Shown piece after piece: positions 1 through 64,000 of a stretch of DNA of 64,000 nt. The DNA comes from an uncultured Acidobacteriota bacterium. Lineage in GTDB: Bacteria; Acidobacteriota; Thermoanaerobaculia; UBA5066. The stretch is taken from NCBI GenBank assembly GCA_963779415.1, contig CAVZYA010000001.1, positions 512,001-576,000 of the forward strand. The letters run 5' to 3'. The position numbers were made by a program, and so were the translations under genes. The notes beneath the pieces are model-generated. The model searched no databases, was not told where the DNA came from, and saw only the letters and a list, made by a program, of their open reading frames with translations. Every line of letters starts with the position of its first letter. Position 1 is the first letter of the stretch.

Positions 1-669
1 CGATACGAGTTCCACCACGTCGTCCGGCACCTCCTCGATCTCGTCACGACGACCCTTTCCGCCCTTTGGTGCGACGTCCGGAAAGACGCCTTCTACGTCC
101 TCCCCGTGAACGACCCGGTCCGCCGCTCGGCCCAGACCGCGGCGCTCCGCCTCGTCGAGACGATCGCGATCACCCTCTCGCCGATCTGCCCCTTCACCTG
201 CGAGGAGATCTGGGAGGCGATCCCGGGGAACGCAGCCGATCCGGCGGCACTCTTCCTGAAGACCTGGAGCGACGTCCGGCTCCCGGAGCTTTCTCAGAAG
301 GAGAGAGAGGCCTGGGAAACGGTGCTGGAGCTGCGAGCCCGGTTCGTCACGATGCTCGAGCCGCTTCGCCGGAACGGTCTCGTGGGCGGCGCCGCCCAGG
401 CCGCGATCACGCTCTCGGCGCCTCCCGCGTTCGACGCCTGGCTCGAGACGATCGGCCTCGATCCTCCGCGCTTCGCAGAGATCTTCGGCGTTCCCACGGT
501 CGTCCGGACGAAACCGTCGGGCGACGGATCCTCTGCGGTCGACCTCTCCGTCTCGCCGGCCGACGGAGCGAAGTGCCCCCGATGCTGGCAGGTCAAGGGG
601 GACGTCAACGGAGACGGTCTCTGCGCGCGCTGTCACGCGGTCGTCGACGCGCTCCCGCGTACCGCGTGA
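1..669 (+). CDS. ileS: Isoleucine--tRNA ligase, C-terminal part (5' truncated by window)
   Basis: Frame open from base 1 (RYEFHHVV...KDAFY...RRSAQTA); C-terminal Zn finger KCPRCW...LCARC; classic ileS-lspA order. Confidence 0.93.
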   Translation, partial: RYEFHHVVRHLLDLVTTTLSALWCDVRKDAFYVLPVNDPVRRSAQTAALRLVETIAITLSPICPFTCEEIWEAIPGNAADPAALFLKTWSDVRLPELSQKEREAWETVLELRARFVTMLEPLRRNGLVGGAAQAAITLSAPPAFDAWLETIGLDPPRFAEIFGVPTVVRTKPSGDGSSAVDLSVSPADGAKCPRCWQVKGDVNGDGLCARCHAVVDALPRTA

Positions 670-1220
670 CCCGTACAATCCCCTTCGTGACCGAGCCTGC
701 CGGCGGAGCGGCGCGTCTCCGCATCTCCTACCTCGCCCTCGCGGCGGGGGTCGCGCTCCTCGACCAGATCACGAAGGCCGCAATCGCCGCATGGATCCCG
801 CTTCACGCGACGGTGAACGTCATTCCCGGCTTCTTCGACCTGACGCACCTCCGCAACCCGGGTGCCGCCTTCAGCCTCTTCGCCGACGGATCCGGACCCG
901 GCCGATCGCTCCTCCTGACCGGCACGACCGTTCTCGTCCTCGGCGGCGTCCTCGTCTACGCCTTTCGCGCGTCGGCGCGCGACTTCCTCCTCCAGACCGC
1001 CCTCGCGCTCATCTCGGGGGGCGCCGTCGGGAATCTCGCCGATCGCCTCCGCGCCGGGTCGGTCACCGACTTCCTCCGCTTCTACATCGGGACGCACGAG
1101 TGGCCCTCCTTCAACGTCGCCGACAGCGCCATCACCGTCGGCGTGGCGCTTCTCGCGTGGGACCTCTTCCGCCGTCCGGATCACGAGAAGGCCGGATCCG
1201 CCGGCCGCGCGGCGGCCTGA
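666..1220 (+). CDS. lspA: Signal peptidase II (lipoprotein signal peptidase)
   Basis: LDQITK, RNPGAAFS, GAVGNLADR, VTDF, WPSFNVADSAI motifs; GTG at 666 overlaps the ileS stop (exact start uncertain). Confidence 0.93.
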   Translation: MTRTIPFVTEPAGGAARLRISYLALAAGVALLDQITKAAIAAWIPLHATVNVIPGFFDLTHLRNPGAAFSLFADGSGPGRSLLLTGTTVLVLGGVLVYAFRASARDFLLQTALALISGGAVGNLADRLRAGSVTDFLRFYIGTHEWPSFNVADSAITVGVALLAWDLFRRPDHEKAGSAGRAAA

Positions 1221-1232
1221 GGCGGAGTCGCG

Positions 1233-2015
1233 ATGCACCCCGAACTCCTCCGGATCGGCTCGTTCGCGCTCCCCTCTTACGGCGTCGCGCTCGCCACGGC
1301 CTTTCTCCTCTCCGTCTGGCTCCTCCGTCGCCGTGCCCCGTCCTTCGGCGTCCGGCCCGACGACGCCGCCGACGTCGCCATCTGGCTCCTCCTCTCCGGC
1401 CTCCTCGGCGCCAAGATCCTTCTTCTGGTCATCGAGGGGCCCCGCTACGTCGAGTCCTGGGAGGGCTTCGTCGAGTTCGTCAGGTCGGGGGGGGTCTTCT
1501 ACGGAGGACTGATCGGCGCCGTTCTCGCCCTCGCCATCGTTCTCCGCCGCCACCACATCAGCTTCTGGACCTTCGGGGACATGGCCGCTCCCGCGGTCGC
1601 CCTCGGCCACGCCATCGGAAGGATCGGCTGCTTCCTCGCCGGCTGCTGCTGGGGACGGGAGTGCTCCTACCCGTGGGCCGTCACCTTCACCAATCCTGCC
1701 GCGGAGCGGAACGTCGGCGTCCCGATCGGCGTCCCGCTCCATCCGACGCAGCTCTACGAGTCGATCGGGCTCTTCGCCCTCTGCGGCCTCCTTCTCTTCT
1801 TCGAGAAGCGTCGCTGGCCCGGCCAGACATTCGCGTGGTACCTCGGCTCCTACGCGGTCCTCCGCGGGACGATCGAGTTCTTCCGGGGCGATCCGCGGGG
1901 CTCGATCCTCGGGGGCGCCGTCTCGACCTCCCAGCTCATCGCCCTCGCCGGCCTCGCCGCCGCTTTCGGGATCGCCGCCGTGAACCGGAAGAAGTCGGCA
2001 ACCGTCCCGGCGTGA
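1233..2015 (+). CDS. lgt: Prolipoprotein diacylglyceryl transferase
   Basis: SYG, GGVFYGG, AIGRIGCFLAGCCWG, HPTQLYES and IEFFRGD motifs. Confidence 0.93.
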   Translation: MHPELLRIGSFALPSYGVALATAFLLSVWLLRRRAPSFGVRPDDAADVAIWLLLSGLLGAKILLLVIEGPRYVESWEGFVEFVRSGGVFYGGLIGAVLALAIVLRRHHISFWTFGDMAAPAVALGHAIGRIGCFLAGCCWGRECSYPWAVTFTNPAAERNVGVPIGVPLHPTQLYESIGLFALCGLLLFFEKRRWPGQTFAWYLGSYAVLRGTIEFFRGDPRGSILGGAVSTSQLIALAGLAAAFGIAAVNRKKSATVPA

Positions 2016-2996
2016 CCGCCCCCCGACGGACGATCACGGCGGACCGCGGCGACGACCGCGAGCGGCTCGACCGCGTCCTCCTCCGGCATCTCGCCGATCT
2101 CCCGGAGGCGACGCGGACGAAGATCCAGGCGTGGATTCAGGACGGCCTCGTCACGGTGAACGGGAAAAGGCCCAAGAGATCCTCCGAGAAGGTCAGGACG
2201 GGAGAGACGATCGAAATCCAGCTGCCGGCCCCGCCGCCCGCGCCCTCCGCGCTGGTCGCGCAAGACATCCCATTGTCGATTCTCTTCGAAGATCCTCATC
2301 TCCTCGTTCTCGACAAGCCGGCCGGCCTCGTCGTCCATCCCGCCGTCGGCCACCGGGACGGGACTCTCGTGAACGCGCTCCTTCACCGCTCGAAGGAGTG
2401 GGCAGGCCCCTCGGACCGTCCCGGCCTCGTCCATCGCCTCGACAAGGACACGTCCGGGGTCCTCGTGGTCGCGAAGACCGAGCTTGCGATGGCGGCGCTC
2501 GGCAAGGCCATGAGAGAAAGATGCCTGGAAAAGGAATATCTTGCCGTGGTCTATGGCAAGGCGCCTCTCAGAAAGGGGCGCATCGACTTGAAGATTCGCC
2601 GCGATCCGGCCAATCGCAAGCGCATGGCCGTTTCGATGAGCGAAGGCCGCGACTCCTCTACTTCCTACGAGATTCTCTCCGAATCCTCAGGCTCCCTCTC
2701 CGGCCTCACGCTCCTGAAGTGCCGTCTCGTCACGGGACGCACGCACCAGATCCGCGTCCACCTCAAGGCGATTCGTCTTCCGATCGTCGGCGACCCGGTC
2801 TACGGCGCCGCGAGGTGGAAAGGGCTGAAGGACGACGGTCCTCCGCGAAGCCTGCCGCGCCTTCCCGCGCCAGGCGCTCCATGCGTGGCGGCTCTCGCTT
2901 TCCCATCCGGCCACCGGCAAACGCCTCACGTTCACGGCGCCGGCGCCGTCGGATTTCAAGAGTCTTCTCGAAGCCGCCGGGCTGGCGGTCGCCTGA
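2012..2996 (+). CDS. rluD: RluA/RluD-family 23S rRNA pseudouridine synthase, frameshifted near 2837
   Basis: S4-like RLDRVL, KPAGLVVHP, catalytic HRLDKDTSG, GRTHQIRVH, IVGDPVYG; the conserved RQALHA C-terminus continues in another frame to TGA at 2994-2996. Confidence 0.82.
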
Positions 2997-3021
2997 AACT
3001 CGAGCTCTCGTCAGGAGGGCC

Positions 3022-5676
3022 TTATAGCCGCACCCGGTCGATCAAGACGACGTCGGAGTTCTCGCGGTAGCGGTCGAAGAGGATCTGCTTGCCGTCGGGC
3101 GATATGTCGAAGCTCTTGATGTCGAAGCCCGGGCGCAGCTTCGTGAGCTGCCGCAGCCGCCCGGTCGAGAGCTCCAGCAACCAGAAGTCCTGATTCCGGT
3201 AATGACCCTGCATCAGCGCCAGCGCCTTGCCGTCCGGCAGGAACCGATAACGATTGCCTCCGGCCGCGACCGTGACCTCCGGTAGGGGGAATGGCTGCTT
3301 CTCGGGCGTGACTCCCTTCAGCTGGTACGTGGGTCCCCCGTGATGTTCGGAGTACGCGATGAACCGTCCATCCGGCGACCAGACCGGGTCGTAGTTGTTC
3401 CCGCCCACCAGCCGCACCGGAGCTCCACCGTCCACGGGAACCTTGAAGAGCGGCTGCTCTTTCCCCTCGGAAGCGACGGCGGCGATCCACTTTCCGTCCG
3501 GAGACCAGGATGGGGCATCGCGGACATCGAGCGACTCCGAGACGCGGCGAGCACCGGTGCCATCCACGGCCATCATATGGAGGCGGGCCTGGTCCCCTTC
3601 CTGGACCACGAAGCAGATCCGCGTGCCGTCCGGCGAGATCGCCGGCGCGGCAGTCACCGAGCCCTCGGCGCCATTCCAGAGCTCGGTGTCCGAGCCGTCC
3701 TTGAACTTCCAGAGCCCGTCGGCGCCCCCCTTGGACGACAGAAAGAGAATGTAGCCGGGCCCGAATCGCGGAGCCGCCGCGCGCACCGCAGGAAGAGAAA
3801 ACCGGCTGACTCCCGGTTCGTCCACGACGTGCTCGGAGATCGGCGCCTTCCAGAGATGCGAGGTCGGATTCGCAACGGTCACGACGAGACGCCGGCCGTC
3901 GGCGCTCGCCGCGACCGAAAAGTACTCCTCGAGACCGAAGCTCACGGCGTGGGGAATCCGCCGGTCGACGTCCATGGCGTAGAGCCCCGATCCTGAGCCG
4001 TCCGGGCGCGAAGCCGTGTAGAGCAGCGTCCGCTCGTCGAGAAACGAGGGGTATGCCACGAGCGAGTCGTAGTTCGTCAGGCGCTCGGCCGTGCCGCCGG
4101 TCGACGGGATTCGCCAGATGTCCATGTGAAACGGGCTCGGTATTCCGTGGGCGAAATAGATGAAACGTCCGTCGGGGGACCACGCCGGAAAGTGGTTGTG
4201 GATGCCCGGCTTGTCGATGAAGATCTGCTTGGGATTGTCCCCGTTACGGTCGGCAACGAAGATCGGATCCCCGGGATCGGCCGTGTGGTAGACGATGCGC
4301 GCCCGGTCCGGCGACCACGCGATCGAGACGGCCGCGGTCAGAAACGGGCGCGCGTTGCCGCCCATCGTGGGCACGAGCCAGGCGTCCTCTCCCTTCCGGC
4401 CCCGGCGCGTGATCCGCATCCATACGTGCGCGTCATCGCCGGAAAAGCCGACATTGCGGACTCGATCGAGGTAGAGGTCCGGAAACTGGCCCCTGGAGAG
4501 ATTGAGGAACTGGTCGCTGCCCACCTGGGTGATCCAGGCGTCGAAGGGACCGTCCCGATCGGAAAGAAACGCGACAAACGTCCCGTCGTTCGAGATCGCC
4601 GCGTCCACCTCGGACCCTTCCCAGTCCGTCAGCCGCGTGAAGCGGGCGCCGGCAAGAGGGTTCTTCCAGAAGTAGTCGCGCTGACGGAGACGCCATCCGC
4701 CGATCCCGAGGGCAAGCAGAATCGCCGCGGCGATGACCGCCGGGATCCACCAGCGTCGTCGGCGGATCCGCTCGGTCACTCTCGGAAAGCCCTCGGGCGC
4801 GCTGATGGCCTCAGAAAGATGATCTCGAATCGTCGCGAGCTCGCGAGCGAGATCCTCCGTCGAGGCGTATCGGTTCCGCGGCTCCTTGGCCAGGCATCGC
4901 TCGATGATCCAGCGAACGGGGGCCGGTATCTTCGGATTCAGCGCCGAGATCGGCCCGGGCTCGTCCTGAATGATCGCTGTCAGCGTTTGCGGCGGCGAGG
5001 CACGCTGGAAAGCGCGCATCCCCGTCGCCATTTCGTAGAGGATCGACCCGAACGAGAACTGGTCCGACCGGAAGTCGACAGACCCTCCCGTCGCCTGCTC
5101 GGGAGACATGTAGCCGACGGTCCCCAGAACGACACCCGCACCGGTCTGGCCCGATACCGTCGGCGCCTGCGTCGCTTCGCCGCCGCTCGTGTCCGGCTGC
5201 GTCAGCTTCGCCAGGCCGAAGTCCAGAATCTTGACTAGGCCGTCGTCGGTCAGCATGAGGTTTTCGGGCTTCAGGTCCCGGTGGACGATCCCCGCGGCAT
5301 GGGCCTTCGCCATGCCTTCAGCCACCTGCGTGCCGACTTGAAGGAGCCGGCGAACCGGCAGCGCTCCCTGCAGCAGTACGGACCGGAGGGAGTCCCCCTT
5401 CACCAGCTCCATCGCGATGTAGGAGATGGAATCGGCCGTGCCGATGTCGTGGATCGCGACGATGTTCGGGTGGTTGAGCGCCGACGCTGACTGCGCCTCG
5501 CGTTCGAAGCGCTTCAGACGCTGCGGGTCCGAGGCGACTTCGGCGGGCAGTACTTTGATTGCCACCTCACGGCCGAGCCGCGTGTCCCGCGCGCGGTAGA
5601 CCTCGCCCATTCCTCCGGCCCCGAGCAGGCCGAGCAGCTCGTAGGGGCCCAGCCGCGTTCCGGACGAGACGTGCAT
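3022..5676 (-). CDS. Hanks-type Ser/Thr protein kinase with TM helix and TolB/PD40 beta-propeller
   Basis: [29 protein letters not shown]; TM segment [15 protein letters not shown]; repeated WSPDG motifs. Confidence 0.93.
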
Positions 5677-5702
5677 GGCTCGTTCTTGAGACTGCCTCTC
5701 AG

Positions 5703-5752
5703 ATTATAGGCCCGGGCACCGGACCGCTCCGATCCCGCGCCGCCGTTATAAT
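5703..5752. promoter_or_regulatory. Back-to-back sigma70-type -10 hexamers for divergent kinase and aminotransferase genes
   Basis: TATAAT on the minus strand at 5703-5708 and on the plus strand at 5747-5752, in a short intergenic region of a very GC-rich sequence. Confidence 0.55.
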
Positions 5753-5761
5753 CTCTCCGGC

Positions 5762-6982
5762 ATGTCGACGACCGTCTCGCCGAAGGTCTCCCACCGGGGC
5801 GAGGTGATGCCCCCCTCCCCGATCCGCAAGCTGATGCCGCTGGCCGACGAGGCGAAGAAGCGCGGCGTGAAGGTTCTCCACCTGAACATCGGGCAGCCGG
5901 ATCTCGAGACGCCCGAGCCGATGCGCCGGCGCCTGGCCCTCCTGAAGGAGAAGGTCTACGCCTACTCGCCCTCCGGCGGAACGCCGGAGTATCTCGACTT
6001 CCTGGCGACCTACTACCGCCGGATGGGGATCGACCTTGCGCCCGGCGAGATCCTCGGGACGACCGGCGGGAGCGAGGCGATCCTCTTCGCCTTCATGGCC
6101 TGCTCCGATCCGGGGGGCGAGATCCTGACGGTGGAGCCCTTCTACACGAACTACCGCTCCTTCGCGACGATGGCGGGGCTGTCGCTCTGCCCGATCGTGA
6201 CGCGCGGCGAGGACGGGTTCCACCTTCCGGGGCGCCCCGAGTGGGAAAAGGTCCGGACGCCGAAGACGCGCGTCGTCCTCCTCTGCAACCCGAACAATCC
6301 GACCGGGACCGTCTACTCCGGCGAGGAGATCCATGTCGTCGCGGAGTTCTGCCGCGACCACGGGCTCTTCTTCATCTGCGACGAGGTCTACCGGGAGTTC
6401 CTCTACGACGGGCGGGGGTCCCGGAGCGCCCTCTCCCTCGCCGGCTTCGAGGAACAGGTCGTCGTCGTCGACTCCCTCTCGAAGCGCTTCTCCGCCTGCG
6501 GCATCCGGCTCGGCGCCCTCGTGACGCGCAACGCCGACGTCGCCGGCGCTGCGGGCCGGATGGCACAGGGGCGGCTCTCGCCTCCCGGCCTCGCCCAGTT
6601 CATCGCTCCCGGCGCGCTGGAGCTGGGGCCGGAGTACTACCGGGGGGTCGTGACCGAGTACCAGAAGCGGCGCGACACCCTCTACGAAGGGCTCTCGAAG
6701 ATCCCCGGCGTCCTCCTTCGGAAGCCGGAGGGGGCGTTCTACTTCGTCGCCCGGCTGCCGATCGCGGACAGCGACGACTTCGCCGCGTGGCTCCTCACCG
6801 ACTTCTCCCTCCGCGGCAAGACCGTGATGGTCGCCCCCGCCAGCGGCTTCTACGTGACGCCGGGACTCGGGAAGAACGAGGTCCGGATCGCGTACGTCCT
6901 GAAGGACGAGGAGCTGCACGAAGCCGTGCAGCTCCTCGCCTCCGCGCTTCCCGTCTACCGGAGGGCCCGGAACCTCGTCTGA
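5762..6982 (+). CDS. PLP-dependent aminotransferase class I/II (aspartate aminotransferase-like)
   Basis: LNIGQPD, NPNNPTG, DEVY, SLSKRFSACGIRLG (PLP lysine), RIAY. Confidence 0.92.
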   Translation: MSTTVSPKVSHRGEVMPPSPIRKLMPLADEAKKRGVKVLHLNIGQPDLETPEPMRRRLALLKEKVYAYSPSGGTPEYLDFLATYYRRMGIDLAPGEILGTTGGSEAILFAFMACSDPGGEILTVEPFYTNYRSFATMAGLSLCPIVTRGEDGFHLPGRPEWEKVRTPKTRVVLLCNPNNPTGTVYSGEEIHVVAEFCRDHGLFFICDEVYREFLYDGRGSRSALSLAGFEEQVVVVDSLSKRFSACGIRLGALVTRNADVAGAAGRMAQGRLSPPGLAQFIAPGALELGPEYYRGVVTEYQKRRDTLYEGLSKIPGVLLRKPEGAFYFVARLPIADSDDFAAWLLTDFSLRGKTVMVAPASGFYVTPGLGKNEVRIAYVLKDEELHEAVQLLASALPVYRRARNLV

Positions 6983-8509
6983 TCAGTGCTTCGACGTCTT
7001 CACGACCGGCTGGTCGGGGACGTCGATCTGCGCCTTCTGGATCTTTCCGGAGTAGTCGACGTAGATCGACTTCCACTCGGAAAAGACGTCGAGGCCCGCC
7101 GTGCCCGCCTCGCGGTGGCCGTTCCCCGTCTGCTTGATCCCGCCGAACGGAAGATGGGTCTCGGCCCCGATCGTCGGGAGGTTCACGTAGAAGATTCCGG
7201 CCTCGAGGTCCCGCATCGCCGTGAAGGCCTTGTTGACGTCCTGCGTGAAGATAGCCGAGGAGAGGCCGTAATCGCTGTCGTTCGCGACGTCGATCGCCTC
7301 CTCGAGGGACCCGACGGGGATCACGACAGTCACCGCCCCGAAGATCTCCTCGCGGGCGATCCTCATCTTCCGGTCCCCGTCGCCGAAGACGGTCGGCGAA
7401 AGGAACCATCCCCTGTCGAACGCCTTGCCCGTCAGTCGCCGTCCTCCCGCGACGAGCTTCGCCCCTTCGGCTTTTCCGATCGAGATGTAGTCGAGGACGG
7501 TGTCGAGCTGGCTCTCGTTGATGGCGGGGCCCATCTCGACGCTCTCGTCGAGGCCGCTCCCCACCTTCAGGGCCTTCGCCCGCTCGGCGAGAAGCTCCGT
7601 GAACTTCCTCGCGACCTTCCGGTGGACGAGGAGGCGCGAGGAGGCCGTGCACCGCTGTCCGCTCGTTCCGAAGGCCCCCCAGATCGCACCGTCCACGGCC
7701 AGCTCGAGGTTCGCGTCCTCAAGGACGATGATCGGGTTCTTCCCCCCCATCTCCAGGTGGACGTGCTTGAACGTGGGCGCGCAGGCCTCGTTGATCTTCT
7801 GCCCCACGGACGTCGAGCCGGTGAAGGAGATGACCTTCACGCGGGGATCCCTGATGATCGGGTTTCCGACCTTCGAGCCGCTCCCCGTGACGACGTTGAA
7901 GACCCCTTTCGGGAGGCCGGCTTCCTCGAGGGCCTGGGCGAAATGGATGACCGAATGCGGCGTGTCGGTGGCCGGCTTGATGACGATCGTGTTGCCGCAG
8001 ATGAGCGCCGCCGTCGACTTCCAGGCCGGGATCGCCATCGGGAAGTTCCACGGGGTGATGAAGCCGCAGACGCCGATCGGCGCACGGACCGACATCGCGA
8101 ACTTGTCCGGCAGCTCGGAAGGAGTCGTCTGCCCGTGGAGCCGCCGCCCCTCGCCGGCCATCAGGAACGCCATGTCGATGGCCTCCTGCACGTCGCCGCG
8201 CGCCTCCTTCAGGACCTTCCCCATCTCGCGAGTCATCGCGCGTGCGTACTCCTCCTTCCGCTCCCGGAGGATCTGGCCGAGCCGGTAGAGGACCTCGCCC
8301 CGCTGCGGGCCCGGGACGAGCCGCCAGCTCCGGTAGGCTTCCGTCGCCGCGTCGACGGCATCTTTCACGTCACGCTCGTCCGAATCGGCGAAGCGTCCGA
8401 TCAGGTCGGAGACGTCGGCCGGGTTACGGTTCTCGAAGGTCTTTCCCGAGCGGGCGCTGACCCACTCGCCTCCGATGAAGTTCCGGAGCACGGGAACGTT
8501 GCTCTTCAT
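6983..8509 (-). CDS. NAD(P)-dependent aldehyde dehydrogenase
   Basis: PWNFP, FTGS, LEMGGKN, GQRCTA (catalytic Cys), EEIFG, PFGG. Confidence 0.95.
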
Positions 8510-8952
8510 GTCGCGTCCTTTCGCGGGGCGTCTCCGGCGGGTCCGTGCGGCCCGTCGGGAGACGCGACACCCTCGCCGCGCGCCTCCATGTCGACGCTCC
8601 CCCTGAATCTCGCTCCTTCGGCGATGACGATCTTCGGGGCCCGGATGTTCCCTTCGAGGGAGCCCGTCGGCAGCAGCTCGACCCTCTCGCCGGCGACGAC
8701 GTTCCCGACGACATGGCCGCCGATGACGACGACGTTCGCGGTCACGTCGGCGAGGACCTCTCCTTCGGGTCCGACCCGGAACGAGCGGGCGACGTTCACG
8801 CGCCCCTCGATGCGGCCGTCGAAGAGCATGTCCTCCTCCCCCGTCAGATCCCCATGGAGGCGGACCTTGGGCCCGACGTAGGTACGCCGGACCTCGTGGC
8901 GGGGGGACTCCTTCTCGGGAGAAGGGGATCCGGACTTTCCGAAGATCGCCAT
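8506..8952 (-). CDS. Bactofilin (polymer-forming cytoskeletal protein)
   Basis: Beta-helix pattern [13 protein letters not shown]...GRIEG...[12 protein letters not shown]...IAEGARFRG; ATG at 8952 (MAIFGK) preferred over the longer ORF. Confidence 0.88.
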
Positions 8953-8983
8953 TCGAAACGAAACGAGTGTAACCGGGCTCGTC

Positions 8984-9138
8984 GGGGGGAACAATGAAGC
9001 CGGAACATCAGACGCCCCAGGCTCTTCAGAAGCTCCGACTTCGGCTCGCCTGCCCGAAACGGGACAGGAGTTCTTACTTGTGCCTTCGGCGAACAAGGTA
9101 GACCGGCTTCCGGACCCCTACGTGTTCGGAACGCCCCC
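8984..9138. other. Candidate structured non-coding RNA element (unassigned)
   Basis: Nested inverted repeats: GAAGCCGG (8996-9003) / CCGGCTTC (9103-9110), inner stems at 9049-9068 and 9075-9100, possible outer pairing of 8984-8993 with 9123-9138. Confidence 0.3.
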
Positions 9139-9437
9139 TTTTACGGTTCGCGTTAATTCATGTCGTCTAGTGCAAGTGCTTCATCGGCCTCGCCAGATTC
9201 CTATTTGACTCGAACGGATTCTGGATATGATCGCCGCGAAGTCGCGATGAAGACGGAATCCGGGCGGTCGTCCTTGGCCTCCACTCGCTCGTTCTCAGCG
9301 GGAATTCCGGTCGATGCGAGCCCGGTCAGCCCAGGGAGATATTAATAATGATGGCTCAATAGAGGTCCGGCCTCTGGCGTTTCCCATTTCGTTCGAAGAC
9401 GAGGAGAGGAATGAAAGGAAAGGGAGGAAAGGGATAA

Positions 9438-10571
9438 ATGAAAGAAGTCAGAAAGTCGTTCTTCCGGTTCGTTCTTCCAGCCGCGATCGTCGTTACGATT
9501 CTGGTGGCCGCGGCGCCCGCAAACGCCCAGGCCATCCTCAAGGTCTCGGACACGGTGAACCTCAAGTTCGGCATCCTCATGCAGGGGTGGGCCGACTGGC
9601 AGCAGACCCAGGCGGCTGGGGAGACGAATGGCTACGCGCAGAACCTCTTCCTCCGCCGGATGCGCATCCTGATGGCCGGCCAGGTCGCGAAGGACGTCAC
9701 GTTCTTCCTCGAGACGGACGACCCCAACCTCGGCAAGGCCCCGAAGAATCTCTACAACGTCGCGGACACGGCGACTTCGCCGGGATTCATCATCCAGGAC
9801 GCGTTCATGCAGTGGAAGATCGCGAACGAGTTCATGATCCAGGGCGGCCTCATCCTGATCCCGCTCTGCCGCAACTGCAACACGAGCGCCGCCTCGCTGC
9901 TGACGCTCGACTATGGATCCTTCTCCTTCCTCGAGAGCGCGACCACGCAGTCGGTCGTCGGCCGTGACACCGGCTTCCAGGCCGTGGGCTATCTCCTGAG
10001 CGATCGCCTCGAGTACCGGGCCGGCGCTTATCAGGGCTTCCGCACGGCCAACTCCCACAACTCGTTCCGCTTCACCGGACGCCTCCAGTACGACTTCCTC
10101 GACGTCGAGAAGGGGCAGTTCTACCCGGGCACCTACCTCGGGAAGAAGAAGGTCCTCGCGATCGGCGCCGGCTACGACACGCAGGGCGACTACAAGGCGT
10201 ACGCCTTCGACGGCTTCCTCGATCTCCCGGTCGGAAAGGGGAACGGGCTCACTGTCGAGGCGGACTTCGTCCACTACGACGGCGGAACCTTCTTCACGAC
10301 CATGTACAACCAGGACACGGAGATGGTCCGGGCCGGCTTCTACTTCGGCGGCGTCAAGCTGATGCCGTTCCTCCAGTACGAGAACGAGTCGTTCAAGGAC
10401 GACATCCGGAAGGTCCTGAACAGCAGGAACTTCCAGGCGGGCCTCGCCTACTATCCCTACGGCTACAACTTCAACATCAAGCTCGCGTACACCCTCCGCG
10501 AGAGGCCGAACGACCCCGTGACCGCGAACACGAACGAGTTCACGCTCCAGATGCAGCTTTTCTACTTCTGA
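9438..10571 (+). CDS. Outer-membrane beta-barrel porin (phosphate-selective porin O/P-like)
   Basis: Signal peptide ending ANA-QA, FLRRMRI, VGRDTG, amphipathic strands, C-terminal QMQLFYF; upstream GGAGG. Confidence 0.8.
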   Translation: MKEVRKSFFRFVLPAAIVVTILVAAAPANAQAILKVSDTVNLKFGILMQGWADWQQTQAAGETNGYAQNLFLRRMRILMAGQVAKDVTFFLETDDPNLGKAPKNLYNVADTATSPGFIIQDAFMQWKIANEFMIQGGLILIPLCRNCNTSAASLLTLDYGSFSFLESATTQSVVGRDTGFQAVGYLLSDRLEYRAGAYQGFRTANSHNSFRFTGRLQYDFLDVEKGQFYPGTYLGKKKVLAIGAGYDTQGDYKAYAFDGFLDLPVGKGNGLTVEADFVHYDGGTFFTTMYNQDTEMVRAGFYFGGVKLMPFLQYENESFKDDIRKVLNSRNFQAGLAYYPYGYNFNIKLAYTLRERPNDPVTANTNEFTLQMQLFYF

Positions 10572-10636
10572 CACGACGTTCAGACGTCTCGTCGATTCCT
10601 GTTCTTTCGATAAATCACGGAGGATAAGGAGGCTTC

Positions 10637-11863
10637 ATGGCGGAGGAAAAGCTACCCAACCGATGGATCATGGTCGTCGCGGCGCTGGTGATGCAGATAT
10701 GCCTCGGCATCCTGTACGCCTACAGCGTCGTCCGGGGGCCCCTGACGAAGGAGCTCGGCTATACCGTCAAGGAAACCGGATACCCACTCATGGCCTCGTT
10801 CTTCTTCTTCGCGGTCGGCATGATCGTGGCCGGCCGCTGGCAGGACAAGGCCGGGCCTCGAACGGTCGGGCTCTTCGGCGGCGTGCTCCTCGCGATCGGG
10901 GCTGCGGTTGCCGGTGCGATGTACAAGGACCTGACCATGCTGGTCATCGGCTACGGGGTCCTCGGTGGCCTCGGCGTCGGGTTCGCCTACGTCACACCGA
11001 TCGCAACGTGCATCAAGTGGTTCCCTGACAAGAGAGGCACGATCACCGGCCTCGCGGTCTTCGGGTTCGGCGCGGGGACTCTCGTATTCGGGCCGCTGCT
11101 CTCCAGCCTCATCGCCAGCAGCGGCATCGCCACCACCTTCTACACCGTGGCCGTCATCATGCTCGTCTTCGTCTGTGGCTCCGCGGCCGTCTTCAAGGTC
11201 CCGCCCGCGGGCTACAAGCCCGCCGGATGGAACCCGCCGGCGCCCGCGCCGGGCGCACAGGTGATCAAGACGAACTACCTGCCGAGCGAGATCATCAAGA
11301 CCGGCTCGTTCTGGATCCTCTGGTTCACCTACTTCATCGGCGCGTCGGCCGGCCTGATGATCATCGGGCAGGCGGTTCCCATCGGCGTCCAGGTGGCCAA
11401 GCTCACCGCGGCGGTGGCCGCCGGCGGCCTCGGCGTCATGGCCCTCCTGAACGGCCTCGGGCGGCTCTTCTGGGGGAGCGTCTCCGACAAGCTGGGCCGG
11501 ACGAAGACCGTCATCGTCATGTTCGTCGTCTACATCCTGGCCTTCGTCTTCGTCCTCCCGAACAGCAATACGTTCATGCTCTGGCTCGTGGGCATCTGCG
11601 CGGTCGGCTTCGCTTACGGCGGATACCTCGCTCTGATGCCTTCGCTCACGGCCGACTACTTCGGCACGAAGTCGCTCGGGGCGAACTACGGCTACCTCTT
11701 CACCGCGTGGGGCGTGGCCGGCGTGGGTGGCCCCTTCATGATCGACTGGATCAAGACGGCGACAGGCGCCTTCACGAACGCGATGTACGTCACGGCGGCC
11801 GCCTGCGTCGTCGGAATTATTCTCGCTGCGATCGCGAAGCCCCCGAAACCGGAGGCCGCATAG
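10637..11863 (+). CDS. MFS transporter, oxalate/formate antiporter (OFA) family
   Basis: LGILYAYS, AGRWQDKAGPR, KWFPDKRGTITGL, SDKLGR, DYFGTKSLGANYG; about 12 TM helices; strong RBS. Confidence 0.9.
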   Translation: MAEEKLPNRWIMVVAALVMQICLGILYAYSVVRGPLTKELGYTVKETGYPLMASFFFFAVGMIVAGRWQDKAGPRTVGLFGGVLLAIGAAVAGAMYKDLTMLVIGYGVLGGLGVGFAYVTPIATCIKWFPDKRGTITGLAVFGFGAGTLVFGPLLSSLIASSGIATTFYTVAVIMLVFVCGSAAVFKVPPAGYKPAGWNPPAPAPGAQVIKTNYLPSEIIKTGSFWILWFTYFIGASAGLMIIGQAVPIGVQVAKLTAAVAAGGLGVMALLNGLGRLFWGSVSDKLGRTKTVIVMFVVYILAFVFVLPNSNTFMLWLVGICAVGFAYGGYLALMPSLTADYFGTKSLGANYGYLFTAWGVAGVGGPFMIDWIKTATGAFTNAMYVTAAACVVGIILAAIAKPPKPEAA

Positions 11864-11896
11864 ACTTAGGAGAGAAACTCTCGTAAGTGATAAGCC

Positions 11897-11929
11897 CGCG
11901 GGGCCGGGAGTTCCGGGCCCGGCCTCGTG
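11897..11929 (+). terminator. GC-rich stem-loop after the MFS gene (terminator or RNA-stabilising hairpin)
   Basis: CGCGGGGCCGGG / CCCGGCCTCGTG stem; no U-tract. Confidence 0.4.
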
Positions 11930-11943
11930 GGTCATCTCTCGCA

Positions 11944-11959
11944 AGGCACCGGATTCGCT
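11944..11959 (+). promoter_or_regulatory. Possible sigma54 (-24/-12) promoter for the CoA-transferase operon
   Basis: AGGCAC-CGGAT-TCGCT keeps the GG-N10-GC spacing, about 40 nt upstream of ATG 12000; two mismatches to consensus. Confidence 0.35.
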
Positions 11960-11999
11960 CCGTCAGACTTAATAACGTGCCTTCATGGAGGTCCAAAAC

Positions 12000-13484
12000 A
12001 TGGCGGAAAAAAGAAATGTCGAGATCAAGAGCCGACAGGACACGCTGGCTCTGATCACTCCAGAAATCAGGCCCTGGCCTGTCTCACCACCCCCTTCGCC
12101 GGAGGAAGTGAAGAAGTCCTACGCCAAGCGGAAAGCCGAGGTGTTCGGCCAGTGGCTCGAAGACAACATGCGTCTCGAGTATTCCTGGCAGAAACCCGAG
12201 GCCCTGCAGGGCCTGAAGGTCCTCGACATCGGGCTCTGGAGGCTGGGGCACAAGTTCGGCGCCTCCACGCTCGCGCAGGCCGGTGCCGAGGTGATCTGTA
12301 TCGAGCCCCCCACGGGCGACCCGCTCAGACAGCTGACCCCCTTCGGGCGGGAAGAGTACATGCTCGCCGACAAGGAAACCGGCGAGAAGTGCGGCCTCGG
12401 GTTCATCGACATACACCGGAACACGCACTCGGTCACCCTCAACGTCGAGACTCCGGAGGGGCAGGAGCTGTTCAAGAAGCTCGCGGTCCACGCCGACATC
12501 GTCCTTGACGGGATGCTCCCCGGCTACATGGACAACCTCGGGATCGGGTACCGGGACCTCTCCCAGATCAACTCCCGCCTCATCTACGTGAACGTCATGC
12601 TCCGGGGATCCTGGGGCCCGGCAAAAGACCGCGTCTCCAAGTTCGGCCAGTGGGAACTGGATCCCTTCGCGCAGGCGACCAATTCGTACATTCACAACAC
12701 CGGCTTCGCTCAGGACGCGCTGCCGCGCGGCAAAGGGGGCGACCCGACCCGGGCCGGGTCGTGGCTCGCCGACTATGTCGCCGGCGAGCAGGCGGCCGTC
12801 AACGCCCTCGCGGCGATCTACTGGCGGGAAGAGGTCAGCAATGAGGGGCAGTTCATCGAGGTGACCGGCGCCGAGACCCTGATGGACATCCTCGACTTCG
12901 ACATCTCCTGGTACGGCTTCAACGGCAGCATCAAGGCGCGGACAGGGGGATGGGACCCCAACCTGAACCAGTATGCGTGGAACCCGTGCCGGGACGGCTA
13001 CATGATGATCGGCGGCCAGAGCGACCGGCTCTGGTACCGGATCGGCATGTGCATCGAGCGGGACTTCCCGCAGTTCGGCCGGCTCATCCACGAAGACCCC
13101 TTCCTGAAGGAAGTCGGCGCGCGGAACGCCCTCCACGCCCTCATCAAGACCTACACCGTCACGACGCGCTGGCTCCGGGAGACCAATCGGATCGAGGCCG
13201 AAGAGAAGCTGATGGACTACGAGATCGCGGCCGGCCCGCTCCTCTTCATCGACGAGACCTGCGAGTTCCCCCACTTCAAGTACCGGCCCTGGGTCTACAA
13301 CTGCGAGACGGACTACGGGACCGTCCTCTACTCGACGGTCAATAACGCCTATCAGATGAGGACGCCGCACCGGGTCAAGTGGCTCGGGAGACGGCTCGGC
13401 AAGGACAACTACGACGTCTACCAGCGCTGGGCCGGACTGGGCCCGAACAAGGTGGACCAGCTCAAGGGAAAGGGGGCGATCTAA
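12000..13484 (+). CDS. Class III (CaiB/BaiF) CoA-transferase, subunit 1
   Basis: [55 protein letters not shown], putative catalytic Asp in WLADYVAG; GGAGG before ATG 12000. Confidence 0.85.
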
Positions 13485-14872
13485 TGGCCGGCGAGATCAG
13501 ACCCAAGAGTGCGGGCGAGCTGCATGAGATGCGGGCGCCCTACGAGGAGTTCTGCCGGAAGGCCTTCGATCCCGGCAACGAGCACTCGAAGCCCGAGTCG
13601 CTGAAGGGGATCCGGTGGCTCTCCTGCACGATGTACATCTTCACGCCCCACTCGGCCGCGAACCTGGCCGAGCTGGGCGCCGAGGTGATCAAGATCGAGA
13701 TCCCCCGGATGGGCGACGCCATGCGGCACACCTCGCCCTTCAACGAGGCGTACCTCTATCCCCTCCACGACACCCGGCCGGGGACGGGAACCGGGTTCGG
13801 GTTCACGAACGCCAACCCGAACAAGCACTTCATCTCCCTCGACTATCACGTACCGGAGATGCGGGAAGTTTTCTACAACATGGTCCGGCAGAGCGACGGG
13901 CTGACCGAGCTCTACCGTCCCGGGACCTTTGACCGCTGGAAGATGAGCTACCCGACCCTCGCGCAGATCAACCCGCGGTTCATCTACGTCTGGGGCGGCG
14001 GGTTCGGCTACGGGCCGAAGGTCTTCGGGGGCTCCTATGACATCCTCGCGCAGTCCCACGCCGGGTTCGCGTCCATCACCGGAATGCACGACTTCATGGG
14101 CGGCCACTGCTCCAAGTCATCCAACTGGGTCATGGACTGGGCCTCCGGCACCCTGATCACGTTCGGGATCCTCGCCTCCATTCTCTGGCGCCGGAAGACC
14201 GGCCTCGGCACCATGATCGAGTTCTCGCAGGTGCAGACCTCCACGATGTTCACCGAGTATGCCGTTCCTCTTTACGGCCGGTTCGGCATCGTCCGGCAGC
14301 GGTGGGGAAACTGGGACACCCAGCTCTGCGCCCACGGGATCATCCTTTGCGGCAAATCCGACTTCCCCGATGCCCAAAACCCGCAGGACAAGTTTGACGC
14401 CCGGTACGTCATGGTCTCCGCCTTCCAGGATGCGGACTTCAAGGAACTCTGCAACGTCGTCGGCCGGAAAGACATCTACGATAAATACAAAACGCACAAG
14501 GACCGGCTCGACCCCCGGGCCCAGGTCGACATCTACCAGGCGCTCGAGAAATGGGCCGGAGACAAGACCCGGGCGGCGGTGGTCAAGGTCCTGACCGACG
14601 CCGGCATCCTCGCCTCCCCCGTCATGAACGACCGGGAAGTCTACGAGTACGAGCACTACCGCGAGCGGGGCACCGTCCGCTGGATCGACGACCCCCTCTT
14701 CGGCGACTTCCTCCTGCAGGCCGGCTACAGCGCCGGCCACCTGGCCAAGACCCCGAGAAGGACGAACTGGATCTGGCGGCCCGTTGGCGCCGACAATGTC
14801 AAGATCTACCGGGATCTGCTCGGCTATCCACTGAGCAAGATCGAGGAGTGGTATGGCAAGGCCTACATCTAA
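13484..14872 (+). CDS. Class III (CaiB/BaiF) CoA-transferase, subunit 2
   Basis: [40 protein letters not shown], Asp in VMDWASG; ATG overlaps the upstream stop (TAATG). Confidence 0.87.
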
Positions 14873-14886
14873 AAGGAGGCAGCGCC

Positions 14887-15372
14887 GTGTGTGACATCAT
14901 CTGGTGCAAGAAGCAGGTTTCCGGCAAGACGTGCAACACCGTCAATTACCTGGACCCGTACAACTTCTGGAACTGGGAAGGCAAGGTGAACTGCGCCGAG
15001 TGCGGGACCGTCTACGCCATCCACATGATCCAGGGCTTCATGTACAAGGGGCCAACGGAGAAACCCGGAGAGAAGCCCGACATGAGTCCCCTCTACGCCG
15101 ACAAGCCGCTGGAGGGCTACCGGTGTTACCTTCCCGGGATCGAGGGCAGGACGAGGCCTTGGCAGTGCCTCCCCCGACATATCTACCTCGGCCACGCGGA
15201 CACGGTGAAGTGGAGCCTCCGCGGAAGACCCGTGCGTGGCTGGCGTCCTCAGCCGAAGTCTGCAGGCATCGCTGGAAGCTTCGGCCACAAGTGGGATATC
15301 GAGAAACTCTCACCGGAGATCTGGGCCGAATACCAGGAGAAGCTGAAGAGCGGGAAGCTGAAGGACTGGTGA
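14887..15372 (+). CDS. Hypothetical Cys/Trp-rich protein with N-terminal Zn-ribbon-like motif
   Basis: AAGGAGG RBS plus GTG; MCDIIWC-x8-C...CAECG; codon usage like the neighbouring genes. Confidence 0.72.
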   Translation: MCDIIWCKKQVSGKTCNTVNYLDPYNFWNWEGKVNCAECGTVYAIHMIQGFMYKGPTEKPGEKPDMSPLYADKPLEGYRCYLPGIEGRTRPWQCLPRHIYLGHADTVKWSLRGRPVRGWRPQPKSAGIAGSFGHKWDIEKLSPEIWAEYQEKLKSGKLKDW

Positions 15373-15394
15373 GACATTCAGAAAGGAGCGCCAC

Positions 15395-15655
15395 ATGGCC
15401 GAGGGAAAACAGTTAACGCCTGAAGAATTCCTGGCTACGGTTCTCGTGCCGCAGTATGGCCGGGAAAGCGGGCACATGTGCTGGGATTGCAAGCACTTCA
15501 AACCGGTTCTGAAGGGCTCCAAGTTCCCGCCCACCGACACGATCGGCTGGTGCACGCAGATCCACTGGCCCTTCTACTGGTGCGTGACGGACTTCAACGT
15601 CGTCAAGAAGTGCTACGCCTTCGAGAAGGGCATTTACACCTTCAAGAAGTTCTGA
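15395..15655 (+). CDS. Small putative Fe-S protein (BssB/BssC-like Cys spacing)
   Basis: AAGGAG RBS; CWDCKHF...GWC...KKCYAFEKG. Confidence 0.65.
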   Translation: MAEGKQLTPEEFLATVLVPQYGRESGHMCWDCKHFKPVLKGSKFPPTDTIGWCTQIHWPFYWCVTDFNVVKKCYAFEKGIYTFKKF

Positions 15656-15656
15656 C

Positions 15657-15950
15657 ATGGAGGAGAACGTCCGGAAGGAGCTGGATACGCTCACGGGGAT
15701 GGTGCTGACCTGGAAGAAGGACTATCTCGGGTCGGTATCATCCGATGAGGACTGCGAGTACCTCGCTCGGGAATTCCTGGACGAGGTGGAGACCCACGTC
15801 TACCCCTACGTGAGGAGGCTCATGGAATGCAATTTCCTCACGGGACCGGAGGCGACGGAGTTTCTCGACTCCTGCTATCGCCAGGCAGAGGAGCTGAACA
15901 AAGCCATCCAGCAGCCGGACGCCAAACAGGGTGAAACGATAGGAGGGTAA
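15657..15950 (+). CDS. Hypothetical small helical protein
   Basis: ATG 1 nt after the upstream stop; 97 aa acidic amphipathic sequence. Confidence 0.65.
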   Translation: MEENVRKELDTLTGMVLTWKKDYLGSVSSDEDCEYLAREFLDEVETHVYPYVRRLMECNFLTGPEATEFLDSCYRQAEELNKAIQQPDAKQGETIGG

Positions 15951-15952
15951 AC

Positions 15953-16372
15953 ATGGCTGAGAAATGCCGAGTGGGGGTCTGCGGGTACGACCCCGTTCTG
16001 GTGAAGGGATACGTCAAGACAGGCGAGCGAGCCCTCTGGTGGCACCTGTCGGACGAGGTGTACGAACAATACCAGGTGAAGCCGGGTGACACCGTCACCG
16101 GGAAGATCCTGGCGGTTTACGACGGGACCGGCACGAAGACGGCCTCCCCGAACGAGCCCTTCGAGTGGAAGTGCCCGAAGGAGTCGGGCCTGGCGGTCCT
16201 CCTGCCGCCTGCGACCATCGTCAAGTTCAAGCTCTCCGCTTTCCATTTCCTCGAGCTGCTCGTGGAGAAGGTCGGCGGAAAGGACGTCTATCCCGGCAAG
16301 GAGCAGATGAGCTTGAAATGGTGGCCCGAAGAGAGGATGAAGCTCGACTACAAGGTGCCTTACATCGAGTAG
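15953..16372 (+). CDS. Hypothetical protein, possibly a tandem swapped-hairpin (AbrB-like) barrel
   Basis: AGGAGG RBS; two similar segments WHLSDEVYEQYQVKPGDTV and LLPPATIVKFKLSAFHFL; fold call is inference. Confidence 0.65.
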   Translation: MAEKCRVGVCGYDPVLVKGYVKTGERALWWHLSDEVYEQYQVKPGDTVTGKILAVYDGTGTKTASPNEPFEWKCPKESGLAVLLPPATIVKFKLSAFHFLELLVEKVGGKDVYPGKEQMSLKWWPEERMKLDYKVPYIE

Positions 16373-16466
16373 AACACAGGACGCTCTCTCCCCCGCTCCC
16401 TTGAAGCGCCGGTTCCGTTCGGACCGGCGGGCAAGGACCGGGCGGGGCGAAATCAGTCGCTCACGG

Positions 16467-16512
16467 CCCCCTCTCCTGGCCCTGAAGCACCAGGAGAGGG
16501 GGATTCTTTTTC
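16467..16512 (+). terminator. Rho-independent terminator closing the CoA-transferase operon
   Basis: Perfect 13-bp stem CCCCCTCTCCTGG / CCAGGAGAGGGGG followed by ATTCTTTTTT. Confidence 0.8.
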
Positions 16513-16566
16513 ATGTATCCTCGGCGATGGAACGGTGACATTCGATCGGAAGGGAGAATCGCGTAC

Positions 16567-16809
16567 ATGACAGAACACGACAAGCCGAATGAAGAGGGCT
16601 ACACGGCTCCGGCGTACGTCGACCCGGCGATGGGCGACAGCCCCCCCGTCGGAGGCCTGATTGACAACGAGGCCGTCTGCCGGGACTGCATGACCGCCGC
16701 CGAGGAAGTCAGCATGCGGCGCGGGTTTGTCGACCCCGTCTCCGAGCAGCAGGCCAAGGCGAAGGGGACCGTCTGCGCCCGGTGCGGCAAGAAACTCGTC
16801 GCCGCGTAG
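16567..16809 (+). CDS. Small Zn-finger protein (CxxC...CxxC)
   Basis: GGGAG RBS; VCRDC...VCARCGKKL. Confidence 0.68.
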   Translation: MTEHDKPNEEGYTAPAYVDPAMGDSPPVGGLIDNEAVCRDCMTAAEEVSMRRGFVDPVSEQQAKAKGTVCARCGKKLVAA

Positions 16810-16852
16810 CGCCCCCTTCAATCCAGCCGGACGGGGCGGGCGGAATCACCTC

Positions 16853-17266
16853 ATGGCAGAGCCGGAAAAGGCCCCACGACGAGAGGTCGTCGAGCAGCTC
16901 CTGCCGCTCGTGGTGGAGTTGATTCCAGGGCAGGCGGCTGAAGGCCTGATCGAAGTGCTCGAGCCGGGCAGCTACGAGGCCCATTCCCTCCGGACGCTTT
17001 GCGAGAATCTCCTCAGGAGAACGAACTGGAGCGTGGAGGAGCAGCAGGTCCTGGAGGACATCAGGAGACAGCTCGACGGGGGCCGGCTCCTCTGCCGGGG
17101 CCGACCCGTCGACGGCCGGGCTCTGGATCTCGCGGTGGTCGAGGAAACCGAAGCAGGCGAGAAGTATCTCTATGTGCCTGTCCACGCCATCAGGCCGCAG
17201 GAAGGCGGAGGCGCGGCACCCCGGATCGCGCACCAAAGTTCAGCAGACGAGAGCAGGAGCCTATGA
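16853..17266 (+). CDS. Putative ubiquitin-like (beta-grasp) protein with di-Gly motif and C-terminal extension
   Basis: RLLCRGRPVD resembles ubiquitin RLIFAGKQLE; final strand YLYVPVHAI then RPQEGG and an 18-aa tail; E1, E2-like and JAB genes adjacent. Confidence 0.6.
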   Translation: MAEPEKAPRREVVEQLLPLVVELIPGQAAEGLIEVLEPGSYEAHSLRTLCENLLRRTNWSVEEQQVLEDIRRQLDGGRLLCRGRPVDGRALDLAVVEETEAGEKYLYVPVHAIRPQEGGGAAPRIAHQSSADESRSL

Positions 17267-17469
17267 GTTCCAGGTTCGTAGTCACGGAGAGCACCACGGT
17301 GGACGATGTTGCCGCGGCGGGCCGGCCCGACCCCCTCTACTGCAAACTCGGCCTGGGCCAGCAGGCCCGCGTCCTCGCGGACGAGATCGATGCCGCGCTT
17401 GGTGGGGATACGAGCTGCGGGGGCGCCGGACTCGGATATGTTCCGGACATCGTAGAGGTTGAAGAATAG
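17263..17469 (+). CDS. Small hypothetical protein (68 aa) with DTSCGG and acidic tail
   Basis: AGGAG RBS; ATG overlaps the upstream stop (ATGA); MSSRFVVTE...VPDIVEVEE. Confidence 0.55.
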   Translation: MSSRFVVTESTTVDDVAAAGRPDPLYCKLGLGQQARVLADEIDAALGGDTSCGGAGLGYVPDIVEVEE

Positions 17470-17482
17470 CCTGGAGAATCGC

Positions 17483-17677
17483 GTGGAGATAGAGGCTCCC
17501 AAGGACTGGGACCCGAAGTGCCCAAAGTGCCAGGAAGAGCTTCGACGAATGCTCGAGCTGTCACAGTCGGTCTACGAGGACCTCGACCACGGCGCGGGGT
17601 TGTACCGGTTGCCGTTGCCACCTTGCACGCACCATGCGGCGCAGGGCGAGCACAAAGACGCAGGAGGGGTCGCTTGA
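17483..17677 (+). CDS. Small putative Zn-binding protein
   Basis: GGAG plus GTG; KCPKC...PPCTHH. Confidence 0.5.
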   Translation: MEIEAPKDWDPKCPKCQEELRRMLELSQSVYEDLDHGAGLYRLPLPPCTHHAAQGEHKDAGGVA

Positions 17678-17717
17678 CAGACCCACTTGTGGCTTTCCGG
17701 CCGTCGGGCGCCCCGGC

Positions 17718-18929
17718 ATGATGGATCTGCTGGAGTCCGACCTGGAGCTCGTCGTCCGGTCAGGATTCATCTACCTGCCGCTCCTCTTTGATCCTTCGGT
17801 GGCGACGGAGATCGAGGGGAACGTGGGCAATCACCTGGTCGCCCGGGACGCCGGCAGGCATTTCGTTCGGACGATGAGCCTGCGATCGCTCGTTTCAAGC
17901 TACGAGGCTCTCTGGCCGAAGTCGTACGAGAAGTTGCGGCGGTCGAAGCTGTGCCGGTTCTCCGGGGACCTTTCGCCGGCCGAAACGGGCGCCAGCGAGC
18001 GGCTGAAGGAGATCCTCTTCTCCGTCATGCCGCACTTCGTCAGGAGGGGGAAGCGGCTCGACAGGAGGCGGCTGACCGAGGAGGACGTGCTGGACCTCAT
18101 CGAGGAGAGAACCGGACTTCCCGGCGGATACGCCATGGCTGCAGCCAGCGCTCGGGATCCGGGCTCCATCCGGCAGATCCTCGTGGAACTCGAGGAACGC
18201 CGCCCGGCGGCCGAGCCGCTGCCCGAGGGCCGAATGTCTGCGCGGACCCTCGCGGATTGGCTTCTGCGCGCCCAGGAAGCCCGGATTCTGGAAGAGGAGA
18301 GCCAGCGACTGACGGGGTTTCTCTCCGCGCAGGAGGGCCTCGATACGAGGGCGGCCAGGCGGCTGGCGATTTTGCGGTGCGTCGCGGAGAAGGGGACGTT
18401 GGAAATCGACGGATTCGGCTTTCTGAGGACAGGACCCGGCGACGACTACGTGATCTACAAGCGCACCGGCGAGTTCGCTCTCAAGGACTACTACGGTCGG
18501 CTCTATCTGTTTCCGGATTGCCGGGTTGCCGTGTCGACGGCCGCTGGCCTCAGGCCCTTCGTCGTGGAGACCTACAAGCATCCGTTTCTCGAGGCCCACG
18601 ACTCCGGCCAGGAGATCTGCCTGGGCCGCACCACGGCGCGCCGCTTCTCCGGAGCGGCGGCGATCGTCGAGGCTCTGCAGGAGGGAATCAACGCCCTGCT
18701 CCATGGCTACAGCAGCCGGCGCCGAAACGGGTACCACAGACTGGAGGGACTGTTGAGGTCGGTCCGGCTCCCTGGCCCGGACGATCCCGGCTACCCGGAA
18801 CCGCCGGACGACAGGCCCCGCTCCAAGCGGCACATCCTGGACGTCGACTTCGACGACTACCGCATCCCGGCCGATCACCCCGGGATCGTGTCGGGTCGGG
18901 TCGAGATCACCAACGACGTCGTGCCGTGA
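17718..18929 (+). CDS. Putative prokaryotic E2/UBC-like conjugating protein with long helical N-terminus
   Basis: YKHPFLEAHDSGQEICLG resembles UBC HPN-x(n)-GxICL with a Cys, preceded by beta-strands and followed by a helix; start uncertain. Confidence 0.55.
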   Translation: MMDLLESDLELVVRSGFIYLPLLFDPSVATEIEGNVGNHLVARDAGRHFVRTMSLRSLVSSYEALWPKSYEKLRRSKLCRFSGDLSPAETGASERLKEILFSVMPHFVRRGKRLDRRRLTEEDVLDLIEERTGLPGGYAMAAASARDPGSIRQILVELEERRPAAEPLPEGRMSARTLADWLLRAQEARILEEESQRLTGFLSAQEGLDTRAARRLAILRCVAEKGTLEIDGFGFLRTGPGDDYVIYKRTGEFALKDYYGRLYLFPDCRVAVSTAAGLRPFVVETYKHPFLEAHDSGQEICLGRTTARRFSGAAAIVEALQEGINALLHGYSSRRRNGYHRLEGLLRSVRLPGPDDPGYPEPPDDRPRSKRHILDVDFDDYRIPADHPGIVSGRVEITNDVVP

Positions 18930-19402
18930 TGACGACGGACGACACCCTCTCGCGGGACGAGCCGCCCCGGGCGACGCCGGATCTGTTGCGGGACATAAGA
19001 ACCATGCGCGCCGGCAGGCGGCGGAAGGAGCCCTTTCGGACGAGCCTCTACTCCCGGGTCGGGGGTCTGGTGAGGCGATATGGCCTGGACGAGGCGTTCC
19101 TCCGGGCGCTCGACTCCCCGGGCGGCTTCTCCCGGGACGGCCGTCCGGATGCCGTCCGGCCGAAGGGGAAAGCGCCCTATGCTCCTCCCCTCTTTTTCCT
19201 TTCCACGGAGAGAGAGCACCGCGTGACGACGGTCATCCTGGAGAAAGTGAAGAGCCCGTTCCTCGCGTACGCCACGTCGCCCGACGAGATTCTCCTCTGC
19301 GAACGCCTGTTCCGTGAGGACCCGTCCCTTTCTCAGGAAACGCTCGCGTGCCATCATTTCGAGACGTTGATGCCGGCCGGAGCGGATTCCGGGCCGGGCT
19401 GA
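18929..19402 (+). CDS. Hypothetical protein within the Ubl cluster
   Basis: ATG overlaps the upstream stop (TGATG); fills the gap to the ATPase gene. Confidence 0.6.
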   Translation: MTTDDTLSRDEPPRATPDLLRDIRTMRAGRRRKEPFRTSLYSRVGGLVRRYGLDEAFLRALDSPGGFSRDGRPDAVRPKGKAPYAPPLFFLSTEREHRVTTVILEKVKSPFLAYATSPDEILLCERLFREDPSLSQETLACHHFETLMPAGADSGPG

Positions 19403-19417
19403 GGCGGGAGGAGAGTC

Positions 19418-20518
19418 GTGGAACGGATTTCGCCGCAACGCCGCCGGGAGATCGGGGAGAGAGTCGGCGCATTCCGCGAGAGCCAGGTCGGCGACGCCGT
19501 CAATCAGATTCTCGAGTTCGACAAGACGCCGGCCGACCTCAAGGCCTACATGGACCGGTTCGTCATCGGCCAGGAGCAGGGGAAGAAGATCATCTCCGTC
19601 GGCATCGCCTACCATTACCGGAGGCTCGCGGCGGCCCTCAGGCGCGCCGTCGTCGAGAACGGCGAGGAGCTGGGCGCCGCCTTGCACGGCGCGGCCACGC
19701 CGAAGGCCAACATCCTGATCGTGGGGCCCCCCGGCTGCGGGAAGACCTACACGGGCGAGGTCGCCTCCCGGCTCGTGGGGGTGCCGTTCGCCGTGGAGGA
19801 CCTGACGAAGTTCAGCGAAACGGGCTACGTGGGCCAGAACGTGAGCGACATCCTCCTGGACCTGCTGATCGCGGCCGGCGGCAACCCCCAGGTGGCCCAG
19901 ATGGGCATCGTCTACCTGGACGAGATCGACAAGATCGCCGCCGAGCCGATCGTCTCGAAGGACGTGTCGGGGCGCGGGGTCCAGAAGGGGCTCCTCAAGC
20001 TCGTCGAGGGGGCCGAGAACACCATCGACCTGGGCCAAGAACGGATCTCCCTTTCCACCCGACACGTCCTGTTCATCGCAGGAGGCGTGTTCGAGGGGCT
20101 GGAAGGAACCGTCGGAAAGCGGATGGAAAGGGATCGTCTCGAAGGCGAGTGGAAGGACCACCTCCTCACGGACGACTTCGTCGGCTGCGGGATGGAGCGG
20201 CAGCTCATGGGGAGGTTCCCCGTTCGGGCCGTCTACGACCCGCTCAGCGTCGAAGACCTCAAGAACATCCTGCTCGAGAGCGAGGAGAGTCCGTCCCGCG
20301 CCTACATCGACGACCTGAAGGCGTGGAACATCGAACTCCGGTTCACGGACGGCGCTCTCACGGAGGTCGCGAGGCGCGCGCAGCAGGATCGGACGGGCGC
20401 CCGGGGACTCATCGGCATCCTCCACAAGGTGCTTCTGGAGGACATGTACCGGCTTCCGGGCGTCCACACCGGCGAGCTGGTGGTGGACGAGAAGTACATC
20501 CGGGAGCGGCTCGGGTGA
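19418..20518 (+). CDS. ClpX-like AAA+ ATPase lacking Zn-binding domain, RKH loop and IGF loop
   Basis: VIGQ, Walker A GPPGCGKT, pore loop GYVG, Walker [20 protein letters not shown], sensor II TGARGL. Confidence 0.88.
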
Positions 20519-21321
20519 GATTCCGGGGGCTCTCGGAGCTGAAGCGCGCGCCATGCTTCGAGGCTCCCGTGGGAACCCTGCCGGAGTGGATCCGGATGAC
20601 GCGTCACTCCCTCGCGAAGGCCTTCAAGATCAACGAGCTCGTCCGGTCCGTCCACGGGGACAGCTACGAGTGGTACGGATTCACCGTCGCCGAGCGGAGC
20701 GATCCGGAGCTGGTCGTGGACGTTCTTCTTCCGGCCAACGACGAGAACTTCACGGACCACACCCGCGTCGCACCCGAGGCGATCGACGCGTCGAGAGAGT
20801 CCCTCCCCCGGGATCGGGTGATCAACGGCTGGATCCACTCCCACGGGGCCCTGCCGTACGAAGGGTTCTCCTTCGTGGACGAGAGGAACCAGGAGGCCGT
20901 GACCGATTACGTGAACACGCTTCTCAGGAAGCCGGTGGCCAAGAAGGAGATCCTGATCAGGGACCTCGCGATCCTCGTCGAGGGCCGCTTCTCGGAGAAG
21001 GAGCTGGAGCAGGGAAGCGTCGCGCTCATCACCGACGCCCCCGTCAAGGAGGCCCGGATCATCGAGACCATATACGGAAGCTTCTGCTTCGCCATCGTCA
21101 TCGGCGACGACGGCTGGCACAGGCAGCAGGTCCATTACCGCAGGCGGGGCATCCTTTCCGGGCAGACGACCGAGGAGAGCCGGGACACCGACATCGTCCT
21201 TTCGGGCGACGCGCGGCCGCTCACCGAGGCGGAGATCCAGATGCTGGCGGACGAGGTCCGCACCCGGATCCGGCCGGGCGTGGCCGTTCCACCCGAGCGG
21301 TTCGAGCGGGAGGCGACATAA
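20515..21321 (+). CDS. JAB/MPN+ (JAMM) metallo-isopeptidase
   Basis: Glu in YEWYGF plus GWIHSHG-x7-SFVD; GTG overlaps the ATPase stop (GTGA). Confidence 0.82.
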
Positions 21322-21358
21322 GGTCGGCGGCGGCCTGGGGCGAAGGGACGCGATCGGC

Positions 21359-22636
21359 ATGGAGACGGGACCGGCTCGCGAGAAGGCGCATGACCCGAGG
21401 CTGGACCGCCAGCTCCGGATCCCGAACTGGAACCAGCGGGCCCTCGAGGAGGCGCGGCTCGCCGTCTTCGGCGACGACGACCTTCTCGCCTCGCTCTACG
21501 TCCTCTCCGCCGCGGCCCTCGGCGTGAACGACGTCGTCCTGATCGCGCCCGCCTGGAATGAGAAGCTGATCGAAATCGCCCGCCAGCTCAATCCGAGGCT
21601 CAGGCTGGCCCTCCTCGAGGGGCTCCACACCCACCCGGTCCTGGAGGAGCTCTTCAGGCCCTGCACGGCCATCGTGGACCTCACCCGCTACGCTCTGGCC
21701 AACAAGCTTCTGCTGGAGACGGGCTACCGGTCGGGAATTCCGGTGATCCGTGGGTTCTGCCTCGAGAAAGACGGGTGGGAAGGGCTCTCCGTCTTCACCT
21801 ACAGGCGCGGCCGGGAGTGGGAGGAGCTCCGGGAGCTCGTCTCGCCCTCCAATCTTCCCTGCGACCACTTCGACGACGCGATTCTGGCCCTCGTCGCGGC
21901 CGGCATCGCCCTGGAAGAAACCAAGAACGTCATCATGGGACACCGGGTGTCGGAGGAGCTGATCGGCTACAGGCGGCCGAAGGTGGTTCCCCTGGAGCCC
22001 GACTCCGGCGTCATCATCGTCGGCGCCGGCGCCCTGGGTAACTTCGTCGGGCTCGGACTGGCCTGTACGGGGCTCCGGCGAATCACGGTCGTCGATCCCG
22101 ACGTGGTGGACGTGACTAACCTCAACAGGCAGGTGCTCCTGGCCGGCGGCGTAGGCCGAAGCAAGGCCGAGGTCCTCTGCGAGCGCCTGCACTCCCTCTT
22201 CGGAATCCGGGCGGAGGCCCGGGTGGCTTATTTCCGGAAGGACTCCGAGCTCGACGCCTCCGACGCTGTCTTCGATTGCGTGGACAACTTCGAGACCCGG
22301 GTGATCCTGAGTGAGAGGTGCCGGGAAGAGGGAAAGGTGCTCATCAGCGGCGGCACGGGCCCTCAGGCCGGACAGGTCATCGTGTTCGATCCGGCGCGCC
22401 CGAGCGAAACGCCCGCGGAGGTTCTGGGACTCTACGAAATCGTCGAGAGGCGGGAGATCGACGCCTTCCGGAGGGAGACGGCGTCCTGCGCCTACCAGCC
22501 CGATCCGTCCGTCGTCATGACGAATCAGATTATCGGAGGATTGATGGCCGATTCCTATCGTAGGCTCCTGGCCGGAGAGGAGACCCCGAATATCTTCTAC
22601 GATTCGAGGAACGACGCCCGGATCTTCGGGGGGTGA
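21359..22636 (+). CDS. E1-like (ThiF/MoeB/UBA) activating enzyme with tandem inactive and active adenylation domains
   Basis: N-half RLDRQLRI...AVFGDDDLL lacks GxGxxG; C-half IIVGAGALG, DPDVVDVTNLNRQ, GRSKA, DCVDN; candidate catalytic Cys in TASCAY. Confidence 0.88.
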   Translation: METGPAREKAHDPRLDRQLRIPNWNQRALEEARLAVFGDDDLLASLYVLSAAALGVNDVVLIAPAWNEKLIEIARQLNPRLRLALLEGLHTHPVLEELFRPCTAIVDLTRYALANKLLLETGYRSGIPVIRGFCLEKDGWEGLSVFTYRRGREWEELRELVSPSNLPCDHFDDAILALVAAGIALEETKNVIMGHRVSEELIGYRRPKVVPLEPDSGVIIVGAGALGNFVGLGLACTGLRRITVVDPDVVDVTNLNRQVLLAGGVGRSKAEVLCERLHSLFGIRAEARVAYFRKDSELDASDAVFDCVDNFETRVILSERCREEGKVLISGGTGPQAGQVIVFDPARPSETPAEVLGLYEIVERREIDAFRRETASCAYQPDPSVVMTNQIIGGLMADSYRRLLAGEETPNIFYDSRNDARIFGG

Positions 22637-22709
22637 TAGAGTCGCGGCGAATTGCGTCCTGACGTGATGCGACGGCGAAAGGCCGCGGATCAGGGCCGAA
22701 GGAGCCGAG

Positions 22710-23933
22710 ATGAGCAGCGAGAACGACGTCGCGCAGACTCAGGAGGACCAGCCGATCGGCTGGCAGCGCCTCGGCGACGTCCTGACACCGCCGATTCCCG
22801 GCTTCGAGGACCTCCTCTTCCTTCCGAGCCTCGACAATCAGTCCTCCAACATCTACGTCCTGCCGGGGGACTGCGTAACGATCGTGGACCCGGGGAACGA
22901 TTACACGGCCTTAATGGAGCTCTTCCCTGCGAGAGCCAGGCCCGAGGACGTCAGGAAGATCGTCCTGACGCACGGGCATTTCGACCACGCCATGGGGGCG
23001 CTCGAGTTCCTCAGGACGTATCCGGATCGCCCCACGGGCGCGCGCATCGAGCTGATCCTCCACGAAGGGGGTCCCGACCAGTTCAAGCAGACGGCGAGGG
23101 AGCAGGGCGCCTCCGTGACCGAGGTACGGGGCGGGGAGACTCTCGAGCTGAGCGGCCTTTCCTTCGACGTGATCTACACGCCAGGCCATACCATCGACGG
23201 CATCGCCCTCTATCACGCCCCCTCGAGGACCGTCTTCAGCGGCGACGTCGTGCTGCCGCTCGCGGTAGCCGGACCCGATCCCAAGGCCGGGGGAAGCCTG
23301 GACCAGTACCTGTTCGGGCTGAGGGCGTTGCTCGCGAGGGAGATCGAGAACGTCCTCCCGGGCCACGGCCCCGTCGTCGGCCCGGGCGGGAGGAAGGTCA
23401 TCGAGCAGACCTACGAGGCCGTCATGATGAAGCTCCTGGGGGTCGAGAAGCCGATCCCGTGGATCCAGGGTGCCATTCAGCTCGCGGAGCGCGGGCTGCT
23501 GGAAGAGGCCGTTTTCTGCGCCGGGAAAGAGCTGGCCCGCGACCCGGGGCACGCCAAGGCCCTCGAGCTCAAGGCCGTGTGCCTCAACGATCTCGGGCGG
23601 TCGTCTGAGGCCCTCGAGGTCCTGGATCGGCTGCAGGAGCTGCAGGCCGGCGACGATGCGTTCATCCACGTCGGCAGGGGATATGCCCTCATGGGGCTTG
23701 GCCAGTTCGAGGAGAGCGTCAAGTGCTTCGACGCCGCTCTCCGCATCACGCCGGGCCTGAGGGACGCGCTCGTCTACAAGGGGATGGCCCTCCATCTCTC
23801 GGGGAACCACGAGGAGGCCATGGACATCGAGCCCTTCAGGACGGAGTTCATGGGGCGGTTCCGGAGCGAGCTGCTCAAGGCGTCGCGGCCCGCCCCGAAG
23901 GATGGCCTCGCCGAAGGCACTGGAAAGGCCTGA
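22710..23933 (+). CDS. Metallo-beta-lactamase-fold hydrolase with C-terminal TPR repeats
   Basis: THGHFDH, TPGHT, FSGD, PGHG; TPR-like helices in the C-terminal third. Confidence 0.85.
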   Translation: MSSENDVAQTQEDQPIGWQRLGDVLTPPIPGFEDLLFLPSLDNQSSNIYVLPGDCVTIVDPGNDYTALMELFPARARPEDVRKIVLTHGHFDHAMGALEFLRTYPDRPTGARIELILHEGGPDQFKQTAREQGASVTEVRGGETLELSGLSFDVIYTPGHTIDGIALYHAPSRTVFSGDVVLPLAVAGPDPKAGGSLDQYLFGLRALLAREIENVLPGHGPVVGPGGRKVIEQTYEAVMMKLLGVEKPIPWIQGAIQLAERGLLEEAVFCAGKELARDPGHAKALELKAVCLNDLGRSSEALEVLDRLQELQAGDDAFIHVGRGYALMGLGQFEESVKCFDAALRITPGLRDALVYKGMALHLSGNHEEAMDIEPFRTEFMGRFRSELLKASRPAPKDGLAEGTGKA

Positions 23934-24058
23934 AAAAAGACTTCGAGATCCCGGGGCCAAGGGATAGACTCGCTCGCGTTTCACCCCAGATTCCGACCGC
24001 GGCCCGCGTCGCCGGCCTCTCCCGGCGAGCCGGGCAAGAGACAGGAGGAGACGTCGCC

Positions 24059-25732
24059 GTGAGCACGATTCCCGAAAACTATCTTCCCCCGAAGGAGTTC
24101 CAACCCGAGCGGATCTACAAGCTGAAGGAGTTCGCGAGCTACCCGGATCCGCTGAACAGCACCGAGGAGCTACTCGACAAACAGATCGCCGCGGGCCGGG
24201 GCGACAGCCCGGCGGTCCTCTTTGCGGACAAGGTCCTGACCTACAAGCAGCTTCTGGGGGCGTCCTGCAAGATCGGGAACGCGCTCCGGAAGCTGGGGGT
24301 CGAGGAGTCGGACCGGGTGTTGCTCCGCTCTCCGAACGTTCCGCCCGCCCTCTTCACGAACTTCGGGGTCCTGAGGCTCGGGGCGGTCATCGTCCCGACC
24401 TCTCACATGCTCTCCCCCCCGGAGATCATCCACATCGCCAACAACGCCGAGGCGAAGGTGATCGTGGTGGCGTCCGCGTTCCTCGAAGGGGTCATCAAGG
24501 CGCGCCCGAACCTGAAGACCGTCAAGCACGTCATCGTCTTCGGCGGCCAGCCCGAGGAGCTGAAGAAGCAGGATCTTCTCTGCTACGAGGAGCTCGTCGC
24601 GAACGAGGCGCCGGCCTTCGCCCCGGTACGCCGTCCGCGCAAAGCCGTCGCCGTTCTTCTTTACACCTCGGGCACGACCGGCCTGCCGAAAGGGACGGTC
24701 CACTACCAGGAAGAGGCCCTGATCGTTCCGGACACCTTCGGCAAGTACGGATGGAACGTCCAGCCGGAAGACATCATCTGCGGACCCGCGCCCATCTCGC
24801 TGGCCGGCGGATACTCGACCGTGGCGACGATCCCCTTCCGGTTCGGCGCCGCGGCCTCCCTGATTCCCAAATTCACGCCGGACGGGCTCTTCGAGACGGT
24901 CCAGAATCACAAGGTGACGATCCTGAGCGCCCTCCCCACGGCGTACCGCAAGATGCTCGAGGTTCCCGGCGCGGAGAAGAAATACAACCTCTCCACCCTC
25001 CGCGTCCTGACCGGTGGCGGTGAATCGCTGACCGCAAAAACCTACAACGACTGGAAGGGGCGCTTCGGCCAGGAGATCTACGAGGGGCTCGGCACGTCGG
25101 AGATGATGTACGTCTTCGTCTCGAGCGTGGTGACGCGGAAAGTCAAGCCCGGCGCGATCGGCACCGCCGTCCCCGGTTACGAGATCCAGGTCATCACCGA
25201 GGAGGGAAAGGTCGCCAAGCCCGGAGAGCTGGGCCGGCTTTACGCCCGCGGGCCGACGGGGACGCTCTACTGGCGCCCGTACGAGGACGGCGGCAGCATG
25301 CTGGAGAAGCAGAAAGCCGTCATCCGCGAGGGGTGGGTGCTCGTCGGGGACTTCTGCACGATAGACGACGACGGGTACCTCAGCTTCGTGTCGCGCCAGG
25401 AGGACCTGATCAAGAGCTCCGGCTACCGGATCGGACCCGAGGAGGTCGAGGACGCTCTTCTCAAGCACCCGGCCGTGGCGGACGCCGGCGTGATCGGGGT
25501 TCCGGACCCCGTCCGGGGCCACAACGTCAAGGCCTTCGTCCTCCTGAGGCCCGGACAGACGCCGAGCGACGAGCTGAAGCAGCAGATCATCGACAGTTGC
25601 CGAGATCACATCGCGATCTACAAGCTTCCCCGCATCATCGAATTCACGAGCGAACTCCCGCGCACCCTCCAGGGGAAGCTCCTCCGGCGGGTTCTGCGGG
25701 ACAAGGACAAGGGGGCGGCTCCCGCGAGCTAG
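24059..25732 (+). CDS. AMP-forming acyl-CoA ligase (benzoate/aminobenzoate-CoA ligase-like)
   Basis: YTSGTTGLPKG, YEGLGTSE, SGYRIGPEEVE, LPRTLQGK; AGGAGG plus GTG at 24059. Confidence 0.9.
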   Translation: MSTIPENYLPPKEFQPERIYKLKEFASYPDPLNSTEELLDKQIAAGRGDSPAVLFADKVLTYKQLLGASCKIGNALRKLGVEESDRVLLRSPNVPPALFTNFGVLRLGAVIVPTSHMLSPPEIIHIANNAEAKVIVVASAFLEGVIKARPNLKTVKHVIVFGGQPEELKKQDLLCYEELVANEAPAFAPVRRPRKAVAVLLYTSGTTGLPKGTVHYQEEALIVPDTFGKYGWNVQPEDIICGPAPISLAGGYSTVATIPFRFGAAASLIPKFTPDGLFETVQNHKVTILSALPTAYRKMLEVPGAEKKYNLSTLRVLTGGGESLTAKTYNDWKGRFGQEIYEGLGTSEMMYVFVSSVVTRKVKPGAIGTAVPGYEIQVITEEGKVAKPGELGRLYARGPTGTLYWRPYEDGGSMLEKQKAVIREGWVLVGDFCTIDDDGYLSFVSRQEDLIKSSGYRIGPEEVEDALLKHPAVADAGVIGVPDPVRGHNVKAFVLLRPGQTPSDELKQQIIDSCRDHIAIYKLPRIIEFTSELPRTLQGKLLRRVLRDKDKGAAPAS

Positions 25733-25759
25733 GCGCCGACCCCGGCGAGGAGGCCGGCC

Positions 25760-26572
25760 ATGGCGGTCGTCACGGTGTCGCGCGGAGCCGGGAGCAAGGG
25801 GCAGGCATTCGCCCGGCAGCTTGCCGACCGCCTTGGATACGAGCTCGTCAGCCGGGAGGACGTCGTTCAGGCGGCGGCTAAATCCGGCGTCCCCGCCGAG
25901 AGGTTGCAAAAAGCGCTTCTCGAGGCGCCCGGCTTCTGGGACAGGCTCACCCTCGACCGGAAGCGATATCTGGCGTTCGTCCAGGCGGCGCTTTCGGAGC
26001 GGGCCCGCAAGGACCGGATCGTCTACGAGGGGAACGCGGGACACCTGCTGCTCCGCGGCGTCTCGCACGTCGTCTGCATTCGTCTCCTGGCGCCGCTCTC
26101 GCACCGCGTCCAGACGGCCGTGGAAACTCTCGGGATGAGTCACGACGAAGCCGTTCGTTACATCGAGAGCTCGGATCACGAACGGGAGAACTGGACGCGC
26201 TTTCTCTACGGCGTGGACTGGCTCGATGCCGCCCTCTACGACGTCACCCTCAATCTGAGGACGCTCCTGATCGACGGCGCCGTCGAGGCGGCGCTGGCGG
26301 TCGTCCAGCGCCCGGAGTTCGCGCCGACCGGAGAGAGCCGGAGCGCGATGGAGAACCTCGTTCTGGAAAGCCGCGTGCAGGCGGCCCTCGCGTCCAATGG
26401 CGAGACCGCGGCGGCGGCGGTCCAGGTACATGCCGGGGACGGAGTCGTGTCGCTTCGGGGCCGGGTCCGCCCGGCCCGGATGGTCGACGCCGTCCTCGGC
26501 GTCGTCGGCCGCGTGGACGGTGTGAAGGAGATCGACTCGCGGGACCTCGGAGCGCCCGACTACACCGTTTAG
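25760..26572 (+). CDS. Cytidylate-kinase-like family protein with C-terminal BON domain
   Basis: VTVSRGAGSKG, IVYEG, RLLAP, YDVTLN; C-terminal GVVSLRG...VDGVKEI. Confidence 0.82.
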   Translation: MAVVTVSRGAGSKGQAFARQLADRLGYELVSREDVVQAAAKSGVPAERLQKALLEAPGFWDRLTLDRKRYLAFVQAALSERARKDRIVYEGNAGHLLLRGVSHVVCIRLLAPLSHRVQTAVETLGMSHDEAVRYIESSDHERENWTRFLYGVDWLDAALYDVTLNLRTLLIDGAVEAALAVVQRPEFAPTGESRSAMENLVLESRVQAALASNGETAAAAVQVHAGDGVVSLRGRVRPARMVDAVLGVVGRVDGVKEIDSRDLGAPDYTV

Positions 26573-26600
26573 GCGAGACGGCCGAAAATCTCCGTTCCCC

Positions 26601-26978
26601 TCAGGACTTCGGACCCCCCGTCAGGCTCACGATGAGGTCCCGAAGCTGCGTGATCTTGAACGGCTTGGGAATGAAATCCACCGCTCCGCTCCGCATCGCC
26701 TCGCGCGCCGTGTCGACGGTGGCGAAACCGGTGATGATGATCACCTTCGTCGCCGGCGCGTGCTCCTGCGCAAACCGGAGGACATCGATGCCGTCCGGCC
26801 CCTGCATCTTGAGATCCGTCACGAGGACGTCGAATTTCTCTTCCATCAGCCGGTCGATGACCTTCTGGCTGTCCGTGTAGGTCTCCACTTCGAAGCCGCT
26901 CTTCTCCAGCGCCGGCTTGAGCCTCTCGCACACGATGGGCTCGTCGTCGAGGATCAGGATCCTCCGTTTGCCTCTCAT
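26601..26978 (-). CDS. Single-domain response regulator
   Basis: ILDDE, phospho-Asp in VTDLKM, ITGFA, FIPKPF. Confidence 0.9.
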   Translation of the reverse strand: MRGKRRILILDDEPIVCERLKPALEKSGFEVETYTDSQKVIDRLMEEKFDVLVTDLKMQGPDGIDVLRFAQEHAPATKVIIITGFATVDTAREAMRSGAVDFIPKPFKITQLRDLIVSLTGGPKS

Positions 26979-29587
26979 CGCGTCTGTCGTCTCCTTTCCA
27001 TGCCGCCATCGTCAAAGCCCGACACCACGCCGTACTTCCCCTCCATGAAGCTGCTCACGAACCGGTCGACGAGACCGTCGTCGCGCAGGAGGATGTCGAG
27101 CTGTCTCGTGAAGCCGATCAGGCGCCCGATCATCCGGAGGCGATCGACCATGGCGTCGCAGGGGATCTTCTTCACCCTCCCGATCACGAGGTCGCCCGCC
27201 CCGCCGACCACGAAGTCGTGGGCCGTGAGAATCTGCCGGAGGAGGACGGCGCGACGGGCCCGACGCGTCATTTCGGTCACGCCGCCGGTGAAGCGGAAGT
27301 AGATGTAGTTGTCGCTGCGCGACTCCGAAAGAAAGGACTCCACGATGTTGAAGTGATACCCGAGCCGGAGGCTCAGGTTCAGGTAATCGGCGGCAACGAT
27401 GGCGACGTTCAGGTCCGGGCGCATCGACGACTGGTCGGTGAGCGCTTGGGAGCGGGTCATGCTCGACATGAAGCCGTCGAGGTCCATGTCGGCCGGCCCG
27501 GTGGCCCAGACGCCTTCGGTGGCCAGTCCCTCCATCACGGCCTGGAGCGGGCGCGAGCGGATCTGTTCGGGGCGGAGTGGCGTCCGGTCATCGCCGGATT
27601 CCACGCCCCCGCCGAGGTCGATGACGACGAGGTCGAGCGGCACCTTCAGGTCCAACCGGCGAACGGACCGGTCGCCCGGCCGGGGCGTCAGCCGGTGCCC
27701 TTCGGCCAGCTCCTCCATCGCCTTCTCGTGGGCGAAGCGGATGATGTCGTGGTACGTCAGGCAATACTTGGGGAAGAAGTTCGACCCCCGGGGATTCTTG
27801 AGGTTCAGCGGGGCGATCTTCCGGAGCATCCGCCGGAGGAGACGGAACTCGGGCGTGTCGGAGAACGTCGCCCGGCGTAGGAGCTGATCCTCCAGAAGCT
27901 CGCGGACGCAGCCCGCGTAGACCACGTTCTCTTCGGCGTCCACGGTCACCTCGCCGGCGTCCCTGAGAAGCTCCGTGGCGTTCCCGGCGTCGACGATGGC
28001 GGGCACGCGGAACTCGCGCGCGATGGCGGCGAGGTGGCCGGTGGAGGTGCCGATGTCGGTAATGACGGCGGCGGCCTGCGCCACGGCCGCCGCCAGCCGA
28101 GGCGAAGAGGTCCTCGCCACCAGAACGACGCCCGGGGTGACGACGTCCAGCTCCTCGGAGCCCGCGAGGATGCGGACGGGGCCGGAGCCGATGCCGCGGC
28201 ATGCCACGACGCCGCGGTTCTTCAAAAGGACGGGATGACGGCTCGTCACCTCGTCCAGATCGAGAGACAAAGGGGGCGGGAGATTCACGAGACGAAGCGG
28301 CCTCGATTGCAGGACGAAGAGACGCCCGTCGGGATCGATCGCCCACTCGATGTCCTGCGCTCCCTTCATGTACCTTTCGATCCGGAGCGCCGTGGCCGAA
28401 AGCTGCTGAAGCTCCGGATCCGACACCGCCGGGACCGATCTCTCGGCCGCCGGAACGAGGACTCTTTCCACGCCGCCGCGGCCGACCGAGTACATTTCCG
28501 TCTTCTCGGCCACTCTCCTCGCGAGCACTTCGTGCGGCGCCTCCCGCGACACTTCGAACCGGTCGACGGCGAGGTTCCCTTCGACGACCGCCCGTCCGAG
28601 GCCGCGGGCGGCGGAAATCTGGAGGACCCTTCTCGACGGGTCGTTCGGATCCAGTGTGTAGACGACGCCCGAAGCGCGCGCCGGGACCATGCTGAGGCAG
28701 GCCACGGCCATCAGCCCCTGTGCCGGATCGAGTCCGCCGCTCTTCCGGTACTGCATCACTCCGGCGGAGAAGAGGCTCGACACCACCTGCCGGTAGGCCG
28801 GGAGGACGTCCGCGGGCGAGACCCCCAGCCGGGTCTCGTACTGCCCGGCGAAGCTGAGCTCGCCGTCCTCGCCGAGCGCGCTGCTCCGGACGGCGAGGGC
28901 CACGAACTTCCCCTTCTGCTTCAGATCGTCGAGAGCTTTCCGGACCGCTCGCGCGAGCTCCTTCGGCAACGCCGCGTCCCGAACCTTCGCTTGGAGGGCG
29001 TTCGCCAGCCCGGCCATTCCAGCCGTCCGGTCCGCCTCGTTCCCGCTCCGCCAACTCTCGATCATGGCTCCGATTCCCGCCTGCTCGAGGAAGAGCTGGC
29101 AGGCGTAAGCCGTGATCACGAAGCCCTCCGGAACGTGGCAGCCTTCCAGCTTCTTCAGGGAGCCGAGGCGGGCGATCTTCTCGCCCACGGTGTCGGCCAG
29201 CTCCTCCCCGACGCTCTCGAGGGGAACGACGATGTCCGCCTCGGGGACGAAAAGGCGCGACTCCAGCGTGGCGCGCACCGAGGCGTCGGCGCGCTTGAGG
29301 GCGTCGACGAGATCCGGGTAGCGGTCGCCCGTGATGGCGTTGAGGTCGAAGACGACCGCGCGGGTCGCCGCCTCGAGCTGCCCGGCGAGGGTGGCGAGCG
29401 TGTTCCGGTCGAAGACGTACTCGCCTCCGAGCATCTCGCCCGCCTTCGCGATCAGTTCCAGGACCTCGTTGTTCTTGTCGACGAGGTCGCGCAGCCCCTC
29501 GATCCTCCGGCGAACGGCGTCGACCGTCTCCTCGGGCCGGGACTCCCGGGTGACCCTCTTCCAGAGGCTTCCCATATCGAGTGCCAC
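26975..29587 (-). CDS. PEP synthase/PPDK-like protein (ATP-grasp plus phospho-His swivel domains, non-canonical C-terminus)
   Basis: GEK, VPEGF, AVRSSALGED...SFAGQY, DIEWA...LQSRP, TGHLAAIARE; no recognisable PEP/pyruvate TIM barrel. Confidence 0.82.
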   Translation of the reverse strand: MALDMGSLWKRVTRESRPEETVDAVRRRIEGLRDLVDKNNEVLELIAKAGEMLGGEYVFDRNTLATLAGQLEAATRAVVFDLNAITGDRYPDLVDALKRADASVRATLESRLFVPEADIVVPLESVGEELADTVGEKIARLGSLKKLEGCHVPEGFVITAYACQLFLEQAGIGAMIESWRSGNEADRTAGMAGLANALQAKVRDAALPKELARAVRKALDDLKQKGKFVALAVRSSALGEDGELSFAGQYETRLGVSPADVLPAYRQVVSSLFSAGVMQYRKSGGLDPAQGLMAVACLSMVPARASGVVYTLDPNDPSRRVLQISAARGLGRAVVEGNLAVDRFEVSREAPHEVLARRVAEKTEMYSVGRGGVERVLVPAAERSVPAVSDPELQQLSATALRIERYMKGAQDIEWAIDPDGRLFVLQSRPLRLVNLPPPLSLDLDEVTSRHPVLLKNRGVVACRGIGSGPVRILAGSEELDVVTPGVVLVARTSSPRLAAAVAQAAAVITDIGTSTGHLAAIAREFRVPAIVDAGNATELLRDAGEVTVDAEENVVYAGCVRELLEDQLLRRATFSDTPEFRLLRRMLRKIAPLNLKNPRGSNFFPKYCLTYHDIIRFAHEKAMEELAEGHRLTPRPGDRSVRRLDLKVPLDLVVIDLGGGVESGDDRTPLRPEQIRSRPLQAVMEGLATEGVWATGPADMDLDGFMSSMTRSQALTDQSSMRPDLNVAIVAADYLNLSLRLGYHFNIVESFLSESRSDNYIYFRFTGGVTEMTRRARRAVLLRQILTAHDFVVGGAGDLVIGRVKKIPCDAMVDRLRMIGRLIGFTRQLDILLRDDGLVDRFVSSFMEGKYGVVSGFDDGGMERRRQTR

Positions 29588-29588
29588 C

Positions 29589-30392
29589 CTAGTGCGGCCG
29601 TCTGGACCCGCGGCCGAAGACGACTCCGGTGAACATGCCCGCGGCGATCGCGACCACGACGGAGACGATTCCGTAGAGGAGGCCGCGCTCGTGCGCCATT
29701 CTCGAGGTGAACGCGGCGAATCCCACCTGCTGCACGATCATGGCCGTCCCGGCCACGGCGGCCCCCTCTCCGTCGCGAAACGAGAAGAGCCGGACCCGGT
29801 ACTCCCCGGGGGGGGTTTTCGCCGGGAGAAAGAGGTCCGCCGCGACCTCGAGGCGGCCTTCGCCCCCCGGTTTCAACGAGACCGTGCCTTCCACGAGGGA
29901 CCAGAGCCCTTCGCCCTTCTTGAGCCGCACCAGCTCGCCGAACAGCGCCGCGCTGCCGGCGGCTGCCTCTCCGGCGGTCGCCCGGGCCTCCAGGGCATCC
30001 ACGCCCACGCCGAGGCGTGCGAGGACCCCGGCGGGCGCGAGATCTCTCAGGGGCCCGGAGGTGCAGAGGAGATAGACGGACGGAACGTGGTCGAAGGCGA
30101 CATCGCCGGTATTCATCCAGAAGAGACCCCAGACTCTCCCCTTTCTCTTGAGATCGAGCCGGCCCTCGCTCCCCTCGCAGACGACGGCGGCCTTCTGGCC
30201 GGCCGGAATCGTCCCGTGGACGTGAAGCAGGGCCCCATTGAAGAAGAGGCCGACCCGGACGACATCGGGCTCCACCGAAAGCGTTCCGTGCCCTTCGGCG
30301 GGGTCGCCCGGCGTCTGGCCGCCGGATCGGGTCGCCAGGACGGCGAGGCCCAGTGCGCCCAGCGCCCGAAGCCCCCAGCGCGAGGCCCTCAT
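29589..30392 (-). CDS. TIGR02186-like membrane-anchored protein
   Basis: Signal peptide, LFFNG, KRKGRVWGLFWMN, PPGEY, C-terminal TM LLYG...AGMFTG; adjacent to the TauE gene. Confidence 0.75.
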   Translation of the reverse strand: MRASRWGLRALGALGLAVLATRSGGQTPGDPAEGHGTLSVEPDVVRVGLFFNGALLHVHGTIPAGQKAAVVCEGSEGRLDLKRKGRVWGLFWMNTGDVAFDHVPSVYLLCTSGPLRDLAPAGVLARLGVGVDALEARATAGEAAAGSAALFGELVRLKKGEGLWSLVEGTVSLKPGGEGRLEVAADLFLPAKTPPGEYRVRLFSFRDGEGAAVAGTAMIVQQVGFAAFTSRMAHERGLLYGIVSVVVAIAAGMFTGVVFGRGSRRPH

Positions 30393-30395
30393 CGC

Positions 30396-31325
30396 TCAGT
30401 GCCCTCCCCCGTACGTCAGCATGACGTCCGGCTTCAGAAGAAGGCCGAGAAGCATCTTCACCATCACGGCCAGAACGATGACGGACATGAGGATCTTGAG
30501 CTGATCGGCCTGCAGCCGCTTGCTGAAGCGGGCGCCGACCTGGGCCCCGATGACCGAGCCGATCAGCAGTATCAGCGCCAGCACGACGTCCACGTTGTGG
30601 TTCACCGCGGCCTGGAGAATCGTCACGTTGATGCAGGTGGCGAGGATCTGGAAAAGGCTCGTCCCCACGACCACGTGCATCGGCATCCGGAGGAGGTAGA
30701 CCATCACCGGGACCATGATGAAGCCCCCTCCGACCCCCATCACGGCGGCGAGCGCGCCGACCACCACCCCGAAGAAGAGCGGGACGAGCGCCGAGAAAGT
30801 GACGTTCGAGCGCGCGAAGTGCATCTTCATGGGAAGGGCCTCGACGAGGCGAGCGAGCGGCGACCGACGCCGTTCCGCGCCCTGCGGAGTCGGACGGCGC
30901 CCCCCGCGAAGCCCCTGAAGGCTCTCGAAGAACATGTAGCTGCCGACGCCGCCGAGCATCAGGACGTACGTCGCCGTGATCACGAAACCCGCCTCGCCGG
31001 CGCTCCGGAGAAGCTTGATCAAAACGACGCCGAGCGACCCGCCGACGATGCCGCCGACGAGGAGCAGTCCCCCCATCCTGAAGTCGACCGACCCGGCCCG
31101 AGCGTGCGCATACGTCCCCGAGGCCGAGGCCGCCACGATCTGGTTGGAGTCCGAGGCGGCCGCGATCGTGGCGGGAACGCCGATCATCATCAGGAGGGGG
31201 GTCATCAGGAACCCGCCGCCCACCCCGAAGAGGCCCGAGAGGAAGCCGACGAGCCCTCCCAGCCCGAGGAGAAGGAAGACGTTCACCGCGTTGCCGGCGA
31301 TCGGCAGATAGACGGAGAAGCTCAT
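30396..31325 (-). CDS. Sulfite exporter TauE/SafE family membrane protein
   Basis: Two repeats GLFGVGGGFLMTP and MGVGGGFIMVP; VGTSLFQ. Confidence 0.9.
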   Translation of the reverse strand: MSFSVYLPIAGNAVNVFLLLGLGGLVGFLSGLFGVGGGFLMTPLLMMIGVPATIAAASDSNQIVAASASGTYAHARAGSVDFRMGGLLLVGGIVGGSLGVVLIKLLRSAGEAGFVITATYVLMLGGVGSYMFFESLQGLRGGRRPTPQGAERRRSPLARLVEALPMKMHFARSNVTFSALVPLFFGVVVGALAAVMGVGGGFIMVPVMVYLLRMPMHVVVGTSLFQILATCINVTILQAAVNHNVDVVLALILLIGSVIGAQVGARFSKRLQADQLKILMSVIVLAVMVKMLLGLLLKPDVMLTYGGGH

Positions 31326-31332
31326 CGGCGCA

Positions 31333-32853
31333 TCAAGCCTCCGTTCTTTGAATCCGGGCGACGGGGATGAGGACGGTGAAAGTCGTCCCTTCTCCCACCG
31401 CGCTCTCGACCGAGATCTTCCCGCCGTGCTTCTCGACGATCGACTGCACCACGGTGAGGCCGAGCCCGGTCCCCTTGCCGGCTTCCTTCGTGGTGAAGAA
31501 GGGCTCGAAGATCTTTCCGAGATTCTCGGCGCTGATCCCCACTCCCGTGTCGCTCACGTCGACGCGGACCATCGACTCGCCTTCCGGGCGCGCCCGGATG
31601 CCGAGCACGCCCCCCTTCGGCATGGCGTGAATTCCGTTGAGGCAGAGGTTGAGGAAGACCTGCTGGAGGTTGCGCGGGTTGCCGAGGACGGGAGGGAGGT
31701 TCCCGTCGGTCTCCAGCCGGGGCTCCACCCGGGCCAGGCTCAGCTCGTTGCCGATCAGCTTGAGGGTCGATTCGAGGATCCCCGCGATGGCCACCTGCGT
31801 GAAGGCGGGCTGGTCCTTGCGGGTGAAGTCGAGAAGCTGGCGGACGGTCGCGCTCGCCCGCTCCACCTGCGTGGAGATCTGGTCGAGCATCCGGAGCTTT
31901 TCGTCCTCCGAAAAGCTCGCGAAGTCGTCGAGAAGGGTCTCGGTCGTCAGGCTGATGTTGTTGAGCGGGTTGTTCAGCTCGTGGGCGATGCCCGACGTGA
32001 GCGACCCCACGGCGGCCATCCGCTCCGAATGGACGAGACGCTCCTGATGGGCCTTGAGCTCGTGAAGCGTGCGGTTCATCGCCATGGCGAGGTTCGAGAA
32101 CTCGTCGCGATACTTGCGAACCGGCGTGATCGGGGAATAGTCCCCCGTTCCGATCCGCTCCATGTACCTCATGAAGCGCCCGAGCGGCTGAAGGACCGTC
32201 CGGGCGAGAAAAGCGGCCACGAGGACCATCGTGAGAACCATGAAGACGAGAAAGCCGACGGCGGAGACCAGGGCGGTGTTCAGCGCGGCGTGCACCGCCA
32301 GGCGCTCCTGGTCGAGCGTCTCCTCGGCATCCAGCACGATCTGGGCGCCGTGCTGCCGGAGAAGGGTTTGGATACTCAGGCGTTCCTCCGCCGGCCGGTC
32401 TGCCGGCGCCTGCGTGAGGTGCAGGAGTCGTTCCAGGCTCGTCTCGTACAGCGTCAGACTCGCGCGCATGGCGGCGAGCTTCTTCGCGCCGAGGACCGAC
32501 TCCAGCTCCTGCCGGTTGCGCTCGAGATAGGCGTCCGCCAGGTGGACGCTGCTCAACGCGTCGTCGAGGTTCGTGCCATAGAGAAAGAAGTTCTTCTCGT
32601 ACCGGCGCGCCTGCTGGATCTCGAACTCGTAGCCGGCCGCCCGCTCGAGAAATCCCTGCTTCACCTTGAGGTTCGAGATGAGCACCACGGCCATCACCGT
32701 GATGGCGGCGAGAAGAAGGAACAGGGCGCCGAAAGCCGCCGCGATGCGCGCCGCCACGCTGAACCGCGGACGTTGAAAAAGCGCACGCTGCGCCTCGACC
32801 TCCGCTCCTTCTCCCGCGACCTTCGGTCGGGGCATGGACTCCGGAGAGGTCAT
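31333..32853 (-). CDS. Membrane-bound sensor histidine kinase (HAMP-HisKA-HATPase)
   Basis: Two TM helices, ARRYEKNF, AHELNNPL, NLCLNG, DTGVGI, FFTTK, GTGLGL. Confidence 0.92.
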   Translation of the reverse strand: MTSPESMPRPKVAGEGAEVEAQRALFQRPRFSVAARIAAAFGALFLLLAAITVMAVVLISNLKVKQGFLERAAGYEFEIQQARRYEKNFFLYGTNLDDALSSVHLADAYLERNRQELESVLGAKKLAAMRASLTLYETSLERLLHLTQAPADRPAEERLSIQTLLRQHGAQIVLDAEETLDQERLAVHAALNTALVSAVGFLVFMVLTMVLVAAFLARTVLQPLGRFMRYMERIGTGDYSPITPVRKYRDEFSNLAMAMNRTLHELKAHQERLVHSERMAAVGSLTSGIAHELNNPLNNISLTTETLLDDFASFSEDEKLRMLDQISTQVERASATVRQLLDFTRKDQPAFTQVAIAGILESTLKLIGNELSLARVEPRLETDGNLPPVLGNPRNLQQVFLNLCLNGIHAMPKGGVLGIRARPEGESMVRVDVSDTGVGISAENLGKIFEPFFTTKEAGKGTGLGLTVVQSIVEKHGGKISVESAVGEGTTFTVLIPVARIQRTEA

Positions 32854-33036
32854 GCGCGGAAGACCTCCGGGAGACGGAAGACGGGCGCGACCCGGGCCCA
32901 GAACACGTTTTCAGATCGTGGCACCGTTTCATGCGGACGTCCACCGTCTCCCGCGTCGGAGGGTTCCAAAAAGCCGGTACGCCACGACTTCGTGGAAGAC
33001 GGGACGACGCCCGCTCCTGATCTATCATCGGGTCCG

Positions 33037-33894
33037 GTGACCACGATGGTGCTGCAGGCCGTCGCGTCGGGAGTGGCGCTCGGTCTGATCTATGCCGGCG
33101 TCGGGGCCGGTCTCTCCCTGATCCTCGCGACCGGTCGGCTGACGAACCTCGCGCACGGAGAGTTCGTCCTCGCCGGCGGCTACATCCTTTACGCCCTCTG
33201 CCATGGTATCGGGTGGCCCTGGCCGGCCGCTCTCGCCGTGGCGGCTCTCGGCGGCGCCCTCCTGGGCGGGGCTCTTCCCCCCTTCGTCCGACGGCTTCCA
33301 AGGCGGGAGGTGGACGGTCTCGCTTTTACCCTCGGCGTGGCTTTCATCCTCCAGAACCTCCTTCTTCTCGGGGCCACCGCGACGTACCGTGTGATTCCCG
33401 GAGGTTACTGGCTCCGGACAGTCCCCTTCGGGCCGGTGATTCTGAGCCGGGTCTCTCTCGCGGCCGCGGGGGCGGCCGCGGCCGCACTCGTCGGACTCGA
33501 CCTCTGGCTCCGCTTCAGCTGGACCGGATCGGGCCTCCGGGCCGTCAGTCAGTCCCGGCCGGCGGCCGCCAGTCTCGGGATCTCCCCCGCCCGGATGGAG
33601 CGGATTGCCTTTCTCGCCGGTGGCGCGACCGCGGCGGCTGCCGGAGGACTTGTTCTTCTGACCCGATTCCTGACGCCGGGAGAAGGTCCCGCCTGGACGC
33701 TCGTGGCTCTTGCGGTCGCTTTCCTCGGCGGCCGGCCGGCCGCAGGGGCGCTCATGGCGGCCGGAGTCGGGCTCGGCGTCGCGGAGTCCCTCGCCACGGT
33801 TCTCGCGGGAGGAGCGTGGCGGGAGGTCGTGGTGAGCGCGTCGGTCCTCCTCTGGCTTCTCGTCCGCGGGAGAACTCTCCTCACCGATGCGTGA
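33037..33894 (+). CDS. Branched-chain amino acid-type ABC permease (LivH-like)
   Basis: GLIYA...GLSLI...NLAHGEF, GLRAVSQ; start GTG 33037 or ATG 33046. Confidence 0.85.
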   Translation: MTTMVLQAVASGVALGLIYAGVGAGLSLILATGRLTNLAHGEFVLAGGYILYALCHGIGWPWPAALAVAALGGALLGGALPPFVRRLPRREVDGLAFTLGVAFILQNLLLLGATATYRVIPGGYWLRTVPFGPVILSRVSLAAAGAAAAALVGLDLWLRFSWTGSGLRAVSQSRPAAASLGISPARMERIAFLAGGATAAAAGGLVLLTRFLTPGEGPAWTLVALAVAFLGGRPAAGALMAAGVGLGVAESLATVLAGGAWREVVVSASVLLWLLVRGRTLLTDA

Positions 33895-35509
33895 GGGGAC
33901 GCGCTTCTTCGTCCTCTGGGCGGTCGTTTTCTCGGCCGCAGGCATCGTCGCCGCGTCGACGGGCCGGTACGGCCTCAACGTCGTCGCCTTCGGATTCCTC
34001 TACGCCGTTCTCGCCACGAGCTGGAGCTGGCTGCGGGCGGCTGGGCTTCTTTCGCTCGGGCAGGCGGCCTTCTTCGGGGCCGGAGCGCTGACGCAGGCCT
34101 GGCTGGTCACTGCGGAACGGATCTCCCCGTGGCTCGCCCTCTGCGCGAGTGCCGCCGCCGGCGCTCTCGCCGCGCTCCCCCTGATCCCGGCTCTTCGCCT
34201 GAGGCCGGCAAGCTTCGGCCTCGCGACACTCTCCTATGCCCTTCTCCTGAGGGGTCTCGCGGGGGGCGTCCTCGCTTTCGGCATGGAGGGATTCCTTCTT
34301 CCGAAGGTGCCGGGCTTCGAGGGGGCGGCGCCCGCGGCCGTGGCGACGCTTGGAGTGCTGGCCCTCGCCTCGAGCCTCGGTTACGAGGCGTTCCTCCGGC
34401 GGCCGGGGGGCCGGGCCGCGGCCGCCATCCGCCAGTCCCCGGCGACGACCTCGAGCCTCGGCATCGACCTCGTCGGAGAGCGCTGGCGTCCGCTGGTCCT
34501 GAGCGCCGCCGCCACCGGACTCTCGGGAGCCCTTTACGCACACTTGACCGGGAGCGTCGAGACGGCCGTCGTCTTCTCACCCACCTTCTCGATTCTGCCG
34601 CTCGTTTTCGGAATGCTCGGGGGCGCCCTCCACCCGCTGGGAGGAATCCTCGGAACGCTCCTCCTCTACCCGTTCGACGAAATGCTCCTCAGGCAAGCCC
34701 TCCCCCAGGCTCATCTGCTGGCCTACGGGCTCATTCTCTGCGGTCTGTTGATGGTGAGGCCCGAGGGGATCCTCCGACAGAGGGTTCCGGCGGTCCCGCC
34801 GCAGACGACACCGAGGCGCCGACGACAGGAGCCCTTCGCTCTGGCCGTCCAGGACGTGACCGTCCGCCGCGGAGGGATCCCCGTCCTCAGGAACGTCAGC
34901 TTCACGGTCGAGCCGGGAGAGATCCTCCGGGTGGTCGGGTCCAACGGGGCCGGCAAGACCTCGCTGCTGCTGGCCATCGCTGGAGGAATTCCGATCGCAA
35001 GAGGAGCCATCCTCTTCGGCGGAGCGCCGTCTCCCCGGGGTGCCGCCGCACGGGCGCGGCGCGGCGTGGGCCGGTCGTTCCAGGCTCCCCGCCCCTTTCC
35101 GGAGTGGACGGTTCGAGAGAACGTGGCGCTCGCCGCCGAGCGAGGCGGAACCCGGGTCGACGTGGACCGCCTCCTCTCGGAGCTTCGGCTCGCCGCCCTG
35201 GAGGACCGCCCCGCCGGCCAGTTGAGCCTCGGAGAGGGAAAGCGACTGGAATTCGCGAGGGTTCTCGCGGCGGATCCGGCGCTCCTCCTCCTCGACGAGC
35301 CCCTGGCGGGCCTCAGTCCCGAGGCGGCCGAGCACGTCTCGGGCCTCATCGATCGGGCGCGGCGGCAGGGCGCCGCCGTCGTCTGGGTCGAGCACGGTCC
35401 GGCCGCGGGGAAGCTCGCGGACCGCCTTATCGTCCTCGAGAGGGGGCAGATCCGATTCCGCGGATCGGTCGCGGAATGGGAAGCCGCACGTCTGGAGCCT
35501 TCGTCGTGA
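33887..35509 (+). CDS. ABC permease-ATPase fusion (LivM-LivG-like)
   Basis: GLLSLGQAAFFG, RPEGI; Walker A GSNGAGKT, LSLGE, LLLDEP, VEH. Confidence 0.85.
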   Translation: MREGTRFFVLWAVVFSAAGIVAASTGRYGLNVVAFGFLYAVLATSWSWLRAAGLLSLGQAAFFGAGALTQAWLVTAERISPWLALCASAAAGALAALPLIPALRLRPASFGLATLSYALLLRGLAGGVLAFGMEGFLLPKVPGFEGAAPAAVATLGVLALASSLGYEAFLRRPGGRAAAAIRQSPATTSSLGIDLVGERWRPLVLSAAATGLSGALYAHLTGSVETAVVFSPTFSILPLVFGMLGGALHPLGGILGTLLLYPFDEMLLRQALPQAHLLAYGLILCGLLMVRPEGILRQRVPAVPPQTTPRRRRQEPFALAVQDVTVRRGGIPVLRNVSFTVEPGEILRVVGSNGAGKTSLLLAIAGGIPIARGAILFGGAPSPRGAAARARRGVGRSFQAPRPFPEWTVRENVALAAERGGTRVDVDRLLSELRLAALEDRPAGQLSLGEGKRLEFARVLAADPALLLLDEPLAGLSPEAAEHVSGLIDRARRQGAAVVWVEHGPAAGKLADRLIVLERGQIRFRGSVAEWEAARLEPSS

Positions 35510-36210
35510 ACGCCCGCCTCGAGACGCGCGAGCTCACCGGCGGCTACCCCGGGGTGAGCGTTTTCTCGGATGTCGGGCTCTCCGTCGAACCCGGCGAGGT
35601 CCTGACGATCCTGGGGGCCAACGGATCCGGGAAGTCCGCGCTTCTCGAGACGCTCCAGGGCCTCCTTCACCCCCGCCACGGGGCCATTCTTCTGGACGGC
35701 GAGCCGGTGCAGGATCTTCCGCCCGAGGTCCGCGCCGCACGCGGAATGAGCCTCGTCTCGGATCGTCGCCGTCTCTGGAAGGAGATGACCGTCCGGGAGC
35801 ATCTGCGGGTCGGCGCATACCGCCGGGCCGCGCGGGGCGGCTGGCGACGCCGTGAAGCATTCTTCCGGAATCTCTTCCCGGCTCTTTCCGGGAAACGCGG
35901 GGCGCGACCGGGGCAGCTGAGCAGCGGTCTCCAGCAGCAGCTCGCGCTGGCCCGATTCGGAATGTCGTCCCCGCGCGTCTGGCTCCTCGACGATCCTCTC
36001 CGGGGCCTCGACGAGTCGGCGTCGAGGCGCGCGCTCGAATGGATACGGGATTCGGCCGGCGGCGGCGCCGCCGTCGTCCTGACGGGCCAGAACGTTCCGG
36101 CGCTCCTCGGCGTCGCCACGAAGGCGATGCTGCTCGAAGAGAGCCGCCTCTCCCCGATCCCCTCCGGTGCCGACGGCCTGCGGGACCCGCGGGTGCGCCG
36201 GCTGCTCTGA
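35506..36210 (+). CDS. ABC ATP-binding protein (LivF-like), degenerate Walker B
   Basis: GANGSGKS, LSSGLQQQL, WLLDDPLRGL; GTG overlaps the upstream stop. Confidence 0.82.
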   Translation: MNARLETRELTGGYPGVSVFSDVGLSVEPGEVLTILGANGSGKSALLETLQGLLHPRHGAILLDGEPVQDLPPEVRAARGMSLVSDRRRLWKEMTVREHLRVGAYRRAARGGWRRREAFFRNLFPALSGKRGARPGQLSSGLQQQLALARFGMSSPRVWLLDDPLRGLDESASRRALEWIRDSAGGGAAVVLTGQNVPALLGVATKAMLLEESRLSPIPSGADGLRDPRVRRLL

Positions 36211-36247
36211 ATTCCCGGCGGAGAAGAGTCGTATAGTCGTCGCCACC

Positions 36248-36658
36248 ATGAGTGAGCCTCTCCTCAATTCAACGGCGTCCGCGCGCCTCAAGGTGGCGCC
36301 CTCCGACCTCGCCAACACCCTGAATTTCGAGCCCGGGGACTCGTTCCCGCCGGTGTTCGCCACCTCCCGCATGGTGGCTCTGATGGAGGTGGCCGCCGCC
36401 CGGGTTCTCGGCCCCCATCTGGCAGCGGGCGAAGTCTCCGTGGGCGTCTCCATCGATGTCGTCCACACGGCCGCCACTCCCCCGGGCGCCACGGTGACCG
36501 CCACGGCGAAGTTCGTCGGACGGGACGGAAAGCTCTTCCTCTTCGAACTCTCGGCGGCGGACGACGCGGGTGAAATCGGAAAAGGGACTCACAAACGGGC
36601 GATCGTCGCGTCGGAGAGGATCGTCGCCGGCGCGGCCAAGCGCCGAGCGCAGAGCTGA
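36248..36658 (+). CDS. Hotdog-fold thioesterase (fluoroacetyl-CoA thioesterase FlK-like)
   Basis: VFATSRMVALME, SVG...HTAATP, GTHKRAIV. Confidence 0.85.
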   Translation: MSEPLLNSTASARLKVAPSDLANTLNFEPGDSFPPVFATSRMVALMEVAAARVLGPHLAAGEVSVGVSIDVVHTAATPPGATVTATAKFVGRDGKLFLFELSAADDAGEIGKGTHKRAIVASERIVAGAAKRRAQS

Positions 36659-36666
36659 ACCGCCGG

Positions 36667-38697
36667 TCAGTCCGCCCTACCGAGGACGACCCGCGCATCC
36701 ACGACCGTGAGCCCGCTCTCGTGAACGAGGACCGGATTCAGGTCCATCTCGTCGATCTCGGGGTGCCGCGCCACGAGGTCCGAGAGCTGCACGAGAAGGC
36801 GGCGCAGGGCCGACACGTCGGCCGGCCTCGCTCCGCGGACCCCTTTGAGCAGCTTCGCTCCCCGGGTCTCCTCGATCATCTCGGCCGCGTCTTTCTCTCC
36901 GAACGGCACGATCCGGAAGGAGACGTCCTTGAAGAGCTCCACGAGAGTCCCCCCCATGCCGAACATGACGGCATGCCCGAACTGGAGATCGCGGGTCACC
37001 CCGACGATGACCTCCGGTCCGGCCGCGGACATGGCGCTCACGAGGACTCCCCCGTCCCGCGCGCCGATTCGCTTCACGATGCCGCCGATCTCCCGGAAGG
37101 CCTTCCGGACTCCCGACTCGTCTCTCACGTTCAGGATCACTCCCCCGACGTCGCTCTTGTGCGTCACGTCGACGGAGTTCATCTTCACCGCGACGGGGTA
37201 TCCGATCTCCCCCGCCGCCCGGACGGCCTCCTCCTCGTTCCCAGCCTGCCGCGAGGAAACGACCGGCAACCCCTCGCGCACGAGAAAGCTGATGGAGTCT
37301 GCCGGGGAGAGTGACCTCGCGGCGGACGACGGAGCCGATGCCACGGCCGCCGGGGCCGCCTCCACCGTCCGGGGCCAGCGGTCGCCGGCGAAGCGGACAT
37401 GGCAGGAGAGCGCCTTGACGGCGCGCTCCGGCGTCGGAAAGACGGCGATTCCCTTCTCGTGAAGGAGAAGCCGCTCGGCGCGCTCCACGTCGGCGCCGCC
37501 AAGGAACGCGACGAGGTCGTTCCGGCCCGGCTCCAGGGCCGTCGAGGCGTTTGCGATCGGATCCCCGAAGATCGTCAGAACGACGTCGTAGTGATCCCGT
37601 GACGTCGCGATGACTTTCCGGAAACAGTCGGCGTCGCCGTCGCCCGTCAGGTCGAGGGGGTTCCCGACGATGAAATGGGATGGCAGCGTCCGCCGCAGCT
37701 CCGAAGCCAGGGCCGCGGGGAGCGGGCTCACGTGGAAACCGTTGTCCGCCGCGACGTCGGTGGCGATGATGGCCGAGCCTCCGGAGCTGGTGACGATCAG
37801 CATCCGGGGGCCCGCGGGTGCGGGAACGTAGGCGAGGGCCTTGGAAAAATCGTAGAGCTCCTCGAGGGAGGCCGCGCGGTGGATCCCGTACTGCCGGAAG
37901 ACCGCGTCGTAGATCTCGTCCTTCGTGGCGAGCGTCCGGGTGTGCGATTCGGCGGCCTTGCGTCCCTGATCGGTCCGGCCGGCCTTGAAGATGACGATGG
38001 GCTTGCGGCATTCCTTCACGGCGGCCAGGAACCGTTTGGGGTCGCGTATGCCTTCGATGTAAAGGGTGATCACCTTCGTGTTCGGATCGGACGCGAAGAA
38101 GGTGATCAGGTCGGCCTCGTCCACGTCGATCCGGTTCCCCATGCTCACGAAGGCCGAAAAGCCGAGCCTCTCCTCGGCCGCCCAGTCGATCAGCGCCGCC
38201 CCGACGGTTCCGCTCTGAGACGCGATGGCCATCGCCCCTTTCCGCGTGATGAGCGGCCAGGAGGCGCAGAGGCCGTGGTGGGGGTAGTTCACTCCCTGGC
38301 AGTTCGGACCGACGACGCGGATGCCGCACCGGGTGGCGTTCTTCTTCAGCTCTTCCTGAAGGCGGGCCCCGTCCGACCCCGATTCGGCGAAACCTCCCGT
38401 GATGACGATGGCCGCCCGGACCTTCCGTTCGCCGAGCTGAAGGATCGTCTCGGGGACGGAGAGGGCCGGAACGATGACGACGGCCAGGTCCGTTCCGGAC
38501 GGGATCTCCCCCACCGACCGGACGGACGGCGTTCCGAGAATCGTCTCCCCCTTCGGATTCACGGGGGTGACGGGCCCGGCGAAGCCCGCGTCGAGGATGT
38601 TCTTCAGGATCTGGTACCCGAGCTTCCCCGGTTTCGCGGAGGCGCCGATGACGGCAAGGCCGTTCGGCCGAAAGAGAGCCTGCAGGGAGTCGTTCAT
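36667..38697 (-). CDS. ADP-forming acyl-CoA synthetase (acetate--CoA ligase family, fused alpha/beta)
   Basis: IGAS, VGPNCQG, SQSG, phospho-His in AAESHT, NPLDL, THKSDVGGV, DLNP. Confidence 0.9.
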   Translation of the reverse strand: MNDSLQALFRPNGLAVIGASAKPGKLGYQILKNILDAGFAGPVTPVNPKGETILGTPSVRSVGEIPSGTDLAVVIVPALSVPETILQLGERKVRAAIVITGGFAESGSDGARLQEELKKNATRCGIRVVGPNCQGVNYPHHGLCASWPLITRKGAMAIASQSGTVGAALIDWAAEERLGFSAFVSMGNRIDVDEADLITFFASDPNTKVITLYIEGIRDPKRFLAAVKECRKPIVIFKAGRTDQGRKAAESHTRTLATKDEIYDAVFRQYGIHRAASLEELYDFSKALAYVPAPAGPRMLIVTSSGGSAIIATDVAADNGFHVSPLPAALASELRRTLPSHFIVGNPLDLTGDGDADCFRKVIATSRDHYDVVLTIFGDPIANASTALEPGRNDLVAFLGGADVERAERLLLHEKGIAVFPTPERAVKALSCHVRFAGDRWPRTVEAAPAAVASAPSSAARSLSPADSISFLVREGLPVVSSRQAGNEEEAVRAAGEIGYPVAVKMNSVDVTHKSDVGGVILNVRDESGVRKAFREIGGIVKRIGARDGGVLVSAMSAAGPEVIVGVTRDLQFGHAVMFGMGGTLVELFKDVSFRIVPFGEKDAAEMIEETRGAKLLKGVRGARPADVSALRRLLVQLSDLVARHPEIDEMDLNPVLVHESGLTVVDARVVLGRAD

Positions 38698-38808
38698 GTC
38701 GCTCCTCGAGAATGCCGCGCCTCGAAGTCTATCGCGGCGGAACGTCCCTCGCCGGCTCCGTCAGCAGCCGCTCACGTCTCGTCAGGCCGTCCGAGCGCGG
38801 CGGCCGGG

Positions 38809-39486
38809 CTACGCCCCGGGGGGCGAAAGGAAGCTCTCGAGCCGATCCTCATTCAGGATGAAGTGGCCCCCCTCTCGCTTGAGAAGGCCCATCTGCCTGA
38901 ACCTGTTCACCTGCGTCGTGACCGTCTCGCGGGTGGTCCCGATCAGCTTGGCCAGGTCCTCGTGGGTCAGCCGGAGGGGAATCAGCGTCCCTCCGGCCGT
39001 CCTCACGCCGTGCTCCCTCCCGACCTGGAGCAGGACTTTCCCGAGCCTTTGGTACGACCACGTGTGGCCGAAAGCCGCGTACCCCTGCTCGATCTTGACG
39101 AGCCGCTTCGACAGGAGGCGGATGAAGTTCCGGGCGACCGCTGGAAAGGCGGACAGAATCTCCTCGAGGCTCTTCCTCGGGATGACGGTGACGACGACCT
39201 CCGTCTTCGTCACGGCGTCGAAGGCCCGCTTCTCCTCCGCGAAGAGAAGCTCGCCGAAGATCTCTCCCGGCTTCAGGATGTGGAGGGTGGTCTCGCCCCC
39301 TCTGCCCGAGACCGAGACGAGCTTCACGATGCCCTCCGCGACGATGAACATGGCGTCCGCGCGGTCTCCCTCCGAAAAAACCGGGACTCCCTTCGCATAA
39401 CGCCGCTCGCCAAAAATCCGCGTGATCCGGCGCATCTCCTCGTCGGCCACTCCCCGGAACAGCTCAAGGGCCGTCGGGCGCACCAC
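38809..39486 (-). CDS. Crp/Fnr family transcriptional regulator
   Basis: cNMP-fold GEIFGE; HTH LTHEDLAKLIGTTRETVT. Confidence 0.9.
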   Translation of the reverse strand: MVRPTALELFRGVADEEMRRITRIFGERRYAKGVPVFSEGDRADAMFIVAEGIVKLVSVSGRGGETTLHILKPGEIFGELLFAEEKRAFDAVTKTEVVVTVIPRKSLEEILSAFPAVARNFIRLLSKRLVKIEQGYAAFGHTWSYQRLGKVLLQVGREHGVRTAGGTLIPLRLTHEDLAKLIGTTRETVTTQVNRFRQMGLLKREGGHFILNEDRLESFLSPPGA

Positions 39487-39636
39487 AGCTCCCGAGTCTA
39501 GGGGCCCGGCTTGAGCCTTTCAACCGCCCGCCAGAAACACGAACGCCGATGACGTCCCCCCAAGAACGTCCCGGCGGTTCGTGTCTCGTCGTTCACGCCA
39601 CATTGCGAGACATGTCGAATCGGAATCTGACGGGCC

Positions 39637-39849
39637 TCAGGCCGCGCGGCGCATTTCGACGTCACGGGGGAGGAAATCGACCAGCTCCGACTCTGAAGAG
39701 GACGACTCCGTCCAGAAGAACCTCTTTCCGGCCTTTTCCTTGTCGGCGAGAGAGCCGAGAAGAATCCCTTCGACGGCGATGACGAGAAGCGCCAGGGCGG
39801 CAAGAACAACTCCCGGCCCGACGGTGAGTTCCGTAAGAATGCCTTCCAT
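39637..39849 (-). CDS. Small single-TM hypothetical protein
   Basis: 70 aa with a hydrophobic segment; purine-rich GGGGTGAG upstream of the ATG. Confidence 0.5.
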   Translation of the reverse strand: MEGILTELTVGPGVVLAALALLVIAVEGILLGSLADKEKAGKRFFWTESSSSESELVDFLPRDVEMRRAA

Positions 39850-39908
39850 CTATCTCACCCCCTTTCCAACTCTCCAACCGGAATATGGTTCCCGCGATGA
39901 AAACTGTC

Positions 39909-39924
39909 TGTGCGACCTTTCACA
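39909..39924. promoter_or_regulatory. Crp/Fnr- or Rex-type palindromic operator
   Basis: TGTGC-GACCTT-TCACA (9/10 to TGTGA-N6-TCACA), centred about 41 nt upstream of GTG 39958; TAGACT -10-like hexamer at 39944-39949. Confidence 0.6.
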
Positions 39925-39957
39925 ACCCTCTCGGAAAGGAAGCTAGACTCGCCCCGC

Positions 39958-41805
39958 GTGATCGAAAACCAGCGACGCGCAGACGAGAGGCCTTTCAGCG
40001 TCCCTCGGTCGAAACAGGAGATCCTCGGGGATCTCGAGACATTGATCGCGGAGAGAAAGCTCTTCGGCGCGGAGCTGAACCCGACGATTCTCAAGAAGAG
40101 CGGCAAGGGAGCGCGATTTCTCGTCAGCAAGGTTCCCTCGCGGCGAAAGCTCCTTCGGAGCTGGAGGGCCCTCTTCGAGGACCGGATCCCGCCCGCCGCC
40201 CTCTTCCGGGCCCTCGGTCCCCGCTACGGCGAGTTCTCGCACCGGGAGAGCCTCCTCCTCTTCGGCAGGAACCGCATCCTCTACGACACGCAGATTCTCG
40301 AGGGCGAGGAGAGCGTCGGCGAGGTGACGCTCAGCTTCGCGTCTCTCCCGGATCCGGCGCTCGGGCTCACGGCCTTTCTCCGGGGCCGCCGCATCAGGGT
40401 CGTCTACATCGACCACATCCGCGTGAACGCGCAGCGCTCCGGCTACGCCGCGACGCTGTTCCGCCACTACGAGGGGCTCTTCCGGGACCTGGGCTTCCGC
40501 GAGTTCCGGCTGAACGCGTCTCTTTCCATCGGTCGGTACTACTGGGGAAAGGAAGGATTCGATTTCGCCGACAGGTCCGAGGTCGAAAGGAGAAAGCAGG
40601 CCCTGCGTACTCTCGTCCGGGAGAAGGGCCTTCCCGTGCGCGAGATCGAGATCGGGCGTCTGAACCACCCGTTCGATCTCGCCGGGTTCCGGAAGGACCT
40701 GAGGATCCCCGTCTACCGGGATGCCGACGGATACCACTCGCTGACGGCCGATGAGCGGTTCACCGAGGAGGTCCAGCTGCCGCTGGGCAAGGCCTTCCTT
40801 CTCGCCTCGGCACCCTGGGAGGGGTACAAGACGATCTACACGAAGACACCCCGGAGGACGGGCTTCGTGACCTCTCCCGAATACCTTCGGCACCAGACCC
40901 GTGCCGGCCACCCGGAAAGCCACAAACGGCTCCGCGCCCTTCTCGCGGCCATCGAGAAGGAGGACCTCCGGAGGAGCCTCGTCTTCCTTCCTCCCTACGT
41001 CCCCGACCTCGAGTTCCTCGGGACGGTCCATGCCCCCGAGTACCTCGAGAGGTTCCGCGAGAGCGTCCGGAACGGAGACAAGATCTTCTCAACGAGAGAC
41101 TGCTCGATCTCGGCCGCGACCTGGGACGTCGCCCTTCTCGCGGCCGGCGGCGCGATGGCCGGCGTCGACGCCGTCATGAACGGGAGGGTCAAGAACGTCT
41201 TCTGCGCCGTGAGGCCCCCGGGGCATCACGCGGGACGGGCGTCCACGATGGGATTCTGCTTCATCAACAACGTGGCGGTCGGCGCCGTCTACGCACGGGC
41301 CGTCTACGGCGTCGAACGGATCTTCATCCTCGACTGGGACGTCCACCACGGAAACGGGACGCAGGCGATCTTCGAGGCGGACCCCCTGACGTACTACTGC
41401 AGCATCCACGAGCACCCGACCTTCTGCTTTCCGGGGACGGGACGGCGGATGGAGCGGGGAACGGGGGCGGGAGCAGGGTTCACGCTGAACCTGCCGCTCA
41501 AGCCGTTCGCGGGGGACGAGGAGCTGGTGGAGACCTTCGAGAGGGAGGTCGTCCCGGAGATCGACCGGTTCCGGCCCGGCCTGATCATGATCTCCGCGGG
41601 GTTCGACGGACACGACAACGACCCGATCGCCGACCTCCGGCTCACGAGGGAGTCATTCATCCACATGACGCGGAGGCTCTGCGAGCTGGCGGACCGCCAT
41701 TGCGCCGGCCGCATCGTCTCGGTTCTCGAAGGAGGGTACGAGGGCCCCTGGTTCGCCTCGTCGGTCCTCGCCCATCTCCTGACGCTTCAGGGAAGGAGCC
41801 AATAA
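39958..41805 (+). CDS. GNAT-like domain fused to Zn-dependent deacetylase (HDAC/AcuC family)
   Basis: N-terminal QRSGYA...GRYYWGKEGFDF; C-terminal HPES, RPPGHHA, GFC, DWDVHHGNGT, SAGFD, LEGGY. Confidence 0.85.
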   Translation: MIENQRRADERPFSVPRSKQEILGDLETLIAERKLFGAELNPTILKKSGKGARFLVSKVPSRRKLLRSWRALFEDRIPPAALFRALGPRYGEFSHRESLLLFGRNRILYDTQILEGEESVGEVTLSFASLPDPALGLTAFLRGRRIRVVYIDHIRVNAQRSGYAATLFRHYEGLFRDLGFREFRLNASLSIGRYYWGKEGFDFADRSEVERRKQALRTLVREKGLPVREIEIGRLNHPFDLAGFRKDLRIPVYRDADGYHSLTADERFTEEVQLPLGKAFLLASAPWEGYKTIYTKTPRRTGFVTSPEYLRHQTRAGHPESHKRLRALLAAIEKEDLRRSLVFLPPYVPDLEFLGTVHAPEYLERFRESVRNGDKIFSTRDCSISAATWDVALLAAGGAMAGVDAVMNGRVKNVFCAVRPPGHHAGRASTMGFCFINNVAVGAVYARAVYGVERIFILDWDVHHGNGTQAIFEADPLTYYCSIHEHPTFCFPGTGRRMERGTGAGAGFTLNLPLKPFAGDEELVETFEREVVPEIDRFRPGLIMISAGFDGHDNDPIADLRLTRESFIHMTRRLCELADRHCAGRIVSVLEGGYEGPWFASSVLAHLLTLQGRSQ

Positions 41806-42440
41806 TGTTCGTCGGCAAGCGGATGACAAAGAACGTGATCACGGTCTCGCCGGGAGACACCCTGAAATTCGCCAGCCACGCCCTGATGGAGAACCGGATC
41901 CATCAGCTCCCGGTCGTGGAGAACGGCGAGCTGGTCGGCTTCGTGTCGGGCACGGACATCCGCAACTCGACCTTCGAGACCTCGACGGTCACGCAGCTCG
42001 GAAAGATCCTCGTGAAGAACCGGACCGTCGCGGAGATCATGATGCGCGACGTCGTCACGGTGATGCCGGAGGACACGATCGAAGACGCGCTCCTCGTCAT
42101 CCACAAGAGGAAGCTCGGGGCCCTCCCCGTCGTGGAGGGGCGGAAGCTGGTCGGGATCATCACGAAGCGGGACCTCCTGGCGGCCTTCTGCGACGCCCTC
42201 AAGATCGAGGAGCCGGGGGTCCGGATCGAGGTCATCCTCCCACGCGGGGCCGCTTCCCTCGTCCCCCTCGTTCGGAAGCTCGCGGACATGGAGGCCGAGA
42301 TCTGGAGCCTGATCCTTTCGCCCGTCCCCGGCGGCTTCCTCGCCCTCGTCCGCCTCGCCACGATCGACGCGGGTGGCGTTCGGAGGGCCCTTCGCGATGC
42401 CGGCTTCATCGTCCCGGACGTGGCGGACTTCCTGAAGTAG
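41805..42440 (+). CDS. CBS-pair plus ACT-like protein (AcuB-like)
   Basis: Two CBS domains (IHQLPVV, LGALPVV) followed by PGVRIEV; translationally coupled to the deacetylase gene. Confidence 0.85.
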   Translation: MFVGKRMTKNVITVSPGDTLKFASHALMENRIHQLPVVENGELVGFVSGTDIRNSTFETSTVTQLGKILVKNRTVAEIMMRDVVTVMPEDTIEDALLVIHKRKLGALPVVEGRKLVGIITKRDLLAAFCDALKIEEPGVRIEVILPRGAASLVPLVRKLADMEAEIWSLILSPVPGGFLALVRLATIDAGGVRRALRDAGFIVPDVADFLK

Positions 42441-42461
42441 CGGCCCGCCGGAAGGCTCCCG

Positions 42462-43796
42462 CTACCGGAGCTGATAGCCTTTCATCTTCCGCCAGAGGGT
42501 ATTGCGCGAGATGCCGAGTGTGGCCGCGGCCCGGCCCCGGTGGCCGCCGTGCCGCGCGATCGCGTCGCGGATGGTCTCCGCCTCGGCCTGCTCCAGGGGA
42601 CTCGCGCCGGGGGGGGCCGCGATCGCCGGCGCGCCGGGGAGCGAGGCGATCTGGGAGGGGAGGTCGGAGACCTCGATGATCGAGCCGCCGCAGACCACGA
42701 AGGCGTGCTCGATGGCGTTTTCGAGCTCCCGCACGTTCCCGGGAAACGAATGGGACATGAGGCGCGCCATCGCCGTCACCGAGATACCCGAGATGCGCCT
42801 CCCCTGCGCGGCGTTGAAGCGCGCGATGAACCGCTCGACGAGGAGCGGGATGTCCTCTGGGCGGCTCCGGAGCGGCGGCAGGGTCAGCCGGACGATGTTC
42901 AGGCGGAAGTAGAGGTCCTGGCGGAAGCGCCGGTTCATCACCTCCGCCGCGAGGTCGCGGTTGGTCGCGGCAATGATCCGTACGTCGGCCTTCGCCGGCT
43001 TGACGGCGCCGAGCGGCGTGTACTCCCGCTCCTGAAGGACCCGCAGAAGCTTGACCTGTATGGCCGGCGACAGCTCGCCGACCTCGTCGAGGAGGAGCGT
43101 CCCTCCCTGCGCGAGGGCGAAACGGCCGGGCTTGTCCTTCTTGGCGTCGGTGAAGGCGCCGCGGACGTAGCCGAACAGCTCCGATTCCACGAGGGAGTCC
43201 GGGATGGCGCCGCAGTTGACCGCGACGAAGGGCTTTCGGGAGCGCGCCCCGAGGTTGTGGATCGCCCTCGCGACGAGCTCCTTTCCGGTGCCGGGCTCCC
43301 CCTCGATCAGGACGGTCGCGTCGCTCCGGGCGATGAGCGGCAGCATGTCGCGCACATGACGCATCGCCGCGCTCTTGGAGATGACGTCATCCGACTTGTA
43401 GCTGGCTTTCAGCTGGCGACGCAGCTCGGCGACCTCGGAGAGGTCGCGGAACATCTCGACCCCCCCGATCACCTGTCCGTCCTCGCCACGCAGCGCCGCC
43501 GTGCTGACGGCGATCGGAACGGAGCGCCCCTCCTTCCGGAGGATCGAGACCTCGCTGTCGGCATGGCTCTGGCCGGCCCGCATGCTGTCGCGCAAGAGGC
43601 AGTTCCTCTCGCATCCGGTGCTCCGGAGCACATCGCCACAGAAGCGCCCCAGAACCTCTTCCCGGCCGTAGCCCGTGATCTCCTCCGCCGTCCGATTGAA
43701 GGCCGTGATCCGGCAGTCGCCGTCTACGGTGAAGATCGCGTGCGGGATGGAGTTGAAGATCAGGTTCGCGTACCTGATGACGAGAGCCCGCTGCAT
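42462..43796 (-). CDS. PAS-domain sigma54-dependent enhancer-binding protein (Fis-type HTH)
   Basis: PAS, GEPGTGKE, ESELFG...GAFTDA, LLDEVGE, PGNVREL, LGISRNTLWRK. Confidence 0.93.
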   Translation of the reverse strand: MQRALVIRYANLIFNSIPHAIFTVDGDCRITAFNRTAEEITGYGREEVLGRFCGDVLRSTGCERNCLLRDSMRAGQSHADSEVSILRKEGRSVPIAVSTAALRGEDGQVIGGVEMFRDLSEVAELRRQLKASYKSDDVISKSAAMRHVRDMLPLIARSDATVLIEGEPGTGKELVARAIHNLGARSRKPFVAVNCGAIPDSLVESELFGYVRGAFTDAKKDKPGRFALAQGGTLLLDEVGELSPAIQVKLLRVLQEREYTPLGAVKPAKADVRIIAATNRDLAAEVMNRRFRQDLYFRLNIVRLTLPPLRSRPEDIPLLVERFIARFNAAQGRRISGISVTAMARLMSHSFPGNVRELENAIEHAFVVCGGSIIEVSDLPSQIASLPGAPAIAAPPGASPLEQAEAETIRDAIARHGGHRGRAAATLGISRNTLWRKMKGYQLR

Positions 43797-43847
43797 GTCG
43801 GCAATCTAACTCCTATGCTCCAGAAGTGCAACAACAGATGAAGAGAC

Positions 43848-43863
43848 GTCTCGAATCCGAGAC
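43848..43863. promoter_or_regulatory. Palindromic candidate upstream activating sequence for the EBP
   Basis: GTCTCG-AATC-CGAGAC, about 85-100 nt upstream of the sigma54 promoter. Confidence 0.5.
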
Positions 43864-43948
43864 ACCACAATCGCAGCTGTTCAGACAAGAGGCCGTGTTT
43901 TCGAAAGCCAACACATTGTCAACGAAGAAGATGCCGCCGCCGCCCCGA

Positions 43949-43963
43949 TGGCACGTTGATTGC
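43949..43963 (+). promoter_or_regulatory. Sigma54 (-24/-12) promoter of the Hmc-like operon
   Basis: TGGCAC-GTTGA-TTGC consensus match, divergent from a sigma54 EBP gene. Confidence 0.85.
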
Positions 43964-44006
43964 CATAGAGGACCATGCGGGACGAACCGCAGCGCGGAGG
44001 GCTCGA

Positions 44007-45398
44007 ATGGCGCTAACAACTTCCTATTACATGGAGGCGGTCGACACGAAGAACCTCCCGGAGAGGTTCCTCGAGGCATTCGCCGCGATTCTTTCTCACT
44101 CGAACTACGCCGCCGTTCTCGACCTCTATGCCCGGATGAGCACGCGATGCGGACGCTGCGCCGCGAGCTGTCCGGTCTACGAGGCCTCCTGCGATCCGCG
44201 GGACATTCCGTGCAAGAGGTCGGAGCTGCTCCTCGACGTCTTCACCCGCTACTTCACCCCTCTCGGCGCCCTCAAGGCGCGCTTCGGCACTCCCTTCACC
44301 CTCACGGAGGAGCACATCAACAGGCTGGCAGAGGATCTCTACCGCTGCACCGCCTGCCGCCGGTGCAAGCTCGAGTGCCCGCTGGGGATCGACCACGCGA
44401 TGATCACCCACCTCGGCCGCTGGGTCCTTGCGGAGGTCGGCATCATTCCGAAGGCGCTCAAGGTGGCGGTGCGGGAGCAACTGGACGGAAAGACGCACAA
44501 CACGTCGGCGATTCCCGAGGCGGCGCTGCGCGACACGTGCGAGTTCCTCACGGACGACTGCAAGGACACCTGGGGGATGAAGATCGAGTTCCCGATCGAC
44601 CGGGAGGGGTCGGAATACGTCTTCTTCCCGGCGGTATCCGATTACCTCCTGGAGCCCGACACGCTGACGGGAAACTCCGCGGTCCTCACCGCGGCCGGCG
44701 CCTCCTGGACCATCGGCTCGCGTTACTTCGACGGGATCAACTACGGCCTCTTCTACTCCGACCGGATGCTCGACCGGATCCTGCAGCAGGAGGTCGCGGA
44801 GGTCCGCCGCCTCGGGGCACGCAAGATCCTGATCGGAGAGTGCGGGCACGCCTCGCGCTCGGCCAAGTTCTTCGTCCGGACTTTCGGCGGCGGCCGGAAC
44901 GCTCCCGAGGTGGTCAACATCATGGAGTACACGCTGAGGGCGCTTCGGGAGGGGAAGCTGGCCCTTAAGGCCGGTTCGATCGGCGAGCGCGTGACGTATC
45001 ACGATCCCTGCAACATCGCCCGATCGGGCTGGGTTGTAGAACAGCCACGCGAGATCCTTCGCGCCATCTGCTCGGACTTCGTCGAGATGACGCCGCACGG
45101 CCGCGAGAACTACTGCTGCGGGGGCGGAAGCGGGACCGTCTCCATCGACGAGATCCGCTCCTTCCGGACGCTCGTCGGCGGCAAGACCAAGGCGGAACAG
45201 ATCCGCCGCACCGGCGCCACCGTCCTGGTCGCCCCCTGCGCCAACTGCAAGAAGCAGCTCCGCGAGGTCTGCGAAGACCACGGCCTCAAGGACGTCCGGG
45301 TCGTCGGGTTGCACGATCTCCTCTTGCCGGCCCTCCAACCGCCTGCGGCCATGCGCGTCGAAAAACCGGCGGCCGACGAAGCCGCGAAGGGGGCGTGA
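44007..45398 (+). CDS. Cytoplasmic Fe-S/CCG-domain oxidoreductase (HmcF/TmcB/HdrD-like)
   Basis: CGRCAASCP, CTACRRCKLECP, ECGH, YHDPCN, YCCGGG, CANC; GGAGG plus ATG 44007. Confidence 0.87.
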   Translation: MALTTSYYMEAVDTKNLPERFLEAFAAILSHSNYAAVLDLYARMSTRCGRCAASCPVYEASCDPRDIPCKRSELLLDVFTRYFTPLGALKARFGTPFTLTEEHINRLAEDLYRCTACRRCKLECPLGIDHAMITHLGRWVLAEVGIIPKALKVAVREQLDGKTHNTSAIPEAALRDTCEFLTDDCKDTWGMKIEFPIDREGSEYVFFPAVSDYLLEPDTLTGNSAVLTAAGASWTIGSRYFDGINYGLFYSDRMLDRILQQEVAEVRRLGARKILIGECGHASRSAKFFVRTFGGGRNAPEVVNIMEYTLRALREGKLALKAGSIGERVTYHDPCNIARSGWVVEQPREILRAICSDFVEMTPHGRENYCCGGGSGTVSIDEIRSFRTLVGGKTKAEQIRRTGATVLVAPCANCKKQLREVCEDHGLKDVRVVGLHDLLLPALQPPAAMRVEKPAADEAAKGA

Positions 45399-45401
45399 CG
45401 C

Positions 45402-46103
45402 GTGGACGCCTGGATCGCCCTCGCGCGGGGCCCCCTCTTTCGCATCTCCCTCGCGGTCTGCGTGCTCGGCCTTCTCTACCGTGTCGGCGTCGCCTGCTAC
45501 TCCCTCCTGCGCGCGTGGCAGAGAGCGGGAGACCGGCTCCTGCCGCTCTCCGCGATCCGCCGCGCGACCCTGGAGTGGTTGGTGCCACGCCGTCTCCTCA
45601 AGGCGAGGCCGCTCTACTCGATCGCCTCGTTCGCGTTTCACGTCGGCATCATCGTCGTGCCGCTCTTCCTCGCCGGACACGTCCTCCTCTGGCAGCGCGA
45701 CCTGCCGGTCGCCTGGCTTGTGCTCCCCGCCTTCTGGGCCGACCTCCTGACCCTCCTCGCCACGGCGGCGCTCTTCGGTGTCCTCGTCGCCCGGGCCGTG
45801 ACGAAGGAGAGCCGCTTCCTGACGCAGACGCAGGACGTCGTGGTGCTCCTCCTCCTCGCAGGGGTGCTCGTCGCCGGCTTTCTCGCATCCCATCCGGGCC
45901 TCGCTCCGTTCGACGCACGGGCGCTGCTCCTAGCCCACGTCCTCCTCGGAGATCTGGTGCTGATCCTGACGCCCTTGACCAAGATCGTGCACTGCGTCCT
46001 CTTCCCATTCATGCAGCTCGCCGGAGAGATCGGCTGGCACTTCCCCGCCGAGAGCGGCCGCCACGTGGCGCTCGCCCTCGGCAAGGAGGGTGAGCGGATA
46101 TGA
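45402..46103 (+). CDS. NarI/HmcE-like membrane cytochrome b subunit
   Basis: RGPLF, FHVG, GHV, AHVLLGD...PLTKIVH His pattern. Confidence 0.8.
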   Translation: MDAWIALARGPLFRISLAVCVLGLLYRVGVACYSLLRAWQRAGDRLLPLSAIRRATLEWLVPRRLLKARPLYSIASFAFHVGIIVVPLFLAGHVLLWQRDLPVAWLVLPAFWADLLTLLATAALFGVLVARAVTKESRFLTQTQDVVVLLLLAGVLVAGFLASHPGLAPFDARALLLAHVLLGDLVLILTPLTKIVHCVLFPFMQLAGEIGWHFPAESGRHVALALGKEGERI

Positions 46104-46909
46104 GCGCCTGGGGCATCCTGACCGACGTTACGAAGTGCATCGGCTGCGAGGAGTGCGTCGCCGCTTGCAAGCGGACGAACGCGACCGGAGAGGACGAGCC
46201 GTGGAGCTGGCAGGGCTCACCCGGGGATCTCTCGTCGACGCGGTGGACGACGATCGTCTCCGCGCCGCGCGGACGCTCCGTCCGCGTCCACTGTCGCCAC
46301 TGCCTCGAGCCGGCCTGTGCCTCGGCCTGTCCGGTGGGAGCGCTCCGCCGGACGAAGGAAGGCGCGGTCGCTTACGACGCGGACATCTGCATGGGCTGCC
46401 GCTACTGCATGATCGCCTGCCCGTTCAAGATGACCCGCTACGAGTGGGAGTCGGCCACCCCCCGGGTCCGCAAGTGCATCCTCTGCTACGACCGGATCCG
46501 TAAAGGCGAGATCAGGGAGCCGGCCTGTACGGCCGCCTGCCCGACGAAGGCGACGATCTTCGGCGACCGGGACACCCTCCTCGCCGAAGCCCGCCGCCGC
46601 ATCGCGGAGGAGCCGGGCCGATACGTCCACCACATCTGGGGCGAGCACGAAGTGGGAGGGACCTCAGTCCTCTACCTTTCCGACGTCAACCTCTCCACGG
46701 CTGGCTGGCCCTCTTCGCTGCGCGACACTTCGTATCCGGCGCTCACGCATCCGGCCATGCACGCCGTCCCTCCCGCGTTTCTCGGCGTGGGCGCCGTGAT
46801 GTTCGGCCTCTCGTGGGTGATCGGCCGCCGGGAGCGCCTCGCCCGGGAGGGGGATCCGGAAACTCCGCCGCACGAGAAAGGCAACACGCCTCCGAAGGCT
46901 ACGCCATGA
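46100..46909 (+). CDS. Four-cluster 4Fe-4S protein (HybA/HmcB-like) with C-terminal TM anchor
   Basis: CIGCEECVAAC, CRHCLEPACASACP, CMGCRYCMIACP, KCILC...PACTAACP, EVGGTS. Confidence 0.9.
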   Translation: MSAWGILTDVTKCIGCEECVAACKRTNATGEDEPWSWQGSPGDLSSTRWTTIVSAPRGRSVRVHCRHCLEPACASACPVGALRRTKEGAVAYDADICMGCRYCMIACPFKMTRYEWESATPRVRKCILCYDRIRKGEIREPACTAACPTKATIFGDRDTLLAEARRRIAEEPGRYVHHIWGEHEVGGTSVLYLSDVNLSTAGWPSSLRDTSYPALTHPAMHAVPPAFLGVGAVMFGLSWVIGRRERLAREGDPETPPHEKGNTPPKATP

Positions 46910-48832
46910 GCACGCCCGTCAACATCCGCCTGGCCACGACCAAGGCCGTCCTCTGGCTCCTCGTCGGCGTGGCGACCGCCGTGGCGGCGGTGCGCTACGC
47001 GTACGGCCTCGGCCTGACAACGGCCCTCACGGACCTCACCCCCTGGGGTCTCTGGATCGGACTCGACGTCATGGCCGGTGTGGCGCTCGCCGCCGGGGGC
47101 TTCGTCATCGCGGCCACCGTGTACGTCTTTCACCGCGAGCGCTACCACGCTCTCGTCCGGCCCGCCGTCCTGACGGCTTTCCTCGGTTACGTGGCGGTCG
47201 TCCTCGGACTGCTCGTCGACCTCGGCCGGCCCTGGAACATCTGGCGAATGACCGTCCGCTGGCAGCCAACCTCCGCCCTCTTCGAGGTCGGCTGGTGCGT
47301 GATGCTCTACCTGACCGTCCTGACCCTCGAGTTCGCCCCGGTCGTCTTCGAGGGCTTGCGCTGGAATCGAGCTTTCGCTCTGCTCAAGCGCGCGACCCTC
47401 CCCCTCGTCATCGTCGGCATCGCTCTCTCCACGCTGCACCAGTCCTCCCTCGGGACGCTCCTCGTCATCGCACCCGAACGCCTCCACCCGCTCTGGTACT
47501 CGCCCATCCTGCCTCTGCTTTTCCTCGTCTCGGCCATCGGCCTCGGGCTCGCCACCGTCGTCGTGGAGGATGTAACGAGCACGTGGCTCTACCGGCGGCA
47601 GCCGGAGTGGGACCTCCTGCCGGCCCTGACGCGCGCCTCGGCTCTGGTTCTTCTGCTCTACCTCGCGCTCCGTGTCGGCGACCTGGCTTTTCGCGGGACG
47701 CTGGCACGTGTCCTGGAAGGCTCGTGGTGGTCGGCGCTCTTCGTCGTCGAGCTGCTGGTGAGCGTCGTCGTCCCCGTCCTGATCTTCCTCCTCCCCTCGA
47801 CGCGCAAGAGCCCCCGCGCCCTCTCCGTGGGCGCTTTCCTCGTCATTTCGGGATTCGTCTTCAACCGGGCCATGGTGGGAGGGATCGCCCAGCTCGCCCG
47901 GACCCGGGACTTCTACGTCCCGGCGGCCACCGAGCTCGCCATCAGCCTCGGGATCATCGCGGTGATGGCGCTGGTCTTCATGTTCTTCGTGGAGCACCTC
48001 GGAGTTTGGGAGACGCCGCCAGCGGCACCCGACCACTTCCGGCCGGCCGTGACCGACCGGGCCTCGGCCGTGCGCCTCCGCGGGCCCTGGTTCGGAAGCG
48101 TGCAACGCTCGGGTCTCGCGTGGGTCGTCGGCGTCCTCCTCGGACTGGGGATCGTCTCGGCCGAAGTCCGTCACCGCGGCATGGTCCGGGCGACTCCCGT
48201 GGCTCCGCCCCGGACGGTCACCGTGGACCGGTCGGATCGCCCCGGGGGGCTTCTGCATCAGCTCCGGCTTCTCCCGGCGACGGCCACCGGAGAGACGACC
48301 GAGAACGCGCTCCTCCTCTCGGCGGCCGGGAGCGGGCGGTACGTCCTTTTCGAGCATGACCAGCACCAGAAGAGGCTCGGCGGCGTCTCTTCGTGCCGCC
48401 GATGCCATCACCTCAACCTGCCTCTCGACAAGGCGACGCCCTGCGCGTCGTGTCACCGCGACATGTACGCGGCGACCGACATTTTCGGGCACGAGCGGCA
48501 TGTCGTTTCCCTCGGCCGCAACGCCTCCTGCTCGAGGTGCCACGCTCCCGGAAGGGCGCAGACGAGGGAGGCGTCGACCCCCTGTGCGTCGTGCCATGCC
48601 GCGGAAGGCGGCCCGCCCGTCGGCCTTGGCGAGAGAAAGGATGCCGCCGGTATCGCGCCCGGCTATCGGCGAGTCCCTCCACTCCCTCTGCATCTCGTGC
48701 CATCGGTCCGAGGAGGCGCGGACCGGACGAAAGCCGTATCTCTCGCGCTGTCCGGCCTGTCATCGCGGGGCGGCCGCTGGCGACGAGAACCTCCGGGTCC
48801 GCGAAGGCGCGGTCCTCCTGGCGAGAAGATGA
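46906..48832 (+). CDS. NrfD/HybB/HmcC-family membrane subunit fused to multiheme cytochrome c (frameshift near 48670)
   Basis: PWGLWIG, GVALAAGG, DLGRPW, SALFEV, LHQSSLG; four in-frame CxxCH plus CISCH and CPACH in the next frame ending at 48832. Confidence 0.8.
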
Positions 48833-49255
48833 TGCGCGAAATGCCGGCTCACCCACGCCCGCGGGTGGCGGTGGTCGATGACGAGCCAGACGTCCTGACG
48901 TTCGTGCGGCTCGCTCTCGACGACCGGGGGTTCGACGTCCTGACCCTCGACCGCGTCGCCGGAGCGCTTCCCGCGCCTCCACGCCTTCGCCCCGGACGCG
49001 GTCTGCCTCGACCTCTTGATGCCGGAGCGGACGGGACTCTCGCTCCTCGTCGAGATCCGGAAGGATCCCGATCTGGCGAAGGTCCCGGTGCTCATCCTCT
49101 CGGCACTCAACGCCCGGGAGGAGCTCCTCGCGACCCTCCGCCGCGAGGGACTCGGCCCGGAGCCTGCCGCCTTCGTCGAGAAGCCGCTGGATATGGAGTC
49201 GCTGGTCCGGGCCTTGCGCGAGTGCCTGGGGATCGCGGTAGGAGGTGGGCCATGA
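48829..49255 (+). CDS. Response regulator receiver protein (frameshift near 48975)
   Basis: VVDDEPD in one frame; CLDLLMP...VPVLILSA...FVEKP in the next. Confidence 0.75.
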
Positions 49256-51126
49256 CGACGCTTGCTCGCCGGCAGGCCCTCTTGCGCGCCGGGCTGTTCG
49301 ACGAACATTCCGAGCGAAATCGCGATCATCGACCGGACGCTGCGGCTCGTCGACAACAACCGCGCCTGCGTCGAGCAGCACGGCGAGGGGCTCGGAGCAG
49401 CCGTGCTATCGAGTCCTCAGGGGCCGGAACACGCCCTGCAGGGACTGCCCGGCGCCCCGAGTCTTCGCCGAGGGCCGGCCCTCTGTGCTGGAGACGACCG
49501 GGCGCGACAAACAGGCCCGGGCGTTCCCACCTCCTGCTGCAGCTCATCCCGCTCCGCGGGCGCGAAAGGCGACGTGACCCACCTCGCGGAGCTCGCCATC
49601 GACCTGACGGCATCGAGACAGCTCCAGAGCGAATACCAGACGCTCTTCGAGAAAGTGCCGTGCTACGTCTGCGTTCTGAACCGGGACTTCCGGGTCGTCA
49701 AGGCGAACGAGCGGTTCCGTGAGGTCTTCGGGGTCGCGGCCGGAGAGCCCTGCCACATGGTCTACAAGCGGCGGCCGATGAAATGCACGAACTGCGCCGC
49801 GGAGAAGGTCTTTGCCGACGGCGTCCTGCGCACGGCGCACCATGCCGGCGTCACCCGTGAGGGGAAGGCCGCCTACTACATCGTGAGCACCGCGCCTCTG
49901 CTCCACTCGGGAAACGAGGTCACACACGTCATCCAGATGGCCCTGGACGTGACCGAGCTGCGCGCCTTGAGGCAGGAGCTGGATCAGGCGAGCCGCCTTC
50001 GCGAGGCGCTCGTGGAGACCTCGCCGGAGGCCATCGTCGTCCTGGACAACGCCGGGAAGGTCCTGATCTTCAACCGCGCCGCCGAGGCGCTCTGGGGCGT
50101 GGCGCGCCAACGCGTGGTCGGCCACGTCTGGCGCTCCGCGTTCCTGGAGGCCTCGGTGGTCGATCTCTATCGCGGCCGTCAGGAGCGCCTCGAGCTCGAG
50201 GAGACGCTGGCCGCGCCCCGGCAGGGCGAGCCGATCCCGGTGCTCGCGTCGGGCGTGACGTCTGCGGGATGAGGACGGGGGCGTCGCTGGGGCGGCCCTG
50301 CTGCTGCACGACCTTCGGGCGCGAAAGCAGCTCGAGAAGGAGAAGCTGGAGGCCGAGCGCCTGGCCGCCGTGGGCCAGACGGTCGCCGGGCTGGCCCACG
50401 GCATCAAGAACATTCTCACCGGTCTCGAGGGCGGAATGTACGTGACCTCCACGGGCCTCGAACGGCACGACGACGCCCGCATCCGCCAGGGCTGGGGGAT
50501 GCTGGAGCGCAACATCGGCAGGATCTCCACGCCTCGCCCGCAACCTGCTGGAGTTCTCGCGCGGCGAGGAGCCGCACCCGGAGATGGTGGATCCGGCGGC
50601 CCTCGTGGCCGAGGTCGCCGACCTCTATCGCGACAGCGCCCGCCAGCACGGCGTCGAGATCGTGGTCGAGGCGAACGGGCCCGTGCGGCCCGCCTCGCTC
50701 GACCACAAGGGCGTGGCGAGCTGCCTGGAGAACCTGGTCTCCAACGCCCTCGACGCCTGCCTCGTCAGCCGCCGCCCCTCGCCCCGGATCACGCTTCGCG
50801 CCATGGATCACGGTGATAACCTCGAGTTCGAAGTCGCCGACACCGGGTGCGGCATGGACTACGAGGTCAAGCAGAAGGTCTTCACGAGCTTCTTCTCCAC
50901 GAAGGGCGCCGGGGGGACGGGGATCGGCCTGCTCCTGACGCGGAAGATCGTCCAGCAGCACGGCGGCGCCATCACGTTCGAGACGACGCCGGAGACGGGG
51001 ACCACGTTCCGGCTGACGTTCCCCCGGGAGCGCCTGCCACGACCGGCGGCGGGGGCAACGGGGCCCCGGAAGGCAGTTCCCGCCGAGAGCGGCGCCGGGG
51101 CGGTCCCCGAGGCCAGGAAGGAGTGA
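49252..51126 (+). CDS. Cytoplasmic multi-PAS histidine kinase (several frameshifts)
   Basis: PAS segments spread across frames; LAHGIKN H-box, NLVSNALDA, DTGCG, FFSTKG, GTGIGL. Confidence 0.72.
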
Positions 51127-51129
51127 TCG

Positions 51130-51677
51130 ATGCGTCAGGCAACCGAGGTGACGGTACTGGTGGTGGACGACGACCCGGACGTCACGACCTTCCTCGGGAC
51201 GATCCTCGGCGACGCGGGGATGCATGTGGTCACCGCGCACGACGGCCAGGAGGCTCTGGACCGGCTGCACGAGTTCACGCCGGACCTCATCTCCCTCGAC
51301 CTCGTGATGCCGGGCAAGTCCGGCGTGCGGCTCCTGCACGACCTGCGCAAGCATCCGAGCTGGCAGCGGATCCCGGTGATCATCGTCACCGGTCACGCGC
51401 GGGACGAAAAGATACGGAGGGATCTCGACCAGGTGCTGGCGGAGAGCGCCATCTCGGGTCCGTCCGTCTATCTGGAGAAGCCGGTCACGGCGCGGGCCTA
51501 TCTGGAGACAGGTCTGCCGGGTCGTCGGTGTGACGCCGCCCGGGCGGGGGACCGGCCCCCGGGCCGGACCGGCTGAAACACGAACTCGCCGAGCTGCTCG
51601 CCGGGGCCGACGAGGAGAGCCTGGCGCGGGCGATCGAGACTCTCAAGGCCGGGCGGCCGGTCAAGACGCCAGCCTAG
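51130..51677 (+). CDS. Response regulator receiver protein with C-terminal extension (frameshifted tail)
   Basis: VVDDDPD, SLDLVMP, YLEKP; tail LKHELAELL...KTPA* recovered in other frames. Confidence 0.72.
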
Positions 51678-51697
51678 GCGCGGAAGGGGAAGACGTC

Positions 51698-52094
51698 ATG
51701 GAAAAGCCGGGACGGATCCTCGTCATCGACGACGATGCGGACATCGTCGCCTACCTCGGAACGATCCTTCGGGACCACGGCTACGAAGTCCTCTCCGCCA
51801 CCGACGGCGCTGCGGGTCTCGAGCTGGCCCGCCGCGAGCGCCCCGACCTGATCTGCCTGGACATCGCCATGCCGCCGCCGACGGGCGTCCGCGTCTACCG
51901 CGATCTGCGGGACGATCCCGGCCCTGAAGGGGATCCCGGTGGTGATGGTGACCGGCGTCATGCCGCAGTTCAAGGAGTTCATCCATCACCGCAAGAAGGT
52001 CCCGCCCCCGGACGGCTACATCCAGAAGCCGTTCGAACCCGCGGACGTGATCGCCACTCTCGGAAAGCTCCTGGCGCCGGCCGCGCGCGCCTGA
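51698..52094 (+). CDS. Response regulator receiver protein (frameshift near 51922)
   Basis: VIDDDAD, CLDIAMP; IPVVMVTG...YIQKPF in a shifted frame ending at TGA 52094. Confidence 0.75.
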
Positions 52095-52097
52095 CGG

Positions 52098-53543
52098 TTA
52101 CGTCGCCAGGTGGATCCGCTTCGTGTAGGCCATCTCCTCGATCTTGTCGGTCGAGCCGTAGAGGCCGCTGTCGCGGATGCCGCCGATGGGTAGCGTGTAG
52201 TCGCTGTAGAGAGGCCCCTCGTTGATCATGACCCGCCCGGCCGCGAGGTCCCGTCCGATCGCCGCCGCCTGCTCCCGCTCCCCGAAGATGCTGGCTCCGA
52301 GGCCGTAGGTCCCGTCGTTGGCGAGTGCCACCGCCTCGTCGACCGTATCGAAGACGACGAAGGAGCGGACGGGCGCGAAGGCCTCCTCGGTCCAGAGGAA
52401 GGGCTTCTCGTCATCGGGTTTTCCGAGAAGCTCCCCTTTCTCGAACTCGATCAGCGTCGGGTAGAAGAAGGGTCCGTCGGCCTTCCCTCCGATCAGGAGG
52501 CGGCCCCCCCGTTCCAGCGCCTCCTGGACCTGGTACGTCGCGATGTCCAGGCTCTCGTGCTTCCCGATCGGGCCGATGTCCGTCTCCTCGAGTCGGGGAT
52601 CGCCCATCTTGAGCCGGCCGATTCCCTCGATGAGGCGCTCGCGGAACGCCGAGGCGACGGGGCGCTGGACGAGGAACCGCTTGGCGGCGATGCAGAGCTG
52701 GCCGCTGTGCGCAAACCCGCCGAGGAGGCCGGCGGCCGCGGCCTGTGGCAGGTCGGCGCTCGCGAGGACGATGAACGGGTCGTTTCCCGCGAGTTCGGGA
52801 ACGTACTTCTTCATCCGGCCGCCGACGTGGAGCATGCACTCGCCGAGCGTCTTCTTCGTCCGTTCGAGATAAGACCCCATCTTGATCAGGTTGTCCTTCC
52901 CGACGGGGCTGGACGCATAGTGGACGAGGACGTCGACCTCGGGGTTCTCGATGAACTCCCACGCGGCGTCCTCGCCGGGGCAAGTGGAGACCTGCGCGCC
53001 GTCCGCCGGGCAGCCCGCCTCGACGACGATCTGGACGATTCGCTGGCAGATCAGGGGAACGAGGCTGGAGGGCTTCTCGATGACGGCGTTCCCGGCCCCG
53101 AGCGCGGCCAGCATCGTGTAGAGCGGGACGACGAGGGGCGTGTTCCGCGGCGGGAGGACGCCAACGACGCCGTACGGCTCGCGGTAGAGGATGTTCCTTC
53201 CCTTGGCCGCGTGAAGCTCCCTCGGTTTGAGCAGCTCGAGACGCCGCTCGAGGTTCGCGGCGCTGGCGATGGCCCGCTCCATCTCCCACCGCGCGAATTT
53301 TCGCGGCTGGCCCCCTTCACGAACCATCAGCTCCTCGAACTCGGCCCGCCTCGCCTCGAGCCGCGCCGCCACGCGGCGCCCCAGCCCGGCCCGCTCCTCG
53401 AAGGTCGTCTTTCGGACGGATTCCTTGGCCAGAAACGCCTTGTGGATCCTGGCGCGCAGGTCCCGGCGCGTGTCCACCGCCACCTCGCCGATCACCTCGC
53501 CCGAGAACTTGTCGCGGATCTCCGTCCTTCTGAGGCTGAGCAT
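52098..53543 (-). CDS. Divergent aldehyde dehydrogenase family protein
   Basis: REPYGVV, ELAGND, GQLC (catalytic Cys), EEAFAPV, YGLGAS; atypical PPRNTP and HYASS. Confidence 0.85.
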   Translation of the reverse strand: MLSLRRTEIRDKFSGEVIGEVAVDTRRDLRARIHKAFLAKESVRKTTFEERAGLGRRVAARLEARRAEFEELMVREGGQPRKFARWEMERAIASAANLERRLELLKPRELHAAKGRNILYREPYGVVGVLPPRNTPLVVPLYTMLAALGAGNAVIEKPSSLVPLICQRIVQIVVEAGCPADGAQVSTCPGEDAAWEFIENPEVDVLVHYASSPVGKDNLIKMGSYLERTKKTLGECMLHVGGRMKKYVPELAGNDPFIVLASADLPQAAAAGLLGGFAHSGQLCIAAKRFLVQRPVASAFRERLIEGIGRLKMGDPRLEETDIGPIGKHESLDIATYQVQEALERGGRLLIGGKADGPFFYPTLIEFEKGELLGKPDDEKPFLWTEEAFAPVRSFVVFDTVDEAVALANDGTYGLGASIFGEREQAAAIGRDLAAGRVMINEGPLYSDYTLPIGGIRDSGLYGSTDKIEEMAYTKRIHLAT

Positions 53544-53590
53544 CTCTTCGCGATGCTAGCACCGGCCTCCGACGACGATTTCCTCGGAAC

Positions 53591-53606
53591 TGTGAAAGGT
53601 TTCACG
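53591..53606. promoter_or_regulatory. Crp/Fnr- or Rex-type operator (site 1 of 2)
   Basis: TGTGA-AAGGTT-TCACG between the divergent ALDH and OFA transporter genes. Confidence 0.6.
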
Positions 53607-53672
53607 GATAAACGGGGAGCTTCGGCCTATCCATGGAGGGTCAGGCGGGGAGAGTGCGGGACGCTGCGGTTT

Positions 53673-53688
53673 GGTGAGACGTTTCACA
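53673..53688. promoter_or_regulatory. Crp/Fnr- or Rex-type operator (site 2 of 2)
   Basis: GGTGA-GACGTT-TCACA upstream of ATG 53726. Confidence 0.55.
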
Positions 53689-53725
53689 ACAACAACCGTG
53701 CAACCGGCATAGTGGAGAGAAAACC

Positions 53726-54985
53726 ATGGAAGAGAAAACGCTCAGTCGCTCCTGGCGCATCGTCGGGGGCCTCTTCATGAACCTGGCGCTCGGCTCTCTG
53801 TATGCCTGGAGCGTCTTCGTCGCGCCCCTGGAGAAGGAATTCGGGTGGAAGCGGGCGGACACGTCCCTCGTCTTCACCTGGGCCGTCGTCGTCTTCGCGA
53901 TCGCCTTCATTCTCGCGGGGCGGCTGCAGGACAAGCTCGGGCCCTTCAGGATCTCTCTCACCGGCTGCATCCTCCTGACGGCGGGTTTCATCCTCTGCAT
54001 GTGGACCAGCAGCCTGACCTATTTGATCATCTGCTTCGGCGTCCTCGTCGGCATCGGGAATGGCTTCGGCTACGCGACGCCGATTCCCGTCATGGCGAAG
54101 TGGTTCCCGGACAAGCGAGGCCTCGCCGTCGGACTGGCCGTGGCCGGCTACGGGGGCGGCTCGGCCATCTTCGGACCGCTCGCGAATCTCTGGCTCATCC
54201 CGGCGTTCGGGTGGCGCAGCACCTTCGTCATCCTCGGAGCGATCTTCTTCGTCATGACGCTCATCGGCTCTTTCCTGCTGAAGAACCCTCCGGTGGGCTA
54301 CCGGCCGCCGGGATGGACGCCCGCCGCCGCGGCCAGGACGACGGCCACGGCCTACGAGTTCTCTCCCGGTGAGATGTGGCGCACCCCGGCGGCGTATTTC
54401 ATGTGGATCGCGTACGCGCTGGGCACGTCGGCCGGTCTCATGGTCATAAGCCAGCTCGTCCCCTTCGCCAACAGCATGAAAATCCCGAGCGAGGCGCTGG
54501 CGGCGATCACGCTCGTCATCGGCGCGGCGGGGAACGCCTCGGGCCGGATCTTCTCGGGGTGGATGTCCGACGCACTCGGACGCCTCAATGTCCTGCGCCT
54601 CATGATCGGCATCTCCGCGGTCGCCATGCCGGTCCTCTACCTTACCGGCGGCAACGTGGGGCTGCTCTACGTCATGGTCTTCGTCGTCTACTGGTGCTAC
54701 GGCACGCAGCTTTCGGTGAACGCGTCCACGACGTCCGATTTCTGGGGGACGAAGAACGCCGGGATCAACTACGGCATCCTGTTCACCGCCTGGGGCGTGG
54801 CCGGCATCCTGGGACCCCGGATCGGCGGCGCGTTGTTCGACAAGTACAAGAACTACGAAGCGGCTTTCTTCGTCGCGGCGGGCCTTGCCGTCGTGGCCCT
54901 CCTCTTCGAGCTTCTGGCGAGACGCCCCGCCGCGCCGGTGCAGACCGGCGTGGAGGCGCGACTCGCCGCCGGGGTCAAGGCCTGA
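53726..54985 (+). CDS. MFS transporter, OFA family (paralog of 10637..11863)
   Basis: LGSLYAWS, AGRLQDKLGP, KWFPDKRGLAVG, SDALGR, DFWGTKNAGINYG. Confidence 0.9.
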   Translation: MEEKTLSRSWRIVGGLFMNLALGSLYAWSVFVAPLEKEFGWKRADTSLVFTWAVVVFAIAFILAGRLQDKLGPFRISLTGCILLTAGFILCMWTSSLTYLIICFGVLVGIGNGFGYATPIPVMAKWFPDKRGLAVGLAVAGYGGGSAIFGPLANLWLIPAFGWRSTFVILGAIFFVMTLIGSFLLKNPPVGYRPPGWTPAAAARTTATAYEFSPGEMWRTPAAYFMWIAYALGTSAGLMVISQLVPFANSMKIPSEALAAITLVIGAAGNASGRIFSGWMSDALGRLNVLRLMIGISAVAMPVLYLTGGNVGLLYVMVFVVYWCYGTQLSVNASTTSDFWGTKNAGINYGILFTAWGVAGILGPRIGGALFDKYKNYEAAFFVAAGLAVVALLFELLARRPAAPVQTGVEARLAAGVKA

Positions 54986-55120
54986 TGGAGATCCTGCGGC
55001 TGTCGCCCGGGCCGTAGCCGATCCCGGTGAATCTCCGGACCTCCGCCAAGGTCTGCCGGGCGAAGGCGAGGGCCCGGGCGGCACCTTCTCGGCGTACCGG
55101 ATCGCTTCGAAGGGCTCCTT

Positions 55121-55981
55121 CTAGGAAGAAAAGAGAGCGGCGGCGTTTTCGAAGAGGATCTTCCGCTTCACATCGGCCGGAAGCGGGAGCGAGAGAAACT
55201 CCTCCACGTTCCGGCGCATCGACCGGACCCCCATCGAGGGCCAGTCCGTGCCCCACAGGACCCGGTCGGCAACGTCGCCGAGCCTCGGGAGGACGTCGAG
55301 AAGCCTCCTCGGCGGGATCCCCGAGACGTCGAGCCGGACGTTCGGATGCCGGCGGACCAGAAAGAAGGCCGTGTCATACCAGAGCGGCCGGCCCGCGTGA
55401 CAGAGGACGAGGGTCGTCCCGGGAAAGTCGACCGCCACGTCGTCGCACGGCATCGGGTCGGCGTGGACGTTCCGGGCTCCGGGGAATATGGACGTCCCGG
55501 TATGGATCAGGACGGGCCGCCTCGCTTCGCCGGCCAGCCGGTAGACCTCGGCGAGGGAGGGGCAATCGGTCCTGTAGGCGTTCGCCGCCAGCTCCATGTG
55601 CGGGGGGTGGATCTTGATCGCGCCGACGCGGTGGACGTCGAGGAGCCTCTTCATCTCCCCGGCGACGTCGCGCGTGTGCCGAGGATGGATTCCGCCGACC
55701 GGGACGAGACGGTCGCGGTGTCCCGCGACGTATCGGGCGATCCAGGGGTTCACGCTCGCCGTGAGGCCCATGACCTCGGGCGAGACGGAGGTGATCAGCG
55801 CGGCCCGGGCGATTCCCTCGGCGTCCATCGCCTTGAGAAGCTCGTCGGCCGACTCGCCCACCCGCGCGACGAGGTCGAGGTCTTCCCGTCCCTCCGTCAT
55901 CGCCCGCCGGGCCCCTTCCTTGAGCTGGTCGTTCGGGCCGACGTGGATGTGGGCGTCGAAAACCGGGAATGACGGCGACAC
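55121..55981 (-). CDS. Amidohydrolase-2 family metallohydrolase
   Basis: DAHIH, KIHP, IHTG, CHAG, WGTDWP, FENA. Confidence 0.88.
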   Translation of the reverse strand: MSPSFPVFDAHIHVGPNDQLKEGARRAMTEGREDLDLVARVGESADELLKAMDAEGIARAALITSVSPEVMGLTASVNPWIARYVAGHRDRLVPVGGIHPRHTRDVAGEMKRLLDVHRVGAIKIHPPHMELAANAYRTDCPSLAEVYRLAGEARRPVLIHTGTSIFPGARNVHADPMPCDDVAVDFPGTTLVLCHAGRPLWYDTAFFLVRRHPNVRLDVSGIPPRRLLDVLPRLGDVADRVLWGTDWPSMGVRSMRRNVEEFLSLPLPADVKRKILFENAAALFSS

Positions 55982-56066
55982 CCGCGGGATAATAACGAAG
56001 CCCGGCCGTCGCTCCTTCGGTGCTAAGCTGAAGGGGACGGGGGGAAAGGGGACGACTTCCGCGCCG

Positions 56067-58872
56067 ATGCGAACCCTCTTCCTGCCGCCGACCTACCAGG
56101 ACTCCGCGGAATCGGGTCGGCTCATCCTGCGCGACGGATCGACGGCATTCATCCGCCCGGCAGAGCCGTCGGACTTCGAAGAGCTGCGGGAGTTCTTTCG
56201 CCAGCTCTCGCCCGAGTCGAAGCGCCGCCGCTTCTTCTCCATCGCCGACCCGGCGAAGGCGCTCCTCGAACGGCAGTGCGATTCCTCCAATCCCCGCGTC
56301 CAGCTGACTCTGATCGTCATCCGGATCGTGAGCGGCGCCTCGCGGATCATCGCGACCGCCTCCTACGTCGCGCGGGACGAGACGAGCGCCGAGGTCGCCT
56401 TCGCGGTCGACGACGAGTTCCAGGGACGAGGCCTCGGAGGCCTCCTTCTCGAGCGCCTGGCCCTCATCGCCGCCCGGTACGGCTTTGTCCGCTTCTGGGC
56501 CGTGACGCGTCTCGAGAACGCCCTGATGCTCGACACGTTCCGCCGCTCGGGCTTCCCGCTCCACACGAAGGTCGAGGACGAGTGTGTCGAGATCGACTTC
56601 TCCGTCGCCCAGAGCGAGGACAGCGTCAGTCACTCGGAGTCGCGGGACCGTCTCTTCACCACGGCCTCGCTCCACCCCCTGTTCCGTCCCCGCGCCGTCG
56701 CCCTCATCGGCGCCTCACGCGACGTCTCCAGCATCGGCTGGCGCATCCTCGACGGGCTCGTTCAGAGCGGCTTTCACGGCCCGGTCTACGCGGTGAACCC
56801 GAATGCGACGCACGTCCACTCGCTGCCGGCCTACTCTTCGGCCCGCGAGATCCCGAAGGGGACCGATCTCGCCATCGTGGCGATCCCGCGCGAGGGCGTG
56901 CTGGATGCCGTGGACGATTGCGCCGCCGCCGGCGTCCGCGCCCTCGTCGTCGTCACGGTCGGCTTTCTGGACAGCTATTCCGGAGGACGTGACCTGCAGG
57001 AGAAGCTCCTCGAGAGGGTTCGCGGCCACGGGATGCGCCTCGTCGGTCCCAACTCGATGGGCGTCGTCAACACCGATCCGGAGATCCGGCTCAACGCCTC
57101 GGTCTCCCCCGTCCTGCCTCCACGCGGGAGCGTGGCGATGTCGTCCCAGAGCGGCGTCCTCGGCATGGCGATGCTGGCTCTCGCGCGGCAGCGCCATGTC
57201 GGCGTCTCGACCTTCATCAGCGTCGGCAACAAGGCCGACATCTCCGGCAACGACCTTCTGCAGTACTGGCAGGGGGACGATGCGACACGCGTCATCCTTC
57301 TCTATCTGGAGTCCTTCGGAAATCCGCGCCGCTTCGCCCGGATCGCGCGGGTCGTGAGCCGGGAAAAGCCGATCGTCGTCGTGAAGGCGGGACCGGCCCC
57401 GGAGCCCGCCCGATCCGCCGCCGCGACGCTCGTCGCGGGCGAAGCCGTCGTGAACGCGCTCTTCCGTCAGACGGGGGTCATCCGGGCCGACACGCTGGAC
57501 GAGATGTTCGACCTCGCGGCCGCTCTCGACCGGCAGCCTCTTCCGGCAGGGCGCCGCGTCGCGATCCTCTCGGACGGGAGCGGTCCCGGCATCCTCTGCG
57601 CGGGCGCCTGCGAGGCGGCCCGTCTGACCGTGCCGCCGCTCTCGGAGACGACGGCGGAGCGGCTCGCGACTTTCCTCCCCTCCGGCACGCCGATCGGCAA
57701 CCCCCTGGAGCTCGTCTTCTCGCCGACTCCGGAGCCGTACCGGCAAGCCCTCGAGACGCTCCTCAAGGCTCCCGAAGTGGACGCCCTCATCGCGATTCAC
57801 ACGCCGCTCGACGAGAGCGGTTCGGAGGCCATGGTGGAGGCGATCCGGCAGGGAGCCGCGGCGGCGCGCGCCTCGGGAGGCGACGGCAAGCCGGTCCTCG
57901 CGTGCCTCCTCGCGAAGGAGGACGCCGGTGCGCCGGTGGTTCTCGGAGAGTCGAGCATTCCGACGTATGCGTTTCCGGAGTCGGCCGCGCGGGTTCTCGG
58001 GAAGGTGGCCGCTTACGCGGAGTGGCGCGCCGGCTCCGCACGGGGTCATTCCCGACTTCGACGACATCGACCCGGCGGCCGCCCGTTCGATCTGCCGGAA
58101 AGCGATCGAGGAGCGCGGAGCCGGACCTCTCACTTCGGACGAGGCGAGGGCGGTCCTTCAGGCCATGCACCTTCCCGTCGCTCCGGGCGGGGTCGCCCGG
58201 ACGCCCGACGAGGCCGTGGCGCTCGCCCGGGGAATCGGATTTCCCGTCGCCGTCAAGCTCGCTTCTCCCCGGATCCGCCAGAAGACCGAGAAGGGAGCCG
58301 TTCACCTGAACGTGGAGGAGGAGATCGGGGTCCGGCTGGCTTTCGGGGCGATCCGAAAGACGAGGGAAGCGGATCACAACCCGGAGGCGATGGAGGGAGT
58401 GCTGGTCCAGCCGATGGCCGGAACCGACGTCGAGGTGATGGTGAGAGTCGTGGAGGACCCTCTCTTCGGGCCTCTCGTCGTCTTCGGTCTGGGCGGGATC
58501 CACGTCGAGGTGATCGCCGATGCGGGTCTGCGCGTGACGCCGCTGACCGATCGCGCCGCCCAGGCGATGGTCCGGGAGATCCGGGGTTATTCCCTCCTCG
58601 AGGGGTACCGGGGGCATCCTCCCGCCGACGTTTCGGCCATCCACGACGTCCTTCTGCGCGTCTCTCGCCTCGTCGAAGAGGTCCCCGACATCTCGGAGGT
58701 CGATCTGAGCCCGATCTTCGTCGGGCCCCCCGGCGGAGGGTGCTACATCTTCGACTCGCGAATCGACGTGGCTCTCCCCCGGAAGGACCGGGCGGCCCGC
58801 TACACCGTTCCCCCCCTTCCCGTCGTCCGCAAGGAAGCGGTCGCCATCTCCCCCGCCGAGGCGCCGAGGTAG
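56067..58872 (+). CDS. GNAT plus CoA-binding/ATP-grasp protein (Pat-like protein lysine acyltransferase), frameshift near 58030
   Basis: AEVAFAVDDEFQGRGLG GNAT; IGAS, GPNSMG, SQSG; SHTG His absent (ARSAAAT); ATP-grasp continues in ORF 57928..58872. Confidence 0.82.
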
Positions 58873-58884
58873 CGAGGAGCTTTC

Positions 58885-59331
58885 ATGACCGATTTCCCTG
58901 ACCACGACTGGCTCTGCCGGAGAATCGTCGAAGACTCCCCGGTGGCGATTCTTTTTGCCGACCGGGAAGGAACGATCCGCCTCTGGAACGCGGGGGCCGA
59001 GGCGATGTTCGGCTACCTGGCAGACGAGGCGCTCGGCCAGTCGATGGACCTGATCATCCCAGAGCGCCAGAGGCCCCGGCACTGGGAAGGCTGGAAGAAG
59101 GTGATGGCGACCGGAGTCACGCGGTACGGCCGCGAGGTGCTGGCGGTTCCGGCCATGCGAAAGGACGGCTCGCGAATCTCCATCGAGTTCAATATCCTCC
59201 TGCTGCGGACGGGCGACGGCGGGATCCCGGGCGCGGCCGCCCTGATTCAGGACGTGACGGCCCGGTGGCAGCGAGAGAAAGAGATGAAGGCGCGCCTCGC
59301 GGCCCTCGAAGCCGGGGCGCGGGAGGGCTGA
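58885..59331 (+). CDS. Stand-alone PAS domain protein
   Basis: ADREGTIRLWNAGAEAMFGY...LIIPE...RKDG...QDVT. Confidence 0.85.
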   Translation: MTDFPDHDWLCRRIVEDSPVAILFADREGTIRLWNAGAEAMFGYLADEALGQSMDLIIPERQRPRHWEGWKKVMATGVTRYGREVLAVPAMRKDGSRISIEFNILLLRTGDGGIPGAAALIQDVTARWQREKEMKARLAALEAGAREG

Positions 59332-59332
59332 G

Positions 59333-60070
59333 ATGGATTTTCGGCGGGTGAACGATCTGAAGGCGCCGGACGGCCATGACATTCCGGCCTTTCTTCTCGC
59401 GCCAGCCTCGCCGCGCGGCGGCGCCGTCGTCTGTCACGGCTACGGGGGGTCGAAGGAGCAGATGCTCGGAATCGCGACGAGCATCGCCGAGAAGGGCGCC
59501 GCCGCGCTCGCGATCGACCTCTGCGGACACGGCGAGAACAGGGCGCCGATCGGCCCGGCCATGCGCGAAGAGCTGGAGGCGGCCGTCGCCTTCGCCCGGC
59601 GGTTCGGCCGGACGGGCGCCATCGGCCACAGCCTGGGGGGAAGGCTGGCGCTCATGTCGTCGGCGGACGTCATGGTGGCGATGTCGCCGTCCGTCATGGT
59701 GCAAATGTCTCCCCAAGGGAAGTGGATGTTCGAGAACCTCCCGAGCCCCGGCGTCCGCGAGCCCTATTCCGGCTACGTCCTCGAGCTGCTGGAGAAGCTG
59801 GGACCGGTTCCGCCGCACGGGCGCCCCTGCCTTCTCCTCTACTCCGAAAGGGACATCCAGGGGCTTCTGGACGGCGCGGCGGGCCTCCTCTCCCAGCTCT
59901 CCGGTGCCGAGAAGCAGCTCGTCACCCAGGACATCCGTCCCGACGTGCAGCACGAGAGCGGCCTGGTCCGGTACCTGCCGCGCTGGTTCAACCACATCGA
60001 GCTCAAGTCCAACGCTTCGGCTTCCGCCACGGCGGGCTCCTGGCTCGCCGGTCGCCTCGCCGGAGCCTGA
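59333..60070 (+). CDS. Alpha/beta-hydrolase
   Basis: HGYGG, DLCGHG, nucleophile motif GHSLGG. Confidence 0.82.
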   Translation: MDFRRVNDLKAPDGHDIPAFLLAPASPRGGAVVCHGYGGSKEQMLGIATSIAEKGAAALAIDLCGHGENRAPIGPAMREELEAAVAFARRFGRTGAIGHSLGGRLALMSSADVMVAMSPSVMVQMSPQGKWMFENLPSPGVREPYSGYVLELLEKLGPVPPHGRPCLLLYSERDIQGLLDGAAGLLSQLSGAEKQLVTQDIRPDVQHESGLVRYLPRWFNHIELKSNASASATAGSWLAGRLAGA

Positions 60071-60092
60071 GGGGCTCGGAAAGGTGCACGGA

Positions 60093-60869
60093 ATGACGTA
60101 CGAGAACCTCACCTTCGAAACGGAGGGCCCGATCGCCGTCGTGACGCTCAATCGCCCGACCCGGCGAAACGCCCTTTCGCTGGGGCTCATGCGGGAGCTT
60201 CTCGACTGTCTGACGGAGATCGGCCGAGACCGGCAGCTCCGCACCGTGATCCTCGCCGCCGCCGGGAAGGTCTACAGCTCGGGACACGATCTCTCCGAGC
60301 TGGTCGGGAGGGACCTCAACGCCTACCGGGAGATCTTCGACGTCTGCGCCGACCTGATGACGAGGATCCAGGCGATTCCGCAGCCCGTCATCGCGGAAGT
60401 CCAGGGAGTCGCCACCGCGGCCGGCTGCCAGCTCGTGGCGACGTGCGACATCGCGGTGGCGGCCGAAGAGGCCTGGTTCGCCACGCCGGGCGTCAAGACC
60501 GGGCTATTCTGCACGACGCCGATGGTCGCGCTCTCCCGGGCGATCGGGCGCAAGCGCGCGCTCCAGATGCTCCTGACCGGAGATCCGGTCGACTCGAAGA
60601 CGGCGGCCGAATGGGGACTCGTCAACAGCGTCGTCCCCGCGGGGTCGCTCCGCGCCGAGACGCGGAAGCTCGCGGCGAAGATCGCCGAGGCGAGCCCCGT
60701 CACGGTCGCCATCGGAAAGCAGGCCTTTTACTCGCAGATCGACCTCGATCAGCCGAAAGCCTATGCCTACGCAAAGGAGATCATGGCGATGAACTCCCTA
60801 GCGATGGACGCCCAGGAGGGAATCTCAGCGTTCCTCGGAAAGAGGGCGGCCTCCTGGACGGGACGATAG
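60093..60869 (+). CDS. Enoyl-CoA hydratase/isomerase family protein
   Basis: LNRPTRRNAL, SSGHDL, ATAAGCQL, ATPG...GLFCTTP, EGISAFLGKR. Confidence 0.9.
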   Translation: MTYENLTFETEGPIAVVTLNRPTRRNALSLGLMRELLDCLTEIGRDRQLRTVILAAAGKVYSSGHDLSELVGRDLNAYREIFDVCADLMTRIQAIPQPVIAEVQGVATAAGCQLVATCDIAVAAEEAWFATPGVKTGLFCTTPMVALSRAIGRKRALQMLLTGDPVDSKTAAEWGLVNSVVPAGSLRAETRKLAAKIAEASPVTVAIGKQAFYSQIDLDQPKAYAYAKEIMAMNSLAMDAQEGISAFLGKRAASWTGR

Positions 60870-60884
60870 AAAGGAGACACTTCG

Positions 60885-61190
60885 ATGGTCACGTTCGAGT
60901 ACCGGTTCGACGTCCTCCCCGGAAAGCTGCGGGACTACGAGAGGCATACGAAGGGCGCCGGAAAGGACATCTGGCTGAGGTTCCGCGGAGTCAAGACCGT
61001 CCGGGTCTACAAGAGCATGCTCGGCGGGTCGTCGCCGCAGCGCGTGGTCCAGGTCGACCTGGAGAGCCTCGCGGCGCTCGAGAAGATCCTGACCGACCCG
61101 GGCTTCCGGAAGGTCAAGGAGAACTTCCACAAGATCGTCACGAACGTCACGGACTCGCTTCTCGTCCAGGTGAGCGAAAAGAAGAAGTAG
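60885..61190 (+). CDS. Small dimeric alpha-beta barrel-like hypothetical protein
   Basis: AAGGAG RBS; EthD/NIPSNAP-like pattern (fold call is inference). Confidence 0.6.
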   Translation: MVTFEYRFDVLPGKLRDYERHTKGAGKDIWLRFRGVKTVRVYKSMLGGSSPQRVVQVDLESLAALEKILTDPGFRKVKENFHKIVTNVTDSLLVQVSEKKK

Positions 61191-61196
61191 CCGCGG

Positions 61197-61709
61197 TTAC
61201 GGGCGCGGCTTCTTTCCCGTCGGGCGCGGGCGTCGCCTGACGCCCGCGCCCGACGAGAGCGCCCGGACGACGGCGCCCCAGTTGTCGAACCACGTTTCGA
61301 ACGCGGCCCGGAGCTGGGATCGTCCCTGCTCGTCGGCCGCGGCGCGCAGGGCCTCCACCACCGCGGCCGTGGACGGGCGAAGGCGGCGTTCGCCCTTCCG
61401 GGTCAGCGCCACGTGGACGAAACGGCGATCCGTCGCGGAGCGCGTCGTGCGAACCAGACCGGCCCGCTCCATCCGCCGGACGAGGGCGGAGGTCGTGTTC
61501 ATCGTGCCGAACGTCTGGCGCGCCAGATCGCCGATCGTCAGAGGGACCCCCGAGGGGTTGCCGGCCAGCGTCAGGAGGACGAACTGCTGGGCGGAGGTGA
61601 GTCCGCCGTCGGTCGGTTCGGTCGTGATCGTCCGGCGAACCGACTCGAAGAACCGCCTCAGGTGGGCCATCGAGCGGTAGATTTCCGCGAGGCGCCGCTG
61701 CGTGGTCAT
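61197..61709 (-). CDS. MarR family transcriptional regulator
   Basis: LTSAQQFVL, TIGDLA, MERAGLV...TDRR...LTRKG. Confidence 0.85.
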   Translation of the reverse strand: MTTQRRLAEIYRSMAHLRRFFESVRRTITTEPTDGGLTSAQQFVLLTLAGNPSGVPLTIGDLARQTFGTMNTTSALVRRMERAGLVRTTRSATDRRFVHVALTRKGERRLRPSTAAVVEALRAAADEQGRSQLRAAFETWFDNWGAVVRALSSGAGVRRRPRPTGKKPRP

Positions 61710-61873
61710 TACGCGCGATTATAGGGAGGAGGGACCGGGCGATTCCGCTTGACTCGGGGCGGCACCGGACACCTAAAATCATTCCACGTGACGAACAGTC
61801 GACGACACGTACTATTCGGCCCACAGCCCGACACGGGACTCCTCGCCGGAGAGGAATCCCCTTTCGTGTCGTG

Positions 61874-62782
61874 ATGGCTCTCCCCGCTCTTCTCGCGCCC
61901 GCCGGAAGTCCCGCGGCCGTCCGCGCGGCGCTCGACGCGGGGGCCGACGCCGTCTACGTCGGCCTCAAGGGCTGGAGCCGGGGGGGCTCCCGAGGCGAGC
62001 TCGACTGGGACGAGCTGGTCTCCTCCCGGAGCGAGGCCGCCGCGGCGGGGCGGAGCCTTCAGGTGGCGCTCAACATCATCCCCAAGGCCCCGGAGCGCGC
62101 CCGGCTCTTCGAGCGAATCCCCGCGCTCCTCGATCTGGGGATTCGAGAAGTCATCGTCAACGACATCGGGATTCTCGCCACGCTGCGCCGCGACTTTCCG
62201 GACCTTCTCCTGACGGCCAGCATCGGCTGCGGGGCACGGACGGCCGCGGACGTCGCGTTCTTCCGGGATCTGGGCGCCGACGCCGTCGTCCTGCCGGGGA
62301 CGTTGAGCCCCGCGGAGATGAACGAGATCCGGAGCGTCCGGGGGATCTCGATCGAGATCATGATCCACATGGTCGAGGAGTTCGTCCTCCTCGGAAAGTG
62401 CTGGATGCCGAGCTACGTGAGCCTGAAGCCGTCGCGGCTTCCGGACGCCGGGGGGCTTCGGCAGACCGGAAGCATGAAGCGAGGGGGCGTCGGGGCCTGC
62501 TTCCGGGTCTGTCAGGAGCCATGGGAGCTCTACGCCTGCGGGCGGCACCTCGAGACGCGCTTCCTTCCGGGACGACAGATCAGCCGGATTTCCGAGGTCC
62601 AGACCTTCGCGGACGCGGGCGTGGACGTCCTGAAGCTCCAGGGGCGGAGTCTTCCCCCGGAGCTTCTCGCGCCTCTCGTCCGGAGCTACCGGGAGGCGAT
62701 CGACGCCCGGGACGTTCCGGCCACGGATGAAGAGATCGCTTCGCCGGCCCTGCCGGCGGCCTGGACGGTGGTCGGACGATGA
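61874..62782 (+). CDS. Peptidase U32 family protein (UbiU/TrhP-like)
   Basis: LLAPAGS...GADAVYVG, GKCWMPSY, GACFRVC, LKLQGR. Confidence 0.85.
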   Translation: MALPALLAPAGSPAAVRAALDAGADAVYVGLKGWSRGGSRGELDWDELVSSRSEAAAAGRSLQVALNIIPKAPERARLFERIPALLDLGIREVIVNDIGILATLRRDFPDLLLTASIGCGARTAADVAFFRDLGADAVVLPGTLSPAEMNEIRSVRGISIEIMIHMVEEFVLLGKCWMPSYVSLKPSRLPDAGGLRQTGSMKRGGVGACFRVCQEPWELYACGRHLETRFLPGRQISRISEVQTFADAGVDVLKLQGRSLPPELLAPLVRSYREAIDARDVPATDEEIASPALPAAWTVVGR

Positions 62783-62808
62783 CGGCGACTGGCAAATCAG
62801 GAGGAGCA

Positions 62809-63762
62809 TTGAGCTCGTTCGAGCTGAACACGACGATCGCGAACCTCCGGGACCTCCGTGAGTCGGACCTGACCGACTACGACGGGATCTACCTGGGCGA
62901 CATCTACTGCCGGCTCTACGAAGCGAACTTCCTCGAGCAGCTCGGAGACCTCAGGGAAGGGCTCCGCATCCTGCGGGATCAGGGGAAGCGCGCCTACGTG
63001 ACGACCTACGCCGGGCCACGCAACGACTTCCTTCCCAAGGTGATGAGGATGCTGGAAGCCGCCGCCGCGGCGGGAGCCGAGGCGGTCGAGATCCACAACA
63101 TGGGGATCCTGCGGATGGCTCACGAGTCGTTCCCGGGGCTCCCGTTGCACGTCGGCGGCTTCGCGAACGTCTACACCGCCGCGGGCGCCGAGGTCCTGCG
63201 CGGTCTCGGGGCCGTGCGGTTTACGCCCAACTACGAGCTGAGCCTGGACGAGATCCGGGAGATGACGGACGCCGGCGCCGCTCCCATGGAGCTCCTCGTG
63301 CACGGGAAGATGCCTCTCGGGATCTCGGACTACTGCTTCCTCCTGGAATACGAGGAGAAGTGGGGCATCAAGTGTCCCGACCTCTGCCAGAAGGAGCTGT
63401 TCCTCAAGCAGGGCGAGTGGGCCATGAAGTCGCTCGGGAAGGGGATCCTGAGCGGCAAGGACGTCTGCATGCTGGAGCACCTGCCGCGTCTCCTCTCCGA
63501 GGGCCACCGGCACTTCCGGATCGAGGCCATTTCGGAGAGCCCTGCGTACCGGCGCGAGGTCGCGGCGGTCTACCGCGCGGCGCTCCAGGGGGCCGCCGGC
63601 GGCGAGGGCGAGGTCGACGAAGCCTGGTGGGAGACGTTGCGGCGCCATGCGAGGATCGGTCTATGCAACGGGTTCTATTTCGGCAAGAGCGGAATGGACT
63701 ATTCGGGAATCCGGCCGGGGGCGATGGGGTCCCTTCCGACGATCTCCCGTCTGGAATCCTAG
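62809..63762 (+). CDS. Peptidase U32 family protein (UbiV-like)
   Basis: IYLGDIYC, VHGKMPLGISDYC, CPDLC, CNGFYFG; GGAGG plus TTG 62809 (alternative ATG 62779). Confidence 0.82.
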   Translation: MSSFELNTTIANLRDLRESDLTDYDGIYLGDIYCRLYEANFLEQLGDLREGLRILRDQGKRAYVTTYAGPRNDFLPKVMRMLEAAAAAGAEAVEIHNMGILRMAHESFPGLPLHVGGFANVYTAAGAEVLRGLGAVRFTPNYELSLDEIREMTDAGAAPMELLVHGKMPLGISDYCFLLEYEEKWGIKCPDLCQKELFLKQGEWAMKSLGKGILSGKDVCMLEHLPRLLSEGHRHFRIEAISESPAYRREVAAVYRAALQGAAGGEGEVDEAWWETLRRHARIGLCNGFYFGKSGMDYSGIRPGAMGSLPTISRLES

Positions 63763-63785
63763 AAAGGGTCGAGGAGGGCGGAGTC

Positions 63786-64000
63786 ATGGTCGAGCTTCTG
63801 GCGCCGGCAGGCAATCTTCCGATGGTCGAGGCCGCCCTGGCGGGCGGCGCGAACGCGATCTACGTCGGCGCCCGCGGGTGGAGTCGGCGGCGCGACCGTT
63901 ACGAGCTGGCGGACGACGAGGTGAAGGCCGCGATCGGCATCGCCCACGGGGGCGGCGCGAAGCTGCGGGTGGCCATCAACACCAACATGCAGTCCCACGA
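63786..64000 (+). CDS. Peptidase U32 family protein, N-terminal part (3' truncated by window)
   Basis: GGAG plus ATG; MVELLAPAGNLPMVEAALAGGANAIYVGARGWSRR. Confidence 0.82.
   Translation, partial: MVELLAPAGNLPMVEAALAGGANAIYVGARGWSRRRDRYELADDEVKAAIGIAHGGGAKLRVAINTNMQSH

Follow-up and report, generated by a model that had tools for sequence, protein, structure and literature searches.

The window, a 64,000-nucleotide stretch of DNA with a GC content of 66%, contains a six-gene core encoding a small protein with a Gly-Gly (GG) end, a 403-aa E2-like protein, a 157-aa protein, a ClpX-like ATPase, a JAMM peptidase, and a two-domain E1. All genes of the candidate cassette, including the small accessory genes described below, have open frames on the + strand that coincide, exactly or nearly so, with the coordinates of the original prediction, and all display the coding pattern GC3 > GC1 > GC2. 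Their tight coupling, proposed from overlapping stop and start codons, was confirmed by four overlapping junctions: an ATGA overlap between the tag gene and the 68-aa gene (17263-17266), an 11 nt overlap between the 68-aa and 72-aa genes, a 1 nt overlap between the E2-like and 157-aa genes (at 18929), and a GTGA overlap in which the ATPase stop codon overlaps the JAMM start (20515-20518). The E1 and the ATPase firmly belong to known families, as judged from Pfam and NCBIfam matches, and these databases bear out three of the predicted identities, namely the E1, the ATPase, and an MBL-TPR hydrolase encoded downstream. The ubiquitin-like tag (Ubl), E2-like, JAMM, and 157-aa proteins have no match in Pfam, NCBIfam, or PADLOC.

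The putative tag precursor of 137 aa (16853..17266, + strand) carries the predicted RPQEGG motif at residues 114-119; its conserved body stops at Gly118-Gly119 (base 17209) and is followed by an 18-residue tail. PQEGG is invariant across 30 close homologues, whose tails are unconserved and comprise 0-40 residues, some of these proteins terminating exactly at the GG. Across 34 divergent homologues, whose tails span 0-19 residues, G118 never varies and at least 90% retain G119. A whole GNAT enzyme (acetyltransferase) is fused after the GG in loci L007 and L009, and tblastn indicates a GNAT-fused tag also in L010. The residues after the GG can be read as a putative throw-away tail. Fold, PDB-profile, and Pfam searches provided no link of the tag, for which the AF2 model has a pLDDT of 47.7, to a beta-grasp fold.

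Among the four small or unknown proteins listed in the original prediction, the 157-aa protein is conserved (42/44 loci of other genomes searched by tblastn), whereas the others are rare or absent in these loci. The 80-aa protein with a C-terminal CxxC (16567..16809, + strand; coding-type GC3 0.88) is lineage-specific, was found in 0/44 loci, and obtained weak zinc-ribbon matches alone (E 0.009-0.04). The 68-aa protein (s68; 17263..17469, + strand) is also lineage-specific, present in one of the 44 loci, and without a family match in Pfam or NCBIfam. The 72-aa protein (s72; 17459..17677, + strand) with the motif CPKC...CTH is confined to the closest relatives (6/44 loci), its Cys/His positions are kept in the alignment, and it probably binds zinc.

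The E2-like protein (17718..18929, + strand) was characterized by alignment, an AF2 model (pLDDT 74.3), and structure comparison. It consists of an N-terminal domain (residues ~1-88) and a UBC-like core interrupted by a helical insertion (~108-225), and contains the predicted HPFL...ICLG motif at residues 288-303, in which H288, P289, and C301 are invariant in an alignment of 30 sequences. UBC-type E2 or E2-containing chains made up 10 of the top 15 rows (Z 5.5-6.2) of a wide VIA-align search with the model and, in a second look, took 10 of the top 12; the best structural match was UBE2S (Z 6.7, 117 residues aligned, rmsd 4.2), and the Citrobacter BubCD-BubB-BubA complex (9eav) was also among the matches (Z 5.6), all of these Z-scores being < 8, for which the tool cautions that they may reflect a common arrangement. 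Foldseek returned nothing at E <= 0.001, and Pfam and PDB sequence searches did not connect the protein with any E2 family. With a UBC-like fold of the model at middling Z (5-6.7) and an invariant HP...C motif, we call the protein a putative E2 with moderate confidence. The 157-aa gene (u157; 18929..19402, + strand), where present, always lies immediately 3' of the E2-like gene. The alignment of its product contains no Cys/His catalytic pattern, and this protein is a candidate adaptor.

The gene at 19418..20518 (+ strand) encodes the core of a ClpX-family AAA+ unfoldase that matches AAA_2 (6.6e-18) and NCBIfam ClpX (1.4e-76), yet with 258 bits it remains below the ClpX cut-off of 359. It belongs to the same AAA+ subfamily as the ClpX of ClpXP, and aligned to the genome's own canonical ClpX (36% identity) it retains Walker A/B, the GYVG pore loop, GARGL, and the sensor motifs, but lacks the N-terminal Cys4 zinc-binding domain and is shortened by 13 residues at the site of the ClpX docking tripeptide and by 7 residues at that of the RKH loop. 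Judged from this alignment, the ATPase is predicted to be unable to dock ClpP. The JAMM/MPN+ metallopeptidase of 268 aa (20515..21321, + strand) most likely starts with the GTG at 20515; an alternative start at ATG 20596 is less likely because the 27 residues upstream of it are conserved in 25 homologues. The JAMM residues are firmly retained in this putative peptidase, with E, HxH, S, and D invariant in 26 aligned sequences. The protein has no significant family match; the sole family-relevant PDB match of its profile is the archaeal Rpn11-like 6fju at a weak E of 0.75 (GWIHSH aligned with GWYHSH), and an atlas score of 0.94 relates it to a cluster in which 48% of the members carry Prok-JAB. 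The single-chain E1 of 425 aa (21359..22636, + strand) matches Pfam ThiF at residues 216-411 (1.7e-35), and its best solved relative is yeast Uba1 (1.6e-21, two matched stretches). The ThiF domain, with GAGALG, is predicted to be active and to pair with a degenerate N-terminal adenylation-like domain, where GDDD replaces the glycine loop in the alignment; Cys377 of the E1 is invariant. These results support the predicted set of tag, E1, E2-like, and JAMM proteins with an embedded ClpX-type ATPase.

The neighboring unit at 11985..16372, which is not part of the cassette, comprises on the + strand two family III CoA-transferase genes (11985-13484 and 13379-14872; Pfam CoA_transf_3 8.7e-61 and 1.9e-69) and four small Cys/Trp-rich genes (~14899-15372, 15395-15655, 15657-15950, and 15953-16372), whose products have no Pfam family. 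A terminator-like hairpin with a perfect 13-bp stem, a 10-nt loop, and a T-run (16467..16512, + strand) lies between this operon and the cassette; it was read directly, as the automated scan with its loop limit of 8 nt misses it. The gene for the MBL-fold hydrolase with a TPR tail (22710..23933, + strand; Pfam Lactamase_B 5.7e-24 plus TPR) had been regarded as a cassette member. However, in L002-L006, L025, and L032 it lies directly 3' of the fourth small gene, and because it holds this position beside the CoA-transferase unit also in the cassette-free genomes G365, G355, G322, G329, and G330, we assign it to that unit as the last gene. The cassette in the window is inserted upstream of the hydrolase gene, within the CoA-transferase operon.

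Co-conservation of the cassette genes in other genomes, which the original prediction implied, is evident from the recurrence of the ordered set across the 44 loci. By tblastn, all 44 loci contain the E2-like gene, 42 the 157-aa gene, 40 the tag, 36 the ATPase, 33 the JAMM gene, and 32 the E1, and the majority of the misses fall at contig ends. In three split cases, the JAMM gene is still present elsewhere in the same genome. Gene order in the core is mostly constant, with the exceptions of L023, L032, L035, and L043, where the E1 is found upstream of the tag. Since the E2-like protein has 667 database relatives (E <= 0.001, among 7998 candidates scored) and the gene order recurs, the cassette represents more than a chance arrangement.

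The gene set had been considered unlike described systems, and this assessment holds: none of the Bil, Bub, CBASS, PRTRC, and 6A-MBL models in NCBIfam and PADLOC is matched by the cassette, and the literature searched contained no description of this gene combination. The closest known system is the Bil operon. According to the accessible part of PMC10557695, Type I/II BilABCD consist of separate genes in the order Ubl-E2-DUB-E1, with an E1 that combines inactive and active adenylation domains in one chain. As far as that text describes, the cassette likewise encodes its GG-ended Ubl, E2, JAB/JAMM peptidase, and E1 by individual genes in this order, and it shares the E1 architecture. In contrast to Bil, however, it contains two extra conserved genes between the E2 and the peptidase (157-aa protein and ClpX-like ATPase), the E2-like protein has 403 aa and an HP...C instead of a CEHH motif, the E1 insertion that carries the Cys spans ~35 rather than ~80 residues, no cassette protein matches a defence family model at the sequence level, and the surroundings are metabolic instead of being a defence island. 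Bub Type I/II systems are also bacterial Ubl/E2/E1 sets, but the available portion of 10.1101/2024.11.21.623966 describes them as using fusions (Ubl-E2, JAB-E1, or E2-E1) together with a serine protease, DUF6527. Such fusions and DUF6527 are absent from the cassette, and Bub lacks an ATPase. A ThiF-type E1 domain and a JAB peptidase are further shared with Type II CBASS Cap2/Cap3 and 6A-MBL (Iyer 2006 rows 6a, 6b), systems that fuse E2 and E1 and either conjugate a cyclase or lack a Ubl. PADLOC E1-E2 models (up to 6.7e-16) and the NCBIfam 6A-MBL model cap2_3 (5e-12) hit the E1 domain only, all scores being far below the cut-off, and the MBL gene here is a member of another operon. Ubiquitin-type unfoldase/JAMM systems include the proteasome Rpt ring with Rpn11, Cdc48/p97, and the archaeal SAMP-JAMM-AAA system, and a further bacterial system is Pup-Mpa-Dop; the cassette follows the logic common to these, with a small tag activated at its C-terminus, an unfoldase of the AAA+ type, and a peptidase that takes the tag off. 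Its ATPase, however, belongs to the ClpX/HslU clade instead of the classic AAA clade, the cassette encodes no proteolytic chamber, and Pup uses neither E1 nor E2.

We consider it fairly probable that the cassette encodes a protein-tagging system that resembles ubiquitination and includes an unfoldase of its own, working independently of a protease. The tag would be made as a precursor and cleaved by the JAMM peptidase after the invariant Gly-Gly, followed by adenylation of its C-terminus by the active ThiF domain of the single-chain E1, transfer onto Cys377, and a putative handover to Cys301 of the E2-like protein. Because no E3 is encoded, the N-terminal and helical extra parts of the latter probably choose the target. 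The ClpX-like hexamer, with its pore loop kept and ClpP docking presumably lost, would engage tagged proteins, perhaps via the conserved 157-aa protein, and unfold or extract them, while the translationally coupled JAMM peptidase would strip off and recycle the tag.

The same parts could also serve Bil-type anti-phage defence, in which phage proteins would be tagged on infection and the tagged assemblies dismantled by the unfoldase. Parts and gene order (Ubl-E2-DUB-E1) are as in defence-acting Bil operons, to the extent covered by the accessible text of PMC10557695 and 10.1101/2024.11.21.623966, and the sporadic distribution of the cassette in the phylum of the window (1 of 301 genomes) points to horizontal gain. 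We nevertheless regard a defence role as improbable. PADLOC models match no part except the generic E1 domain, and the metabolic placement that had been predicted was verified: the genes on either side serve metabolism or housekeeping and encode two family III CoA-transferases, an MFS transporter, an AMP-ligase, an aldehyde dehydrogenase, an aminotransferase, and a PEP-utilising enzyme, and a scan of 20 flanking proteins showed no defence or mobile genes. Moreover, the cassette occurs in 47 of the 122 genomes belonging to one class, which is unusually common for a defence system, searches of 72,556 plasmids, 50,697 phages, and the viral contigs gave no match, and linkage to a single metabolic operon is seen repeatedly.

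Similarly doubtful is a function in sulfur-carrier chemistry or cofactor/peptide biosynthesis for the Cys-rich CoA-transferase complex, with the GG protein being adenylated and thiocarboxylated, or the tail being a modified peptide, and the JAMM enzyme merely unmasking the GG. ThiS/MoaD-JAB-E1 neighborhoods without protein conjugation are known from the consulted section of Iyer 2006 (PMC1779556), the E1 profile additionally matches MoeB, ThiF, MccB, and PaaA, and the neighbors are metabolic enzymes with Cys-rich subunits. However, Pfam and NCBIfam reveal no rhodanese, cysteine desulfurase, or sulfurtransferase domain in the cassette, such relays have no place for a UBC-like protein carrying an invariant Cys or an unfoldase of the ClpX type, and the E1 has the eukaryote-like two-domain build and not the homodimeric ThiF/MoeB form. 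Because some tag homologues lack a tail and the remaining ones show no conservation there, the tail does not qualify as a core peptide. Using the same chemistry as in our favored reading, the tag might also mark proteins for degradation, the ATPase feeding a peptidase encoded elsewhere via a different interface in a proteasome-like manner instead of remodelling its substrates. Members of the ClpX/HslU family usually partner a peptidase, a canonical ClpX and an HslU-like gene are encoded elsewhere in the genome, and Pup-Mpa-proteasome is a bacterial precedent of a tag-to-degradation pathway. Still, we give this option little likelihood: the JAMM enzyme is the only conserved peptidase found in the 44 loci, and the ATPase has lost the segment in which the canonical ClpX of this genome bears its ClpP-docking tripeptide.

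For a tagging system with a protease-independent unfoldase, the likely client would be the adjoining multi-subunit CoA-transferase enzyme, with a role in its assembly, repair, or turnover. The suggested placement beside the CoA-transferase unit is real and repeated, occurring in 10/44 loci, and cassette and unit are <= 20 kb apart in 12 genomes of the 122-genome class. The client may be a different one, though, since 10 of the 47 carriers lack the unit marker and 34/44 loci are not adjacent. By hand tally, the marker is present in 37/47 cassette carriers and 37/75 non-carriers of this class, figures that overstate the link because relatives do not count as independent observations. In the phylum of the window, neither the cassette marker nor the unit marker was found in any of the 301 sampled genomes other than this one. 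Of the cassette, only the E2-like gene remains attached to the CoA-transferase unit in L025.

Six neighbouring genes in the window, encoding a tag precursor, an E2-like protein, a 157-aa protein, a ClpX-like ATPase, a JAMM peptidase-like protein, and an E1, constitute a real and conserved type of ubiquitination-like bacterial operon that is apparently undescribed. The genes between 16.5 and 24 kb all lie on the plus strand, all show a base composition by codon position typical of coding DNA, and are tightly packed, with overlaps at four junctions. They encode an 80-aa CxxC protein (16567-16809), the tag precursor (16853-17266; 137 aa, ending in RPQEGG plus 18 residues), the small proteins s68 (17263-17469) and s72 (17459-17677), the 403-aa E2-like protein (17718-18929), the 157-aa protein (18929-19402), the ATPase (19418-20518, 366 aa), the peptidase (20515-21321), the E1 (21359-22636, 425 aa), and an MBL-TPR hydrolase with Pfam MBL and TPR domains (22710-23933). 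This is the layout of the original prediction, except for the start of the peptidase gene, which is most likely the GTG at 20515, where it overlaps the ATPase stop, rather than the ATG at 20596. A strong hairpin with a T-run (16467-16512) closes the CoA-transferase operon upstream of the cassette, an AMP-dependent ligase and a cytidylate-kinase-like/BON protein are encoded on its 3' side, and the wider flanks contain metabolic or housekeeping genes. Pfam, NCBIfam, and PADLOC gave no match for the proteins of this region other than the E1, the ATPase, and the hydrolase. With four of the six core proteins outside any curated family, the cassette is at present invisible to annotation. Further away, on the minus strand (3022-5676), the window also encodes a protein of 884 aa that combines a Ser/Thr protein kinase with beta-propeller repeats of PD40/WD40-like type.

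A scan with one genome per species recovered 44 loci, most of them from Thermodesulfobacteriota MAGs (Syntrophobacterales, Desulfobaccales, and Desulfobacterales) and the others from genomes labelled Methylomirabilota, Binatia, and Acidithiobacillales, with one cultured carrier, Desulfoferrobacter suflitae DRH4 (L032). Tblastn with the window proteins found the E2-like protein at all 44 loci, the 157-aa protein at 42, the tag at 40, the ATPase at 36, the peptidase at 33, and the E1 at 32, and most of the misses fall at contig ends. Both the window and most of these loci have the order tag, E2-like protein, 157-aa protein, ATPase, peptidase, E1. Four loci (L023, L032, L035, and L043) have the E1 gene ahead of the tag gene, and the genomes of three split loci (L019, L028, and L025) carry the peptidase gene elsewhere. 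The proposed co-conservation of the cassette genes thus extends to the six core genes but not to the small ones, as s72 was found at six of the 44 loci, s68 at one, and the 80-aa protein at none. Within one class, the E2-like gene is present in 47 of 122 genomes. An ArsR/SmtB-type winged-helix regulator (HTH_5, 7.9e-11) is encoded directly upstream of the tag gene in 12 of the 44 loci (e.g. L012:9252-9611), which hints at regulated rather than constitutive expression of the cassette. Ten loci additionally encode, at varying positions, a coiled-coil protein of ~100 aa (L002:3642-3974, L032:7992-8306) with a conserved C-terminal P-[WR]-[IL]...L-[WF] motif; it belongs to no Pfam family and is missing from the window.

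The E2-like family is of constant length and well conserved; of 7998 candidates scored, 667 are relatives at E <= 0.001, and all of these are unnamed. Across 30 sequences, little or no variation is seen at H288, P289, and C301, in a GYSSRRRNGY block, or in a DH motif at the C-terminus. H288-P289-F290 followed by C301 places a putative catalytic cysteine after an HPN-type motif, as in UBC proteins, with an HP-to-Cys spacing that exceeds that of canonical E2s. By sequence, the protein gave two chance matches in the PDB and by profile none, no E2 model of Pfam, NCBIfam, or PADLOC matched, and a search for stand-alone, shorter relatives of its C-terminal half returned 40 matches, all fragments of the same family without a Pfam domain. 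The AF2 model (pLDDT 74.3) found nothing in the PDB with Foldseek at E <= 0.001. In an exhaustive VIA-align comparison, UBC-type E2s or E2-containing chains occupied 10 of the top 15 rows (Z 5.5-6.2), including the bacterial BubB (9eav) and Cap2 (7to3), with a CdnG-E2 complex (8hsb) at Z 5.1. In a second look, UBE2S reached Z 6.7 (117 residues at an rmsd of 4.2 A), and 10 of the 12 best rows were E2s. Overall, these matches lie at Z 5-6.7 with an rmsd of ~4 A over 115-130 residues, a range of Z that the tool grades as middling. The alignment to E2s begins at about residue 90 and picks up again past about residue 225, so a helical insertion seems to interrupt the UBC core, and an additional domain seems to precede it. 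The E2 assignment of the original prediction is backed by the invariant HP...C motif and the UBC-type VIA-align matches but not by Foldseek, and on the predicted structure we regard an E2 (UBC) fold of the 403-aa protein as probable.

The body of the tag is 57-90% identical among 30 close homologues, in which PQEGG is invariant and is followed by 0-40 unconserved residues; two of them end precisely at the Gly-Gly. A HMMER search with the tag profile over 1.84 billion representatives yielded 68 relatives in all. All of 34 divergent homologues (20-53% identity) have G118 and at least 90% of them G119, and their tails measure 0-19 residues. A conserved C-terminal Gly-Gly with a variable extension is the behaviour of ubiquitin-type precursors, suggesting that the extension is cleaved off. 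The alternative of a RiPP precursor bearing a double-glycine leader was dropped because the tail is missing in some homologues and unconserved in the others. As to the beta-grasp fold that was also proposed for the tag, the AF2 model built from the 30 close homologues has a pLDDT of 47.7, too low for use, and its predicted elements (two strands, helices, and short strands) are compatible with a beta-grasp without being diagnostic. In VIA-align, the model reached a best Z of 3.4, with a ubiquitin-like domain at rank 33 and a Z of 2.4, which is noise. PDB profile searches with the close and the divergent alignments gave no ubiquitin-like match, Pfam matched none of the 34 divergent members, and the best Atlas score, 0.88, led to no family. 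A beta-grasp fold is at most probable. Three predictions of the E1 in complex with the mature tag were mutually inconsistent (0.00, 0.73, and 0.00) and count neither way.

At two Desulfobacca/Desulfobacteraceae loci, the tag frame continues past the Gly-Gly into a complete GNAT (RimI-like) acetyltransferase (L007:9144-9962 and L009:9144-9962), and tblastn places the same fusion at a third locus of this group (L010). In L006 (13870-14505), the GNAT is a gene of its own between those of the peptidase and the E1; fused or separate, it occurs at only four of the 44 loci. In one 326-aa database protein (P0277), the first ~55 residues of the tag are followed by the E2-like protein, beginning near its residue 60; this fusion may reflect a deletion or an error of assembly or gene calling. 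Four long repeat proteins (P0283, P0305, P0307, and P0309) were discarded as low-complexity look-alikes of the tag.

As predicted, the E1 has two domains: its N-terminal half carries GDDD in place of the nucleotide-binding glycine loop, and its C-terminal half contains GAGALG, NLNRQ, and DNFETR motifs and an invariant Cys377 within a short insertion. Pfam ThiF matches residues 216-411 (1.7e-35), and the profile found yeast Uba1 as the best solved structure (1.6e-21, two matched stretches), followed by MoeB, Uba4, SAE2, ThiF, MccB, and Cap2. The ATPase is indeed ClpX-like (AAA_2 match; ClpX match at 1.4e-76), although it stays below the ClpX family cut-offs (258 vs. 359 bits and 235 vs. 370.75), whereas the canonical ClpX of the same genome scores 635.7 bits. 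Aligned with the latter, it retains Walker A and B, the GYVG pore loop, and the GARGL sensor but lacks the N-terminal Cys4 zinc-binding domain, 13 residues at the docking tripeptide, and seven residues at the place of the RKH loop; in ClpX, such loops serve ClpP docking and substrate-tag binding. The peptidase assignment holds at the level of the active site, with a complete Glu...His-x-His...Ser-x-x-Asp motif (E25, H81, H83, S92, and D95, numbered from the Met at 20596) that is invariant in 26 sequences, but not at the level of curated families, since neither Pfam nor NCBIfam matched. A sequence search of the PDB gave no meaningful match, and a profile search only a weak one to the archaeal Rpn11-like 6fju (E 0.75), which aligns the His-x-His site. 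In the Atlas, its neighbour cluster (score 0.94) has Prok-JAB in 48% of members.

Two CoA-transferases of family III and four small proteins rich in Cys and Trp are encoded in the operon preceding the cassette. Of the 122 genomes of one class, 74 carry the fourth small gene, 74 the MBL-TPR gene, and 71 both (hand count), and the two genes also adjoin each other in genomes without the cassette (G365, G355, G322, G329, and G330). The hydrolase, originally counted among the cassette genes, therefore belongs to the CoA-transferase unit, and the cassette is inserted between the small genes and the hydrolase of this unit in both the window and L001. Cassette and unit are adjacent, in tandem, convergent, or inserted, in 10 of the 44 loci, and in 12 genomes their markers lie 4-20 kb apart on the same contig. 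In a Desulfobacca MAG (L025:1-6281 and L055), only the E2-like gene follows the unit and its hydrolase, and the peptidase gene is on another contig. The unit marker was found in 37 of 47 cassette carriers vs. 37 of 75 non-carriers, a hand tally within one class whose related genomes are not independent. The predicted placement next to CoA-transferase genes is thus recurrent but not strict, as the marker is missing in 10 of the 47 carriers and no unit lies within 10 kb at 34 of the 44 loci. In a sample of the window's phylum (301 genomes, 275 of high quality), the 300 other genomes yielded no copy of the E2-like gene or of the small-protein marker, and cassette and unit were probably acquired together as a block. 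The region of the CoA-transferase and small genes (12001-16000) has a G+C content of 0.61-0.64 vs. 0.63-0.71 in the rest of the window, in keeping with horizontal acquisition of this block. For the third small protein of the unit (15657-15950), a role as a second tag was considered and rejected; the Gly-Gly end of this protein is seen in only three of eight homologues (window, L005, and L006) and is thus probably due to chance.

Among described systems, Bil operons come closest. According to their description (PMC10557695), they encode separate Ubl, E2, JAB, and E1 proteins in this order, with an E1 of inactive and active adenylation domains. The cassette has the same order and adds the 157-aa and ATPase genes in between, but the cysteine of its E2-like protein lacks the downstream CEHH pattern (Cys, Glu, His, His) and has H288 and P289 upstream instead. 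The Bil E1 carries a Cys domain of ~80 aa; the cassette E1, as read from its sequence, shares the two-domain build and has a Cys377 insertion of ~35 residues. A Bil operon would be expected in a defence island with an anti-phage role. The flanks of the cassette are metabolic, in agreement with the original prediction that defence genes are absent nearby, and searches of plasmids, phages, and viral contigs returned no cassette match. Differences in the E2 motif, the additional genes, and the genomic setting, together with the lack of any matching family model, lead us to consider that the cassette would work like a Bil-type cascade without being a member of it. Bub operons encode fused proteins and a DUF6527 protease (10.1101/2024.11.21.623966). 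Within the accessible sections of Iyer 2006 (PMC1779556), the E1/E2/JAB sets of rows 6a-6e have MBL, nucleotidyltransferase, or zinc-finger partners, and a Clp protein appears only as the ClpS of a ThiS/JAB operon. A ThiS/MoaD sulfur relay would share the carrier and the E1 but not the E2-like protein, and the cassette lacks its rhodanese or desulfurase domains. PRTRC systems are represented by PRTRC_ThiF alone, at 51.5 bits vs. a cut-off of 144.75, and the models for PRTRC proteins A-F gave no match. In the main text of openly accessible papers, no paper describes this set of a ClpX/AAA+ protein with Ubl, E1, E2, and JAB or pairs ClpX with ThiF/JAMM terms, in line with the original prediction, which recognized this gene set in no described system.

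Bacterial E1/E2-type tagging has so far been found in anti-phage systems (Bil and CBASS) and in Bub operons, which have no assigned role, and to our knowledge none of these contains an unfoldase. In the cassette, the tag precursor would be trimmed, adenylated, and passed to Cys377 of the E1, Cys301 of the E2-like protein, and finally a target, which would then be unfolded with removal of the tag. The conserved residues required at each of these steps are retained, and the cassette encodes no E3, protease chamber, or sulfur-transfer domain. If this scheme is correct, one conserved operon joins such a cascade to its own ClpP-independent AAA+ motor and a coupled JAMM peptidase, and bacteria combine E1/E2 chemistry with the 'tag, unfold, untag' principle by which the proteasome cap and p97 operate. 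The recurrent tie to one metabolic operon provides a concrete candidate client, and the CoA-transferase complex is the best one, although its identification as the client is doubtful. The ATPase and the peptidase are translationally coupled, and the ATPase lacks a ClpP-docking region. It is conceivable, if rather unlikely, that the cassette is a counterpart of a p97-like segregase, in which subunits of the CoA-transferase and its four Cys-rich partners would be tagged and then extracted for assembly or repair by a ClpX-like motor that is free of any protease partner and carries the JAMM peptidase along. This would represent a free-standing, ancient form of the Rpn11-on-ATPase arrangement of the proteasome cap that serves enzyme maintenance rather than degradation or immunity. 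The presence of the cassette in the cultured D. suflitae DRH4 renders it testable. In this organism, two class-II glutamine-amidotransferase-like genes and an Amidoligase_2 gene (L032:3608-6133, minus strand) lie between the hydrolase gene of the unit and the cassette, adjoined by an FKBP gene.

Follow-up and report, generated by a model that had tools for sequence, protein, structure and literature searches.

A ClpX-like AAA+ ATPase lacking ClpP-docking loops in a six-gene prokaryotic ubiquitin-like operon: a candidate unfoldase for tagged proteins

The proteasome and Cdc48/p97 of eukaryotes share one core logic: ubiquitin is coupled to an AAA+ unfoldase and to an MPN protein. The window analyzed here, a 64,000-nucleotide stretch of an uncultured Acidobacteriota genome, encodes a ClpX-like ATPase in the midst of genes for a ubiquitin-like protein (Ubl) and its apparent handling enzymes, and raises the question of what an unfolding motor does in such company. 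An earlier note on this DNA had described the ATPase as a ClpX paralog stripped of its ClpP-docking and substrate-recognition elements, and had proposed that it unfolds Ubl-tagged proteins independently of a protease. Our own reading, to which we assign a rough probability of 0.55, is that the gene product is a hexameric AAA+ unfoldase descended from ClpX, which has given up docking to ClpP and now serves exclusively within a six-gene prokaryotic Ubl conjugation system. The six core genes encode a diglycine Ubl, an E2-like protein, a 158-aa protein, the ClpX-like ATPase, an Rpn11-type JAMM peptidase (hereafter JAB), and a tandem E1 (Table 1).

Table 1. The Ubl operon and its features, numbered from the first letter of the window
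Feature	Position	Strand	Description
Ubl modifier precursor	16853..17266	+	137 aa; disordered N-terminal tail, beta-grasp-like core, invariant PQEGG, 18-aa tail after GG
Two small ORFs	17263-17469 and 17459-17677	+	Lineage-specific and non-core (tblastn)
E2-like protein (putative, by motif)	17718..18929	+	~250-aa N-terminal domain of no known family; C-terminal HPF...GQEIC core
158-aa core protein	18926..19402	+	No known family; basic N-terminal helix, conserved helical C-terminal domain
ClpX-like AAA+ ATPase	19418..20518	+	GTG start, 366 aa; assigned by motif, profile and alignment
ATPase subdivisions			Residues 1-36, family-specific N-terminal segment; then AAA+ large and small domains
JAMM/MPN peptidase, Rpn11/CSN5-like	20515..21321	+	268 aa; start overlaps ATPase stop (GTGA)
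E1-like activating enzyme	21359..22636	+	425 aa; ThiF adenylation domain in C-terminal half

The ATPase gene has a GGAGGAG Shine-Dalgarno-like run directly upstream of its start codon, and its product retains a complete motor. In the 17-row family alignment (A3), invariant columns include G103, G106 and G108-K109-T110 of Walker A (with P104 shared by at least 90% of the sequences), G136-Y137-V138-G139 of the pore-1 loop, D168-E169-I170-D171-K172 of Walker B, the arginine finger R266 (GRFPV), and sensor-2 R329 (GARGL). Every motor motif quoted in the earlier note is present in the translation, and the mean column identity of the family is 72%. Pfam recognizes AAA_2 (6.6e-18), AAA (3.4e-12), and ClpB_D2-small (1.1e-05) domains, and the top PDB sequence match is E. 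coli ClpX (chain 4i34_A; phmmer E 2e-56, query residues 37–361), with which the protein shares a single AAA+ module, the GYVG pore-1 loop, both Walker motifs, the arginine finger, and sensor-2. The NCBIfam equivalog cut-offs for ClpX are nonetheless missed, with 258.1 bits vs. 359 for PRK05342 and 235.3 vs. 370.75 for TIGR00382, and because the ClpX model match spans only positions 59–401 of 418, no N-terminal domain is present. Other motor families are matched less well. The HslU model TIGR00390 scores 152.4 bits against a cut-off of 362.45 in three separate stretches, and the HslU-type inserted I-domain is missing, the alignment with ClpX running end to end with no large insertion. Models for PAN, CDC48, and FtsH cover ~100 residues at 15–23 bits, and the ATPase differs from Cdc48, Rpt/PAN, and Mpa/ARC in having neither a classic-clade module with an N-domain of that family nor the C-terminal HbYX tail of the proteasomal ATPases. 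Source databases, where they name these proteins at all, vary in what they call them: JGI uses “ATP-dependent Clp protease ATP-binding subunit ClpX”, while NCBI and UniRef use “AAA family ATPase” or “hypothetical protein”.

What separates the window ATPase from canonical ClpX is a set of losses, each of which the earlier note had recorded and each of which extends to the whole family. These were tabulated for the window protein, 16 full-length orthologs (the partial ortholog L022 being left out), and nine canonical ClpX proteins. The N-terminal C4 zinc domain is gone: the ~30 residues ahead of the AAA+ module contain no CxxC motif, either in the protein from the window or in 16 of 16 orthologs, whereas all nine canonical proteins possess two. 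The RKH loop is replaced by a seven-residue gap placed precisely at GGRKHPQ of E. coli ClpX, and is missing from 17/17 family rows vs. one of the nine canonical rows (kept in 8/9). Similarly, a 15-residue gap removes the E. coli segment TGSGIGFGATVKAKS at the IGF position, and an [ILMV]GF loop or equivalent is missing from all 17 aligned family members but kept in 9/9 canonical proteins. The IGF loop of ClpX is needed for ClpP binding. The pore-2 loop is also three residues shorter than that of E. coli ClpX, and the family has its own 36-residue N-terminal segment.

Phylogeny tells the same story. The earlier note had called for comparison with ClpX and HslU, and when 59 rows were analyzed in a quick IQ-TREE run with HslU as the root, canonical ClpX formed a single clade (support 99), while the IGF-less proteins, including the window ATPase, formed a separate clade outside it (SH-aLRT 98) comprising 27 rows, 17 of them from operons. 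This placement and the fact that the family never lies beside clpP further distinguish it from canonical ClpX. The deepest IGF-less branch, L107, has as neighbors a Ubl ending in ...PQHGG, a JAMM gene, and an E2-like gene of 451 aa. One IGF-less relative, P0127 at locus L025, is 43% identical and carries a 200-aa N-terminal extension, and neither the 9.4 kb upstream of it nor the 2.5 kb downstream holds a Ubl, E1, E2, or JAB homolog; a missing IGF loop alone is therefore no proof of a Ubl role. The genomic-context results leave out the IGF-less proteins P0122, P0124, P0125, P0128, P0129, P0132, and P0139, and a cluster look-up for P0122–P0139 returned no useful names. A metagenome scan with P0278 recovered two loci, and a search of the representative library returned mostly other ClpX-like families and gave no size estimate for this one.

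Another line of evidence is the company that the gene keeps. Across bacteria and archaea, 17 loci repeat the order Ubl, E2-like, 158-aa protein, ATPase, JAB, and E1, and orthologs at 52–54% identity are found in both bacteria and DPANN archaea. When ORFs from 20 loci were clustered, only the six core genes recurred, together with an MBL-TPR gene in six loci. Among 401 sampled genomes from the phylum of genome G401, a sample that overlaps the set of ortholog loci and is thus not independent of it, the ATPase was found in 18; the JAB and the E2-like gene were found in the same 18, and none of the 401 had only one or two of the three. The JAB gene is adjacent to that of the ATPase in 18/18 of these carriers, and the E2-like gene lies just upstream on the same contig in 16/18. 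The window's own phylum yielded the operon ATPase in 1/401 genomes. In G401 itself the operon is split, with the Ubl, ATPase, and JAB genes together and the E2-like, 158-aa, and E1 genes 750 kb away. The earlier note had singled out homologs occurring independently of the Ubl genes as evidence against its reading; orthologs proved to be strictly linked to these genes, but the more distant L025 protein was not.

Two observations concern the flanks. The operon of the window sits between an MBL-TPR gene and CoA-transferase genes, and the flanking genes there and in L019 have a metabolic or housekeeping look. The MBL-TPR gene was considered as a seventh component akin to “6A-MBL” and rejected: its product is glyoxalase-II-like, it accompanies only 6/18 loci, and it lies on the other strand in the CoA-transferase cluster of L013.

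The remaining core products bear on whether the operon tags proteins at all. In the Ubl alignment (A1, 14 rows), P115, Q116, E117, G118, and G119 are invariant and are followed by 0–18 non-conserved residues, two of the 14 rows terminating precisely at GG. The AF2 model of the Ubl has a pLDDT of 79.4, with residues 1–8 and 118–137 below 50, and a VIA-align search with it returned nearly all Ubl folds, with a middling best Z of 5.9 (diSUMO-2) and a Z of 5.5 for 8tyz_B, from a bacterial E1-E2-Ubl complex. Foldseek gave no match for this model at E<=0.001, its top rows being LC3B, Smt3, NEDD8, and MoaD. The next core product, encoded by an open frame that runs from 17634, is aligned by its orthologs from about M29 (17718). 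Its P317, I328, and C329 are invariant and H316 occurs in at least 90% of rows (A4, 16 rows), and it has no Pfam, NCBIfam, or PADLOC match, so that we assign it as E2-like by motif; because the assignment has that basis, conjugation to proteins is itself only presumed. The 158-aa protein was found in 13/17 loci by tblastn, and its archaeal homologs are 396–451 aa owing to a C-terminal extension. Of the two small ORFs that follow the Ubl gene, both occur in L008 and the second in L009, with none in the other ortholog loci (17 searched by tblastn), and neither has a Pfam, NCBIfam, or PADLOC match.

The identity of the peptidase as an MPN fold, by contrast with its lack of any Pfam, NCBIfam, or PADLOC match, is settled by a fold search with its predicted structure. 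The AF2 model (pLDDT 86.2) gave 57 PDB matches at E<=0.001, including BRCC36, a Caldiarchaeum Rpn11 homolog, and PfJAMM1, with Rpn11, Rpn8, and CSN6 at E ~1e-5 and Npl4 at rank 38. The JAMM motif residues E52, H108, S109, H110, S119, and D122 are invariant (A2, 17 rows). A 17-sequence profile found no PDB relative, a Prok-JAB search of the window's genome found only a sub-threshold match elsewhere, and the Atlas returned unnamed clusters together with a fourth one, where Prok-JAB is carried by 48% of the members. The GTG at 20515–20517 overlaps the ATPase stop codon TGA at 20516–20518, and orthologs align from residue 1–2 of this start in 17/17 rows; the four-nucleotide overlap from which translational coupling had been argued is thus confirmed, but the pair is not special in this respect, as other neighbors in the operon overlap too. 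For the E1, Pfam ThiF matches residues 216–411 (1.7e-35), all matches to the NCBIfam ThiF/MoeB/SAMP-E1 models fall below cut-off, and PADLOC E1-E2 (Cap2-type) models match in part. Its N-terminal half has no Pfam or NCBIfam match and may represent a degenerate second adenylation-type domain. The 20 sequencing runs listed for positions 16850–22636 are all small-share DNA metagenomes, none of them RNA.

It is conceivable that such a set of proteins does not tag proteins, and that the GG protein is instead a ThiS/MoaD-type sulfur carrier or biosynthetic intermediate, with the ATPase serving the maturation of a cofactor or enzyme. Trios of an E1-like protein, a JAB, and a GG protein are indeed known in sulfur-transfer pathways, according to the part of that work drawn on here (PMC1779556), and the fold searches with the Ubl list MoaD among their matches. 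MBL-TPR and CoA-transferase genes adjoin the operon in 6/18 loci, on both sides in the window, and the CoA-transferase complex would be one candidate client, however faint the chance. Yet these neighbors are missing from the other 12/18 loci, no sulfur-metabolism gene recurs near the operon, the conserved E2-like protein has an invariant Cys, the tandem E1 is 425 aa long with only ThiF/E1-type domains in Pfam and NCBIfam, and the JAB belongs with the large Rpn11/CSN-type forms. We regard this explanation as scarcely credible.

If proteins are tagged, the next issue is whether the motor feeds them to a protease. The only ClpP-family match in the window's genome (C2:696607-697146) adjoins a canonical clpX, and the only HslV-type match (C2:390261-390770) adjoins hslU-like matches; both pairs are on contig C2 while the window is C1:512001-576000, which bears out the earlier observation that no clpP or hslV lies near the ATPase. 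More broadly, clpP is present in 0/17 family loci vs. 5/7 canonical clpX loci. Three of three DPANN archaeal carriers of the operon have no ClpP-family match, and in all three the operon ATPase is the only ClpX-family match; as these are metagenome-assembled genomes of unknown completeness, their ClpP was “not found” rather than proven absent. The ring could in principle feed ClpP, HslV, a 20S proteasome, or some other peptidase by docking at a surface that does not involve an IGF loop. Most members of the ClpX/HslU family do use a chambered peptidase, the window's genome encodes both ClpP and HslV, and an invariant tryptophan, W245, occupies the site of the former IGF loop (A3, 17 rows). Such a partnership is, however, very unlikely in light of the gene neighborhoods and archaeal carriers just described, of the JAMM protein being the only peptidase that recurs near the operon, and of the family's C-termini (...ERLG/E/R/K in A3), which are not of the hydrophobic-Tyr-X (HbYX) form that marks proteasomal ATPases. 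Independence from ClpP, as claimed earlier, and dedication to the Ubl system are both well supported, given the loss of the docking loop, the strict co-occurrence of the genes, the archaea in which no ClpP was found, and the grouping of the ATPase with the Ubl in the split operon.

Taken together, the lost docking loops and the strict co-inheritance with the Ubl, E1, E2-like protein, and peptidase indicate that the ATPase probably unfolds tagged proteins without degrading them, and from gene linkage and anatomy we infer a Cdc48-like action. As proposed, the JAMM peptidase would trim the tail that follows the C-terminal Gly-Gly of the Ubl. The tandem E1 would then adenylate the Ubl and the E2-like protein would pass it to target proteins, a step of adenylation or transfer in which the 158-aa protein may assist. 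The ClpX-like protein, presumably as a hexamer, would take these conjugates as its substrates by gripping them with its GYVG pore loops, possibly starting on the disordered N-terminal tail of the Ubl and possibly helped by its own 36-residue N-terminal segment. ATP hydrolysis by the ring would unfold or extract the tagged protein and, with no peptidase chamber attached, the outcome would be remodeling, disassembly, or inactivation rather than proteolysis. The co-inherited JAMM peptidase would cooperate by stripping and recycling the Ubl, in the manner of Rpn11 on the ATPase ring of the proteasome.

The same linkage could reflect a pathway chaperone, with the ATPase acting on the system's own parts and not on tagged targets. 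In variants of this idea, it would unfold the Ubl precursor or present it to the JAMM peptidase, strip the Ubl from E1/E2 or from oligomers, or assist in the assembly and recycling of E1-E2. The N-terminal tail of the Ubl is indeed disordered and its C-terminal tail is in need of removal, bacterial Ubls of other operon families have been reported to oligomerize (PMC11601603), and the ATPase of the split G401 operon stays with the Ubl and JAB and not with E1/E2, an arrangement that suits the handling of the Ubl and the handling of conjugates equally. Against it, Bil-type Ubls are processed and conjugated by E1, E2, and a JAB deubiquitinase alone, the main texts on these systems mentioning no ATPase, and an unfoldase with an invariant pore loop would be a costly means of trimming a flexible tail. 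We consider a pathway chaperone rather unlikely.

A more specific form of the tag-directed unfoldase is suggested by eukaryotic machines. In the 26S proteasome (Rpt ring and Rpn11) and in Cdc48/p97-Npl4, an AAA+ ring works with an MPN/JAMM-fold protein, which handles ubiquitin where the pore opens, and the window operon likewise pairs an AAA+ ATPase with a JAB that matches Rpn11, Rpn8, CSN6, and Npl4 by Foldseek. We raise, tentatively, the possibility that the ClpX-like ring and the Rpn11-type JAMM protein are parts of a single machine in which the peptidase sits above the pore. It would recognize a beta-grasp Ubl, pull the tagged protein through, and cut off the tag. Such a machine might, with the same reserve, be seen as a protease-free prokaryotic counterpart of the proteasome lid and base or of Cdc48-Npl4, built on a ClpX-type motor and spread from bacteria to DPANN archaea. 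The differences are that the motor is of the HCLR/ClpX type rather than a classic AAA, that no N-domain or OB ring was seen, that it has no peptidase chamber, and that the pairing is known from the genes. Two runs of complex prediction for the ATPase (A3) and JAB (A2), with controls not folded, gave an ipSAE of 0.00, a value that speaks neither for nor against binding.

Other known systems resemble the candidate in part. Mitochondrial ClpX and its yeast form Mcx1 offer one comparison; yeast is not known to have ClpP. Mitochondrial ClpX has been reported to activate ALAS by partial unfolding without degradation (PMC7077987), and thus resembles the proposed activity in combining a ClpX-family motor with a non-proteolytic outcome for its client, as Mcx1 does. 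It differs in that an N-terminal element of ALAS is itself what the motor recognizes, and neither a covalent tag nor E1/E2 nor a JAMM peptidase figures in the part of that account drawn on here (PMC7077987).

The Pup-ARC/Mpa-Dop system is also similar in that a bacterial covalent tag is joined by an AAA+ unfoldase and a tag-removing enzyme. Pup, however, is an intrinsically disordered protein whose attachment depends on a glutamine-synthetase-like ligase rather than on E1/E2, and ARC/Mpa is a classic-clade AAA protein with a two-ring collar and is not ClpX-like. In Corynebacterium glutamicum, the prcBA proteasome genes are missing and pupylation is used in mobilizing iron stores, with ferritin as a target (PMC8223512, in the part drawn on here).

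A further likeness, in the tagging enzymes, is to BilABCD (type I/II), as far as the part of its description drawn on here goes (10.1101/2023.09.26.559546). In both Ubls a short, non-conserved tail extends beyond a conserved C-terminal Gly; both systems have an E1, that of BilD pairing an active adenylation domain with an inactive one, for which the window E1 has a putative counterpart; and both have a JAB, which in Bil is a deubiquitinase that pre-processes the Ubl. BilABCD also includes an E2, for which the window has a candidate assigned by motif (10.1101/2023.09.26.559546). BilABCD consists, though, of four genes with no ATPase, and the terms “AAA”, “ATPase”, “unfold”, and “Clp” occur zero times in the main text (10.1101/2023.09.26.559546). 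The window system has six core genes, among them the 158-aa protein and an E2-like protein of ~400 aa with an extra N-terminal domain, and its JAB is a 268-aa Rpn11-like form. In the literature searched, Bil, Bub, and CBASS Cap2/Cap3 end at tagging and de-tagging, none having its own unfolding motor, and no ClpX-like or other AAA ATPase was found in a Ubl/E1/E2/JAB operon; the supplementary operon tables for Bil and Bub are outside this scope and might include some.

These relatives also prompt the question of what the system is for. A role in defense, in which proteins of invading phages or mobile elements are tagged and then unfolded, would be compatible with the main mechanism. The sporadic spread of the operon within the two phyla sampled is in keeping with such a role, the similarity of its bacterial and DPANN orthologs suggests lateral transfer, and defense is the function of the kindred E1/E2/JAB systems of Bil and CBASS, according to the part of the Bil study drawn on here (10.1101/2023.09.26.559546). 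On the other hand, relevant PADLOC matches are confined to the E1, no recurrent defense neighbors were found among the clustered loci, and the window and L019 flanks have the metabolic or housekeeping look noted above. Viral contigs hold 11 relatives of the ATPase but no ortholog, as the closest is only 38% identical, and the sequence conservation of the ATPase is unusually high for a defense gene. We regard a defensive function as a possibility, but a doubtful one.

Several implications follow for this family of ATPases. The annotation of its IGF-less members as subunits of a ClpX protease is misleading. If the ATPase does unfold Ubl-tagged proteins, it would be the first unfoldase directed by a beta-grasp Ubl in bacteria and a natural example of a Clp unfoldase turned stand-alone segregase, and the operon would offer a compact six-protein system for rebuilding tag-dependent unfolding in vitro. 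Should the ring and its peptidase prove to be one machine, the scheme of “tag, unfold, de-tag” would have arisen or been assembled independently outside of the eukaryote/Asgard line, and these six proteins would provide a minimal model for ubiquitin-dependent unfolding.

The ATPase gene lies behind a GGAGGAG run, and its TGA stop overlaps the GTG start of the gene for the JAB (a JAMM peptidase). All the ATPase motifs listed in an earlier note were found in the translation. Pfam recognizes AAA_2 (6.6e-18), AAA and ClpB D2-small domains; the top NCBIfam matches are ClpX equivalogs, yet they score below their cut-offs (258 versus 359 bits and 235 versus 371), and the HslU model scores lower still, at 152 against a cut-off of 362. 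The NCBIfam ClpX models align only from model position 59 onward, and thus the protein lacks their N-terminal domain. Among solved structures, E. coli ClpX comes closest (E 2e-56 over query positions 37-361): GYVG, DEIDK, GR(F/L)PV and GARGL align with it exactly, while gaps open at GGRKHPQ (7 residues), across the IGF tripeptide of the ClpP-docking loop (15 residues), and in the pore-2 loop (3 residues). Together, the motifs and gaps confirm the earlier note's description of a ClpX paralog with an intact motor and without docking or recognition elements. A very long open frame opposite the gene is spurious and due to high GC.

Coordinates of the ATPase gene and of other features named in the text (L numbers, loci fetched with the window protein; G000, the window's genome)
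Feature	Location	Strand	Description
ClpX-like AAA+ ATPase	window 19418-20518	+	GTG start, 366 aa
Antisense ORF	window 18875-20554		559 aa, opposite the ATPase gene
E1	window 21359-22636		ends Gly-Gly (...ARIFGG)
Two-CxxC protein	window 16513-16809		98 aa, two CxxC pairs, just upstream of the Ubl gene
Homolog of two-CxxC protein	L010:2236-2466		between the JAB and E1 genes
ORF of CoA-transferase cluster	window 15657-15950		97 aa, helical-looking, ends Gly-Gly (...GETIGG)
CoA-transferase operon	window 11985-16372		two CoA-transferases and four small Cys/Trp-rich proteins
MBL-TPR gene	window 22710-23933		glyoxalase-II-like
CoA-transferase and MBL-TPR elements	L013:9183-13124		contiguous
Further such sites	L009:3-1683; L019:12959-13567		
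Archaeal counterparts of 158-aa protein	L018:8733-9941; L020:3598-4953; L021:8796-9986		396-451 aa
Woesearchaeal ClpX-like protein (P0127)	L025:9410-10978		522 aa, IGF-less
FSETGYVGG family, examples	L026:9842-11467; L033:9989-11524		family ORFs about 480-650 aa
hslU-like matches	G000 C2:388969-390770		634-aa open frame directly beside hslV

A word-based search with the ATPase returned ClpX-like proteins in the thousands; in the best 120 clusters, lengths run from 322 to 388 aa and identity is 64% or higher. Organisms named for these clusters are Desulfobacca, Desulfobaccales, Syntrophobacteraceae and 'Deltaproteobacteria', and the proteins, where named at all, are called ClpX (JGI), 'AAA family ATPase' or 'hypothetical protein'. 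Orthologs at 52-84% identity occupy 17 loci (L008-L024, one genome per species), the next match being only 43% identical. Their carriers are mostly labeled Thermodesulfobacteriota or 'Deltaproteobacteria', along with Binatia, an 'Acidithiobacillales' MAG harboring the nearest ortholog (84%), and three DPANN archaea (Woesearchaeota, Aenigmatarchaeota and Nanoarchaeota). Aligned together with E. coli ClpX, neither the window protein nor any of the 16 full-length orthologs (the partial ortholog L022 being excluded from the count) shows a CxxC pair, RKH or an [ILMV]GF loop, and an IGF-equivalent loop sought in the same proteins did not appear. Canonical ClpX rows have both CxxC pairs and an IGF-type loop in nine of nine cases and RKH in eight of nine. 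An invariant tryptophan (W245) occupies the former IGF-loop site in the ATPase family, and a family-specific amphipathic segment (residues 1-36) stands in place of the zinc finger. Motor residues are invariant across the family, with a mean column identity of 72%. Judging from these alignments, the intact motor is strongly constrained, whereas all elements linking ClpX with ClpP or with recognition of the ssrA type have been removed.

Phylogeny placed this loss in a single lineage. A quick IQ-TREE analysis (LG+C20+F+G4, SH-aLRT) covered 59 rows, with two HslU sequences as the root; L022, a tandem protein (P0121) and 35 long-family loci out of 54 were excluded. Canonical ClpX came out as a single clade (support 99). 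Another group (support 93) comprises the long 'FSETGYVGG' family, which retains an IGF-type loop (support 98), a Woesearchaeal IGF-bearing form, and 27 rows that make up an IGF-less clade (support 98): 17 operon proteins and ten other short metagenome proteins. Since the IGF-less proteins form one clade, loss of the docking loop is, on this tree, a shared and old trait of one lineage rather than recent decay. The FSETGYVGG family, named for its pore loop, is a second non-canonical ClpX-like family (54 loci among L026-L087) with hosts in the Acidobacteriota, Verrucomicrobiota, Myxococcota, Spirochaetota, Thermodesulfobacteriota and others; its members are without the zinc finger, carry an insertion of ~11 residues at the RKH position, and keep the [ILMV]GF loop. 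The tandem protein (P0121/P0281, 1238 aa, labeled 'AAA family ATPase' of Candidatus Caenarcaniphilales) contains three ClpX-like AAA+ modules in one chain with no IGF loop visible in the sequence, and it resembles three unfoldase subunits fused covalently into a pseudo-trimer.

A hidden protease partner of the ATPase is a less well supported possibility. The genome of the window is 92% complete in three contigs, and its sole ClpP-family gene sits on contig C2, immediately 5′ of a canonical clpX that scores 636 bits and passes the cut-off. The sole HslV-type gene is also on C2, adjoining hslU-like matches in an open frame of a region where high GC makes long spurious frames. The window is on C1, which bears out the earlier observation that no clpP or hslV lies near the ATPase gene. 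Among 80 loci fetched with the window protein and queried with ClpP of the window's genome, clpP occurs in five of seven loci with canonical clpX, in none of the 17 with ATPase orthologs, and in none of the 54 of the FSETGYVGG family or the two others. Moreover, no ClpP-family match was found in the three DPANN carriers (MAGs whose completeness may be partial), where the cassette ATPase is the only ClpX-family match and where an ATPase requiring ClpP would be useless.

The company kept by the ATPase is constant. In tblastn with the window neighbors, the same gene set surrounded every ortholog: genes for proteins of 116-138 aa, ~400 aa and 140-225 aa, the ATPase gene itself, one for a ~268-aa protein and one for a ThiF-family protein of 425 aa. 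The last of these is sited downstream in some loci and heads the cluster in others. Clustering of ORFs from 20 loci returned six recurrent core genes, plus the MBL-TPR gene in six loci, and no others. The first protein, the Ubl, closes with an invariant PQEGG and a tail of 0-18 non-conserved residues; its model (pLDDT 79) is a beta-grasp-like fold with a disordered N-terminal tail, and its structural neighbors are nearly all ubiquitin-like proteins, including bacterial BilA, at middling scores (best Z 5.9), with no Foldseek match at E<=0.001. The ~400-aa protein is termed E2-like by virtue of an HPF...QxIC motif, in which the proline and cysteine are invariant. The 268-aa JAB had no match in sequence-family searches and possesses an invariant E...HSH...S..D motif; its confident model (pLDDT 86) gave 57 matches at E<=0.001, including CSN6, Rpn8/Rpn11, BRCC36, a Caldiarchaeum Rpn11 homolog and PfJAMM1. 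In the last protein, the E1, a ThiF domain lies within the C-terminal half. On these motifs, folds and domains, the cluster is a Ubl system with an E2-like protein, a protein of unknown family, the ATPase, a JAMM peptidase and an E1; the alternative of a sulfur-carrier system is less well supported.

Several observations concern the surroundings of the cluster. The archaeal counterparts of the 158-aa protein have in common with it a basic N-terminal helix and an NPY-containing helical domain, and they add an extension of ~250 aa. The two-CxxC protein may serve the operon as an accessory in some loci. Gly-Gly termini also occur on the E1 and on an ORF of the CoA-transferase cluster. The operon in the window is flanked by the last small gene of the CoA-transferase operon and by the MBL-TPR gene. 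In 6 of 18 loci, drawn from at least two subclades, an MBL-TPR homolog is a neighbor of the operon. This proximity could reflect co-mobility or a functional link, with the CoA-transferase complex as a target, for example.

Linkage was also surveyed in 401 genomes from the phylum of G401, a carrier with a complete chromosome, in a sample that shares some genomes with the 17 ortholog loci. At E<=1e-95, the ATPase ortholog is present in 18 of them, and the JAMM and E2-like proteins are present in the identical 18. In every case the JAMM protein begins no more than ~30 bases from where the ATPase match ends, and the E2-like protein is on the same contig just upstream in 16, the two exceptions being one split and one fragmented genome. 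A four-base ATPase/JAMM overlap is found in 14 of 16 loci and the window. The GTGA overlap from which translational coupling had been proposed is real; other operon pairs overlap as well, which indicates tight packing rather than a special pair. In G401 itself, the cassette is split, with Ubl, ATPase and JAMM genes at one site and those for the E2-like protein, the 158-aa homolog and E1 750 kb away, so the ATPase travels with the tag and its remover and not with the conjugating enzymes. The deepest IGF-less branch (P0135/P0278) comes from a metagenome contig, again with a Ubl (...PQHGG plus three residues) and a 451-aa E2-like protein encoded 5′ of the ATPase and a JAMM protein 3′, the 158-aa gene being absent from that contig. 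Of 401 genomes of the phylum to which the window belongs, a single one, that of the window, carries the ATPase gene, and three genomes of its family lack it; such a rare and patchy cassette was probably transferred laterally.

The proposal that homologs do not occur independently of Ubl genes holds for the orthologs, which are always linked (18 of 18 genomes), but not for the Woesearchaeal protein at L025. The latter is 43% identical, with a 200-aa N-terminal extension, and has no Ubl-system genes within 9.4 kb upstream or 2.5 kb downstream; it is an IGF-less branch, presumably with a different partner. A gene for a 404-aa coiled-coil-like protein precedes it. Thus, in the sampled genomes and loci, ATPase orthologs are never inherited without the Ubl machinery, and L025 stands apart.

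With an intact motor, loss of the ClpP and ssrA elements, and constant inheritance with Ubl genes, the most economical reading is that the ATPase would be a ClpP-independent unfoldase working on Ubl-protein conjugates. The ring would engage these conjugates, plausibly at the disordered N-terminal tail of the Ubl, and the JAMM peptidase would recycle the tag. An AAA+ ring paired with an MPN protein, as the operon would have it, resembles the proteasome base with its Rpn11 and Cdc48 with its Npl4, a parallel drawn from the fold matches of the JAB. Precedents exist for both halves of the unfoldase reading: Corynebacterium glutamicum keeps pupylation, with ferritin as a target, though the proteasome genes prcBA are missing (PMC8223512), and mitochondrial ClpX activates ALAS through partial unfolding (PMC7077987). 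That the ATPase is instead a chaperone for the pathway's own parts is less well supported. The operon's role may be defence, as its patchy distribution would suggest, or housekeeping; the high conservation of the ATPase and the absence of defence genes nearby speak against defence. Full-text literature searches returned no ClpX-like or other AAA+ ATPase within a Ubl/E1/E2/JAB operon, nor did term searches in the main text of key prokaryotic Ubl-operon and Bil/Bub papers. A ClpX-family unfoldase is a known kind, as is a ubiquitin-like conjugation system in bacteria, but the two joined as here have yet to be described in the papers searched.
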